A stretch of DNA of 64,000 nucleotides from Basidiobolus meristosporus CBS 931.73 (Eukaryota > Fungi > Basidiobolomycota): contig MCFE01000009.1 of the NCBI GenBank assembly GCA_002104905.1, positions 1 to 64,000 of the forward strand, read 5' to 3'. The notes beneath the pieces were generated by a model. The model had not been told where the DNA came from, searched no databases, and saw nothing but the letters and a program-made list of their open reading frames with translations. A program made the translations under genes and the position numbers. The first letter of the stretch is position 1; every line of letters starts with the position of its first letter. Below, piece by piece: positions 1-64,000 of the stretch.

Positions 1-429
1 ATATATGGATAATTTCTCATTATACTACCTAACTGGTCGGACCGTAAAACAGATAAGCCCCTCCCCTCCAAACATAACTCGTCAAATGACTTTCCAAAGC
101 CAAGGAATCAAGATTGCTCGAAACCTTTATCTCCTTGAAGATACACAGCACAAAAGGCATGCTGCAGTTGTCACTGTGGTGGTGTGAAAAAGCAGACCGC
201 TGGCCTGTACTCCTTGAAACTGAGCAAGCTTGGATATATTACCCGGACATTCGATGCTGCCTACCAAGGTGAGGATGAAGGTCTCTCCAGATATCTTGAA
301 TATCTTAACCAGAGAGTGGAGGATTTCGAAAGTGTTGTATCTTACTTCACCACCTATTGCGGGGATCAGTTCAGTAAACGTTGGAGAATCGTGGAGAGGA
401 GGTATGGATGTCAGTCTTTCATTTGAAGA

Positions 430-760
430 CCTGCCAAAGGGCCTTCAAGAACCAGAGAAGCCAAGGGTAAAGAGCCATACTTAGCCAACTGGGTCCCAAA
501 GACCGCTTCATCAGTTACCTGATATGCTTGGCTTGGGTGTCATCTGCTTGCAATACCCGAGCTATTGACCAACAGGAGCGACAGGAAATTTTTGCTCAAG
601 AACTCCTTGGCAGCCTTCTTGGCCTTGTTCATGTTGTTCAGGTCCAGTCCCAAGAAATCAAGTTTTGGCTCCGGTGCTTTAGAGTACTGCCCCTGATCTC
701 TTTCTTTGCTTGTTCGTGCTACAGTAGGTCAAGAAGATGGGAGCCCCTTGGCTCTCTGGT
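430..760 (-). pseudogene. Heavily decayed short-chain dehydrogenase/reductase (RDH12/WWOX-like) remnant
   Basis: Manual minus-strand translation gives GAPIFLTYCSTNK, then (frameshift) APEPKLDFLGLDLNNMNKAKKAAKEFLSKNFLSLLLVNSSGIAS and AYQVTDEAVFGTQLA. These resemble the SDR segments GAxVxLACRS / LDLxxxxSVxxAAxEF...LxxLVNNAGI / TxDGFETQ. Stops and frameshifts are present. Boundaries are approximate. Confidence 0.4.
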
Positions 761-1576
761 CAGGGATACGGTCATAGCAGTAGCAACTTGGAGTGACAAA
801 TGCCTTTCGACATGTGCCTTGTCTCATGGACGGCCGTATTAATGTCGATAATAAGTTTTTGGGTGCTGCGTAAGGGTAAGCGTCATTTATAGGAAACGCA
901 ATCCATATCCACAGCTTCCGGAGTTCCAGGATAGCATCGATCTCTCCTTGCCCTTTTCTGATGATTATGGAAACTGAAGCTACCACACGCCACTTTGGTG
1001 AAGAAGGAATTAAGCTTGCCAAAGAGCATAAGGAGTTGGATCTTATGGAAGGAGAAGTTTATATATCCCCTCATGACCATGTTACGGAGTTGATCCCCGA
1101 GTTGGTGAACTTCATATAAGTCAGTAACAAGATGATACTTTTGATGTAACTTTCAACCTTGATGCTATTTGTTTCAAAACTAACGTAGTTAATAATGTCA
1201 AATAATTGCATATCATAGTTGAATACCCAGACTACAGGTGACGTACATGTAAGCTAAATGCTCACTAATCTGACAGTAAAAGAAGCACGCCTATTGACTC
1301 TCCAAAACCACGGAAGCAAGGTAATCTGAAACCTTCATCTACCCGAAAATACTCAACCCAAAGCATAGGCGGTTATGTCTATCCCCGCTGCTCGATGTAT
1401 ATTACATAATACACCATGAAAGCCATCGTAGTTCTAACCAAAAATGGTTGGTATCTCATCATCAAAAAAAATATGATCATTTGCCAGAAATTTCGATCAA
1501 TTTGTCATCCAGTTACACGAGCCCATTATATAACGTGACTCGATGAACCTGGTTTGGTATTCAGAACTAAATTACA

Positions 1577-2305
1577 ATGCCAGCCAATCTTCCACGCAGA
1601 GCACTACTTGCCATCACCAGCTATAACGAGCCATTTTACGCTAACGGCAGTAAAACTGGACTGTTTTACACCGAAGCATTGCATCCTTACGAAGTGCTTG
1701 TTGATGCCGGGTTTGAGGTCGATTTTGCCTCCGAGACTGGTACCTACGGGGTGGATGAGCACTCCCTGTCCAAGGATTTCCTCTCCGAAGATGATCAAAA
1801 GGTGCTGGCCGACCCTTCACACCCTTTCAACGTCAAGCTGAACTCGCAGCTTTACAAGGCAGAAGATCTCAACCCTGCTGACTACGGGCTGTTCTTTGCC
1901 TCTGCTGGCCACGCAACCCTTTGGGATTATCCTACAGCTCGTCACCTGCAGCATATTGCTGAAGACATTTATAAGCGCGGGGGTGTGGTTTCGGCTGTAT
2001 GTCATGGACCCGCCATTCTCCCGGGAATCATGGACAGCACCACTGGTAAGTCTATCATTGCTGGCAAAAAGGTTACTGGGTTCACCACCGAGGGTGAGGA
2101 AATGCTAAATCTGCTTGAGCTGATTAAATCGGCCAATGTGTCTACAATCGAGGAAGGAGCAGCGGCGGTCGGGGCAGAGTATGTGGCACCCCCTACACCA
2201 TTTGCCGACTTTACTCATACAGATGGCCGGGTGGTCACTGGAGCCAACCCTGCAAGTGCTAAGTCTACTGCCGTGAATGCTATCAAAGTGTTCTCGAGTC
2301 TTTAA
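1577..2305 (+). CDS. HSP31: DJ-1/PfpI family glutathione-independent glyoxalase III (Hsp31-like)
   Basis: Intact intronless 242-aa ORF. N-terminus LLAITSYNEPFY..GSKTGLFYTEALHP, AGH motif, nucleophile elbow AVCHGP and C-terminal DGRVVTGANPASA match fungal Hsp31/Glx3. Confidence 0.93.
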   Translation: MPANLPRRALLAITSYNEPFYANGSKTGLFYTEALHPYEVLVDAGFEVDFASETGTYGVDEHSLSKDFLSEDDQKVLADPSHPFNVKLNSQLYKAEDLNPADYGLFFASAGHATLWDYPTARHLQHIAEDIYKRGGVVSAVCHGPAILPGIMDSTTGKSIIAGKKVTGFTTEGEEMLNLLELIKSANVSTIEEGAAAVGAEYVAPPTPFADFTHTDGRVVTGANPASAKSTAVNAIKVFSSL

Positions 2306-2749
2306 GAGGCTATTCATGTGTATAATATGTAATCCATGTTCATTGTAAAGAGAGTAACAACCTTCTATGCGAATAAAATACGCAAATATAACGTATATAG
2401 CCATTGTATTGGTAGGTGAATTTGCGTGTGTAGATAATAACTTATAGTACTACCGTTGGAGGTTTAGCTTTGCTTACTCTAATCACGAAAACTCCACAGA
2501 TTGCTACTCCTGTTTTACTAACAATTTCACCATTGAATAACTAGATAGATATATCTAACAGTCCTAGTTATCCATGTATCTGTGCCTCATATCAGCGGGC
2601 TTTTCAAACATTATCATTCCCCACTTATCTATTGGCAATAAACAAACCCTTAATATGGTCAGACTCAGAAATGTCAATCTTCATTTGGCTTCTCGTTACA
2701 TAATTTGAAGCAGAAGCTGAAAAGCTACAACATGACCTGTTGTATGTTG

Positions 2750-4700
2750 AAAAATACTCAGCATCAACATGATGCTAAGAACAATGTTATCAGCACTCTA
2801 TCTTGGAGCTCATATGGTAATCTGCTGGTATTCTGATGGCATTTTACAGGCATTGAGCAGGTGTTTTTCCTTCAAATTCTCAGTTGCAATTTTGGTGGAA
2901 GTAGCAAGTAGCTGTTTACAAAATTTGGCATGGATGCTTGTTAGCCTGGTCTCCTCCTGGAGACTATGTCTGCTTGTCTGCGTAACGGCTAGTAATTGAG
3001 ATTTTGAGAGTTGTCAGTTTTGGGAAAACTTGGAATTCAGCTAATATTATGACAATATTTTGCTATCCTTTTCTTGGCTTCTTTACTTTGGGTTGGTAAG
3101 CAGAGATTTCACAAAATTTGAGACTTTGTCTCCCTCTGTGGCACCATTGCTTCTGCAGGTTAGTAACTTTACCTCTCAGGTAGCTTGTTTCTTGGAAACT
3201 AGCTTTCAGGACTAGGATAGCTCATCTTAGCCCAACTTCATTATCTAGTGGCAGCTGAGATGATGTAAGCTCTCATATGCATAGGCCACTTTTTGTTACA
3301 CAGAGCAAGTAATATCTTGAGCTTACTCTACATCCTCTGATGGAACCTATTTATTCAGTTTTATGCTTCCTAATTGGTATTGAGTACTTTGACCATGGTA
3401 CCTATAATTGGTATTATAAGGTAATTTCTTGGTTCTGAGGCTTAATTTGCTGTAAGAGTCTTGGAGATATTAGAGATGATTGGGAGAACAAGTAGATTAT
3501 GTGGCTTTCACTTAATGATTTACTGGATGTAAAAGTAGTATATTTACTTTTACATGGTCTTGGCACAACAAACACATAGAATAGGATCAGAAAAGTCTCA
3601 AGAGCATATGTGCAAAGTTTGGGGCTGTTTGGACAACTTAACAGATTTTCATATTCTGGATACTTAGTATTTGGTGAAAGTATAATAAGCAAGTCCCAGC
3701 AAGGAGTTTGGTCAGTATTCTCTCAGATTTGTAGGTAATGATCTAAGTGACTAAGTTAGGTGAATATTTAGGTGGAATTCCGAATTTTTACAACATGATT
3801 ATCAACTTTCTACTTTGCAAACACCTTTAGCTTCTTGGGCTGACCTTTAAGTCTCTGAGACAGCTCTTTTCCTTAAGTTGAATAATCATGGTCAGGATTC
3901 CACACTTAGCTTTAATTAACAACTTGGGTATTATACAATATCTTTCAGTGTTCAAGTACAACCAGTAACTTGTTCTTTTTGCAGGTCCTTGAGCATCTTA
4001 GGCTTGCTCTCTACCCTCAATCAGCTTTTTTTCTTGATTTTTATTTCTTCTGGGCTAGGATTACACATCCTAGCCCTGAGCAACATCAATATAGCAGATT
4101 TTTTTCCATTTCAAGATGTGTGACAAAACCTAAGCATTACACAAGGCTGTTGCTGCACTCATGAATACCAACTTTACCTCTAGATGTCTCATTCACAAGA
4201 TGCCATTTTTACAAACAATTACCAATCTTCCCAAACCTTCTCTAACTATTACCAAAATACCTTCACTGTAAGAGTGATTGCATAGATTGCAACAGTTGGA
4301 TCAAGGATCTTCAAAAGGCCTTTGGATCTTACTGTTCTAGACTTCAGAAATCATTTTTATTTATGATGAACAAAAAATGAAGAATATAATTACGGAAAAA
4401 GGCACCATTTCCAGTAACAACAGCCACATCTGCGAAGCTTTGACATTTAGGAAGCCATATCCTGTTGGACAGGAGTTCAAGACTTTAGCAGACTATCATA
4501 CCACCTGTATCTGGAGAATGGATACAGTGAGTGATTGGTTACAGAAGGAATACAACAGTGATCCTGGTATGTCCAAGTTGACTCCCACTGTCAAGCAGCT
4601 AGTTAAGCCTTGGTTTTATATAGTTTTGCTGACTCTTAGTTTGGATCCCCAAATGTGACAATGATGTCGGCTGAACTTGGTCAGTATTCCATTATGCAAG
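2750..4700. mobile_element. Old CpG-depleted transposon-derived island (possible gag remnant) hosting a solo LTR
   Basis: Almost no CG dinucleotides and only broken ORFs. Minus-strand fragments such as LKASFQETSYLRGKVTNLQKQ and GDKVSNFVKSL are loosely gag-like. Family not identified. Confidence 0.3.
3448..3795 (-). mobile_element. Solo LTR of the local Ty1/copia family
   Basis: 348 bp, aligns along its length to the LTRs at 45197 and 49534. Ends TGCTGTAA...TTACAACA. Flanks TAATT/TGATT are a 5-bp TSD with one mismatch. Confidence 0.9.
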
Positions 4701-4940
4701 TGACCAAGCGCTGCTACTGGCCATTGGGTACGGCTACCATCTTACAATGATGCTATATCTACAGAAAGATGGGACATGTGTTTCTATAGTTAATACATGC
4801 AGATATTTCCGATTGACCAATTGAATGTCTTATGCATGTCAAAGGGTAACAACAGCGTGTGTTATCATTAAACTTATTTGCTCTTATGTATAGACATCCA
4901 AAAATACAGGTCCTTGGTGAAGTCAAAGATTAGAATGTTG

Positions 4941-5001
4941 AAAAAATATCCTCCGAAGAGGTGTCCACTCAAGATGTACGTGTCATCCTTGTGCAGGGGC
5001 C

Positions 5002-5032
<31 letters not shown>

Positions 5033-5058
5033 TTCAAGTGTCAGAGGTCCCGAAGGAC
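4941..5058 (-). ncRNA. U6: U6 spliceosomal snRNA
   Basis: Reverse complement reads GTCCTTCGGGAC (5' hairpin)...TTGGAACGATACAGAGAAGATTAGCATGGCCCCTGCACAAGGATGACACG...ATATTTTTT. It contains the ACAGAGA box, AGC triad, ISL and a T6 Pol III terminator. Confidence 0.97.
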
Positions 5059-5081
5059 ATGACACTACTGTGGCTACAAAG

Positions 5082-5088
5082 TTTTATA
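5082..5088 (-). promoter_or_regulatory. TATA box of U6 (TATAAAA starting at -30)
   Basis: Plus-strand TTTTATA at 5082-5088. Its minus-strand start lies exactly 30 nt upstream of the predicted +1 G (5058). Confidence 0.75.
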
Positions 5089-5246
5089 AGTATTGTAAGC
5101 TGTGCATAGTGTCAATAAGTTGTGGGATCTGAAGTAAATTAGAGCTATAGCCAATTTTTTCAATGGAAATCAAACGTGAAAATCTAAAATAGATTTTATC
5201 AATTACTACGTATCAATGACACTCGCTTGGTGCTTAGTGTATAGAG

Positions 5247-5257
5247 CCTAACCCTAA
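5247..5257 (-). promoter_or_regulatory. Telomere-like box (TTAGGGTTAGG) about 190 bp upstream of U6
   Basis: Plus strand CCTAACCCTAA. Function is inferred only. Confidence 0.35.
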
Positions 5258-5703
5258 TAAAAACTAATACTGGAGCCAAGTATATATATATCGGACATCA
5301 TTCTATCACCAAAACCACAGAAGGTAGCTGATTAGATTACTGCCACACTAATGAGAAGACCGTAGGTATGTGAAAGCAATCACTAGCTGGAGACAATTTT
5401 GAATACCTTGGGTCACAAGGTCAGTTTAGTATAGCTTTTGCGTGTGTGCACGTACATATTTGTATTACTTTTGCCACTGGTTTGTTGACTCGGCCATTTC
5501 CCACGCCGATTTGCTGTTGGGATATACTTATAATGTTTTCACCAAAACATCAGTCACTCAAAGTTATCCAAATGAACCAACCGTTGCATTGATGCTGTCG
5601 GAACCCTTCTATGAATATTGTATGCAACGTAAAAGTATAGATAGATACATGTTGAGATATGGTCGAAGTGAATGATAGAAAGCATGAGAAGCGTATTGGT
5701 TGT

Positions 5704-7074
5704 CTATACAGCAGAGTACACTGGAGGGGCATCAGCAGGCAGGTCAAATTCCGGCCTCAAGATTTCCTCATATTGGGGAGGATCAACTGGATATACTGAT
5801 GCCAACAATTCCTCTACCACCATACGCTCGCAGACACGGCCATGGACATCAAAGAAGCCAATATGAGGGTTGAACTTCGCGACACGTTCCAGCTCAATAG
5901 CATGTGCGTGATGGTGAGGGCAATTTTCCATTCCAACCAGCACAATGGTGACGTATGCCCAAGTCTCACCAAGAAGCTCCAGCTCGAATTCGTCCATGTC
6001 TTGGGCTTCCCCATCCAAAAATACGAGAAGGGACAACTTTGGCATTCCGGGGGTAGGTTGCCAACCATAGACACTATCGTAATGTCCATGTCCGAAACTC
6101 TTGTTTTGATGCTCGAAGTACGTCTTCTTGACCATCTGCCAACCCTGCATGACCTGGGTGCCACCTCCGATGGAGATCCCGTTTTTCCAATCTCGTTCGA
6201 AATTCTGAGCAGATAACTGGCCGATATAATGGCCAGTGCTGGAAAACGTGACGGTATCAATCCCAACTTGGTCGGGATGCTGTCTTTGAGTGCGAGGAAC
6301 CATATGATTCAGAACACGGTGGACAAGATGTTCGACAAGACGTACATTGGGAGGTTGATCATGGAAACGAATAATCCTATCTAGGCCGGGGATACCATGG
6401 TGAGGATCCCAGCCCATGGAGCTAGAGACGTCAATGAGCAGCATAGTTTCTAGATGGTCCGTGCCATTCTGGAGCCCTTCCGCCAAGTCATGGAGGGCTC
6501 TTCTTCTGGTCTCGTAAATCACACTCTGGACCTGATCCGAATAACGATGGGATTTGGTTTGTTTATCCGACAGGAACACGTCACCTGGACTTTGGTATAT
6601 GGCCAAACGCCTTGCGTCGAGTGGACGTTGACGGGCCATACGTTTTTCGGCTTGTCTCATGATAGTATATAGGTCTCGCTCGATGCTGAGAGGTCGGAGG
6701 TGAGAGTATTTGACACCGTCGGGCGAGTCCCCATGATTGAGTAAGTAGTAAAGTCGCTTCTCGGCCGGCGTTTCCCAGTAACTGTTGCCTATGTAGAGAG
6801 TTGCGAGGCGTCTATCGTGAATCCATCGTGTAGGTACTGGCTCCATATAACCTTTCTCGAGCAGATGCTGGAATTTCTTAGGGTGGTAACGACGAAGATA
6901 TTCCCAGTGTTGTTGCATCCTGGTCGCTGTCCAGTAGCGCATGATCATCGAGAAGCGCTCACTGTTACGAGGGCCCCATCTTTGCTCCATCATTCTTTCG
7001 GAGTCCTCTAACCTTTGTTGGCATTTTGCTTCGTTGGGGACTATTCCAAGGATCTCTGGCAAACTTTTCCCCAT
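5704..7074 (-). CDS. Uncharacterised von Willebrand factor A (vWA) domain protein
   Basis: Intact intronless 456-aa ORF. MIDAS-type LLIDVSSSM, GGGT and VFLDGEA motifs in the C-terminal half. The N-terminal ~200 aa is not recognised. Confidence 0.85.
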   Translation of the reverse strand: MGKSLPEILGIVPNEAKCQQRLEDSERMMEQRWGPRNSERFSMIMRYWTATRMQQHWEYLRRYHPKKFQHLLEKGYMEPVPTRWIHDRRLATLYIGNSYWETPAEKRLYYLLNHGDSPDGVKYSHLRPLSIERDLYTIMRQAEKRMARQRPLDARRLAIYQSPGDVFLSDKQTKSHRYSDQVQSVIYETRRRALHDLAEGLQNGTDHLETMLLIDVSSSMGWDPHHGIPGLDRIIRFHDQPPNVRLVEHLVHRVLNHMVPRTQRQHPDQVGIDTVTFSSTGHYIGQLSAQNFERDWKNGISIGGGTQVMQGWQMVKKTYFEHQNKSFGHGHYDSVYGWQPTPGMPKLSLLVFLDGEAQDMDEFELELLGETWAYVTIVLVGMENCPHHHAHAIELERVAKFNPHIGFFDVHGRVCERMVVEELLASVYPVDPPQYEEILRPEFDLPADAPPVYSAV

Positions 7075-7298
7075 TATGTTGTGTTCGGTGAATGTATTTG
7101 AGTGTAGCTAAGTGAGGTTGTGAGGTTGTGAGGTGAGTGTAGTTGACTGTGAGTGCTATGGAAAGGAGTGCTTTGTCGGTGATTCAAGTAGGTATTTAAA
7201 GCTTTGGGTTATGTAGTTGAGGCTGCTCTGTTGATAACAGATACATGATCCCACAAATCCGCCAGTATAGTATATATCCGACTTCTAAATCGATTTCT

Positions 7299-7387
7299 AT
7301 TCTCGTCACGTTGTGGTCCACTTCCATTTATTAACACCGATTCTCGTCACGTTGCAGCCCACTACCATTTGTTCATGCTTATTCTCG
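7299..7387. repeat. 41-bp imperfect tandem duplication (2 copies plus a partial) upstream of the vWA gene
   Basis: ATTCTCGTCACGTTG starts at 7299 and 7340. A partial ATTCTCG starts at 7381. The two full units match at 31/41 positions by eye. Confidence 0.8.
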
Positions 7388-8214
7388 ATTGATCCAAATA
7401 GATTGCTCAAAAAGAATGGGATGTACTTTCATCCTTAGTCCAGAGTGGCCACAGTAAGAATAATGAAGCGGGATTGCAGTAAGACTACCTTGAGAGGAAT
7501 AGTAGTTGTCAAGTGATGTGAGATGGCAGTGTTGGTTAGTAAAGCCACGTGTGTTGTCATTTCCCCGTAAATCAATCCAATGATCCTCGTGCACTGTCAT
7601 TTCCTCGATCATCAATCTAATGCCCCTCGTGTGTGCTTTCTTGCCAATTGCGGTTAAACGCACATCATTTGTCTGATTGAGGCCACCCTTTCGATGGCAA
7701 AGAGGGCATTTTTTCAATTTCTTTCAATTTCCTTTTTCAGCGCGCTCACTGTTGTCTATTGAATTTATCAAGATACTCGGGAGGAGAAATTGGATCGTTA
7801 CGAGCAAGAGAATAAATAGGAATACTGAAACATACAAGACACACAATGCTTGATTAGTAGAGTTGAAGGGACTTGATCTACCTAGCCTAATAAAGTAAGA
7901 TGCAGATTTGTTCGCACGAGGGAATAGTGGGGTTCAACTTTTCTCAAAGCTCGGTAAACGTTAAAGTTCAGGAAGGGGTGCAATTTTTATTCATTTTATT
8001 GTACCCTGACTCTATTGAACTAATATGCACAGTTATTAAACTGATAGTGGACATGCAAAGGTTAGGTCCTTTTGGACGAATATCAAACTTAGCATTGGAG
8101 TGTTTTCGTATTTCTAATAAATTAATGACTACAGTTTAACTAAATCAAAATCTATATATAAATATCATATAAGATTAAATCTTCAATTTACATCAGCTCA
8201 CCAATGTAGACAGC

Positions 8215-8470
8215 GCTGTGAGAGTTTTGGAGATAATGGAAGAGATTGGGAGAAGTAGCTGATTATGTTGTAAGTATTTAGTTCCTCCTAAACAGCTCAT
8301 ATCCCTTAGAATCATCTGGCCGACTTATAAAATACTGGTGCTCTGGGTACCTAGCATTTGGGTCAAGTATTCAATGTAATTCCCGACAAGCTGTTTGACT
8401 GGTAAAGAGCAAAGCTCAAGAGCTAGGATCTGAGTGGCAAAAAGTATGTATTTAGGTGAAAAAAAGCAAC
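8215..8470 (-). mobile_element. Decayed, internally deleted copia LTR
   Basis: Blocks GAGAGTTTTGGAGATAATGGAAG, TGGGTACCTAGCATTTGG, TTCCCGACAAG and TATTTAGGTGAAAA are collinear with the LTR at 45197. Confidence 0.6.
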
Positions 8471-8523
8471 CTTATATCACATCTACAGGTAAGATCTTAG
8501 CTTCAATAGCTCAAAGCGCAAAT

Positions 8524-8785
8524 TTTGTAAATTCTTAAACTGCACCAAAATATCCCATTAATATCTTGTCCAAAGTCTTTGTTGAGATTTATATGGAATA
8601 TTTTACCAAACTATCAGATACCCAGGACATGAAAATTCTAAATATTACTCAATAGTCCTCAACCTTTGCACACATGCTCTTAGCATCTTCCTAAATCTAT
8701 TGTAAATATATTTTTGCCAAGAGTATATAAAAGTATATATACCGCGTTTACATTCAGTAAATCACTAAGTGAAAACTGCATATTC
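8524..8785 (+). mobile_element. Decayed copia LTR in the opposite orientation
   Basis: ATACCCAGGACATGAAAATTCT, CTTTGCACACATGCTCTT and TTTACATTCAGTAAATCACTAAGTGAAAAC match the reverse complement of the family LTR. Confidence 0.65.
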
Positions 8786-9313
8786 TTTAACTACCAGCTT
8801 TGGAAGCTGTACCTGAGAATCATAGAGTTACTCTATTGAGACTGAGGGTTCATATAGTGATGGGAGAGCCAATCCTTCATGTGAGGATTCTGACTCTAGT
8901 GAACTCTTGGCAAGAGCCTTGTTTTATATCGATAAAATACTCTGATAGAGTAGGGAAGAGGCCTGAATTCACCCAGGAGAGTATATTTGTAGGGAGTTGG
9001 TATGAATGCGTTTGTGATACTATGTAAAGCATGATGTAGTAAGGCAACTTTTATCTAGGGCCTTTTCCAAGACAATAGGTATTTTCCTACAAGCCTAAAG
9101 AAGTGTAAAGTATAGCAGGACTCCATGTTCCAATAAAAATGCCAACATTGACGTTCAAGGGTCCAATGTTACAAATCTGAAATAAAAATATCACCCGACA
9201 TATCAATTGATGGTGATTAGGATACGCCTTCCATAGTAAAATCATTTTCAGGCAACAGGAACAGTAGTTCATCAAATACTGAGATTTATTTACCAGAACA
9301 GCTAATGTTAGAG

Positions 9314-10633
9314 CTATTCTGAGTTCACTTGAGTTATTATTCGCTGGCGGACCTTCAATCCCCATGCAACGCCTAATGGAGCAACGAAGGTGCACACAAC
9401 AATGGCCCAGACTGTGACGATAAAAGGGCTTTCCCCCATCATCCCATTCTTCACGCTTTCACTCGCCATAACCAAGCCAATTTCTCCGCGGGCTATCATG
9501 GCGACACCAACGATCACTCCGTCGGGAAAGATGGGATTCACCCACATACCAGCCACAAATTTGGTTAACGCCATCACAATGGTGTATAAGGCACCCTTGC
9601 CGAGGTTTGCTGGGGTAAAAAGGGAGGCTACTGGGACGATGAATCCGACTGAAGAAAAGAAGACCGGCGTTGTCCAACCCATGATAGGATGAACATACTC
9701 TTGGAAGAGGTCAAGGGGAAGCGCATATGGGGCAAACAAGAACCCAGCGACAAATGCTCCCAAGAGCTCGGAGCTCCCCAACGTCTCCGCGAGGGTTGAG
9801 AAAACAAGCCCAGCCAACAGCATGAAAAGCAAGATGCTCCTATGGAGGAACTCTTTGGAAAGCAGGAGCACTTTGAGTCGATGAAGGTAGGGGCTCACTT
9901 TTTCATCAAATTCCCGCTCCAGTTCCTCGTTGATGCTGTCCTCCTGTACACTGGGCAATGTACTCTTGGTTACCTCAACGCTCATAAGCTTGATATTAAT
10001 CAAGCGTACGACCCGTTGCAAAGAGGCGAAAAAGCAAATCCCCAATATGATAAAAACAACTGAAACAATAAAGGGACGAGCCACTAACCAAGGTTGGACC
10101 TTGTTGTGTGTGCCTTGCATAATAGGGCCTATCTGCTTCATGACTGCGAGAATGACGAGGCTGAAGATGTCGTCCAATAGGGCAGCAATGGTGATGAGTG
10201 CGCCGAAATGGGTTTTGGTTATACCCTGCTGGCTAAGTAGCATGATGATAATTCCAATGGACGTACTAGCCAACGAAGCAGCGGATATAATCGCCTCTAA
10301 CCAGCTAAATTTCAAAACGAAATGGCCGAATACAGCACCAAGTCCAAAGGGCAGGAAAGTTCCGGTCAAAGCTATGAGTAACGCCTGGGAAAAGCCCTTT
10401 TTAACTTGCTCGAATTCGATGCTTAAACCGCCTTCAAACACTAGCAAAAGCATCCCAAGCTTCCCGACCGAAGTAAGCGCTTCGGTAAGAAATTGTGGCA
10501 GAAGATTTCCCCAGGCAACTAGGAGAATCCCAACTAGCAGATGCCCTACCAAATCAGCATAGAACAAGGAAAAGAGTTTGCCCCCCAGATACAAGGTGGC
10601 CAGGTAAATAGATAGTTCGATTAAAGACGACAT
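9314..10633 (-). CDS. CPA2-type Na+(K+)/H+ antiporter (Na_H_Exchanger family)
   Basis: Intact intronless 439-aa multi-TM ORF. Motifs VGHLLVGILL, GKLGMLLLVFEGGL, ASTSIGI, AALLDD, LGAFVAG and MIARGEIG are typical of CPA2/Kef-like exchangers. Confidence 0.9.
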   Translation of the reverse strand: MSSLIELSIYLATLYLGGKLFSLFYADLVGHLLVGILLVAWGNLLPQFLTEALTSVGKLGMLLLVFEGGLSIEFEQVKKGFSQALLIALTGTFLPFGLGAVFGHFVLKFSWLEAIISAASLASTSIGIIIMLLSQQGITKTHFGALITIAALLDDIFSLVILAVMKQIGPIMQGTHNKVQPWLVARPFIVSVVFIILGICFFASLQRVVRLINIKLMSVEVTKSTLPSVQEDSINEELEREFDEKVSPYLHRLKVLLLSKEFLHRSILLFMLLAGLVFSTLAETLGSSELLGAFVAGFLFAPYALPLDLFQEYVHPIMGWTTPVFFSSVGFIVPVASLFTPANLGKGALYTIVMALTKFVAGMWVNPIFPDGVIVGVAMIARGEIGLVMASESVKNGMMGESPFIVTVWAIVVCTFVAPLGVAWGLKVRQRIITQVNSE

Positions 10634-10795
10634 GATACATGGCTATAGGACTTCAGAATAGAGAAACTGTGAGGGGTAGAAGCGGAAAGTATTGCTGGAC
10701 AAGAATGAGTCTCTAGAATCGTACAATACTAGGATTTATAGTTTATTCAGGTTGTACAATGGAACAGGCAAATTTCGCCAAGTTAATCAGAATCG

Positions 10796-12848
10796 TTAAA
10801 TGGAAAAACGGAAATCCAGGCGATTGTTTCCTCTATCTTCGGTTGTGTCTCTATAGTGTTGACGCTCGCTGTCGGTCATGGCGCTCCAGATCTCCTCCCG
10901 CTTACGGTTGACACGAACATAATACGCCCTCAAGCAGAGGAAAAGGACACTGGCCGCTGGAGACAAAGCGTCAGTAACCATTAAATGCAACAGCCAGGAA
11001 CAGGAACTTACCGGTCAGCAGAGCAATGTTGATCCAGTTACCTCTATGGAATCGGGGTTGATCATCAGCCCGATAGATCTGGGAGCCTGGTACGCCAGCA
11101 ATATTTGCTGCGGCGATGATGGCCCCCATCGCCAGTGAGCGCTTTCCCATTGGTGCCATATTCTCGGTGACCCAGGCGACCTGTAAAGCATGCCACGAGT
11201 AAGCGGCCAGGGTGATGATCACAACGACATACAGGCCCCATTTGTTCGTGTTGTCTGGCAGGGCTTGAAGGCACACGTAGCCAATGATGGCAAGCGCGAT
11301 CTGAGCGACACAGTGATAGGCACGATTTCCGTAACGATCACTGTAATAATTATGAGCAACCGATATCACCAGACTTAGGATGTAGGCAGGGACAGTGAGG
11401 GCGTTGCTTGTGTAGGTGTCAAAGCCTAAACTTTTGATAATGGATGGCCTGATTGAGAGGGAGTGGGTGGTTAGAACCAAGCGCGGGATAGAGCACAGAT
11501 GTGGTGTGACTCACGTATAGGTCGTGATGGTGGTGATTGATGTCCTTCAGAACCAACGATGTAAGCCTCGCGTTCAACTGCACACATACTATGGGATCAC
11601 TTACATATCTAGAACACAAATGATCCACTGAGTGGTGGTGTAAGTTGGAAGTAGTATGGAGTGATTTTAGAATGATTTGAGCTTGGCCCTATGCTACTTA
11701 CATGGATCCACAGTCTGACGTCGGTGAAGGTTTCCCGAATATCCTGGAGGGAGACCGGCTTAGACTGCTCAATCTTGACTGGATCATCCCGAATCAAACG
11801 AGTCACTAGAATCTGGGCCTCACGCTCAGTGAACCAAGGCTTGCGACCTCTCAATAGTCCCTTGGTCTTAAAAGGCGATATGGGTAGATAGAGGGCAGTA
11901 AGCACGGCAACTACGTTGGTAAGCAGCCCATCAATGAGGAAAAGCCACTTCCATCCCCTGTTAGATGTGTGAGCGCATAGCTTGGATCCAGTGGCTGGAA
12001 GCCAATCACTTACTCTAATCCGCCTATTCCAGCCATCTGTAGAATCCCGAACGACATGATGCTGGAGATGGCACTGGCAAGAGATTGGAACCCCCAGAAC
12101 CAAGCCAAACGAGAGCCTAGCTCGTGTGTTTTATAATACAAGGACTGCAGCGTGGCTTAGCTTTGGAAATAGTAGAACCTACGTACACCACAACTTACCA
12201 AATAGTACAGACATGCTGGAATAAAGCCAGCCTCGGTGGCGGCTAGGAAGACCCGCACCGATAGGAATCCGCTTATACTAATATAGTGTTAGCAAACTGC
12301 ACGAGAGAACCCAAGAAATCAACGTACTCATGAATCAAGGCATGGCACCAAGTTACAACTCCCCAGGAAAACTAGGCCAGGTTTTAGATGACGATGAAGA
12401 AGCCGGTAAGAGGGGCAATTACCATCAAGAAGGAGATCCAGTAGGTAGCGTGCCATTTCTTGACGGCAACGTTGGATGGGAAGGCGAATATAGTGAACAC
12501 GATGCTGAACAGCAGGGTTCCAGTGTTGATTTCGTTAATGGACATTCCAAGATCATGTGGCATGTTGTTGGTCAATGCGTTGGCTAGAATGAGGGATAAA
12601 AAAATTAGGCCAGTTCCAGAGGCGGAATGCAAAGGCATCAACTTACACAGGTTCGTACGATCAATATTCAGGATGAAGGTGGTGAGGAGAACCCACGGAA
12701 AGATCCGAGTGTCCAGTAGCCTTACTAGCCTCTTCTCCTCCTCAATACTCCACTCGAGGTCAGGGATGTATCCTTCGACCTTCTTGCTTTGATCCACTTG
12801 AGAGTGATCAAATTCAGCCAAATTGCCGGCTTTCCCCTTTTCAGCCAT
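10796..12848 (-). CDS. MFS transporter, anion:cation symporter (Dal5/Tna1 allantoate/nicotinate permease-like), multi-exon
   Basis: Exon fragments WSIEEEKRLVRLLD..., NIDRTN, GWKWLFLIDG, KRSLAMGAIIAAANIAG..GSQIYRADDQPRF. GT-AG introns join them. Confidence 0.88.
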
Positions 12849-13390
12849 GTTGAAGAACTAGTATCGTCGCTGGGTACGAGTTGTCTGAGTGAAGACTTTT
12901 ATATGTGATGTCTAGCCTTTGCTCGCCATTTTTAGGCAAGAACACTCCATTTGACGTGATTTATCGAACCGATTGTGTGTACGGTGTGGAAAGGGGGCTC
13001 TTTGGTGGGATGAGGTGATTCCCACTTGGAGCGAGTCATTTCCGTTGTACCACCCAAACAGCGCTAATGCAAGATCGTCGTTGAAGATCTTGGGACCACG
13101 AAGCAACCAACAAACAGGTTGGCAGGATTCGCCTTCTTTCCTAATAGTGACAACATTGAGCGCTACTTGGTTGGGTTACAGCAGTGTGCTTGGAAGCCGT
13201 TTTTATTATTGAGAAATCTATTTTGGGAACAAGCTCTCGTGGGAAAGTGAGTAGTGACCATGATCCAATTCAAGAGGATGAACCATCTGCCGCGTTGTAT
13301 AGGAATAGTTGTATGGAATTAACAAAAGCTCGTAACGAAACATAAACAGAACATGTGCGGGTGCGAGTGTGAGTACGGATGTGGGATTAT

Positions 13391-16300
13391 TCATTTGGTG
13401 GGCAACTCTATCCCTAGGATAGGGAACAGATTGTGTAGTCGGTTCCTCTTTCCTGCGTTGAGCTCAAGTATGTACTTCTTAAGCGGCTCTTTAAGCGAGT
13501 CGCATTTCAGGAGAACATCTTGAAGTTGGTTCTTCGGAAGCTGGATAAGGACTGTGAAGGACGCTGGCTGGGTAAGCTGATGATTCATGGTGTTAGTGAC
13601 AGGTTTCAAAGCTTCAATCGAACGCCACCAGCAGTACCTTGCAGCACCGGATAAAGCCGTCCCATAACTTGGGCGAGTTCCATATCTTCTTGGTGATCAA
13701 GCGAGAGAGCAAGCTGTTGATGAACCCAGCGAGGTTCTTGTGAAGGGAAACACTTTGCATTACCTAAATATAGAATGATGTCGGTCAGCAAGCTACTCGT
13801 GATCTGGACTTTACACAGAATGCGGCATACAGTTCGCATGAATAGCGTGGGGATCTTCGGCTGGTCTACTAGCTGTTGGAGGACCACGGCCAAAACTTCG
13901 GAAGTAAATATCTCTGGAAGAGAAAAGCATATTTGAGTGGCTACCGATAGCGATGAATTAAGATGAGGATTAGTGACAGAGTTGGTTGTGTGATGTGAAA
14001 AGGAACAAGCTATCTACCCTCCACAGCTCGCTTCAACCCAATCGTATCCTCCATATTGTGCAAGGCAACCAACAGCTCAGATGGGCTGATCTGGGATCGA
14101 CCCGAGCCGGCCCCTTCCCCGTCTCCAGAAGTGCTAATGAGCTTCGACATGACCTCTTTTACAACCTTTCTCTCACTCTCAGTGTTGTTCAAAAGGCATA
14201 TGATGTTCGGCAGGAAACGAAACGCCTCCTCCTAATTACTCGGTTAGATTGAACTAGAGCACTGGTGAATCCTCCTAAACACTTGCCTTTTCTAGACCAG
14301 GCATGATAGGGATCAGGAAACGCGCATCCAGCTCGCGCTGAGTGTAGATGGACTTGACGGTATTCACCAGTTGAGGAGAAGGTTTGGCTAAGCATGGCAA
14401 CGGTGAGATGCCGCTCGAAGGCAAGGCAAGGCAACACAAGCTTACCTTTATCTGTCAGGATAACCAATATACGAAGCACCAGAGTCTCCCCGCCCTCGTG
14501 GAAGTTCCGGAGGATATTCAAAAGCTTGGTGGAATTCATGCCGATGGATTTGATCAGCGGATATATCTCCTGTCTGATGACTTTTCGCACGTTTTCCGAG
14601 GTTTTGGTGTAAACTACAAAGAGTCTTGGAAGCGTGCGAGTTAGGATGCGGTTGGAGGGGAATGGGGCAGGCCGGCCTACTTACTCCTTCAGGAAGTCTG
14701 GCTTCTTGGTGCATAGGGCAAAAAAGAGCTCCAGGTGGCGAACGATGTCCTGCTCGTCTCTTTGCTGGTTTTTCGCCCCGCCTTCGCTGGGTTCGGTGGA
14801 AACGGGATCGATCTCAGCTGGCTCCGCGTCCTCGTTGTTGGTGTCGAGGGACATGTCAGATAGGGACTGCAAAGACTCGAGGGCGAACGCCTCGATTTTC
14901 GCTGTAATATTAACATGATCGGGCACCCATTTCTTAACTGTTACAATTGCTGGTGATCTGGTGGATCTTTCTTTATGAATGCAATAGGACAACAATATAT
15001 CTAAACAAACATCTCGAATCGGTGGTCGTAGATTGGCAAGATCACGTAACAGCGACAACCCCATCAACAGTTTCTGAGAGTCATCACAACACATTTTGAC
15101 CATGGAGGCTGCATGTTCAGTGACCTCCGGGATGTCCAAGAAGAACTTGGTTAATATCCTGTCCTTCGCATCAACTGTTGGTATACAAACGTCCAAGAGT
15201 CGGTGGAGCCATTTGGGATACTGGGGCTCCCATGAAAACTCTTTCCCCATTAGCACGTCGTTGTACCATTCCTCTTGGAGCCATAGGGCAGCCAGCTCAT
15301 GTCTGGCTCTGAAGTTCTCCGCCACAAAGTTGCAAAGGATTTCGCGTAGCTGATCCTTGTAGTTTTCGAGATGCTTATGATCCTCCTCCTGAGAAGAGTT
15401 GTCAACAACCGGGACTCCTCTCGCTACTAGCCGCGCAACAATCGACATCCAGTCAGTAAAGCTATCCTCGCCCGTACGTCTGGTCGTGGCCAAGTGCGAT
15501 CCACCGGGCCCGATAAGCGTGGACTCCGTTTGAAGAATTCGAATCAATGCATCCTTGGCCATGGTTTGGTACTGGTCGTTGTCGTAGACCACCGGCGCGC
15601 CAAGCTCGAATGGCTTGGATTCAAGAGGCCGATCGTTGACCATGTTCTCCACCCTTTCATCCACCTATGAGGAAATGTTTAACACAAAACACCGCTTGGC
15701 TAGAAATGCTTCTACAAACACCTACCTGTATGTTTTCTGATAAGGACGGCTCCCTCTCCTCCGTCTTAACTTGAGCCTCCACCTCCATACTGTCCGAGGT
15801 GTCCAGGCCCACTTCACTCTTGATAGGAACGTCGCCGACTTCATCCTCAAACCCAGCTGTCTGGTATGGATTTACTGCATCCGAATCATCTCTGTCCATG
15901 TGAGCGAGATTGTTTTGGCTATGGGCCGCTTTCATCCGAGGATCTTGGGGCCTTCCTTGCAATCTTGGATCACGGGAAAGCGTTTCTGACGAGCTGGGAG
16001 CATCTTTACGAACCCTGGGGTCCCGGGATTGGCCTTCGGCGGGTTCCGTGTCCCTGGCTTGAACTCTGGGGTCCTTGGGCGCCGGAGCACCAGACGAGGA
16101 GTCGTTGAACGAACCTTTGCTCTCTTGAGCTAGATCGGCCAGGTTTTCAACTCGGCGCATTCTCTAGAGCAGGTAATTAATAAGTGACCCATATGCAAAG
16201 CCAGATCGTATGGATGGCTTCAAAGCTACCACCGGATATTTACCACAAGAGCTTGGTCGAAACTGCTCTGAGACATACTCTGCAGAGTTGTGATGATGGC

Positions 16301-17845
16301 GTCCACCAAAGGGTCCAACGGCAACTGGGTGACATCAAGTTTGTCTAACACATGTGCAACTGACGTTAAGGACATGACAGATACTCAGGGATTGCGCATG
16401 AAATGATGGAAAAGGATATCTTGTGGTATGGTGTGGCCGTCTGGTTTGGCTCTGGCTTGGTCAGCAGGCCTGGAGCTAGAGCCGGACGATGACGCTGGTC
16501 TCGGCTTTTTGGATGCCCCTGGCTTCTCGGAACTATGGGCACGTTTACTCGCTTGTCTTGGATCGTGTGCTGCTTGCTGCAATTTCGCCATCCTAGCTTG
16601 ATAATGAGCCACTTCGCGCTTGGCTCCGATAGCAAGAAGAGCATCGGTGATTTGCTTTTGATAGCTGGATGGAGGCTTTGATCTGGTGGGTTGTGGTGTA
16701 ACCTTGGTAAGCGCACATGCCAAACTCATAGTGAACAACCAACCGATACCTCATGAGTCCTAAGAGCTGGTTTCTAATCGACCGCTCCACAAATCTCTTC
16801 TGAATGGATCGAAAGTTGCCAGTCGGTGTCCTGTGCCAACTTTCGAATGCGGGCACGACCCGGGGTATAAACTCGGGCCGGAACCTCATAAGCAGTGAGA
16901 GGCAGTTGATGATTGCTGTGATAGAGCCGCTTGACCTTGTGGAGGGAATGTGTGTGAGCCAGTTGACGGCAGACAAGGATGGGTTAGCAATCGACATACA
17001 TGGAGGGCGAGAATAGCAGGGATATGAAGGTATTGAGATGCGAGAGCCCTTCCTCTTCGAGGAGCTTCCTGTCCAGGAAGGGGTGTGAAGAAGGGCAAAG
17101 ATCCAGCGAGACCTCCGGAGAAGTGTTGGACTGGTACCGAAGTTTCCCATTAATTGCGCCACTTTGTAATCAGCATAATCTCGAAAAGTACCTTTTTCTC
17201 TCTACTATCTACAGATTGCACGGTCAGTACTGTGTGCATGAACTTGATCACGTTGATCTTTACTCCGTCGTTCTTGGACTCGAGCAAAGAAATGACTTTG
17301 GTCTTGAGCTCGTGAACGGAATTCCAGGTGTCCTGTTCGGCCGGATGCGTGCACCTAAAGGGAATATCTGGGGTTAGAATCACGTTTCCGTCGACCGCAC
17401 GAGCAAGGGACAACTCACATTCGCTTAAATACAATAGGGTACAGATTCCCGCTGGCTTGTATGACGGACTTGACAACGATCATCGCGGTATCATTTAATA
17501 AAGGCAATAGTGTGTCGGCAGCCAGTTTCAATACTATGTACATAGAACAGAAGAGTTAAGGTATATTACGTCCTCAGGAAAAAAACAGAACTGGCCAAGG
17601 AAAACAGGTTTCCGTAGTAGGATACAATCTGGATGTGTTTCGCCCGAGCGTCTAACTACGCTGATCAGGAAGTTCACCACCCACTGACGGATTTCGGGAG
17701 GTTTCTCAAAAATAAGCGTGTATGTCATAGGGAACAGAGTGGCGAGCTGTTCCGCATCGTCCTTGACATGGTCCCTAAAATCCTCCAGGAGACGAAGTTT
17801 CTCGTTTGGATCGACCTCCGTGAGTGCTAACTGGAGCTTGTCCAT
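13391..17845 (-). CDS. PTA1: Symplekin/Pta1 (pre-mRNA 3'-end processing scaffold), multi-exon
   Basis: ATG at 17845. Recognisable segments are WLQEEWY, FFLDIPEV, LANLRPPIR, FLIPIMPGLEK and EVLAVVLQQLVDQPKIPTLFMRT...LITKKIWNSPKLWDGFIRCCK (Symplekin_C). Confidence 0.92.
14232..14286 (-). other. GC-AG intron (55 bp) in symplekin
   Basis: AAG|GCAAGT...CTAAC...TAG|GAG. Removal joins FLIPIMPGLEK to EEAFRFLPNII in frame. Confidence 0.85.
16354..16419 (-). other. U12-type AT-AC minor intron (66 bp) in symplekin
   Basis: 5'SS G|ATATCCTTT, branch site TCCTTAAC (16365-16372), 3'SS GCAC| 11 nt downstream. Splicing gives TIPQ-D-VLDKLDVTQLP in frame. The unspliced frame stops at 16385. Confidence 0.92.
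17534..17625 (-). other. U12-type GT-AG minor intron (92 bp) in symplekin
   Basis: 5'SS T|GTATCCTAC, branch site TACCTTAAC (17555-17563), 3'SS CATAG|. Splicing gives HPD-L-LKLAADTLL in frame. Confidence 0.82.
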
Positions 17846-17979
17846 GGTGAAGTGACTTGAAGACAAGTCGGAAGAAGGGAATTTTTTGGAATATGAACCA
17901 CGCGAATAGTTGAAATTGGCGATTGCTTAATTATCTGGTTAATGTTTGTGGATCGTTGACGGCTTGATGAGATCATCAC

Positions 17980-18012
17980 AACCACAACCCTAACCACAAC
18001 CCTAACCCTAAC
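17980..18012 (-). promoter_or_regulatory. Internal telomere-type array in the PTA1/RPC82 divergent promoter
   Basis: AACCAC AACCCT AACCAC AACCCT AACCCT AAC. A GATGAG (PAC-like) motif lies at 17966-17971. Confidence 0.6.
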
Positions 18013-18240
18013 TCCATCGCAGGCGCAAGCGAGGTACGCGGCCGATGTTGTTGATTTTCTAGATTAGGATAAACACGATGTCTAATTTTTTTTCATTTTT
18101 TTTTGTAGCATGATTACTATGCAGCCAGCTTACTGAAGGCTGCAAAGTGTGGTGCTCCCAGTGAAGGCAAACCAAACATTGACCATTCCCGCCCAACCTC
18201 CCCCGAAACCAAGCCATAAAGAACATCTAGAGGTTTCCAA

Positions 18241-20432
18241 ATGTCTGTCACGGTTGTTCGTCTTTGCCGGGATGTATTGCTGGAAGATTTCGGGCCTGTC
18301 GTCCAAGTATATTTATTTTGTTCCTTCCGTATGTTTCTCTAGCGCGACATTGACGAGTTATTTTCGCCGGGGTTTCAATAGAGAGTTGGCACCGTGTTGG
18401 TGAAGAAAGGAAGATTACCCCTTAGCCAAATCAAATTACTTGCGAAATTATCCCTCCGTCAAGTTCGAGAGAGTCTGTTAATTCTAATTCAACACAATCT
18501 GGTATACCACGCCGAAACCGGCGAGACCGGGGCGACCGTAACGTACTACGAAGCCAACGTAGAGGAGATATTAGCTAGACTTCGCATTGGACTTATCATA
18601 AATAGCGCATCGGAGTGGTTTGGAAAAGAGGTATTTCAAGGAGCATATTGTCGTTCGGCCCAGGGGCTTTGCTAAAACGAAACCAATTCGCAGGGCGGAG
18701 TGATCATTCGTCTACTTCTGAATCGAGGAATGATGCGTCTAAAGGATCTACGCGCTGTACTGGAGTTAGAGAAGGGGAAAATCAACAGTCAGTAACATAC
18801 ATACCTCGATGGTGTTCCGAGAAATGCCCGGCGTCTCTAACCCTGCTCTTGCTTTCAGAGAACGTCGTCTTCACCAAGGTTTTCACTCAGATGGCGCGCG
18901 GTCGCTATATCCGGGCAGTCACCCCCACAGATAAGATCTCGCCCACCGACAGGTCTATATCGGAACAGGCGAAGGAGATGGAGCAATTCAAATCCCCACC
19001 CACTGCCCAAGAGCTGGCCAACTTGAAGAAGATCCGCGAGGAAAAAGAAGTGGCCGAGATCAACAGCAACGTGATCGTGGGAATGGTATCGCCGCTGCAT
19101 AATAGCCCGTTTCTCGGACCCCGGAATACTAAACTGCTTTCGTTCGCTGCAGAAACGCAAGATGGTGGATTCCGAGACTGGACCCAACAAAGTAAGATCC
19201 AACTCGTCTGTCACCGAACACCACAGCACAGACTCACCCTTGTTTATGAGCAGAAAAGCAATGTCGATGCGGAGACCCTGGAGGAAGTTGACGTAGGTTC
19301 TCCCTGGATGTTTTGATGGGCATCGTTGACTTATTTCGAATATAGCAAGACGTATACTGGAAGATAAACTACGAGCAATTCAATCTCAAGCTTCGCAACA
19401 AGGTCGGTCCCACCGCTGCTTCGACGGCTCGGCGGAATTCGCTTTAACCTGTGTTTCGACGACATCTAGAGCATTGTCCGCTTTGTGGACGACCGTATCA
19501 ACAAAGGTGCTGCGGCGGTGATGAAGGCCGCCTTCAGCGTGGTGGAGGACCGTATGCGACAGTGCAAGGAGGAGAAGTCAGGTAATTTTCGTGGGAGCAT
19601 TACCTGTTCGTCCCCATCCGCCATTAACCTAGCCCTTAGTCGTTATGTCAGCTACGCTCATCACCCACAACCTTCCCTCAGAAATCAATTTGCAAAACGA
19701 CGTAATCATGGATGTTGAGGGCACCAACTTCAAGCCATCACAGCAGCAGCTAACCAACGAACTGCTGGACCTCCTTTGCAACGATCACGTGAAGTTCATG
19801 GTGAAGGAGGATGAGAGAGGTTCCGGCCAGTACCGTATCAATCTGGAAAAGATCGCGGAGGCGCTCAAGGTTCGCTTGGTCGAGTCAGTGGTGGCAGAAA
19901 AGTATGGCTCCATCAGTGCGAGATTGATGCGAATCCTGGTGAGCAAGCAAAAATTAGACGAGAAACAGGTGGCGTTGTCTTTTACTTCCTCATGATCTCG
20001 CCCATGATCTGACCAATGTCGTGCACCATGTAGGTGGCCAAGATTGCCATGGTTCCGGGCAAAGATGCTCGCGAGAAGCTTCACCAGCTAGCCACTGCCG
20101 GGCTTTTGGAAGTCCAGGAGGTTCCCAAGTCTGCTGACAGAGCCCCCTCTCGCACCTTCTACCTCTGGCATGTTCCCATGAAGCGGTGCCAAGAGGTGAT
20201 CCTAGAGGACTGCTACAAAGCACTGGCCAGCGTTCGTCAACGCCGCAATGAGGAGATAAAGATGCGCGCCCGGTTGCTGGAAAAGACTCAGCGTGAGGAT
20301 GTCAAAGCAAACCAGGATCTCTTGAGTGCCTCAGACAAGGCCCAGCTAGAGCTGCTGAACAAAGTGTTGGACTGGCTGGAAGTAGCAGAGGTGCGCCTTG
20401 ACGAGATGGTGATGATCCTGCGGGATTACTGA
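18241..20432 (+). CDS. RPC82: RNA polymerase III subunit RPC3 (RPC82/POLR3C), multi-exon
   Basis: Spliced N-terminus MSVTVVRLCRDVLLEDFGPVVQ|RVGTVLVKKGRLPL..LLILIQHNLV. C-terminus LDEKQV|AKIAMVPGKDAREKL...LEVQEVPKSADRAPSRTFYLW. Confidence 0.93.
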
Positions 20433-20698
20433 TTCAACGAACACCTGTCTTTTCAACCAACAATCGTCTCCTAATCATTGTATCTTCCTCATCTCATGCC
20501 ACCAACCCCCACCCAAGGTCTATAGACAATAAAATGGTGACCATTACTGACGCGTGTTTTGATGATGGGTTTATTGAGTCTCAAAGTGGAAGTCGATTCG
20601 GGATTACTGCAAATACTACGAATCAATTGGTTGGTTACTCGGAACGGAGCAGGGATTATGACTACTTCATGTCGTTATCGCACTCATCCAGCGCAGAA

Positions 20699-22165
20699 TC
20701 AACAAACAGAGGTGGGGTTGGCTAACGGGTTAGTGTGCTCACCACTTGGTTGTTGGTTGATCTCGCAGTGAACGGGATACTGGTTTCGAAGGTTGCAGCG
20801 GGAAGCGAAGTTTTGAGAAAGATCCGGTCCTCGAGGCTGCCTGATTGGGCAGATCAAGGGCAGCCCATCCACTCGCTTGTAGCTTTGTCTGAACGGGGAA
20901 CGGGAGTAGTGAGCAGCAATCCCACTGGGCTCGGGGTTGGCCTTCACCGGGGTCCTGTTCAGTCCCGTTGGGGTGCTGGGTGAACCACCGTTGTGTAGTG
21001 GCTTCTTGGCTGCCTTGGAGGTGCTCAAGGAAGAAACCGAGCTGGGGGCACCCTTGCGAGAAATTCTCATATGCCAGCTCTCTTCTTCACCGTCACACTT
21101 GTAAGTCATCCCGAGCTTCTCGACGATGGATTGCAACAGTCCTCTTTGATACTCGTTCAGTGAGTTGAGGTAAACCAAGTCGTGGTTACCCTGCTCCTCA
21201 CGGAACGCAATCAACTCTTCATAAAAAGTACGAGCATCCGGGTCATTCATATCAATCCCCTCCAGGGCCTCAGCCGAAGTGACCTTGGCTTTACCACGTT
21301 TCTCGGGTTTCATTTTTTCGCTTTTTTTACTTTTTTCCCTAGGCTTACTCTCAGCCTTCTCTTCTTTCTCTCGTTGCAAGATCTTTACAGGCTTTTCCGC
21401 CTTTTTCGGCTTCTCCCTCCCCTCCTTGTCGGAAGCGGGTTGGGTCTCCTCGAAAAAGGGTTTCTCCTCGAATTCATTCAGAGACTCATGATTGAATCCC
21501 GGCATCACCCGCTTGTACTCGACCTTTAGCCTTCGGCCTCCTATGTCGAGCCCGTTCAAAGTGGATATCACAAAGTCGGTCTCTTCAGGAGTTTTGAAGT
21601 TCGCAAAGGCGAGTCCTCTGAACACCCCATTATCATAATGATAGTTGAATGCATATGGTTTTGGGATATTCAAATCGACCTAGGGACCAAAGAACCTTCG
21701 TTAGTTACGCCACCCTGTATACACATTCATCTGCGAAAGTGGGTTACCATGGATTTGAGAAGAATATCTCTCTTGATTGAGAACGGGATATTCTTGATGA
21801 CCACAGCGGTGGTCACGATTTCACCGATAAGGGGATCGGTCTCAACATGGTTCTGATCATAACGTTGCTAAGCGGGGTTAATTCCAGGGGGTTCTCAGGG
21901 CAACAGGTCCAAAACGTCCGCAACCTACCTTCGGCTTTCGCTTCTCTTTTCCATTGTTACCGCTCTTGGAACCCTTTCTTCTTGAGCCTTTGCTTTTCTC
22001 AGAAGCGCTTCCAGTTTCTTTGTCAGTGGTGACGGGAGAATCATTACCCTCACCACTGCTGCTAGAATCAAGGGCTTCTGGTTCACGAGTTTGGCTGTAA
22101 ACATCGGCATTAAGACACTCAGCAGTAAGGCTGCTAACTTCGTTTTCCGTTGGTTGTCCGTTCAT
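20699..22165 (-). CDS. RRM + R3H-like RNA-binding protein (Pin4/Cip2-like), 3 exons
   Basis: TAVVIKNIPF|...PYAFNYHYDNGVFRGLAFANF...LNGLDIGGRRLKVEYKRV is the Pin4/Cip-type RRM. It is followed by an R3H-like segment and C-terminal PIRQPRGPD. Confidence 0.85.
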
Positions 22166-22636
22166 GATAGTAAGTAGGGTTTACTGGTGGTGTAGACGAC
22201 TTCGTGACGAAAAGCAGGGGAAAGGTTGGATTGGTTGGTGTGAAGCAATGAAATCACAAAGCTTTGTAAGGCTTCTGAAAGGGTATCAAAGAAGAGGAGC
22301 GAATAGAAAATGGCCCGTTAGAAAACGGCTTTAGGAGCGAAGGAGAGTACCAACGTGCACCTCCTCTCACCACCAGTTAAATACTCAATTTGCGTATCAA
22401 ATCCCCTCAATTTACCTCATTGATCTCAAATGGAAATTTTATTCCACCTTGATCCATCATGCTTAGGACGGAACGCTGCCAATATGATGGATCCATGGTG
22501 CCTCACTGACATCAGCCCACATCAAAACACTGCATATCCATGGTAGAGGCCAACTTCTGATTAAATGCTGCGTTTCAGGTCTAGAGGAGTCTTATTGGGG
22601 GAATGCTCGAATTGGGAAATGATGAGTAAATCATGT

Positions 22637-22660
22637 TTAGGATTAGGGTTAGGGTTAGGG
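22637..22660 (+). promoter_or_regulatory. Internal telomere-type array TTAGGA(TTAGGG)3 upstream of TEX1
   Basis: Lies 114 bp upstream of the ATG. A GATGAG motif lies at 22621-22626. Confidence 0.6.
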
Positions 22661-22773
22661 TCATGGTTATCCCAGAGGCGGGCTAAGCAGGTTCATAGAC
22701 AAATTTCTGATTAACTCGAAAATAAGGATTCGCCTGGAGCATTCACATTCACTTCCACTCCCACTTCCACACC

Positions 22774-24178
22774 ATGCAAGGAAACATACTGGATAGCTCG
22801 AAGGTCGACTTCAAATCTCTGAAGGTTCGAGAGATCCGAGGACACAAGGACAAGGTCCATACAGTCAGCTGGAATTGTGATGGTAGACGGTTGGCCTCTG
22901 GCTCGGTAGATCGCACCGCGCGCATATGGAATCCGGAACGTTCGGTATGGAATTTCAGTAGCACCCAACCCTTTCAGCCCGTAGACATGTTTCAGACAAT
23001 GGTAACCGAAACGCGGTTTTCACTTATTTTAGACCGATTCCCGATACTCTGTGGAGCTTCGTGGACACACCAACAGTGTAGACCAGCTATGCTGGGATCC
23101 AACACATCCCGATCGTTTGGCCACGGCGTCCATCGACAAGACAGTTCGGATCTGGGATGCTAGAGGTAGGGGCTGACCAAGGCTTTTCCAGAGAACCGCC
23201 GGCTGAATGTTCTTTTATAGCTGGGAAATGCACACATATCATTCAGACATCTGGCGAGAATATCAACATCTGCTGGAGTCCTGACGGAAAGTACATCGCC
23301 GTTGGCAACAAAGTAATTTCCATCCACTAGCCAGACTGGCCTTGGCGATGTTCACTCAACAGACCAATTTTGCCTTGGATAGGATGATCTCATTAGTTTC
23401 ATCGACACCAAACAGTTCAAGATCGAAAAGACTTCAAAACACGATGTGGAAGTATGTCCTCCTCCCCTTGACTTGACCAGGAGGCGAAATGCTAACGTTT
23501 CTTTACCAGGTGAATGAGATTGCCTGGGATCACAGCGGGGACTACTTCTTCCTGACCACCGGCCAAGGGCACGTGAAAATCCTCGAGTTCCCTACATTGA
23601 AGCCATTACATACCCTGGACGCACAAACAGCAAATTGCTACTGCCTGGAGTTTGATCCTATGGGAAGGTAACTGATGTGAAGCTTCGTGCTTGCACCAAC
23701 CGATACTACAACGATCTTGACTGTAGGTATCTAGCTGCTGGTGGTGCTGATGCCCTTGTAACTCTGTGGGACTTGGATGAGTTCGTTTGTGTTCGCTCGT
23801 TCGACAGTTTAGAGTAAGTTGGGGAATAACCTCCCCCCACAATCGATCTGTTGACCAAGGATTAACCATCCTCTTTAGCTGGCCGGTCCGTACGATTAGT
23901 TTCAGCTACGACGGGCAGTATTTAGCCTCTGCATCGGAAGATCTGGTGATAGATGTGGTAAGACTAGCTATGGTTTTTGGCGACCCGAGCGCCATCAATA
24001 ACGTGATTTACAGTCTGATGTAGAAAGTGGCGAGTCCGTCCACAAGATCCCATGCAACGCCGCCACCAACACCATCGCTTGGCACCCATCCAAATACTAC
24101 CTAGCGTTCGCCGGAGACGAGCTGGACCCCAGAGATGGCAAGGCCGCGGGGAATCTGCGCGTATTTGGGTTATATTAA
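22774..24178 (+). CDS. TEX1: THO complex subunit 3 (TEX1/THOC3), WD40 protein, multi-exon
   Basis: GHKDKVHTVSWNCDGRRLASGS, ELRGHTNSVDQLCWDP, AQTANCYCLEFDPMGR|YLAAGGADALVTLWD and WPVRTISFSYDGQYLASASED. Confidence 0.93.
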
Positions 24179-24442
24179 GCACGTGGCAAATCCACCTAGA
24201 TCCACTAATAAACAACCCGCAAATTAAACTGAACCTTTTTGCTTTAATGAAGAAAAATTCGGGAAGAAACTATGGATATACATTCTATTATCAGTTGCCG
24301 CGCTGTTCGCCATTTCTCTAATTTCGATGGATTATTTTGCGTAGATGACAAGTGGTTGATGAAAGGTGGACACCAAACAGAAGGCTGAAATGGTTTGAGA
24401 GCTCAGGCGTGACAAGAAAATTAAGAAAAATTCGCTGAGTAT

Positions 24443-26871
24443 TTATGTGAAGAGACGAAGGGTGGAATCGGCTCCACTAGAGAAGATCCAGGGCTGGGTG
24501 GGATGGAACTCGCAGTCCAGAACTCCCAGGTGGTCAACAACCTCATGTCCTCGGAGGATCTTCACAGGGACGACAAGTGGATTCTGTAGGAGATCGTTGT
24601 ACACCATTCCGTGGAAGATTTGAATGGTGCCGTCATCCGAGGAAGAGGCGAACAACGGGTAGCGCTTGTGGTAAGCAACTGAACGAAGTGCCTTGGTATG
24701 GTAACGAAGTGTTTTGTAAGGTTTGGAAGAGAGGTCGAGATCGAACCAACAGAGACGCTTGTCGTAACTTCCCATGATGACGTTGTCTCCCTGAGGGTGA
24801 ATGTCCAAGCTGGAGATCCACTTGACACCAGGTTGTAGAGTCTTGGCCAACTCCTGCTTCATCAGGTTATAAATACGGATGTAGCGCTGGGTGGCGACGA
24901 AGAACAAAGGCTTGGTAGGATGGAAGGTCACGCTTTGAACCTGACCCTTGGTCTTGCGGAATGGTGCTTGGGATTGATGCTTGGACACTTGGTGGATCAA
25001 GATAGATGTAGAGTCATCAGGGCAGACCGTGGCCATGTAGTCACCCTTCTTGTGCCATTTAACTTCCTTCACATCCTTCTTGAAGGTAAGGATGAGTTGA
25101 ACGTCATCCTCGCCCTTGGTCCACTGGACATGCTTCTTGGTCTGCTCTCCTTCGGATCCCTTCTTAGCCTGGAATCCAGACTGTAGGAACTGCTCTGTCA
25201 AGAGTTGGCATTCTGAATCAAACACCTTCTTGGCAGCAATGAGATGGACCTTGTTTGCGGTGGCAACCGCAAAGAAGCAGAGATCACGGTTAGGATTCCA
25301 CGAAACAGAGGTAATAATCTCGTCAAAGGCCCAGGTCTGAATGCAGCGACCAGTCGACACTTCCCAGAGTTTGACGGTTTTGTCATCGGAGCCGGAGACG
25401 ACCCATAGACCGCTGGGATCGACAGAGAAGCTTCTGATACGTCCCTCATGTCCCTTGTAGGTAATAGAGAGGGTAGTTGGGAAGGGTTGAAGATCCTTGG
25501 GGCTGGGGAGCTTAGGAATCAATGACTCGGGATCAATGTTGAGGCGGTTTTTGCGAACACGGGGGCAGAGATAGAGATCGAGATTACGCTGGAATCTCTC
25601 TTGCATGAATCTACTATAACCAGGGACCTCACGCAAGCTGTTGTATTTCTTGGGAAGGTAGTTGCGAGCACGCTCCTCAGGCTCCATATTCTCCCATTCC
25701 TCGATTTCCTCAGGTGTAGGTAGGTACTCTTCGGGGGGATTGTAGGATTCGCTGTTGTCAGGAAGCTTCATCTTGGGTGCAGGGATATGCATGGGATGAT
25801 CATCACGAGGCTGGTCATCATCATTCCACAGGTTGTAGAATCTAGGCTTCTCAACTTGGGTTTTCTTGGGAAGGATACGGCCCTCCCTGATGGCGCGAAC
25901 GATCTTCATGATGCGCTTGTGCTCCCACTTGGAAGGAATGAATCTACTCTTAGGCTCAGGTGCATTGTTGACAGGATGAATGCTAGTCTTGCTGGTGAAG
26001 AAATCAGTCCAAGGCTCATAGGGATCGTAGTCGGCATCGGGAATACGACCTTCTTGAAGGCGTCTGATGATATCAAGCTCTTGATCGGTAAGCACCACAT
26101 CTTGTTGATGAAGCTTATCTTCCACCGAACGCCAGTTATCAGGATCATCCATTTTAGCCAAGAAGGAATCGAGCTCGTCTCCTTTGGCGGGCCTCATGAT
26201 CTTTTTACCATCGAGATCGTAACCAATATGAGGGTAATCGTCATACCACTCCATAGGGATGTTTCCAACGGTATTGCCGGTCTAAATCGTAACTGTAAGT
26301 ACCATGAACATTGGGGGGAGCACGTGCTGGTGTGCGCCATACCTCTTCGGTGGAGGAGTCACTGTCATAATCTGCCTCAATGTGTGGAAGAAGCTTACGG
26401 CGTCCCTCATGGTCTACAGGGCGCCAGTCTTGAATCTCCTTTGGCTCCTCAGTTCCATCGCTATTGCAAAAGGTGAGTATCAAGAAATACAGAGTTTTCA
26501 AGAAAAGCGAGCTACCTATCCCCGAAATCATAATCTTCGGCATCTTCTTCCTCCTCCTCCAAATCCTCATCCTCGTCGACGCTATCGCCAGCAACGTAAT
26601 CATCGCTGGATTCGCCCTCGCCCTCCTCCTCCTCTTCTTCTTCCTCTTCGCTCTGCGAATTGTATTCGGGGAAAGGCTCGGGCTCTTCGTCAGATTCTAA
26701 GTCGCCCTCGACCTCGTCATCAGAGGCCATATCAATGGACACGTTTTCGAAGTCCTCCTCACTCTCCGATTCCGGCTCGGCTTGCTTTCTTTTGATGGGC
26801 TTGGCAGGGGCCTTTTTCACTGGGGCCTGGGTGAAGGCTTTCTTCTTAACCATTTTGCTTGGTCTCACCAT
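24443..26871 (-). CDS. ERB1: Ribosome biogenesis protein Erb1/BOP1 (PeBoW), 3 exons
   Basis: Acidic N-terminus, YDSDSSTEE, WYDDYPHIGYDLDGKKI, RFIPSKWE, DLYLCPR, then WD40 repeats ending HPTQPWIFSSGADSTLRLFT. Confidence 0.96.
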
Positions 26872-27315
26872 GCTTTCAACTAGAAAATAGACTAGGGGTA
26901 AGGTGGAACAACACTATGCTAAAGAATAGTGGAGGGAATGTTGGTTGGTCTACACAAAAAAAAACTGATTAATTGCCAGCAAATCCCGCATAAAACCCAC
27001 GAAATTTTTTTTCTTTTTTTTCTATCCTGGTGCGTTAGATAGCACCGACCATCGCACCGCTGGATCGGTGGAAAAAAAGAATTCGCGCTACTGATCAAGC
27101 TACCATGCACAACCCGACGCAGATTCATCGCTAGAGCCTTCCACACTTTTTTATTGAGATTTTCTACAGATTAAACGCATATATGCTCAAGAAGAACGCA
27201 CCAATAAGATGAAAGAAAGATCGTTTAATATACAAAGGCCTTGCTAGTGGGCTACGGTGAAGGATGCCATCCTTCCGCCTGTAAGGGAATGTCTACAGTG
27301 GCCGGGTGCACGCTA

Positions 27316-28231
27316 CTACTGGCTGATGGCACCAAGATAATCCTCCTTGATGGTTCCGATGGCGAACTTCGAGGTTACAGTTAATAATGGTTGGGATGGG
27401 GATGACTGGGGACAGTACTTACGATTTCCGTGGCATCGATACGAGTGCCTACTATTTTCAGACGCACCAAACCACCCTTCTCAATGATCTTTGTTCAAAA
27501 CATCATGTTAATACCGTTGTCAGTGAAAAATCCGTAGGAGGGTTTGTACTTGATCTTCGGACTGGTAACAAGGCGGGTTCCCGTTGGGATCGAATTTCAT
27601 ATCGGCTGGAATAAGCTAGATGGAGCCAATAAACCATGAATGACCGAGGGATGTGGGGGAAGGTTGTGCGGTGGAAGGGTGCTTACATGGCTGGATACGA
27701 ACACTTGTAGCGGCCCAGCGTCAGCAAAGAAACCCATCTACGTATGCAAATCAGTATGTGCTGGAATAGTGCCACCCGGAAGGATCCCACCTTATTGACA
27801 GTTGAAACAACCGCGTCCACAACCTCTCCTTTGAAAGGTTTGAATACGATTGCGGTGTATTTCACGTTGAACTCTGCCAGGCCGAACCCTGGCAGGAGTT
27901 TACCCTTACCAATGGTGATGATGTTCACCACGGTAATGATATATCCGAAACGACCGGAACAGGTTCCCTCCACATCCGAATGTAACTTATCCTTCAAGAA
28001 GCTGTGCATGTGTGGTCCGAAGTATGAGGGATGGAGGTGGATCGTGTGTGATAGCTCTTTCTAATGGCGATTCGGGTTGTGTCAGATGATTTGGTGTGTA
28101 GTAGAGCCAAGATCAACGAAAAGGTCGGCGTGAGTCACATGTGGGTAAGAAGCAAGCAGAATCAGTGAATATGTATTCCCATTAATACCCCAGCTTGACT
28201 AGACTAAACTGTACACTACCAGGAAAAACAT
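27316..28231 (-). CDS. RPB7: RNA polymerase II subunit RPB7, multi-exon
   Basis: Spliced MFFL|[16 protein letters not shown]...[13 protein letters not shown]...[14 protein letters not shown]...[14 protein letters not shown]|[12 protein letters not shown]. Confidence 0.96.
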
Positions 28232-29160
28232 GGTTAGCTTGCTCTACGGTCGGTTCGAATGGCGTGAAGAAATGGCAAACTAGCTGGTGTATTTGGTTCG
28301 GTCGGGGTGGAATGAGCCAAGTCCGTTCGAAAATAGGAAGCCAAACGCCCCGTAGTCATAATAAGATTTTTCATGTGAGAGGTACGCGTTAACGTGTGAT
28401 GAAAAAAATGCCATCTTAATTTGATCTGTAGGAACCTTTATTGATACTTAAATTGGGCTGGCCTATCCCGGAATACTCTGGTCTACCCATTGCGCCAGGA
28501 TTTCCCCCACCCATAACCCGAATAAACTAACTACACTTTTCTGTACATTTTCAATTGATTTGTTTTGTAAAGATGTCCGTTCGGTCGGAACCCACATTTC
28601 ATACGACAAGTCGTCGTACCAGCATAAGCCGAAGAACACCGACACGACTCATCCGCGGCCTCAACTCTTTACTTTGCAACCACTCCGCTGGCGAGAATCG
28701 AAAACCGATCCTCTGTAGAAGAGTATGCCACAAGGCGCCAAGCCAAGAATCACGAACTCCTCATGGAGCGATTCATTCGGCGAACCGGCACGAAAATGAT
28801 GGGAGATCACTTCCTCGCAAACGGGTCACGTCCTATAGCACATTAATGACTCAAGCCTCAAAAATCACCAGCCACTAGAAGCTGGTAGGGTCTGCTTGGA
28901 AAGAAACTTCCCAACTTCGCCTTAATGAGGGATCTAAGGAATGCGCATGATATGGGCACCCATCCGACCCTTCCTCTTAAATACTGAGCCCGACTTTTTT
29001 TCATCTTATGGGTTCCACTAGGGCCGGCGGATTTACATGGGTCTGGTGAAGATTGATTTATTTCTATGTAACTGAGCTGGTAAATTAGACGAATAAAAAG
29101 GTGGTGGTGAAGAGGTTCGGTTTGGGCATGCCCGGTTATACCCGATGGGCGTGATCTCCC

Positions 29161-31680
29161 TTATTTCTTGGATTTACCAAAGGTCATACTACGGTTGCCC
29201 GAGTTCTGGCGTGTGTTGGTCTTGGGCCCCTTCTTGAACTTCTTGCCTTGGTTTATGGAGGCATATGGGTTGAAGCCAGAGACCCCGCGAGTCTTACCTT
29301 GGTTCAGTACCTGCTGGAACTTGTGTGGGGCCACCTCGTCCACCTTGGGCTCCACTGCACTATAATCAAACGATTGGAACTCCCCTTGATCCTGCTCGGT
29401 GGTGTTACTTTGCTGGGTTGTTGGAGACTTGCGCTTCTTGTTCTGCTTCTTCTTCTTCTCGCCAGGTGTGCTTGGCCTCTTCATGATCTCCACGGGGACA
29501 TCGATCTCGTTATCTTCGTTGGGAAGCATCACGATGTCCTCGTTTTCGGCCGGACCGTTCTCCTCGACCTCCTTGGCTTTGTTGTCGCCCTCGCGGGTGC
29601 GCTTTTGGGAGAGCTCCGAGATCACCAACACTTCTGGCTCCTTCTTGGTCTCACGCTCCGGTGCCTCGACGTAGAGGTGAACGCCGGGTGGCTCCAGGGT
29701 GTTGTCATCCATCATTTGAGGCACCTCTACGGTGAGCTGTAGGGTGGAGTGGATCGTTTTGGCTAGCTTCTGGTTGTTTCTTTCCATCTCCGATTCTGGC
29801 CCGGGCATCTCCTCAAACAAGGCCGAGGTGGTGGCCAAGTAGGGGGTGGCATCCACTAGCTCCAAAGGTGGTACACTGACCTCGGCTCTGGACACTGGGA
29901 CGGTTTGGTCTTTCGTGGTGCTCGTGCTCACCTGATCATTGGCCTCCATTGCGTTGTCGGTGTCAGGGAAGCGGGTGTGGGTCGGTGCTGCCTTGGGGGC
30001 AGTTTCCTTGGCCATGTTCTTGGCCATCTCTCCCTCGGCAGTGGCTTTGGTTCGGGATATCAAGAGACCCAGATCGGAGGCGAACAATCTGATGATGGGG
30101 GGAATCGGATTGCAGCATCCCAGAACACCAGGGGCATCGGTGGGCATGCGTTCGGAAAGCGCGAACAACATGTGATTCGGGAGAACATAGCGGGTGCTCT
30201 CATCCTCATCTCTGGCTGTCTGATCTCTCCACGCGTGCAGTGCTTTGAAGACTGCAAATTGGCGGTAGTCCATAGCACGGTTCCACTTGCTGTAGAGATT
30301 CTTCCACCCTCCTGGACCCTCGCCCGTCTCCGGGTTGTGGACCTCTTTCTCGTAGGTGCGCAGAGCGGTTTCCTTCGACCGGTCGAGTGTGGCATGCAAC
30401 AGGTTCAACGTGGTGGGATTGGATTTATCGATCAGTTCGTTGCGCATGCGGTCGTAAATGTAAAGCAGGTAGTGTGTATCGGTTCTGGCGTACTTCATCA
30501 TCTCAGTTGGCAGCGGGCGAATACGCCAGTCGGCAAGCTGGTACTTCTTGTCAGCATCGACATCTACGTAGTGCTTCAACAGGAATGCCAACGAGTGACT
30601 GGGGAACTCTAGCATCTTCGAGGCATGGAAGGTGTCGAAGAGATGAACCACGTAAAGTCCCAGATCACGTTGAAGCCACTGGATATCCATCTCTGCGCCG
30701 TGAAGTACCTTAATGACCGTTGGGTCGGTGAAAATCTTGTTGAGCACGTGGAGGGAGTTTCGCAACTCAATCGTATCAATGATGAAATCCTCATCTCGTG
30801 TGCTAAGCTGCATCAAACAAAGGAACCCTTGGAATGTTCGGTAGCTGTGGTGTTCTAAATCTACAGCAATCTCCTTGACACCTTCCAGCTTTAACATCAT
30901 CTGCTCCAGACCCTCCTCGGTGTCGACCCAGGTGGCACTTGTAGTATCAAAGGGAGTGTAGAGTTGCTCAGGCTTCCCCTCCAGGACATGTTCAGGGTAA
31001 GGCTGATGATTGAGCTCATACTCATAAGGGTGTGGAAGGCTCATGGTGACATCTCCATAACCCATGTTCTTCATGTGGTTGGCCAGGGCCTCGCTGACCT
31101 TGAGCTGTGTGAGACTGCTTGGGAGACCGTAGTCGAGAGGAACCAGAGCGTTGGGCTTCTCCTGAATCTTTCGAATCCATGGGGTGCTGGCAGAATTGTC
31201 GATCGTGTCTTTGAACTTGAGCTGGGGTCTCAAGATGTTTTGCGCGTGGATCAGATGATATTCAGCTTTGTCGTCGGTAGCCAATTTCGCTACGCTGGCC
31301 GCACTTTGGAAAGTGGCAGTAGAGAGACTGGCGTTCAGTTTTCCGGTGTGCTCGTCCAAGCAAACATCTGCCTTCTCAAGAAGATTGTCTACCACATCTA
31401 CCACACCATCGTATCTATCCTGGACATCGTCAAGGTCGTAGTAGGTGTCAGCGATGTCTCCACCGGCGTGTTTAAGTAGTTCATTGGACATACGAAGAAC
31501 CTTGCTGGAGCAGTTGTCGAGGGCAGTGGCCAAATCCAAGTCCAAGGACTTGTGAAACGAGAGATCTGAGGGAAGAACGCTGGCGGCTTTGGTGGCGCCT
31601 AGCAAGCTGCCGAAGAAGCTCTTCGAGAATTCCTCGAAATTGTCGGTAACTTTGGAGAAAGGAAGTTTTTCCTGGCTCAT
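29161..31680 (-). CDS. RRP6: Nuclear exosome 3'-5' exonuclease Rrp6 (EXOSC10)
   Basis: Single long ORF with PMC2NT region, DEDDy exonuclease (IAVDLEHH, LHGAEMD, YQLADWRIRPL, YARTDTHYL) and HRDC domain (RDEDESTRYVLPNHML). First ATG at 31680. Confidence 0.97.
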   Translation of the reverse strand: MSQEKLPFSKVTDNFEEFSKSFFGSLLGATKAASVLPSDLSFHKSLDLDLATALDNCSSKVLRMSNELLKHAGGDIADTYYDLDDVQDRYDGVVDVVDNLLEKADVCLDEHTGKLNASLSTATFQSAASVAKLATDDKAEYHLIHAQNILRPQLKFKDTIDNSASTPWIRKIQEKPNALVPLDYGLPSSLTQLKVSEALANHMKNMGYGDVTMSLPHPYEYELNHQPYPEHVLEGKPEQLYTPFDTTSATWVDTEEGLEQMMLKLEGVKEIAVDLEHHSYRTFQGFLCLMQLSTRDEDFIIDTIELRNSLHVLNKIFTDPTVIKVLHGAEMDIQWLQRDLGLYVVHLFDTFHASKMLEFPSHSLAFLLKHYVDVDADKKYQLADWRIRPLPTEMMKYARTDTHYLLYIYDRMRNELIDKSNPTTLNLLHATLDRSKETALRTYEKEVHNPETGEGPGGWKNLYSKWNRAMDYRQFAVFKALHAWRDQTARDEDESTRYVLPNHMLFALSERMPTDAPGVLGCCNPIPPIIRLFASDLGLLISRTKATAEGEMAKNMAKETAPKAAPTHTRFPDTDNAMEANDQVSTSTTKDQTVPVSRAEVSVPPLELVDATPYLATTSALFEEMPGPESEMERNNQKLAKTIHSTLQLTVEVPQMMDDNTLEPPGVHLYVEAPERETKKEPEVLVISELSQKRTREGDNKAKEVEENGPAENEDIVMLPNEDNEIDVPVEIMKRPSTPGEKKKKQNKKRKSPTTQQSNTTEQDQGEFQSFDYSAVEPKVDEVAPHKFQQVLNQGKTRGVSGFNPYASINQGKKFKKGPKTNTRQNSGNRSMTFGKSKK

Positions 31681-33766
31681 GGTTGACTGTGAAAGATAGA
31701 AAAAACCCAAAGTATCAAGGAGTAACTACAACACACCGTACGTGATTAACTGGATATATGTATGTATATATAGGCTATTATACAAAGTAGTAAACACGAG
31801 AGGAATGTCGTCTAACTACTAAGCGAGGTAATTCCTTGCCCGTGTATGGTGGTGAAATCCACCCTCTCTAGGAAAAAAAAATAAAAAAATTTCCTACTTT
31901 CGGATAATTTAGCTGGCGACAATCCGATCATTTTTCCCATGGTCACGATACTAGGTGTGAATAGGCTTGCAAAGAATTGGGTGAATTTAAACTTGGTTTG
32001 TTCCTACTTGTCACGACCAACGTCACAACCTTTCCATGACTTTTTGGAAACGGCGCTTAGCACAAGTTTACTTTGATTTTGACCTTCCTGCTTCTGATTT
32101 CTGACCATGCTGAGAGCTCAAGTTGAGTCATACTAGAGGAGCAATTGCTGGCTCAATAGGTGCACGAATATAGGATGATGTCTCGTGAATGCTTACTCAT
32201 CCAGGAGACCTTTTCAGGTCAAGAGGCCGCACACACCTTTGTGTAGAGTTCAATGTACCACACCTATCGACGATAAGTCATGTGACCACTGGCATTCATC
32301 GTCGGAGAGTGCCATTCGATAGGATTCCTCTTCATATTTTAAACTGATGTTTGGAAACTCCAGCATGGAAAATATGGTGACCGTGAGTCATTGCTAAATT
32401 AAGTTATTTAACTTGGGGTTCACCATTGACCAACCCAGACACCGAAGTATCTGACGAAACATGCAATACAGGAATGCATAACGATGATCATACAAAACCT
32501 AGTTATTCACAAACAAGACGCTACGCACTAACGAGGTCCGCCAAGAACTAAGAGTGGAGATCATCAACTTGAGTAACTGCTATACAGTAGCTATTGGTTC
32601 TTCAAATACCCTGGTCCGTAGCGTGGTTGAATATAGTACAGTTAACCAGGAGAAATCCCAGGAAAGCAGGCATTTCTATACCAAGAAGATATAATGGGCA
32701 TTTCTTTTGCCACCTACTTTAAGAGACGCGGGATAATGTTTCTGTCTTTACAAAATCCATATTACTAGTCCTCAGCAATGTCATGAATTGATTTAGGCAA
32801 TTCGAAGGCAACATGTACCCAAGCCTAGAACCTGATTAGGTGTTACAAATAACGGACACAGGTGGTGGCTCTTCTGCAAGCAGCTTGACCGTTATGTGCT
32901 TATGCCCATCGGAAGGGGGGGGGTGGTCCAGAATGAGCATGTGGAGCCGGGAGCGAGGTTTACCCAGATGACATGTGGCGGATCCGACCAAATCATCCCA
33001 GTACTTGGGCAAGCCACCTGCAAGCATCAGTGATGAACCTCGGCTAGAATCCATCAACCATCCGAATACTAGTTGGCTAGCAAAACCTGATTATATATAT
33101 GTGCCGAAATATCACAAACATGTCCTATGAGGGAGGAGGACTGCCTGAAAGCTAAAGAGTGAATGAAAATCGGTTCAATCTACATGACAAAAAACTGCTA
33201 ACCACATGCATTCCGTAAACGATTATGCTGCTTCGTCACCATTATCATGTCAAAAGGCCCATGCATTTGATGCTCTCCAAGCAGTAGGTTCGGGAAGAGG
33301 GTACTCCACATGTTCCAGAATAAGTCGATATATAACATGAGAGTAGTGATAAGAAGACAACCAAGCAAGCATTGTTCCAGTTGTCCTTACTACTCGACAG
33401 AAGTCTACCAGCGATGAAAATGATGGCTTTTCTAAAGTCCTAAATCTGGTTTGATTGGCTATGGATCTGGGCCGAATTTACGATAATTTTGGAAGCCATA
33501 ACTCAAACTTCGAGTGCCCTAGGTTGTCATGCGTCATTAGGGACGATCATCTGAACACTTCAGTCTCCATTTGGGTCACTCTGAGTGATATGTGAAAATA
33601 GAATAAAGCCTATTCAATACGTATGCTAGATTGTTCTCCATAATGGGTGACCAATTAACCGACCATCGTGACGCTTTTCTGTCATTTGATTCTGGTGCCA
33701 ATTTTATATAGCTGGCAATAGCTTTCGGAGCCCATAAACCCATCCCTTTGTTTCAGCAAGTTAATC

Positions 33767-36062
33767 ATGGAAAGTAAAAGGTCGCAAACCAGGCGCGCAA
33801 GTACGGAAAGAAGAGTCAGTACCGACAATGGAAAGATACTGTCTCCCTCAAGGTACAAGGACCAATACAAAGCCACCACCCTTTCAAAGTCTTCGGCCGC
33901 TGCGAGGGCTAAAAGAATAGCCCAGGATTCTCAATCAAGAAAGTTGCGACGAGAGCAGCTGGTCATGGGAAAGCGATTTCGCCATCGAGAGGACACTCCT
34001 TTGAGCGATCGTGGTGGTACTTGACATTTCTGAGGATGGGCATCTTTGAATATGTTCTTATGCAACTTCAATATGTAGAGGTTGAGTATGACTTGACAAC
34101 GAAGGAGCTTGAGAAGCTTCGTGAAAAACTCAACGTACTTGGCTTTTCTTTTTTACCAAGTCAATCTGGCGGTTTCTTACTTGGTTTTTTCACAGAGTTC
34201 GGTCCATGAAACTCGCGTGGAGGCGCTCAAGGAGCTTAGCAATTTTCTTGTGGAGCCCTCTGAGCCTTTGAATGACTTTATTTTGGAAGGAGGTGCCGTT
34301 GAATTGCTAGAGGTTATTCAATTTGAAGCCCTGTGACTAGCCAACAAACATTTCTAACCTAGTGTAAACTTGTTAGAAATTTCTGGCTGGTACTGACTTC
34401 GACGAGAGACTTCAAGCTACCTGGTGCATCACAAGTAACGGCAAAACGATCCGCTTGTCTAGTTTCAACTACCATCTGACCACCTAAACCTACGTCGATG
34501 TAGATATTGCTGCTGGTACCCCCGAGCTGTGTGCAAAGGTGCTCTCTACTGTCCCGTATTTGATCTCCTTTCTCGAGGAACCCAACATCGTATGTCATTC
34601 TTTACTTATGCTTCTGGATGATATACCGATGGGACATCAGCTCACAGCCAATCTGAAAAGCAATTACAAGAACAGACCGCTTGGGCTCTTGGTAACATAG
34701 CCGTGGAGGGAGAAGAATTCCGCAAGAGACTGGCTGCCAATGGCGCCATAACACCATTAGTCAAGTTGTTGAGATCAGATGTTCGTGCGGTCGCCTTTGC
34801 TATAGTGCATGGACTCCTACTCACTTTGTCACCATTTGCAGAACCCTGAATTGGTGCAGACCGTTTGCTTTGCTCTCTCAAGCCTGGCACGTAACCACAC
34901 TCATTTCGAGGAATTTTTCAAAGCTGGGGTCTCCGAGTTACTTTTGCAGCACTTGAAAAATGACAAAGTAAATGTCTACGAAGCCTTTGGACTAGCAAGA
35001 GTTAACTGACACCGTATGTCTTGATCAGGTACCCAGCGAGGTGTCGGAAATCACCTGGGTCTTGGCTTATCTAACCTCCGGGAAGGAGGAGTACAGTACC
35101 ACACTGCTCAACGATGGCCTTGCTCCGCTATTGGTAACAAGCTGTGAGATTCAAGACATCTAGTCTGATACTGACCTGGCGTGCCCCCTAGGTCAAACAT
35201 ATGCCGGTCATGGCTGACAAAGGCTCTCTGGCCATTCCCATCATTCGGACCATTGGGAATATCGCTAGCTGCAGTGATTGGCACGCAGACAGCTTAATAC
35301 AACAGCCCGGGTTCCTTGCCAACCTGGTCCCATACATCAATTCCGAACTACGGTCAGAATGAGAATCTGTGCCCACATCCACCTCAGAACTAGTACTAAA
35401 CCAATGCCAATCCCCAGGGCCTTGAAAAAGGAAAGCCTATGGGTTCTGTCGAATCTTACCGCAGGGTAAGTCGCGTCAGTCCTTTGTTGAGTCGATGAAT
35501 TCGTTTTCTCACCCACTCCTTGGGCTGTAGAACCCTTGAACACGTCACGCGGGTACTGGATGCTGGAATATTACCGTGCTTGGTGGAGATCGCCACCCAC
35601 AGCAACTTCGACATCCGCAAAGAGGTTGGTTCCGAAGTGAGTTCAGTGTGCAGCCGAATACTAACGCCAGTGGGCTACAAAAGGCGGCCTACAGTATCTT
35701 AAATATCGCGTCTCACGGGCAAAAGCTCTTACAACAACTTCCATATGACGATCTTTTACCAAGTAACCCACACCAGTAACCTCTCCTACGCTGAACAAGC
35801 ACCAACTAATGCCCCTCCGTCCCTTGCAGAATTCCTGGACTTCGTCAAGACCCAAGACCCAGAAACCATCCGACTTGGCCTGCACTACGTCGACCTCGTG
35901 CTACAAGAAACGCCAAGAGGAAAAGAGCTCCTCGACCAGCTGCAAGGTATTGACGCGCTTGAGTCGGTCTCCTTGATAGAAGACCCGGAGCTGAAGTACC
36001 AAGCCGGCCTGCTGATGGATAAGTACTACGGGGAGACGGCCGAAATGACCAGCACATGCTAA
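33767..36062 (+). CDS. Divergent importin-alpha-like ARM protein (IMPA9/TMCO6-like), multi-exon
   Basis: Degenerate IBB RKLRREQLVMGKRF. ARM repeats QATWCIT|NIAAGT, QTAWALGNIAVEG, IRTIGNIAS and KESLWVLSNLTAG. Confidence 0.85.
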
Positions 36063-36184
36063 AAAATCGCCACATCCCAGATCAGCAATCACATTCAAGA
36101 TCAGTAATAAAAAGCTTTTCCACCATTCAATTGAATCTGGGGCCGACAAAAAAAGGGGGGCTCTTCCTCAGCAGAGGGAAATAA

Positions 36185-36763
<579 letters not shown>

Positions 36764-37096
36764 GCGCCAATCCCGGTATTGCATTAAAACGCCTCCAGTA
36801 TCCTACCACATAATAAATAAAAGATCAGGCTTTCTTGATATACCTCGCTGTTGCTGTTCTGGATGATGGATGTACGTTTGTTCTCGATTGATCACTAGTG
36901 TGTGTATGTGTGGGCATGTATGTTTGTGGCCATGCGTTGTTTTTGCTCGTGATTTGGCTTGACCAATCCAGTCGAGTAAATCTTCCAATACGCTGTCCCA
37001 TTTTTCCCGTAGTGTGGCAACGTAGAAATCGGAGTGTTAACCTTTAAAATATATACCACCGCCTCGGATTTCTGTTCCTCTCGAACGAACGCCAAT

Positions 37097-40000
37097 ATGG
37101 AGCAAAGAATCGTGGCCATCCTCGAAGCGCTGGAAACCAGTAAGCTGCTACTGAATCCCCCTCCCGCCAATGCGCCATTAATCCCCCCACCCCTCTAGCC
37201 TTGAAAGCGACAGGTCCTGACGCTTCGGTAGAGCTGAACCTGGATTTCCTCCACCAGTTGAGTTCACAGTGCGGCCTGGAGCCGAGGCAGATTCAAACGT
37301 TGCTGGACCTCGCTCTGACCAGTAACATCGGTAATCGCTAGTGTACAAATGCCTGACTTTCTCTTTATTCACGAGGTTGGTTAGGTTCGGCGAACGCCGT
37401 CAGGCTAATCAAGGCGATGTTTCCGAGAGAGGCCGTTCCCGAACGCGTCGCCATCCGTGTGCTCGGGGTGTTGTCTACGCGGTTAGATCCGACCGTCAAG
37501 GTAAGCCCTGGTTCAGGTGGTTGCCCACGTGAACGTAGTTGAATTAATGGCTGTACAGCTCTGCCTGCTACAATGGATGATAATGGTGTTTGACCGGATC
37601 GAGTCCAAGTCTGGTCTGAAGAGGCTCTACGGGGTGGTCTTCCGTCTTCTGGATCATGACCAGCTAAGGTACTCTACTGGCTCCTCTATGGAACGCTCCC
37701 ATCCCAATATTGATCCTGTGGCATAGACACACCGCATGCCATCTTTTGTTTCTGCTCACCGCGCAGGAGCATGTCAAGCATTTTCGTGCGCAGAAATTGT
37801 AATCTCTATCCAGTAGACTCCCCGCTGACGATCCAGCGCTAACCCTTCGCTTCAGGATCGAGCTGTATCATCGAGTGGGCCCGGAGCCTGGGCTTTGCGC
37901 TGTATTAGGCGTGTACAAGGATTATTGTCCAGAGTTGATAGACCTTCCCATCGATATTCCCAACTACGTTTTCAAAGCCCCTGATGCAGCTTGGGCCGAG
38001 TGCTTATTCAGCATTGGCCAAAATCACCCCAACAATCCCGGATTCGCAGTAAGCTTGATTCGTAGCACTGCTTTATGGTTCACGAAAGGGTATTCATCGT
38101 TCATTCATTTGCTAGATAAATCTGAGCGGTGGCAAAGTATGTGGCACAGTTGGTCAGGCACCAGGCATCAACGCCATCTAATGATATCCTAACTTCTAGG
38201 AGACCTTGATGGCCGGGCAGTCCACTGTTGAGAGCGTGATGAGGAAGTTCCATAGCAAAGAACTCCCCCAACAGTTTGCTTCGGTTCTGGAGGATCGTCT
38301 GATACAGCTCTTCATCACCTCTCGTCCCTATGGTAAAGCGCTTTGTCGTTGAATCCCCCAGCTCACCTGAATAATCGTCCTCTCTAGAGGGATCCTTCAA
38401 CCGGATCGGTACTTGGGCGTGTAACTATCTGTCGAACTTGGCGATCTGGAGAGATCAAACCAACTCAACTAGAGTACAACTCCAGGAGTTGCTGACGAAG
38501 ATTTGCTCTGCGGTCGAGTACAACGAGGTATGCCCCACTCGTGTGGAATCTGAGGCAGGGATGGGCCACTAAACAACACAAATAATCAGAGGTTATTCCC
38601 GTTGTTCGAAAAGTTCTTGGCCAACTATCTGTGCTACTGGGATGGCGACTCACATCAGAAGGAGATATTCACCATGATCTCTCATCTACCGCTCAAACCT
38701 TTCCATGGTAAGGGATTCGTGACCTTTGGGCCAACTTGCTTCACTGCCGCTTACCAAATGGCTCGTAGAGCTTCGTGGGAAATTCCTCGACTGTCTGTAC
38801 AAGCTGTACGTGACCTCATCGGAGACTTGGAAGGTAACCACTATGCTGGCCTAGAATTCGGCACGAATCAACCTGGTCTCACACGCCTCCTTCCTTTCAA
38901 GGCCACCTTGATCGAGGCCTACACACGTTTACTGAGAAATTGGTCTATCGCTGAATACACCACCCCACACCCAGACCCCAACTTCCGGTAAGGAATTGCC
39001 ACTTAGCATGCCTGCCTGGGATCTAGTCTAACCAAATCCGCCGACCAGCACCAGCCAGATTAAACAGATGGCCGCTCTCGCCAACCATGTGGAGACTATA
39101 TCGGCCATTGGCCTAGAGGTATGTGTCTCTCTTGAAGGAAGTGGTTTTGTTGTTCCATGATGGCTCAGCTCGATATTGCCCAGGTGGAGGAGAGCTCCAT
39201 CCATCTGATACACAGGGTGCTCGAGTTTTACGAAGAGGTAAGCGACCCGGTCATCTCCAACATCTCTCGGGCGGTGGGATAACCCTGATCTCCCTCAGAT
39301 CACCGCCTTCTCGTTGGAGCGTGGGGTGCCTTTGGTGCACATCCCCAACTCCCATATCGTTTGCCACTGCATGTTCCATGTTTCCATGATGCCGATCTCT
39401 CGGATCTGCGGGATCCTCTACAGGTAATTGGTGAAGTACAAATGGGCGGGGAGTCTTCGGGAACTAACGTTACTTCAGATGTAAGGCTTCCTACGAGATC
39501 CAACGGGAGTTGAAGACCTCGAGTGGGGCCTTTTCTGTGGGATATGAGCGTGACCACGTTACCAAGATCAACTCCCATATCATGGATATCTGCAACTGTA
39601 TATGGCGTGGCCAGGCGCTGACCCAGGGCGTCCCGTATACGAATGGGTTTGGCCTAGACCGGTAAGCTCTCCCTTGGTTTCCTAATGACCGTCCTCCAGA
39701 TGATTGAGCGGGTGCATTTTAGGGACACAGTTCAGGAACTCGAGCAGCTGGGAGCCAGCCTGGGTCTGACGTTCTCCAGTGCTTTCGGGCTAACCCAATC
39801 CCCGGCCTTCTTGCCGCTGTCACTAACGTTCCTGAGAAGTCTGGAAGATAGAGCCCGGGTGACCGTACATCATCGGGGTCCGATCAGTTCAGCCTCCCTG
39901 AGATTGCTCCAACAGCAGGTAACACATGGACATTCCTGTTCCACCCATCCCCCCTCCTCTAACATCTCCTGGGCTTTCTTCAGAGGGACACGCTCCAGCT

Positions 40001-40145
40001 CAGCCACACGAACTTCCGCCTCCAATATCTAGACTTCCTGTTGGAAAACCACTGCACCGGCCTTTACCACTTCCTCTACGCCACAATGACCTCCCTGATG
40101 AACCACAGACGAGATACGTCGGTGATGCCACGGAGATTACTTTGA
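37097..40145 (+). CDS. MIS6: Centromere protein I (CENP-I/Mis6), many short introns
   Basis: Manual splicing gives AVRLIKAMFPREAVP...LCLLQWMIMVFD..LYGVVFRLLDHDQLR..CHLLFLL..HVKHFR..GPEPGL..LGVYKDYCP and FLANYLCYWDG, the CENP-I pattern. AATAAA at 40325. Confidence 0.85.
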
Positions 40146-41214
40146 CCTTCGTTCTCCCTCCGACCGCCCTACACCTGCACCTGCACCTACGCCGTCACCC
40201 AACCTTGTATTCTCCATGTCCCGTCCCCGCCCTACATATTACTGCCCCATTGATCAGCCAGAGCACTGCTTCTCGTCCACCCCACGCTCTACCTATAGAC
40301 ATGAACCTTCCACACACTCCGTGCAATAAATAGTGGTTGGTCAATCCTAGCAGACTACCTCTTTTATTCAATCTCCTGAAGCCTTACACAGGTAGGTATC
40401 CAGACAGAAGGGATCCAGTGTTAGCATATCCCGGCCATGACAAACTTGCCATCCAGTACCAGATCACCCTTTTGGTTGCCCATCCAACACTTGGCCAGCT
40501 TCCCGTAATGGCAGACCTTTCCTTTTTGCTCTCCAAGTGGCTTATCATAGGTATTGTAGTCAGTGGTACTTCTTTGGAGACTCAGGTGCCCCTGTTAAGT
40601 GTATTTCTTGCAATCCCAAGCTCCTAGTGATTACTTATGGGAACATAAAGACCCTTACGGCTTGCAGACACACTGAAAAGTCCATCAGGCCGGTTTATTA
40701 TATACATCCCCTCATCCGGTTTGCTGCTTGGGATACAGCTTTTTCATCTATACCAAGTATCAAGAGTGGATGTAAGCTACAATTGTCAACATTGACCCTT
40801 TGAAGAATGATTTGATCATATAGATGGATCCAACCCATATTCCTGCTGCTTGCGATTCATCCCAATTCTGACACTCTTTTGTCAGCATTTCAATAGCAAT
40901 TCTCAGCCATCTAAGTGACCAACATGTCTTGACAGTGTTTTGGTAGCCTTCTGCCAAACATCTGATGGGCTTATGATGGTATTGTGGTGACTAGTGGCTC
41001 TTTTCATATAATGCTACCATATTTCAAGGTGCTAGACCTTGCACTGTTGGCAGAAAACCAGGACATATGCAGATCAGCAACTCAACAATGGCATAAAACC
41101 TTAGGATTCCCACCAGAGATACAGTAAAAGGGCATTAAGGCCCAAGCATTAATTTAATGGTGGAATTTAGTGAAGTTATTTGTTGAGTGTGAGATTAGGA
41201 TCATTGTCAGTATT

Positions 41215-41559
41215 TATTGTAAATCTGGAGTAACAACTAATAGTCACCTAGCTTAGGCACATAGGTCATAGTCCACAAACCTTTGAGAATTCTGACCAAA
41301 TTCCTTATTGGGATTTACATATACTGTTTTCTCCAAAACATCAGGTATCCCAAGTATGAAATTTTGATAAGTTGTCCCAACAGCCCCAAGCTTTGCACAT
41401 ATGCTGTTGGAACCTTTGTAAGCATATCCTTCATGATGTTGCTGCCAAGACTATGTAAAGTATAAATACTACTTTGACATTCAATAAATGATCAACTTGA
41501 AACCATATAATCTGCTTGTTCTCCCATTCACTCCAAATATCTCCAAAACTTGTACAAGA
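41215..41559 (+). mobile_element. Old solo copia LTR (A)
   Basis: Diverged reverse-complement match to the family LTR. Mutated ends and no recognisable TSD. Confidence 0.75.
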
Positions 41560-41579
41560 TTGTGTATATGGGTATTAAT

Positions 41580-41910
41580 TGTTGCGAAATTCAGAATTCC
41601 ATCTAAATATTCACCTAACTTAGGCACTTAGATCATTACCTTCAAAACCTAGGGAATACTGACCAAATTCCTTATTGGGATTTACTTTGAATATTTACCC
41701 AGAACATGAAAAATAAATAAGCTGCCCAAGTAGCCCCAGGCTTTGCACACATGCTTTTGGGACCTTCCTTAACCTATTCTATGTGTTTGTTATGTCAAGA
41801 CCATGTAAAAGTATAAACACTACTTTTACATTCAAAATATCATTAAGTGAAAACCACATAAACTACTTGTTCTCCAAATCACTTCCAATATCTCAAAGAC
41901 TCTTATAACA
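41580..41910 (+). mobile_element. Solo copia LTR (B)
   Basis: 331 bp, TGTTGCG...TTATAACA. Flanks TTAAT/TCAAT are a TSD with one transition. Confidence 0.85.
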
Positions 41911-43310
41911 TCAATAAGTTACTCCATTAAAATCCACCAATTAATAAATATATTTGTGGTAATGCTCTGTTTCCATGACTTTGGCAGGAACCCTGCAGCT
42001 TTGTGCCAATGTTCACTCACTGGTTCCCATGCATCCTGGTCTTCAGCTGGCACTACAAGGTCTAGCACCTCATCTGCCAGTCTTTGCAATAAATGCTTGC
42101 AATATTTAAGTGCATTTTCTTGAGTACTACTCCTGAAGAAGTGCTGCAACCACTTGGTGTGCCTTTTAATGTTTCCAAATTCCACTGTAGGCATTGGGAT
42201 ACTCCTTTGAGTTCTTAACATTGTTGCTTTTTCTGTCAGTGGGATCTCAATCCTGTCTGCAAAGAAGGACATGGAGGCAGTGGTAGACAAATTGCTTTTC
42301 TCTGAAAACTCATCTGCCTCACTGGAGTGTAGCTCAATTGGCTGCACTTCCAACTTTTGAGAAAGTAGCTTTTGTCATGATGGTAATTCTTCTGGGCTAT
42401 GAAGGGACTCAGCCTGTTCTGGGCTGACAGCATCAATTAGTGAGAACTGCAGCCTTTTTCTTGCGCCTCCCTGACTCTGGCCTTGGTAGATCTTTTTCAC
42501 TTTGCCTTTGCCTAATCACTGCTAAGTCTTTCACTGTTGTTTTGACCAAGTGCTTCTTGTATAGTACTCTGTTTTCTCCTTGATGAATACTGCAGTAGTG
42601 CATCTGCCATTGCCTGCCTATCCCTTGCCAGCACTCTCCTGGCAACCTGATGTTTCTTTGCCACTGGCTTGGAACTATCAGCATTGCTTGTGACAGGTTC
42701 CTGTGAAAGCCATGGGTCTTTATCACCATCAAGTTCCTTACTACTACTGTGACCAAGTTCCTCTTGTATTGAACTTTATTTTCTCCTTAATGAATGCTGA
42801 ACTGATGCATCTGTTTTTACCTGCTTTCTGTTGCCAGCACTCTACCAGAAACCTGAAATTTCTTTGCCACTTGTTTAGAACTTCCAGCCCTGCTTGTGAC
42901 AGACTCTTGAGAAAGCCATGGGTTTTTTCACTGTGAAGTCCTTCACTGCTACTGTGACTAAGTGCTTCTTGTATTGACCTTCTTTTCTCCTTCATAAATG
43001 CAACACTAATGCATCTGTTTCTGCCCACCTGTCCCTTACTGGCACTCTTCTGACTACCTGTCACTTGTTTGTAGCTTGTTTAGAGCATTCAGCCCTGCTT
43101 TTGACAAGCTCTTGAGGAAGCCGCCAGCTTTTAGCTGCAGCACCCTTGTTCTTCTGCCTTTGAAAGTTTCTGCTATTCTTGAGATACTTTCTTAGCATAC
43201 CAATGCTGGCCCAAAATCCATTTGCTTGCTTGAATGCTGGATTATGCTCATGGAACAGGTCAAGCACTGTGGTAGGGTAACCATACATCCCACAGACAAG
43301 CTTATCCATG
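41911..43310 (-). pseudogene. CACTA-associated ORF2 remnant with three ~207-bp internal repeats
   Basis: Homologous to 52038-53650, 54400-54880 and 59618-61060. Contains FKQANGFWASIGMLRKYLKNSRN. Repeat anchors at 42548, 42755 and 42960. Confidence 0.7.
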
Positions 43311-45557
43311 CATTATCATATGAGTATTATACCATTCCACTTTGCCCATATCATTAGTATTATACCTGTATGACTTTTACCCTGATTAGTATTAGCAATA
43401 GTTATCCCAGATGTTAGTAAGCTTTGTGATCTATGTATTTATAAACACTAGGCAAAACCTGCTTCAGTACCTGTGACACATGACCCAGGTCTGTTGTACC
43501 ATCCTCACCATTTCAATACCATATATGGTATCTCTATGTTACACAGGTTTCAGACTTCTGATCCCTGATTGTTAGATGTGCTGTGCCTTTTAGAACCTTC
43601 CAAGACCTTCTTGGAGTATCTTTAGCTCATAGTGATGTCATCCAGCATTCCACTGATGCTAGGAACCTTCTAGAACCTGGTATAGTATTAACTTGGCAAT
43701 CAAGAAAAGTATTTAAGGGAAGTCAAGCTCTCATCCAGAAATTGTCCCATCTATCAGTAACATTTGTCCCTTATTGATTAGCAGTGGATCACTGCACCTA
43801 TCTTTTTCAGTTGCACCTCAGACCTGCCATCAAGGAGCTTTACAGGGTAGTGCACAAGACACACAGAGACCTTTGGAGACACGTTGTGCACCTAGGAAGC
43901 CAGAGAAGCAGGAGCTTTTACCATAGAGATATAATGACAAAGGAACCTGCAGTTTAGACCCAGAGATTATTGCAATCATCAACCGCTTCCCGCACCTTGA
44001 GTTGTGTAGTTTCTTCCAGGAGTACCTCTACACCACAACATCTCATTCTGCTTGGCCTTGAGTTCCCAATGGTCTTATGGTATGCCAGCCCTTATGAAAA
44101 ATAATTTGGTCCCATGGGTGGATCCGGTTCAGATCAGCCATCAAGATCCTATCAGGAGACCACTACAATACCAGTAGCTTGGAATTAATGACCATCTACA
44201 CAATCTTATGATAGGATCACAATGACGTTTGGCTGATTTTACAGGCAAATAAAGTAAAAAACATAACAATGTTTGTACAGTGTTTTGCTAAGGGTGGCAT
44301 GGCATTAATGCAGTCTTAGTGCACTCTACAGCTATTTGAGTGGATCTAGCCAGCCAGTACATCCAATTGCCTTATATGGCTAAAGGTTTACTGGTGCCTT
44401 GATGGCCTCATTGTGGGCTTATTACAGCAGTATGGCAGCCTACAGCTAGTTCAGTATAATGCTACTGTACCAATTTACAAAAGGGTATTTCCTTTTTATA
44501 CCTCCCCTTGTGCAATTCACATATTCCACTATTGAAACACCCCTCTATATTTGCTGACCCACTACTACCTTGGGTATTCAACATATAGCTTGAATCAGAC
44601 TTCTGTATGTTCTCTCAGTGGCAATTTGATGTTCTTAGTATTGGTGGTTGGGTAATAATGATGTGTATGAGTTATGAAGTAAGTCCCCTGGATCTCACAC
44701 ATTTGGCAGCAATACCATCCATTGCATCCAGTAAAACCAGCTATTTTGTGGATGGTGGGGGCATCTCCAATGCAGATAATAGTATGCACTTTGACATGAT
44801 GGCCATTTACTGTTATCCCACTGGAAAGCATACAAAATTCATCCAGCAATGAATACAGGTAGCTATCCAGGTTGGACAGTGATTCAGGCCCAGATACTGG
44901 TGAGACTACCATTGGATTTCTGCTTTGATATTGTAAGATAGGCAGTAGATTCAGGTTGATGAGAATCTGTGGCCAGCAGGATTTGCTGGAAGAGTACTTG
45001 TTGAATGAGAATCCATCAAGTGCCAAGGTAAAGGCATGGTCATACATACCTTCAAAGTGGCCATTGCTTCTAAGCTGCTTGTAATGTTTGCCACTAAATA
45101 CATCAGATATGTTTACACTTTATTGATACTGAATGTGGTATTTATAGCTTCACAATACTTGTTGGACTGCATGAGCTTCTTTAGATGGGATATTACTGTT
45201 GTAAGAGTCTTGGAGATATTGGAAGTGATTTGGAGAACAAGTAGATTATGTGGTTTTCACTTAATGATTTATTGAATGTAAAAGTAGTATTTATACTTTT
45301 ACATGGTCTTGGCATTACAAACACGTAGAATAGGTTAAGGAAGGTCCAAAGAACATGTGTGCAAAGTTTGGGGCTGTTTGGACAACTTTGAGAATTTTCA
45401 TGTTCTGGGTACCTGGTATTTTGGTGAAAATATTCTAAGTAAATCCCGACAAGGAATTTGGTCAGTATTCTCTAGGATTTGAAGGTGATGATCTAAGTGA
45501 CTAAGTTAGGTGAATATTTAGGTGGAAAATACGAATTTTTACAACACTCCCACTCAG

Positions 45558-48500
45558 CTAAATGTTCATACTGACTAGTCCTAATTTTGACCTAAAATAT
45601 TCAAACTTGTCTCTAGCTAATGGTTTGGTAAATATGTCTGCAATCATTTCATCTGTAGGACAGTAAACTAAGCTAACTAAGTTATTCTCTATAGCTTCAC
45701 GTATGAAATGATGTCTAATATCTATGTGCTTGGTTCTAGCATGAAAAGTTGGATTTCTACCTAATTGTATACATCCTTGATTATCTTGAAATAAAGTAAT
45801 AGGCGTTTTTTGACATAGGCCTAAATCTGTAAAGAGCTTTCTTAACCACATTGCTTCTTTTGTAGCTTCACAGGCTGCCATATACTCTGCCTCTGTAGTA
45901 GAAAGTGCTACGGTTGGTTGTTTTCTTGAATTCCATGAAATGGCTCCTTTACAGTAAAGAAAGGTGTATCCTGTGGTGGATCTTCTGTCTTCTAAATTTC
46001 GTCCCCAATCAGCATCAGAGTATCCCACAAGATCCTGTTCTGAATCCTTATAAGTGTATCTTAAGCAGATATCAGCAGTTCCTTTTAGGTATCTAAAAAT
46101 CCGCTTAACTGCTGCAATATGATCAGATCCATAATTCTGATTATGTTGGCTGACAACTCCCACTGAATATGAGATATCTGGACGTGTTCCAAGCATGATA
46201 TACATCAGACTGCCGACCATAGATTGATAAGGAAAGTCAGGGCTTTCAGATGGCACCAAGCTCTCTTGATTTGGTTGAGTTTTGACCAAGTTAAGGTTTG
46301 TCTCCATTGGGGTAGCTGCCGGTTTACAGTCTTCCATTTTGTACTTCTTTAGTATATCTTGAATATACTTGGATTGACTTAGGGTAATAGTCTGGGTACT
46401 TCTGTCTATGGAGAACTTAATCCCTAAGTAGTAACTAAGTTCTCCTAGATCGGACATCTTGAACTCCTTAGATAGGCTGGATTTAGTCTCTTCCAATGTT
46501 TCTAGGTTATTGGCGGCTATAATAAGATCATCCACATATAGAGCTAATAGAACTGGATTTGCTCTATCTGGCTTATAGTATATACTATAGTCAGCATTAC
46601 TCCTTTTGAAACTCAAAGATTCCAAATAAGAATCTATCTTGCAATTCCAGGCTCTTGGTGATTGTTTGAGACCATATAGTGACTTTTTAAGCTTGCAGAC
46701 CAAATGGGGGTTATCTTGGTCAGCAAACCCATCAGGCTGGTCCATATACACGTCCTCATCAAGTTCTCCATTCAAAAATGCAGTTTTTACATCCATTTGA
46801 TGAATAAAAAACTTATATTTGGCTGCAATAGCCAATATTAATCTGATGGAATCAAACTTGGCTACCGGTGCAAAGGTCTCAGTATAGTCAAGTCCTTTTG
46901 TTTGAGAGTATCCTTTGGCTACAAGTCTTGCTTTGTATCTTTCAATTGTACCATCAGCCTTGTATTTTGTCTTGAAGACCCATCTGCATCCAATTGATTT
47001 TTGGTTGATTGGTAATTTGACTAAGTCCCAAGTTTGATTTTCCATCAGTGCCTGATATTCCTCAGTCATTGCAGATCTCCAAAACTTTGTCTGAGGGCTA
47101 TTTAGGGCCTCTTTTACAGTCTGGGGCTCATCAACATGGACTGAATAGGCATAGGCTAAGTTTGTACCCTCATTGATATAGTAATTTGGGCTATTTCTTG
47201 TCCGATTGGATCTCCAGGCATTTGATACTGGAATGATCACTTCTGGGATATTCCTGGGCACTAATTCTGGCTGAACCACGTTTGTAGAGTCCTCTGGAGT
47301 GAAAAAATTTTCATTGTTTTGCTCTGATTCAATCCTGACAATTGGTGGACTTGAGATCAAATTTTCGTCATCATCTGATGTCATTTTTTGTGAAAATTTT
47401 GAATTTTCATCAAACAACACATCCCTGGACTTGATCAGCTTCTTTGCTTCGGTATTGTAGAGTCTGTATGCCTTACTCTCATTGCAGTAGCCCAAAAATA
47501 TGCATTTTACACTTTTTGGCTCAAATTTTGACTGATTTCCGGCCAGTTTTTTGGCATATGCTGTACACCCAAATATTCTTAGATGTTCTGCACTTGGTCT
47601 GTATCCATACCATGCTTCAAGTGGGGTAGATTCACAAAGTATTCTGTTATAACTCCTATTTTTAAGATATACAGCAGTGGCAACTGATTCCGCCCAAAAA
47701 TCATAGGATAATTTTCGATCATGGATCATAGATCTTGCCATATCAATTATTGATCTGTTAGCTTGTTCTGCTACTCCATTTTGCTGTGGGGAGTATGGTA
47801 CAGTAGTCTCTTGCTTTATCCCATGAATTTTGCAGAAGTGGATGAAGAGTTTTCAGGTATATTCTCCACCATTGTCAGAGCGTATTTTCTTGATTTTTTC
47901 ACCAGTTTCTCTCTCCACCATGGCTTTAAACTCCCTGAGCTTAGACAGAGCTTCTTCCTTTCTCTCCATGAAGTAGACCCATGTGTATCTTGTATAATCA
48001 TCAATAAAAGTGATTAAATACTTCATCCCGCCTAAGGATAAATTTTGCATAGGTCCACACAGATCTGAGTGAATTAGATCTAATTTTTTCTTAGTTTTGA
48101 TTAACCCAGAGCTCTTGAACGGTTGTCTGGCTTGTTTCCCATATATGCAGGCTTCACAGTGCTCCAAAATAGCTGGGGGATCAATTTTCACTCCAGAAAT
48201 TAGCTGATCTTTGATCATTTTACGCAAATAATCAAAATTGATGTGTCCAAATCTCCTGTGCCAAAGCATTGGTGTTTCTTCATTTAAGTTACTTATATTG
48301 GCTTCCAGATATGATGGAATATAAGTCAACTTGTATAGGTTCTGATCTCTGATGCCCGAAGCAATATGAGCACCATTTTGATCAGTGATCCTGCATCCAG
48401 AATTGTCAAAACTGAAACTGAGTCCTTCTGCTGTGGCCTTGCTTACAGAGAGTAGGTTCTTGGCTATTTCTGGTACATAGAGTACTTCCTTAAAGGTCAG

Positions 48501-49529
48501 TGTATGGCTTCCTTCACTGCTTCTAAGGTTTACTTGGATAGTTCCTTCTCCCACTGCATCAAGTGTTCTATTGTCACCCATGAAAACCTTCTTAATTGGA
48601 ATTTCTTGATATTGGGTAAAAAGTTCTTTTTGGTGTGTAAAGTGTTGAGAAGCTCCAGAGTCAATATACCACGTCTGAGAATCCTTGATTGTGGTCATAT
48701 TTAGTGCAGATATGAATAGTCTATCTTCAGTTGTTGCAGCATTTCCATATTCAGGCTTCTTTTGCTGATAATCTCTCTTTTTGAAACACCGGTCTGATGT
48801 GTGTCCTTTCCTTTTGCAGTAGTTGCAAAATAGGTTGCTGTTGCCTTTGTAGGGTCTTGGGTACCTCCTTTGTTGGTTATCATTGCTTATTAAAGCATTT
48901 TCTTCTTCCTTCTTATTGGCGCTTGATTTTCTTAATTCTTCATCCAGGAGCCTTCCATATACGTAATTTAAGGTCAAATCTTCAGTTCTGGACTCTAGGG
49001 CTGATACAAGGCCCTGAAACTCGTCTGTCAGGCTATTCAGGATGGTAACTATCACATCCTCATCAGTAGTTGGTACGCCCACAGATTCCATCTCATCTAC
49101 CAGCAGGGTAATTCTGTTAATTAGATTTTTCATTTCTTCTCCTGGCAGCATCTTTGTAGTAAAGAATTTTCGTCTCAGATACATTTTCTTGGCAGCTGAA
49201 CATGACTGGTAGGTGTCTTCTAATGCCTTCCAGGCATTCTTTGCCGTTTTTGCTCTTGAGCATTGAATTAGCAATTTGTCCTTGACATTAAGGCAAATGC
49301 AATTAAAGGCACTTTGTTCTTTCTTCTGGTACTTTAAGGCTTCCTCTCCCACGTTTTTAGGAGGGCATTCTTCTCCCATGACAATATCCCAAAGGCCTCT
49401 TTCTTGCAGCAGCATCTTCATCTTCACCTTCCACACTTGGTAGTTAGATCCATCCAACTTTTCAGCAGAGGGAAAAATTCCAGTAATAGCAGTAGTAGAC
49501 ATTGCAGAGAGTGACAGCTCGGGGCTCAT
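45558..49529 (-). pseudogene. Copia gag-pol polyprotein (gag-PR-IN-RT-RH) with one in-frame stop
   Basis: CNYCKRKGHTSDRC zinc knuckle, WYIDSGAS protease, LWHRRFGH, IHSDLCGP/SDNGGEY integrase, YKARLVAKGY/LYVDD RT, YSDADW/EAEY/IADIFTK RNase H. In-frame TGA at 47853-47855. Confidence 0.95.
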
Positions 49530-49533
49530 AACC
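49522..49533 (-). other. Primer-binding site complementary to the anticodon stem-loop of initiator tRNA-Met (half-tRNA priming)
   Basis: GGTTATGAGCCC directly abuts the 5' LTR. It is complementary to GGGCTCATAACC of eukaryotic tRNA-iMet, as in Drosophila copia and yeast Ty5. Confidence 0.85.
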
Positions 49534-50068
49534 TGTTGTAAGAGTCTTGGAGATATTGGAAGTGATTTGGAGAACAAGTAGATTATGTGGTTTTCACTTA
49601 ATGATTTATTGAATGTAAAAGTAGTATTTATACTTTTACATGGTCTTGGCATTACAAACACGTAGAATAGGTTAAGGAAGGTCCAAAGAACATGTGTGCA
49701 AAGTTTGGGGCTGTTTGGACAACTTTGAGAATTTTCATGTTCTGGGTACCTGGTATTTTGGTGAAAATATTCTAAGTAAATCCCAACAAGGAATTTGGTC
49801 AGTATTCTCTAGGATTTGAAGGTGATGATCTAAGTGACTAAGTTAGGTGAATATTTAGGTGGAAAATACAAATTTTTACAACAATTACTGGAATATATCC
49901 ATAGTGTGAACTAAGTTTTCCCCCAATGGTGGTGGATTCCTGACAAGTGGGACACCTTGCAACAGTTGCAGTTATAGAAGTATCAAGCTGCTGGCAAGAT
50001 ATTGTTGGTACAGTAGTGACTGATGAATGGTCAAATATGACATGTGTGGCAAAACACTGGCTGTGATC

Positions 50069-51268
50069 TGTTGTGTTCTATTATGATTAGTTTGGGGCTT
50101 GTTCTATAATGTGGAGGCTAATCAACAATATACAACAACTTCCAGTATGCTGATACTGAAATAGTTTATTGGGAGTTTGATATACCAATAGAAGATATAA
50201 CTTTCCCTAATATCCACAATCTTAGGCTCAAAATATACTATAGGCAGCGTTTTTTCACTTCTACAGCAGTGTTCTGACCTTCTGTTGACTATTGGGCTTA
50301 TTGACTTTTATTGTAACCTTTCCTTACTAGGTAGTCACTTTTCTTTCTGAAAAAATATTTCCTACTATGGAAATTCTGAACTCCCCCTGAACCTGAAGGG
50401 TGTGGTGTAGAAGTCTCTAAAGGGGTCTTTAGACCTAAAGGGGTGTCTTTAGAGTAAAGGGGCTTCTTGTAGCGGTCTCTAAAGTGAACTTTACACTAAA
50501 GGGGTGCCCAACAGGGCTTCTATAGAGCAAAGGGGCTTCTCAAAGGGGCCTCTAAAGGGGTCTTTAGACTAAAGGGGCTTCTGAGAGGGGACTTTTCCAA
50601 CAGAAAAATGGTAGTTTTCTTGTAGAACTTAGATTGGATTCTTGTGAGCTCTGCAATCTCTTTACTGATCTAATACCAATCAAAGTCAGAGTACTCAACA
50701 GTGCAAGTGATGCAGGGGAAGTCTTATAACCTTTAAACTTGTAATTGTAGTGTGGAGATTCTGGAAAGAGAGGCTCTCCTTTATTTTTCAGCTGGGGAAT
50801 TCATATATATGAAAATTCTGAAGGATCAAAGCTTTTGGGCAATTGCGCAAACAATACATGGGATACAAAGCTAAAATTTTGCCATGGCACAGAACAGACT
50901 TAAGCACAGCATCTGTGTAAATATCATGTGATATGATTGGCTGGCTCAAAAGTTGCACGCAATCAAAGTCCTCATAGTAATCCTTGCAATAGAGGTCCAG
51001 TACATATAATAATTGGACTCTTTGGTCATAACTCCTTAAGTACTGCTTCAGATGAGCTGTAACTTGAAGCATGTGTTGGCTACTGTGTGTTTGCTATGAC
51101 ATAATATTCTTGGGTGGATTGCTTGTCAGGGTCTGGAGCATTTGTCCTTCAAAGTTGTAAATTCTTGATCTTTCACCTGTGTGTTACAATAGCAAAAAGC
51201 AAAATAAAGAAATTAGTGCAATATTGGTTTTGAGATATTGTAATAATGGAATACTCTCCATTAACACA
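50069..51268. mobile_element. Unclassified 1200-bp insertion with TGT...ACA ends and a 4-bp GATC TSD
   Basis: Removing it restores collinearity with the CACTA copy at about 61390. Contains (T)AAAGGGG repeats at about 50415-50590 and a broken minus-strand ORF. Confidence 0.75.
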
Positions 51269-51283
51269 GATCCTTGTATTATT

Positions 51284-51707
51284 TGTTGTAAGAGTCTTGG
51301 AGATATTGGAAGTGATTGGGAGAACAAGTAGATTATGTGGTTTTCACTTAATGATTTATTGAATGTAAAAGTAGTATTTATACTTTTACCTGGTCTTGGC
51401 ATTACAAACACGTAGAATAGGTTAAGGAAGGTCCCAAGAACATGTGTGCAAAGTTTGGGGCTGTTTGGACAACTTTGAGAATTTTCATGTTCTGGGTACC
51501 TGGCATCCCAAGAACATGTGTGCAAAGTTTGGGGCTGTTTGGACAACTTTGAGAATTTTCATGTTCTGGGTACCTGGCATTTTGGTGAAAAATATTCTAA
51601 GTAAATCCCAACAAGGAATTTGGTCAGTATTCTGTAGGATTTGAAGGTGATGATCTAAGTGACTAAGTTAGGTGAATATTTAGGTGGAAATACAAATTTT
51701 TACAACA
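51284..51707 (-). mobile_element. Solo copia LTR with a perfect 74-bp internal tandem duplication
   Basis: 424 bp = 350 + 74. Units at 51433-51506 and 51507-51580. Perfect TSD TTATT. Confidence 0.95.
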
Positions 51708-53626
51708 TTATTTCCTATGCTGTCTGTGGGCTTCCTGGCTGAGAGGCTTGCTACAATAGCCACATGGTCTTTTTTCTCTTTGCTGAGAGCATTGACTCAA
51801 AGTGGTCTTGCCCATGGGGCAAACTGTTAGACACTCAAAAATATAGCACTATTGTATTACTTTTCTGTTAATACTTATGTGAATTCAAGACAGTTTTATA
51901 TATGAGACATTGCAACTACATGAATATAAGATTCAATGATGACCTGCCATAGTAAGCATTATAAACAAAGTTGTAGCACCACAGGCACATGTATATGTAA
52001 CACTATTTTGCCTTTAGTTTGACTCACTTCCATATATATGCCGCCAAAGAATAAAGCAAAGTTGCCTGGTTCCCAACCAAACCCCAATGCTGACAGCAGC
52101 AGAAGTGTAATTGAACAACAGCTTGCTTTGACATTCAGTGCAACAAGTGGGACTACAACCAAAAAGGCCCTGTGGACAATGTACCCACTAAATGTAATAA
52201 TGTGGACTCCTCAGGCTCTTGGTCAAGAAGGCAATTGGGAATATCTGTGGAGCTGCAAGCTGAGCAGAATGCTGAGGCAGATGAGAATCTAGCAAAAGCA
52301 GTACCTTGAACTGAAGACTAGCAAGTGGCCATCACAATATCACCACCACCTCTATTGGCAAGTATGTTACCAGCTGATACCAAAGCATTAGTGAGGCAAT
52401 TAGGTGTAGTGGCTGATAGGATAGACACAATGGCACAGAGAAATTAGTGCTCCTCCCCCCCCTCAGCATTGTGTTGAGGTGGCAGGGAAGCAAAGCTGAT
52501 TTTGCCCCCACAGACATGAGGCATCCCAGGAAAACCTCAAGCACCCCCAGTCATTAGGAAATAGACCAGAAACAGGATGAGCAAACAAAGGGTGTGGGTA
52601 ATGAACATCCCAGGCAGAGAGAGCAGTATCTTTGCTGAAAAAAAGGAACTTAAGTAGCTTGATGTCACATTCAAGATTTGAGCCATTTCTTAATGTAACA
52701 GCAGAGGAACACTGTACAGTCTTTGAAGCACAACAACAGTGCCTAAAGATAAAGCCCACAGAAAAACCTATCACAGAATAGGAGAGAGAAGATGCAGTGT
52801 TTGTAACTAGGCCTAAAAATCAAAAAACATTGCAGATCTGTGAAGCTGATGAGTGCAATGATGAAGAGTGCGCTAATATTCAAGACACTGTTAGATGTCT
52901 AACACACCAACATCTCAAGGCTGGCATGCCATGGGACTATCAGGAACCCAATGCAAAGCAGAATGCACTTGACTTGCTCCATGAGCATTATCCTTGTTTC
53001 AAACAAGCAAACAGATTTTGGGCCAGCATTAGTATGATAAGAAAGTCTCTCAAGAATAGCAGAAACTAACAAAGGCAGAAGAACAAGGGTGCAATGACTA
53101 AAAATCAGTGGCTTCCTCAAGAGCCTGTTACATGCAAGGCCAAAAGATGCAATCAAGCATCACAGAGACATCAGGTAGCTAGAAGAGTGCCAATAAGGGT
53201 AAAACAGGCAGACACAGATGCACCAAAATGGCATTTACCAAGGAAAAAATGTAGTTCTACTCAAGAAGTACTCTGCCAAAGTAGCAGTGAAGAGCCTGGC
53301 AGTGATTCAAACAAGCAGCTACCTCAGGAGCCCATCACAGCAGGGGCTGAGTGCTTGATACAAGCAGAAAAGAAGCATCAAGTTGCCTGCAGAGTGTCAG
53401 CAAGAGACAAGCAGGCCAAAACTGATGCATCAGAGCAGCATTTATCAAGGCTACAGCATGGTTCAATTCACAAAGCCCTCTGACAGAGTAGCAGTGAAAG
53501 ACCTGGTAGTGATAAAGGAAACAGTAAAGGGAAAAAAGTCTACACAAGCCAGAGACAGGGAAATCTGAGAAAAGAGCTGCAGTTCTTTCCAACAGATGCT
53601 GTAAGCCAGGAACAGACTGAATCCCA

Positions 53627-54880
53627 TCATATTCTTGTTGGTAACTCTTCTTGGCTATGATGGGACTCAGTCTGTTGTGGGCTGATGGCAATAATTGGTG
53701 AGAACTGCAGCTTTTTTCTCCTACTTATCTGTGTCTGGCCTTGGTACACCTTTTTCTCTTTACCTTTACCTTTATCACTGCTAATTCTCTCACTACTATG
53801 TTGACTGAGTGCTTCTTGTATTGTGCTCTGTTTGCTCAAAGAAGAATGCTCCACTGTTGCATCCATTCCTGCCTGCTTGTCTCTTGCCAGTATTCTCCTG
53901 GCATCTTGGTGTTTCTTGACCACTTGGTTGGAACTATTGGCCCGGCTTGTAATGGGCTGCTGAGAAAGCTGCAGGATTTAGCACTGTCAAGCATGCCCTA
54001 TGAAAAATTATTGAGATGTTCCCATCAAAAGGCCGTCACAAAGTCAATATCTTGTGAGAAAGAGGTACTGATATTGTCAGGACACCATCCAGAGACCGTT
54101 AAAAATAATTGCACCCATATTTCACAAAAAACCTGGTCAAAATTTTTCATCACAACAATGTATAAGTGGCTTTTGAATGGTTCCTGGCCAATTTGCTCAC
54201 TTTCTGATCCCAGACACTCTATTGCCTCCCTTGTTGGTGTGAATTGATTGGCTATTGCCTCTTTTTCACACTCCTTGCTTCCTGACTCAACCATTTCTCT
54301 TACTTTTCACGCATACAAATTGATTCATTTCCATTGAAACTTCAGTAGTACCTCAATTGCCAATTGTATTGACCAATACAAGTCTCTATACCCTACACTA
54401 ACATTAAGCCCAACCCTACACTCAACAAGTAGCTCCATTAAAATCCACCACTCCATAAGTATATCTGCTGAATTGCTCTGGTTCCACAACTTTGGTAGGA
54501 ACCCAACAGCTTTATGCCACTGTTCTTTCACTGGTTCTCACATGTCCTGGTCTTCAGCCAGCACTGCAGGGTCTAGCTCCTCATCTGCCAGTCTTTGCAA
54601 TAAATCCTTGCAATATTCCAGTGCATTTTCTTGAGCACTGCTCTTAAAGAAGTGCTGCAACCTCTTGGCATGCATATTAATGTTCCAAAACTCCACTGAA
54701 GGCATTGTGATAGTCTTTTGAGCTCTTGACATTGTAGCCTTGTCTGTCAGTGGGATCTCCACTCTGTCAACAATGAAGGCTGTGGAAGCTGTGGTAGAAA
54801 GATTGCCTTTTTCAGCAAACTCATCTACCTTGCTGGAGTGTAGCTCAACTGGCTGTGCTTCCAACCCTTGTGAAAACAGC
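53627..54880 (-). pseudogene. Further CACTA ORF2 fragments (C-terminal part of copy X, separated from it by copia 2)
   Basis: 54400-54880 is homologous to 41911-42370 (VELHSSKVDEF...QENALEYCKDLLQRLADE). 53627-53970 is homologous to the ORF2 repeat region. Confidence 0.65.
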
Positions 54881-54933
54881 ACTTAATGATTTATTGAATG
54901 TAAAAGTAGTATTTTAATGGAGTAACTTATTGA

Positions 54934-57900
54934 TGTTATAAGAGTCTTGGAGATATTGGAAGTGACTTGGAGAACAAGTAGTTTATGCAGTTTTCACTTA
55001 ATGAAATATTGAATGTAAAAGTAGTGTTTATACTTTCACCTGGTCTTGACATAACAAACACGTAGAATAGGTTAAGGAGGGCCCCAAGAACATGTGTGTA
55101 AAGTTTGGGGCTGTTTGGACAACTTTGAGAATTTTCATGTTCTGGGTACCTGGTATTTTGGTGAAAATATTCTAAGTAAATCCCAACAAGGAATTTGGTC
55201 AGTATTCTCTGGGATTTGAGGGTAATGCTCTAAGTGACTAAGTTAGGCAAATATATAGGTGGAATTACAAATTCTTACAATACTCCCACTCAGCTAAATG
55301 TTCATACTGACTAGTCCTAATTTTGACCTAAGATATTCAAACTTGTCTCTAGGTAATGGTTTGGTAGATATGTCTGCAATCATTTCATCTGCAGGACAGT
55401 AAACTAAGCTAACTAAGTTATTCTCTATAGCTTCACATATGAAATGATGTCTAATATCTATGTGCTTGGTTCTAGCATGAAAAGTTGGATTTCTACCTAA
55501 TTGTATACATCCTTGATTATCTTGAAATAAAGTAATAGGCGTTTTTTAACATAAGCCTGAATCTGTAAAAGGTTTTCTTAACCACATTGCTTCTTTTGTA
55601 GCTTCACAGGCTGCCATATACTCTGCCTCTGTGGTGGAAAGTGCTATGGTTGGTTGCTTTCTTGAATTCCATAAAATTGCTCCTTTACAGTAAAGAAATG
55701 TGTATCCTGTGGTGGATCTTCTGTCTTCCAAATTTGGTCCCCAATCAGCATCAGAGTATCCCACAAGATCCTGTTCTGAATCCTTATAAGTGTATCTTAA
55801 GCAGATATCAGCAGTTCCTTTTAGGTATCTAAAAATCTGCTTAACTGCTGCAATATGATCAGATCCATAGTTCTGATTATGCTGGCTGACAGCTCCCACT
55901 GAATATGAGATATCTGGACGTGTTCCAAGCATGATATACATCAGACTGCCGACCATAGATTGATAAGGAAAGTCAGGGTTTTCAGATGGCACCAAGCTCT
56001 CTTGATTAGGTTAAATTTTGATCAAGTTAAGGTTTGTATCCATTGGGGTAGCTGCCGGTTTACAGTCTTCCATTTGGTACTTCTTTAGTATATCTTGAAT
56101 ATACTTGGATTGGCTTAGTGTGATAGTTGGGTACTTCTGTCTATTGAGAACTTAATCCCTAAGTAGTAACTAAGTTCTCATAGATTGGACATCTTGAACT
56201 CCTTAGATAGGCTGGATTTAGTCTCTTCCAATGTTTCTAGGTTATTGGCATCTATAATAAGATCATCCACATATAGAGCTAATAGAACTGGATTTGCTCT
56301 ATCTGGCTTATAGTATATACTATAGTCAGCATTACTTCTTTTGAAACTCAAAGATTCCAAATAAGAATCTATCTTGCAATTCCAGGCTCTTGGTGATTGT
56401 TTGAGACCACATAGTGACTTTTTAAGCTTGCAGACCAAATGGGGGTTATCTTGGTCAGCAAACCCATCAGGCTGGTTCATATACACATCCTCATCAAGTT
56501 CTCCATTCAAAAATGCAGTTTTTACATCCATTTGATAAATAAAAAACTTATATTTGGCTGCAATAGCCAATATTAATATGATGGAATTAAAGTTGGCTAC
56601 CAGTGCAAAGGTCTCAGTATAGTCAAGTCCTTTTGTTTGAGAGTATCCTTTGGCTACAAGTCTTGCTTTGTATCTTTCAATTGTACCATCAGCCTTGTAT
56701 TTTCTCTTGAAGACCCATCTGCATCCAATTGATTTTTGGTTGATTGGTTATTTGACCAAGTTCCAAGTTTGATTTTCCATTAGGGCCTGATAATCCTCAG
56801 TCATTGCAGATCCCCAAAACTTTGTCTGAGGGCTATTTAGGGCCTCTTTTACCGTCTGGGGTTCATCAATATGGACTGAATAGGCATAGGCTAAGTTTGT
56901 ACCCTCATTGATATAGTAATTTGGGCTATTTCTTGCCTGATTGGATCTCTGGGCATTTGATACTGGAATGATCACTTCTGGGATATTCCTGGGCACTGAT
57001 TCTGGCTGAACCATGGTTGTAGAGTCCTCTGGAGTGAAAAAGATTTCATTGTTTTGCTCTGATTCAATCCTGACAATTGGTGGATTTGAGATCAAATTTT
57101 CTTCATTATCTAATGTCATTTTTTGAGAATATTTTGAATTTTCATCAAACAACACATCCCTGGACTTGATCAGCTTCTTTACTTTGGTATTGTAGGGTCT
57201 GTATGCCTTACTCTCATTGCAGTAGCCCAAAAATATGCATTTTAGACTTCTTGGCTCAAATTTTGACTGATTTTGGGCCAGTTTTTTGGCATATGCTGTA
57301 CACCCAAATATTCTTAGATGTTCTGCACTTGGTCTGTATCCATACCATGCTTCAAGTGGGGTAGATTCACAAAGTATTCCGTTATAACTCCTATTTTTAA
57401 GGTATGCAGCAGTGGCAACTGATTCCGCCCAAAAATCATAGGATAATTTTTGATCATGGATCATAGATCTTGCCATATCAATTATTGATCTATTAGCACA
57501 TTCTGCTACTCCATTTTGCTGTGGGGAGTATGGTACAGCAGTCGCTTGCTTTATCCCATGAATTTTGCAGAAGTGGATGCATAGTTTTGAGGTATATCCT
57601 CCACCATTGTCAGAGCGTATTTTCTTGATTTTTTCACCTATTTCTCTCTTCACCATGGCTTTAAACTCCCTGAACTTAGTCACATCTTCTTCCTTTCTCT
57701 CCATGAAGTAGACCCATGTGTATCTTGTATAATCATCAATAAAGGTGATTAATTACTTCATCCCGCCTAAGGATAAATTTTGCATAGGTCCACACAGATC
57801 TGAGTGAATTAGATCTAATTTTTCCTTAGTTTTGATTAACCCTCAGCTCTTGAATGGTTGTTGGGCTTGCTTCCCATATATGAAGTCTTCACAGTGCTCC

Positions 57901-59617
57901 AAATTAGCTGGGGGATCAATTTTCACTCCAGAAATTAGCTGATCTTTGATCATTTTACGCAAATAATCAAAATTGATGTGCCCAATTCTACTGTGCCAAA
58001 GCATTGGTGTTGCTTCATTTAAGTTACTTATATTGGCTTCCAGATATGATGGAATATAAGTCAACTTGTATAGATTTTGATCTCTGATGCCCAAAGCAAT
58101 ATGGGCACCATTTTGATCAGTGATCCTGCATCCAGAATTATCAAAACTGAAACTGAGTCCTTCTGCTGCAGCCTTGCTTACAGAGAGTAGGTTCTTGGCA
58201 ATCTCTGGTATATAGAGTACTTCTTTAAAGGTCAGTGTATGGCTTCCATCACTGCTTCTAAGGTTTACTTGGATAGTTTCTTCTCCCACTGCATTAAGTG
58301 TTCTATTGTCACACATGAAAACCTTCCTAATTGGAATTTCTTGATATTGCATAAAAAGTTCTTTTTGGTGTGTAAAGTGTTGAGATGCTCCCAAGTCAAT
58401 ATACCGCATCTGAGAATCCTTGTTTGCGGTCATATTTAGTGCAGATATGAATAGTCTATCTTCAGTTGCTGCAGCATATCCATATTGAGGCTTCTTTTTC
58501 TGATTATCTTTCTTTTTGAGACACCGGTCTGATGTGTGTCCTTTCCTTTTGCAGTAGTTGCAAAATAGGTTGCTGTTGCCTCTGTAGGGTCTTGGGTACC
58601 TTCTTTGTTGGTTATCATTGCTTATTAAAGCATTTTCTTCTTCCTTCTTATTGGCGCTGGATTTTCTTAATTCTTCATCCAGGAGCCTTCCATATACATA
58701 ATTTAAGGTCAAATCTTCAGTTCTGGACTCTAAGGCTGATACAAGGCCCTGAAACTTGTCTGTCAGGCTATTCAAGACAGTAACTATCACATCTTCATCA
58801 GTGGTTGGTATACCCACAGATTCCATCTCATCTACCAGCAGGGTAATTCTGTTAATTAGATTTTTCATTTCTTCTCCTGGCAGCATCTTTGCAGTAAAGA
58901 ATTTTTGTCTCAGATACATTTTCTTAGCAGCTGAACATGACTGGTAGGTGTCTTCTAATGCCTTCCAGGTATTCTTTGCCGTTTTTGCTCTTGAGCATTG
59001 AATTAGCAATTTGTCTTTAACATTAAGGCAAATGCAGTTAAAGGCACTTTGTTCTTTCTTTTGGTACATTGAGGTTTCCTCTCCCACATTTTTAGGAGGG
59101 CATTCTTCTCCCATGACAATAACTCAAAGGCCTCTTTCTTGTAGCAGCATCTTCATTTTCACCTTCCACACTTGGTAGTTAGATCCATCCAACTTTTCAG
59201 CAGAGGGGAAAATTCCAGTAATAGCAGTAGTAGACATTGGAGAGAGTGACAGCTTGGGGCTCATAGCCTGTTGTAAGAGTCTTGGAGATATTGGAAGTGA
59301 TTTGGAGAACAAGTAGATTATGTGGTTCTCACTTAATGATTTATTGAATGTAAAAGTAGTATTTATACTTTTACATGGTCTTGGCATAACAACAATGTAG
59401 AATAGGCTAAGGAAGGTCTCAAAAACATGTGTGCAAAGTTTGGGGCTGTTTGGACAACTTTGACAATTTTCATGTTCTGGGTACCTGGTATTTTGGTGAA
59501 AATATTCTAAGTAGATCCTGACAAGGAATTTGGTCAGTATTCTCTAGGATTTGAGGGTAATGATCTAAGTGACTAAGTTAGGTGAATATTTGGGTGGAAT
59601 TACAAATTTTTACAACA
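54934..59617 (-). mobile_element. Second, degenerate Ty1/copia element of the same family
   Basis: LTRs at 54934-55282 and 59269-59617. Gag-pol is broken into at least 5 ORFs. PBS mutated to GGCTATGAGCCC. Flanks ATTGA/GCAAG do not match. Confidence 0.95.
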
Positions 59618-61060
59618 GCAAGAACTGCAGTTTTTTTTGCTTGCCTCCTTGTCTCAGGCTTAGGTAGACATTTTTCCCTTTACCTTTTCCTTTATCACTG
59701 CCAGGTCTTTCACTGCTGCTTTGTCTGAGTGCTTCTTGTAAGAGCTACATTTTCTCCTGAATACATTCTGCTCTGACACATCTATTTTGGCCCGCTTGTT
59801 CCTTGCTGGCACTCTTCTGGCAACCTGACATTTCTTTTCAGCTTGTTTTGAGCTCTCAACTGTAGTTGTTACCGGCTCCTGTAAAAGCAGCTAGTTTTTA
59901 TCACTGCCAGGTCCTTCACTATTACTTTGAATGGGTGCTTCTTGAGTGGTACTGCACTTTTTCCTTGATAAATGTTGTGCTGGTTCATCCATGTCTGCCT
60001 GCTTGTCCTTAATTGGTACTCTTCCAGCTGCCTGACATCTCTTTGACGCTTATCTGGAGCTTTTAGCCCTGTTTGAAATGGGCTCTTGAGGAAGCCGCTG
60101 GTTTTTAGCCATGGCACCCTTGTTCTTCTGCCTTTGATAGTTTCTGCCATTCTTAAGATACTTTCTTAGCCTACCAATGCTGGCCCAAAATCTGTTTGCC
60201 TGCTTGAATCCAGGATAATACTCATGGAACAACTCAAGTGCATTCTGCTTTGCCTTGAGTTCCTGATGGTCCCATGGTATGCCAGCCTTAAGGTGATGGT
60301 GTGCTAGACTTCTGATGGCCTGTTGTATATTAGCCTACTCTTCATCATTGCACTTATCAGCTTTACAGATCTTCAATGTCTTTTGATTTTTAGGCTTTGG
60401 TATAAACACCACATTGTCTCCCTCTCACGCTGTGATAGGTTTTTCTGTGGGCTTTATCTTTGGGCATTGTTGTTGTGCTTCAAAGACTATATGGTGTTCC
60501 TCTGCTGTTGCATTGGGAAATGGCTCAATTCTTGGCTGTGATATTGAGCTACATGAGTTCCTTCCTTGCAGCAAAGATACTGCTTTCTCTACCTGCAATA
60601 TTGATTACTATACACATATTATCTGCTCATCCTGTTTCTGGACTACTTCCTGACTTCTCTGGGCCATTGCATCTATCCTATCAGCCTCTGCACCTAATTG
60701 CTTCATTAATGCTTTGGTATGAGCTGACAACATACTTGCTGATATGGGTGGTGGTGATATTATCATGGCCATTTGCTGATCTTCAACTGAGGGTACTGCG
60801 TTTGCTACATACTCATCTGCCTGAGCATAACATTCAGCTTGTGGCTCTGCAGAGGTTCTCAATTGTCTACTTGACTGAGAGCCTGAGGAGTCCGCATTAT
60901 TACCTTCAATGGACACACTGTCCACAGGGCCTTTTTTGGATGTAGCCCTGCTTGTTGCACTGAATATCAAAGCAAGCTGTTGTCCAACTGTTCTTCTGTT
61001 GCCATCAGTGGTGGGGTTTGGTTGAGAACCGGACAACTTTGCTTTATTTTTTGGCGGCAT
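59618..61060 (-). pseudogene. CACTA ORF2 (copy X), MPPKNKAK... start
   Basis: ATG at 61060. Homologous to the 52038 copy. Contains FHEYYPGFKQANRFWASIGRLRKYLKNGRN. Frameshifts and stops present. Confidence 0.75.
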
Positions 61061-61282
61061 ATATATGGAAGTGAGTCAAACCAAAGGGGAAATAGTGTTA
61101 CATATACATGTGTATGTGGTGCCACAACTTTATTTATAATGCTAACTATGGCAGGTCACCATTGAATCTTACATTCATGTAGGTGCAATGTCTCAAATAT
61201 AAGACTGTCTTAAGTTTACATGAGCATTGACCAAAAAGTGATATAATAGCATTACGTTGTTGAAGGTCAAACTGTTTGCCCC

Positions 61283-63860
61283 ATGGACAAGACTACTTTG
61301 ACTCAACATTGTAAAAGAAGAGAAAAAAGACCATGTGGCTATTGTCACAAGCCTCTCAGCCATAATGCATGCAGAGAGCATAGGAAGTATTACAAGGATC
61401 ATGGCCAGTGCTTTGCCACCCAAGTCATATTTGACCATTCATTGGTCACTATTGAACCAACATTATCTTGCCGGCCAGTTAATACTTCTATATTGGCACC
61501 TGGCCATCATTGTCACCTTGTGCAAATTGAGTCAGGTGAGTTTGTGATGCCTTTAGGCTCACCTCAGCCTTCTGAATATGGCACGCAGAGTGATAGCTCT
61601 GACAAAGAAGGTTCACTGATGGATTTTTGAGCCTATCTCCCCTAACAACAGTACCATGTATGAGCCCGGTTAAATCCCTATATGCAATGAGACAAAAGCC
61701 GTTGAAACAAATGGCTAGGATATTTTATGGAGCCAAGTGAGCCCAGTAATCCATTTACTGGTGAATGATGTAATGTTGTGGCTAGAAACGTGGTGTGTTT
61801 CCACTGGTATCAGTAATGGGGGCTTTGAGGATTTATTACTACTTCTTGCCAAAATCATACCAGGATGCAACTTACCATATACATGGTACAAGTGGACAAC
61901 CATCAAGCAGCTGGCTACATATGATCCAGAGACTGTCCTGATTGCAGCATGTGTTAACAGTTGCATGGCATTCACATCCAAAAATGGTACCATTGCAACA
62001 TGCCCAAATTGTCAGGAATCCACCACCATTGAGGGAAAACATTGTTCACACTATGGATATATTCCGGTCATACCCTATCTGAGGAAGCTGATGCAGTCCA
62101 ACAAATATTGGAAAGCTGTACAGTACTGCACTCAGTATCAAGCAAGTGCAAACATATCCAATATATTTGATGGCAAACATTACAAACAGCTAAGAAGCAA
62201 GGGCTACTTTGTAGGTATGTATGAGCTTGTCTTTGCTTTAGTACTTGATGGATTCTCATTAAACAAGTACTCTACCAGCAAATCCTGCAGGCCACTGATT
62301 CTTATCTATCTGAATCTGCCGCCCGTCTTACGGTATCAGAGCAATAATCTGATGGTAGTCTCACTGGTATCTGGGCCTAAATCACTGTCCAACCTGGATA
62401 GCTATCTGTATCCATTGCTGGATGAATTTTGAATGCTTTCCAGCAGGATATTGGTAAATGGCAATCATGTAGAAGCGCATATTATTATCTGCATTAGAGA
62501 TACCCCAGCCATCAGCAAGATAGCAGGTTTTTCTGGGCACAATGGATGGTATTGCTGTCAAATGTGTGAGATCCAGGGTATTTACTCCATAACTCACACA
62601 CATTATTATTACCCAGACACCAACACTTAAAACATCATCTTTCCACAGGGAGAACATACAGAAGTAAGCAATCAATTACAGCAAAGTTGGCAAGCTATAA
62701 GTCATTGGCTGGAATATGGAATCAATTGAAAACCAGAGATACTTAACATAGAGGGTATCTGTTGGAGCAAAAGCTTTTGACTGGGAGAAATGCATTTGCT
62801 TTTCACCAATATCCCAATACTGATGACCAAGTTGTACATGTGGCATTTCAAGTAAAATGAGCCCTTTGAGATACAGGAAAAATTTGAAACATATTGGCAA
62901 GATGTTACAGAGTATCCGCAACCTTAAGTACTTCTCACAGGCTCCAATCAGCATTCATATGCATATGCAACAATGCAAATGCAAAGACTGGATGAACTGG
63001 ATATGTATTTATTCAAGTGGTGTTCTGAAGCCATTCCTACCAAGAGTACATTGGAAGCATTGGGAGTCATATGTGAAGATTGTAGGAATATTTATCCAGA
63101 AGCGGATCACCAATGCCAATTTGACATATTTACAGCTGTTGTGTGAGGAGTTTGTGACAGGATTTGAGCAGTTATACTACAAACATAAAGCTGAATGTGT
63201 AGATCTCTGCCACTACTGTATCCATTCTCTACTCCATCTTGCACAGTGTGTGGAGAGTATTGGGCCTTGCTTCACCTTTTGGGAGTTTCCTATGGAGCAG
63301 ATGTGTGGGGAGATAGGAAGACAAGTCAAGTTGCAGGTACTACCATATCCCAATTCCATCAAGAATATTACCTTCAATTCTGTCATGGATGTGATGAGTT
63401 GGCACATGGAGTACAGCCTGAAAGAGTTGGAAAATACTGAAGACAAATGTGCATGTGGAGAGACCTATGCCTATAGCATTAAGAAGCTAAGCAGCCCCAA
63501 TGCGTGGGTAATCAGTTAAGTAATGCAAAGTTGGGTTGGGTGCAACAAGCCGCTAATTTTTATCAGGAAAACTCCACCAAGATATGCTGGATTTCTTGTG
63601 GTCACAAGCCAACTTCTACACCATTCAATACAGAATTCACACAAACAAAAGCCAGAGCACACCTATAAGGGGGACTAGAAGCCAGCAGGGAGAAGAAATA
63701 TATTGGCTAAATACCACAAAGTTCTTTGTCAATATTCTGGAGGTATTCATGGCAGAAGTGGCAACAACCAAGCATATGTTTGCAAGGTGTATATGCTACC
63801 TGCAGTACAAGGTATATGACAACTTTGCAAGTATCACACTGAAAGCCACAAAGTTGAGGT
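61283..63860 (+). pseudogene. CACTA/EnSpm transposase (Transposase_21/Tnp2 + DUF4218-like), copy X
   Basis: N-terminal CxxC..H (CGYCHK), ACVNSC...CPNC, IFDGKHY, LVLDGF, LNLPPVLR, LDSYLYPLLDEF, DTPA..KIAG..GHNG..CQMC, KCKDW, HSLLHL..GPCFTFWEFPMEQMCG. Several stops. The element runs past the window end. Confidence 0.9.
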
Positions 63861-64000
63861 AATAGAAGTATGTCAATTGAGGCAGGTGTGCACGTTTGTA
63901 GAGGTTAGTAAGCAGGGGGCCATAGTCTTTTTTGATTCAAACTATATGTGGAATACCCAAGGTAGCAGTGGGTAAGCAAATAAAGAGGGGTGATTCTACA

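Follow-up and report, generated by a model that had tools for sequence, protein, structure and literature searches.

Basidiobolus meristosporus symplekin: a very probable AT-AC intron of the U12 type

The symplekin gene of Basidiobolus meristosporus CBS 931.73 contains a short segment that begins with AT and ends with AC, which raises the question of whether it is an intron of the type removed by the minor (U12-dependent) spliceosome and, if so, whether it differs from those already described in fungi. The gene lies within a stretch of 64 kb that was analysed as a whole and is here called the window. An initial interpretation of this DNA, made from its letters alone (the sequence-only reading), had placed the segment in the U12 class, and we reach the same assignment: it is very likely that 16419..16354 of the minus strand is a U12-type AT-AC intron, with all the sequence hallmarks of the class present, a public gene model that splices there and signals that are conserved in the sister species. 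Splicing at these ends has its basis in the signals themselves, the restored reading frame, the spliced public model and the conservation in other fungi; that the minor spliceosome carries it out is what we infer from them.

Symplekin/Pta1 is the scaffold of the module for 3′-end cleavage of mRNAs and histone pre-mRNAs. The host gene had been named as a fungal symplekin, and several lines of evidence bear this out. When its exons were searched singly, the Pfam domains SYMPK_PTA1_N (PF11935, 1.5e-10) and Symplekin_C (PF12295, 1.4e-14) were found on separate exons of what is one protein, the two-domain combination that distinguishes symplekin/Pta1, and the PDB matches agree. A word search with only the exon upstream of the AT-AC intron, under a length filter that leaves out full-length proteins, gave no hits; a single exon of 327 amino acids, compared with a representative library, found its best match in a Basidiobolus ranarum protein (84% identity), and a word search with that protein led to the B. 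meristosporus CBS 931.73 model K493DRAFT_310239 (P0151, 1173 aa), which is recorded from a single genomic contig and corresponds to the window at every residue, exon by exon, across 14 introns. Residues 647-1153 of this protein, the C-terminal domain, match the PDB symplekin chain 6v4x_J (E 1.2e-120), and residues 11-312, the N-terminal HEAT domain, match N-terminal domain chains of symplekin/Pta1, human-numbered ones included; these two domains are what the window protein has in common with symplekin/Pta1 (PDB 6v4x, 3o2q, 9syq). The parts of the gene that are needed below are the following.

13391..17845, minus strand: symplekin coding region (CDS 17845..13391), 15 exons and 14 introns, from the ATG (17845..17843) to the stop codon (13393..13391)
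16420..16682, minus strand: exon 5, coding for the low-complexity linker that follows the HEAT domain; its last codons read ...IPQ, with the G of Asp-360 as final base
16244..16353, minus strand: exon 6, 110 nt, coding for the conserved DVTQLP... helix motif
14232..14286, minus strand: GC-AG intron GCAAGT...AG, 55 nt, used by the public model

The helix motif encoded downstream of the AT-AC intron is kept in symplekins across fungi in an alignment of 53 of these proteins. The use of the GC-AG intron 14286..14232 suggests that the public model was transcript-guided, and the model may thus be taken as an indirect sign of transcript support for the AT-AC junction as well.

The signals claimed for the intron (donor, branch point, AC acceptor and an Asp codon split as G|AT) are all present on the minus strand, at these positions.

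16354..16419, minus strand: very probable U12-type AT-AC intron (intron 6), 66 nt long, in phase 1 and splitting the Asp-360 codon (G|AT)
16410..16419, minus strand: 5′ splice site ATATCCTTTT, matching the U12 donor consensus in full
16365..16372, minus strand: branch-point sequence TCCTTAAC, an 8/8 match to the U12 branch motif
16385..16387, minus strand: in-frame TGA, intron bases 33-35

The last bases of the upstream exon, up to 16420, are ...CAA G; the intron opens at 16419 with ATATCCTTT, which agrees with the U12 5′ splice site /RTATCCTT at 9/9 positions (16419..16411). At the other end, TCCTTAAC is followed by 11 bases, of which the final two are the AC (16355-16354), and the likely branch adenosine, at 16366, lies 12 nt from the last intron base (16354), within the short distance of about 10-15 nt that characterises U12-type introns. 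The spacer between the branch motif and the AC, GTCAGTTGC, is not rich in pyrimidines, and there is no pyrimidine tract. The next exon starts AT GTG TTA GAC, so that G|AT forms an Asp codon and reading continues in frame; in fact, P0151 reads ...IPQ-D-VLDK... exactly over the junction 16420|16353. Catalogued minor introns share with this intron the donor ATATCCTTT, the placing of TCCTTAAC some 12 nt before the 3′ end and the AT-AC termini, and also phase 1, which minor introns favour, and a host gene that is old and serves a core process. With its 66 nt the intron is very short, in line with the 55-80 nt of the U2-type introns of the same gene.

Retention had been predicted to introduce a stop 35 nt into the intron, and the in-frame TGA does occupy bases 33-35. 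If the intron were retained, the protein would presumably end after the N-terminal HEAT domain and the linker, or the transcript would become a target of nonsense-mediated decay. A conventional intron spliced around this stop had been named as an outcome that would overturn the U12 assignment, and GT-AG or GC-AG alternatives were considered and rejected: inspection of the ~60 nt at the end of the upstream exon found no GT donor and no consensus GC donor, the GC dinucleotides in that stretch lacking the donor consensus, and the nearest GT (16384) falls after the stop. Consequently, no U2-type alternative can bypass the TGA.

The coincidence of such signals by chance was estimated from 300 first-order Markov simulations of the 64-kb window, both strands included. 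The strict AT-AC U12 pattern was expected 0.027 times per window and was observed once. The loose U12 pattern was expected 1.18 times and seen twice, an excess that is not significant alone; both matches are annotated introns of the symplekin gene.

The species itself is well provided with introns of this class. For instance, Larue & Roy (2023, PMC10639083) reported 249 minor introns in B. meristosporus (0.554%), the highest density known in fungi, and Olthof et al. (2024, PMC11347168) reported 237, together with genes for U11, U12 and U6atac and a putative, divergent U4atac. Within the 64-kb window, the search with Rfam found no minor snRNA gene, U6 being the sole match, and the case for a minor machinery thus rests on this literature. 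The intron had been presented as direct evidence of an active U12 system, a description that goes too far: the evidence that it offers is at the level of sequence, and the system was already published for this species (PMC10639083, PMC11347168).

In the mechanism that we propose, U11 and then U6atac would pair with the donor ATATCCTTT, and U12 would pair with TCCTTAAC, leaving the branch adenosine bulged at ~16366. The 3′ site would be set by its distance from the branch point (12 nt) and not by a pyrimidine tract, and as a consequence the AC at 16354 would be the one used, the exons being joined inside the Asp-360 codon.

For comparison with other fungi, public symplekin proteins were mapped exactly onto their genomic loci, and intron positions were expressed as codon distances from the conserved DVT motif downstream of the intron. 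The next downstream intron, in phase 0, is kept in all the species compared and anchors the comparison; the Acaulospora locus was left out as uninformative, as its contig ends inside the gene. The following was found at the site.

B. meristosporus and B. ranarum: AT-AC intron at codon -6, in phase 1
Paraphysoderma sedebokerense (Blastocladiomycota), L007 2023..2081: AT-AC intron, present in the annotation, also at codon -6 and in phase 1
Ambispora gerdemannii (Glomeromycotina), L004 2363..2444: unannotated ATATCCTTTT ... TTCCTTAAT ... AC, phase 1, codon -7 (one codon off)
Paraglomus, Diversispora and Thamnocephalis: U2-type GT-AG introns 1-3 codons before the DVT motif
Apophysomyces, Jimgerdemannia, Gamsiella, Nowakowskiella and Sorochytrium: no intron at the site

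The homologous intron of B. ranarum (L001 5670..5747) is 78 nt long and contains a different in-frame stop, TAG. Its donor is identical to that of B. meristosporus at 10/10 positions, and the CCTT.AC core and the 11-nt tail to the AC are kept, whereas identity falls to 46% in the interior, which also differs by an 11-nt indel, and to 1/9 positions in the 9-nt spacer; the flanking exons are 67-73% identical between the two species. Conserved signals around a drifting interior are thus found in B. ranarum, and an intron is also present at the site in Paraphysoderma and Ambispora. In Paraphysoderma, TTCCTTGAC precedes a tail of 11 nt that closes with AC, and the CCTT.AC core is again kept, but the donor is ATAAACACG, which is not the U12 consensus and weakens this comparison. 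A degenerate ATATCC copy, TTATCTTATT, lies 11 nt inside the Paraphysoderma intron, and the donor region may represent a shifted or decaying 5′ site. In Ambispora, the symplekin gene very probably carries a homologous AT-AC intron that the annotation lacks: the public model continues through its first six codons before taking a poor GTCGCA...AG intron. The simplest reading of these sequences is that the AT-AC intron is old, being common to B. ranarum and Paraphysoderma and very probably to Ambispora, and that it would have been lost, shifted or converted elsewhere. Homology between the AT-AC intron and the nearby U2-type introns is no more than plausible, because the site sits at the edge of a variable linker.

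Three other explanations of the segment have to be weighed, the first of which concerns only the choice of the 3′ site. A TTAG acceptor had been pointed out near 16345, and it exists.

16345..16346, minus strand: alternative AG, 9 nt downstream of the AC, in frame, whose use would delete three residues

With the same donor and this AG as the main 3′ site, the intron would be of the U12-type AT-AG kind, 75 nt long, and the protein would be three residues shorter. Such an arrangement would keep the frame, the AG being 9 nt downstream of the AC; the corresponding AG is also present in B. ranarum, and its use would place the junction at the codon of the Paraglomus U2-type intron. However, the AG lies 21 nt from the branch adenosine, compared with 12 nt for the AC, and short distances of ~10-15 nt are preferred in the choice of U12 3′ sites. 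Additionally, the differences between B. meristosporus and B. ranarum in the nine bases from the AC to the AG are all synonymous (GTG/GTT, TTA/CTA), a pattern expected of coding sequence, and this favours the AC acceptor; the public model also takes the AC. We therefore consider it very unlikely that the intron mainly ends at this AG, which is probably not the main acceptor, while an in-frame AT-AG intron ending at 16345 is possible as a minor isoform.

The second explanation keeps the AC as the 3′ end and assigns the intron to the rare U2-dependent subclass of AT-AC introns, which would be removed by the major spliceosome. AT-AC ends alone are no proof of U12 dependence, and the donor of the homologous Paraphysoderma intron starts with ATAA. 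Nevertheless, the B. meristosporus donor is ATATCCTTT and not the ATAAGT-like donor of that subclass, a perfect TCCTTAAC stands at the U12 distance with no pyrimidine tract, and the species has minor snRNAs and hundreds of introns of this type (PMC10639083, PMC11347168), so that dependence on the major spliceosome appears highly improbable.

That there is no intron at all, the motifs being a chance pair in a pseudogene, the product of an assembly error or part of a gene whose stop is read through, has in its favour that 66 nt is a multiple of three and that both exons lie in one frame broken by a single TGA, but it is scarcely credible given a chance expectation of 0.027 even before frame and position are demanded, an otherwise intact and conserved symplekin gene, and the same signals in B. 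ranarum despite its diverged interior, different length (78 nt) and different stop (TAG), the last two of which rule out a coding or read-through reading.

A U12-type AT-AC intron being the preferred interpretation of 16419..16354, another intron of the same gene also deserves attention.

17534..17625, minus strand: intron 1, GT-AG, 92 nt, phase 1, donor GTATCCTAC, CCTTAAC 21 nt before the 3′ end

Both the donor and the CCTTAAC of this intron are conserved in B. ranarum, and the homologous introns, alike in position and phase, carry a perfect GTATCCTTT donor in Paraglomus, Diversispora, Ambispora and Paraphysoderma, in the last of which the annotation includes the intron. From these sequence features, intron 1 is probably also U12-type in Basidiobolus, of the GT-AG subtype. 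The public models of three Glomeromycotina handle this region differently: exon 1 is open up to the GTATCCTTT donor in all three, and the models take an earlier, weaker GT instead and skip a conserved exon 2 of ~39 codons (Paraglomus brasilianum, L002 757-1407; Diversispora eburnea, L003 775-1162; Ambispora gerdemannii, L004 760-1394). The skipped exon is plainly present and open, and it ends at a conserved ...F(K/R)xM|GTGAGT junction. An unrecognised first intron, probably of the U12 type, would thus lead to the loss of a whole exon from the symplekin models of these species.

On balance, we lean slightly towards the view that fungal symplekin carries two ancestral U12-type introns, intron 1 (GT-AG) and intron 6 (AT-AC). 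If this is true, the pair would be at least as old as the common ancestor of Blastocladiomycota, Zoopagomycota and Glomeromycotina; both introns would have been kept together in Basidiobolus, Paraphysoderma and Ambispora and would have been U2-converted or lost elsewhere. Symplekin would then serve as a compact marker for the conversion and loss of minor introns across fungi, the conserved pair being a tidy example of retention, conversion and loss in early-diverging lineages, and such introns would repeatedly lead to broken models of symplekin genes.

The practical value of these observations lies in the relatives. In B. ranarum, symplekin (L001 4172-8936, JASJQH010000329.1) is annotated as two genes, split by the unrecognised AT-AC intron: a 377-aa model ends at the TAG (5699-5701) inside the intron, and a second model, K7432_006996 (827 aa), has as its start the first ATG (6001) of the exon after next. 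The Ambispora model is distorted by the same omission. The expectation that annotation pipelines miss introns of this kind is consequently correct for B. ranarum and Ambispora, in which the intron went unrecognised, but not for B. meristosporus, whose model is correct.

For the B. meristosporus genome itself little changes, as the public model is right and the species is the published record-holder among fungi for minor introns. The AT-AC intron of symplekin is real but ordinary, being already in the public annotation of a species already known as the richest in minor introns, and it shows nothing different in kind from the U12-type AT-AC introns catalogued in B. meristosporus and Rhizophagus irregularis (PMC10639083, PMC11347168). 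What is new is modest: the intron is deeply conserved, the gene probably has a second minor intron, and the two account for the broken models of orthologues. A full-text search for SYMPK together with “minor intron” found no paper on a minor intron in symplekin. To our knowledge, no such intron has been reported in this gene. It had also been suggested that minor splicing could be rate-limiting for symplekin as a 3′-end processing scaffold, which is speculation; in Rhizophagus, the subject of the only fungal test that we found, no proliferation-linked minor splicing was seen (PMC10639083).

Some other features of the window may be mentioned. A further U12 candidate, ATATCCTT at 41424 on the plus strand, was rejected, as it has no usable 3′ site. 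The U6 snRNA gene lies at 4942..5063 on the minus strand (Rfam RF00026, 78.4 bits, full length) and is the U6 of the major spliceosome, not U6atac. Finally, the G+C content falls from ~0.48-0.51 to ~0.37-0.44 in positions 40001-64000, the last third of the window.
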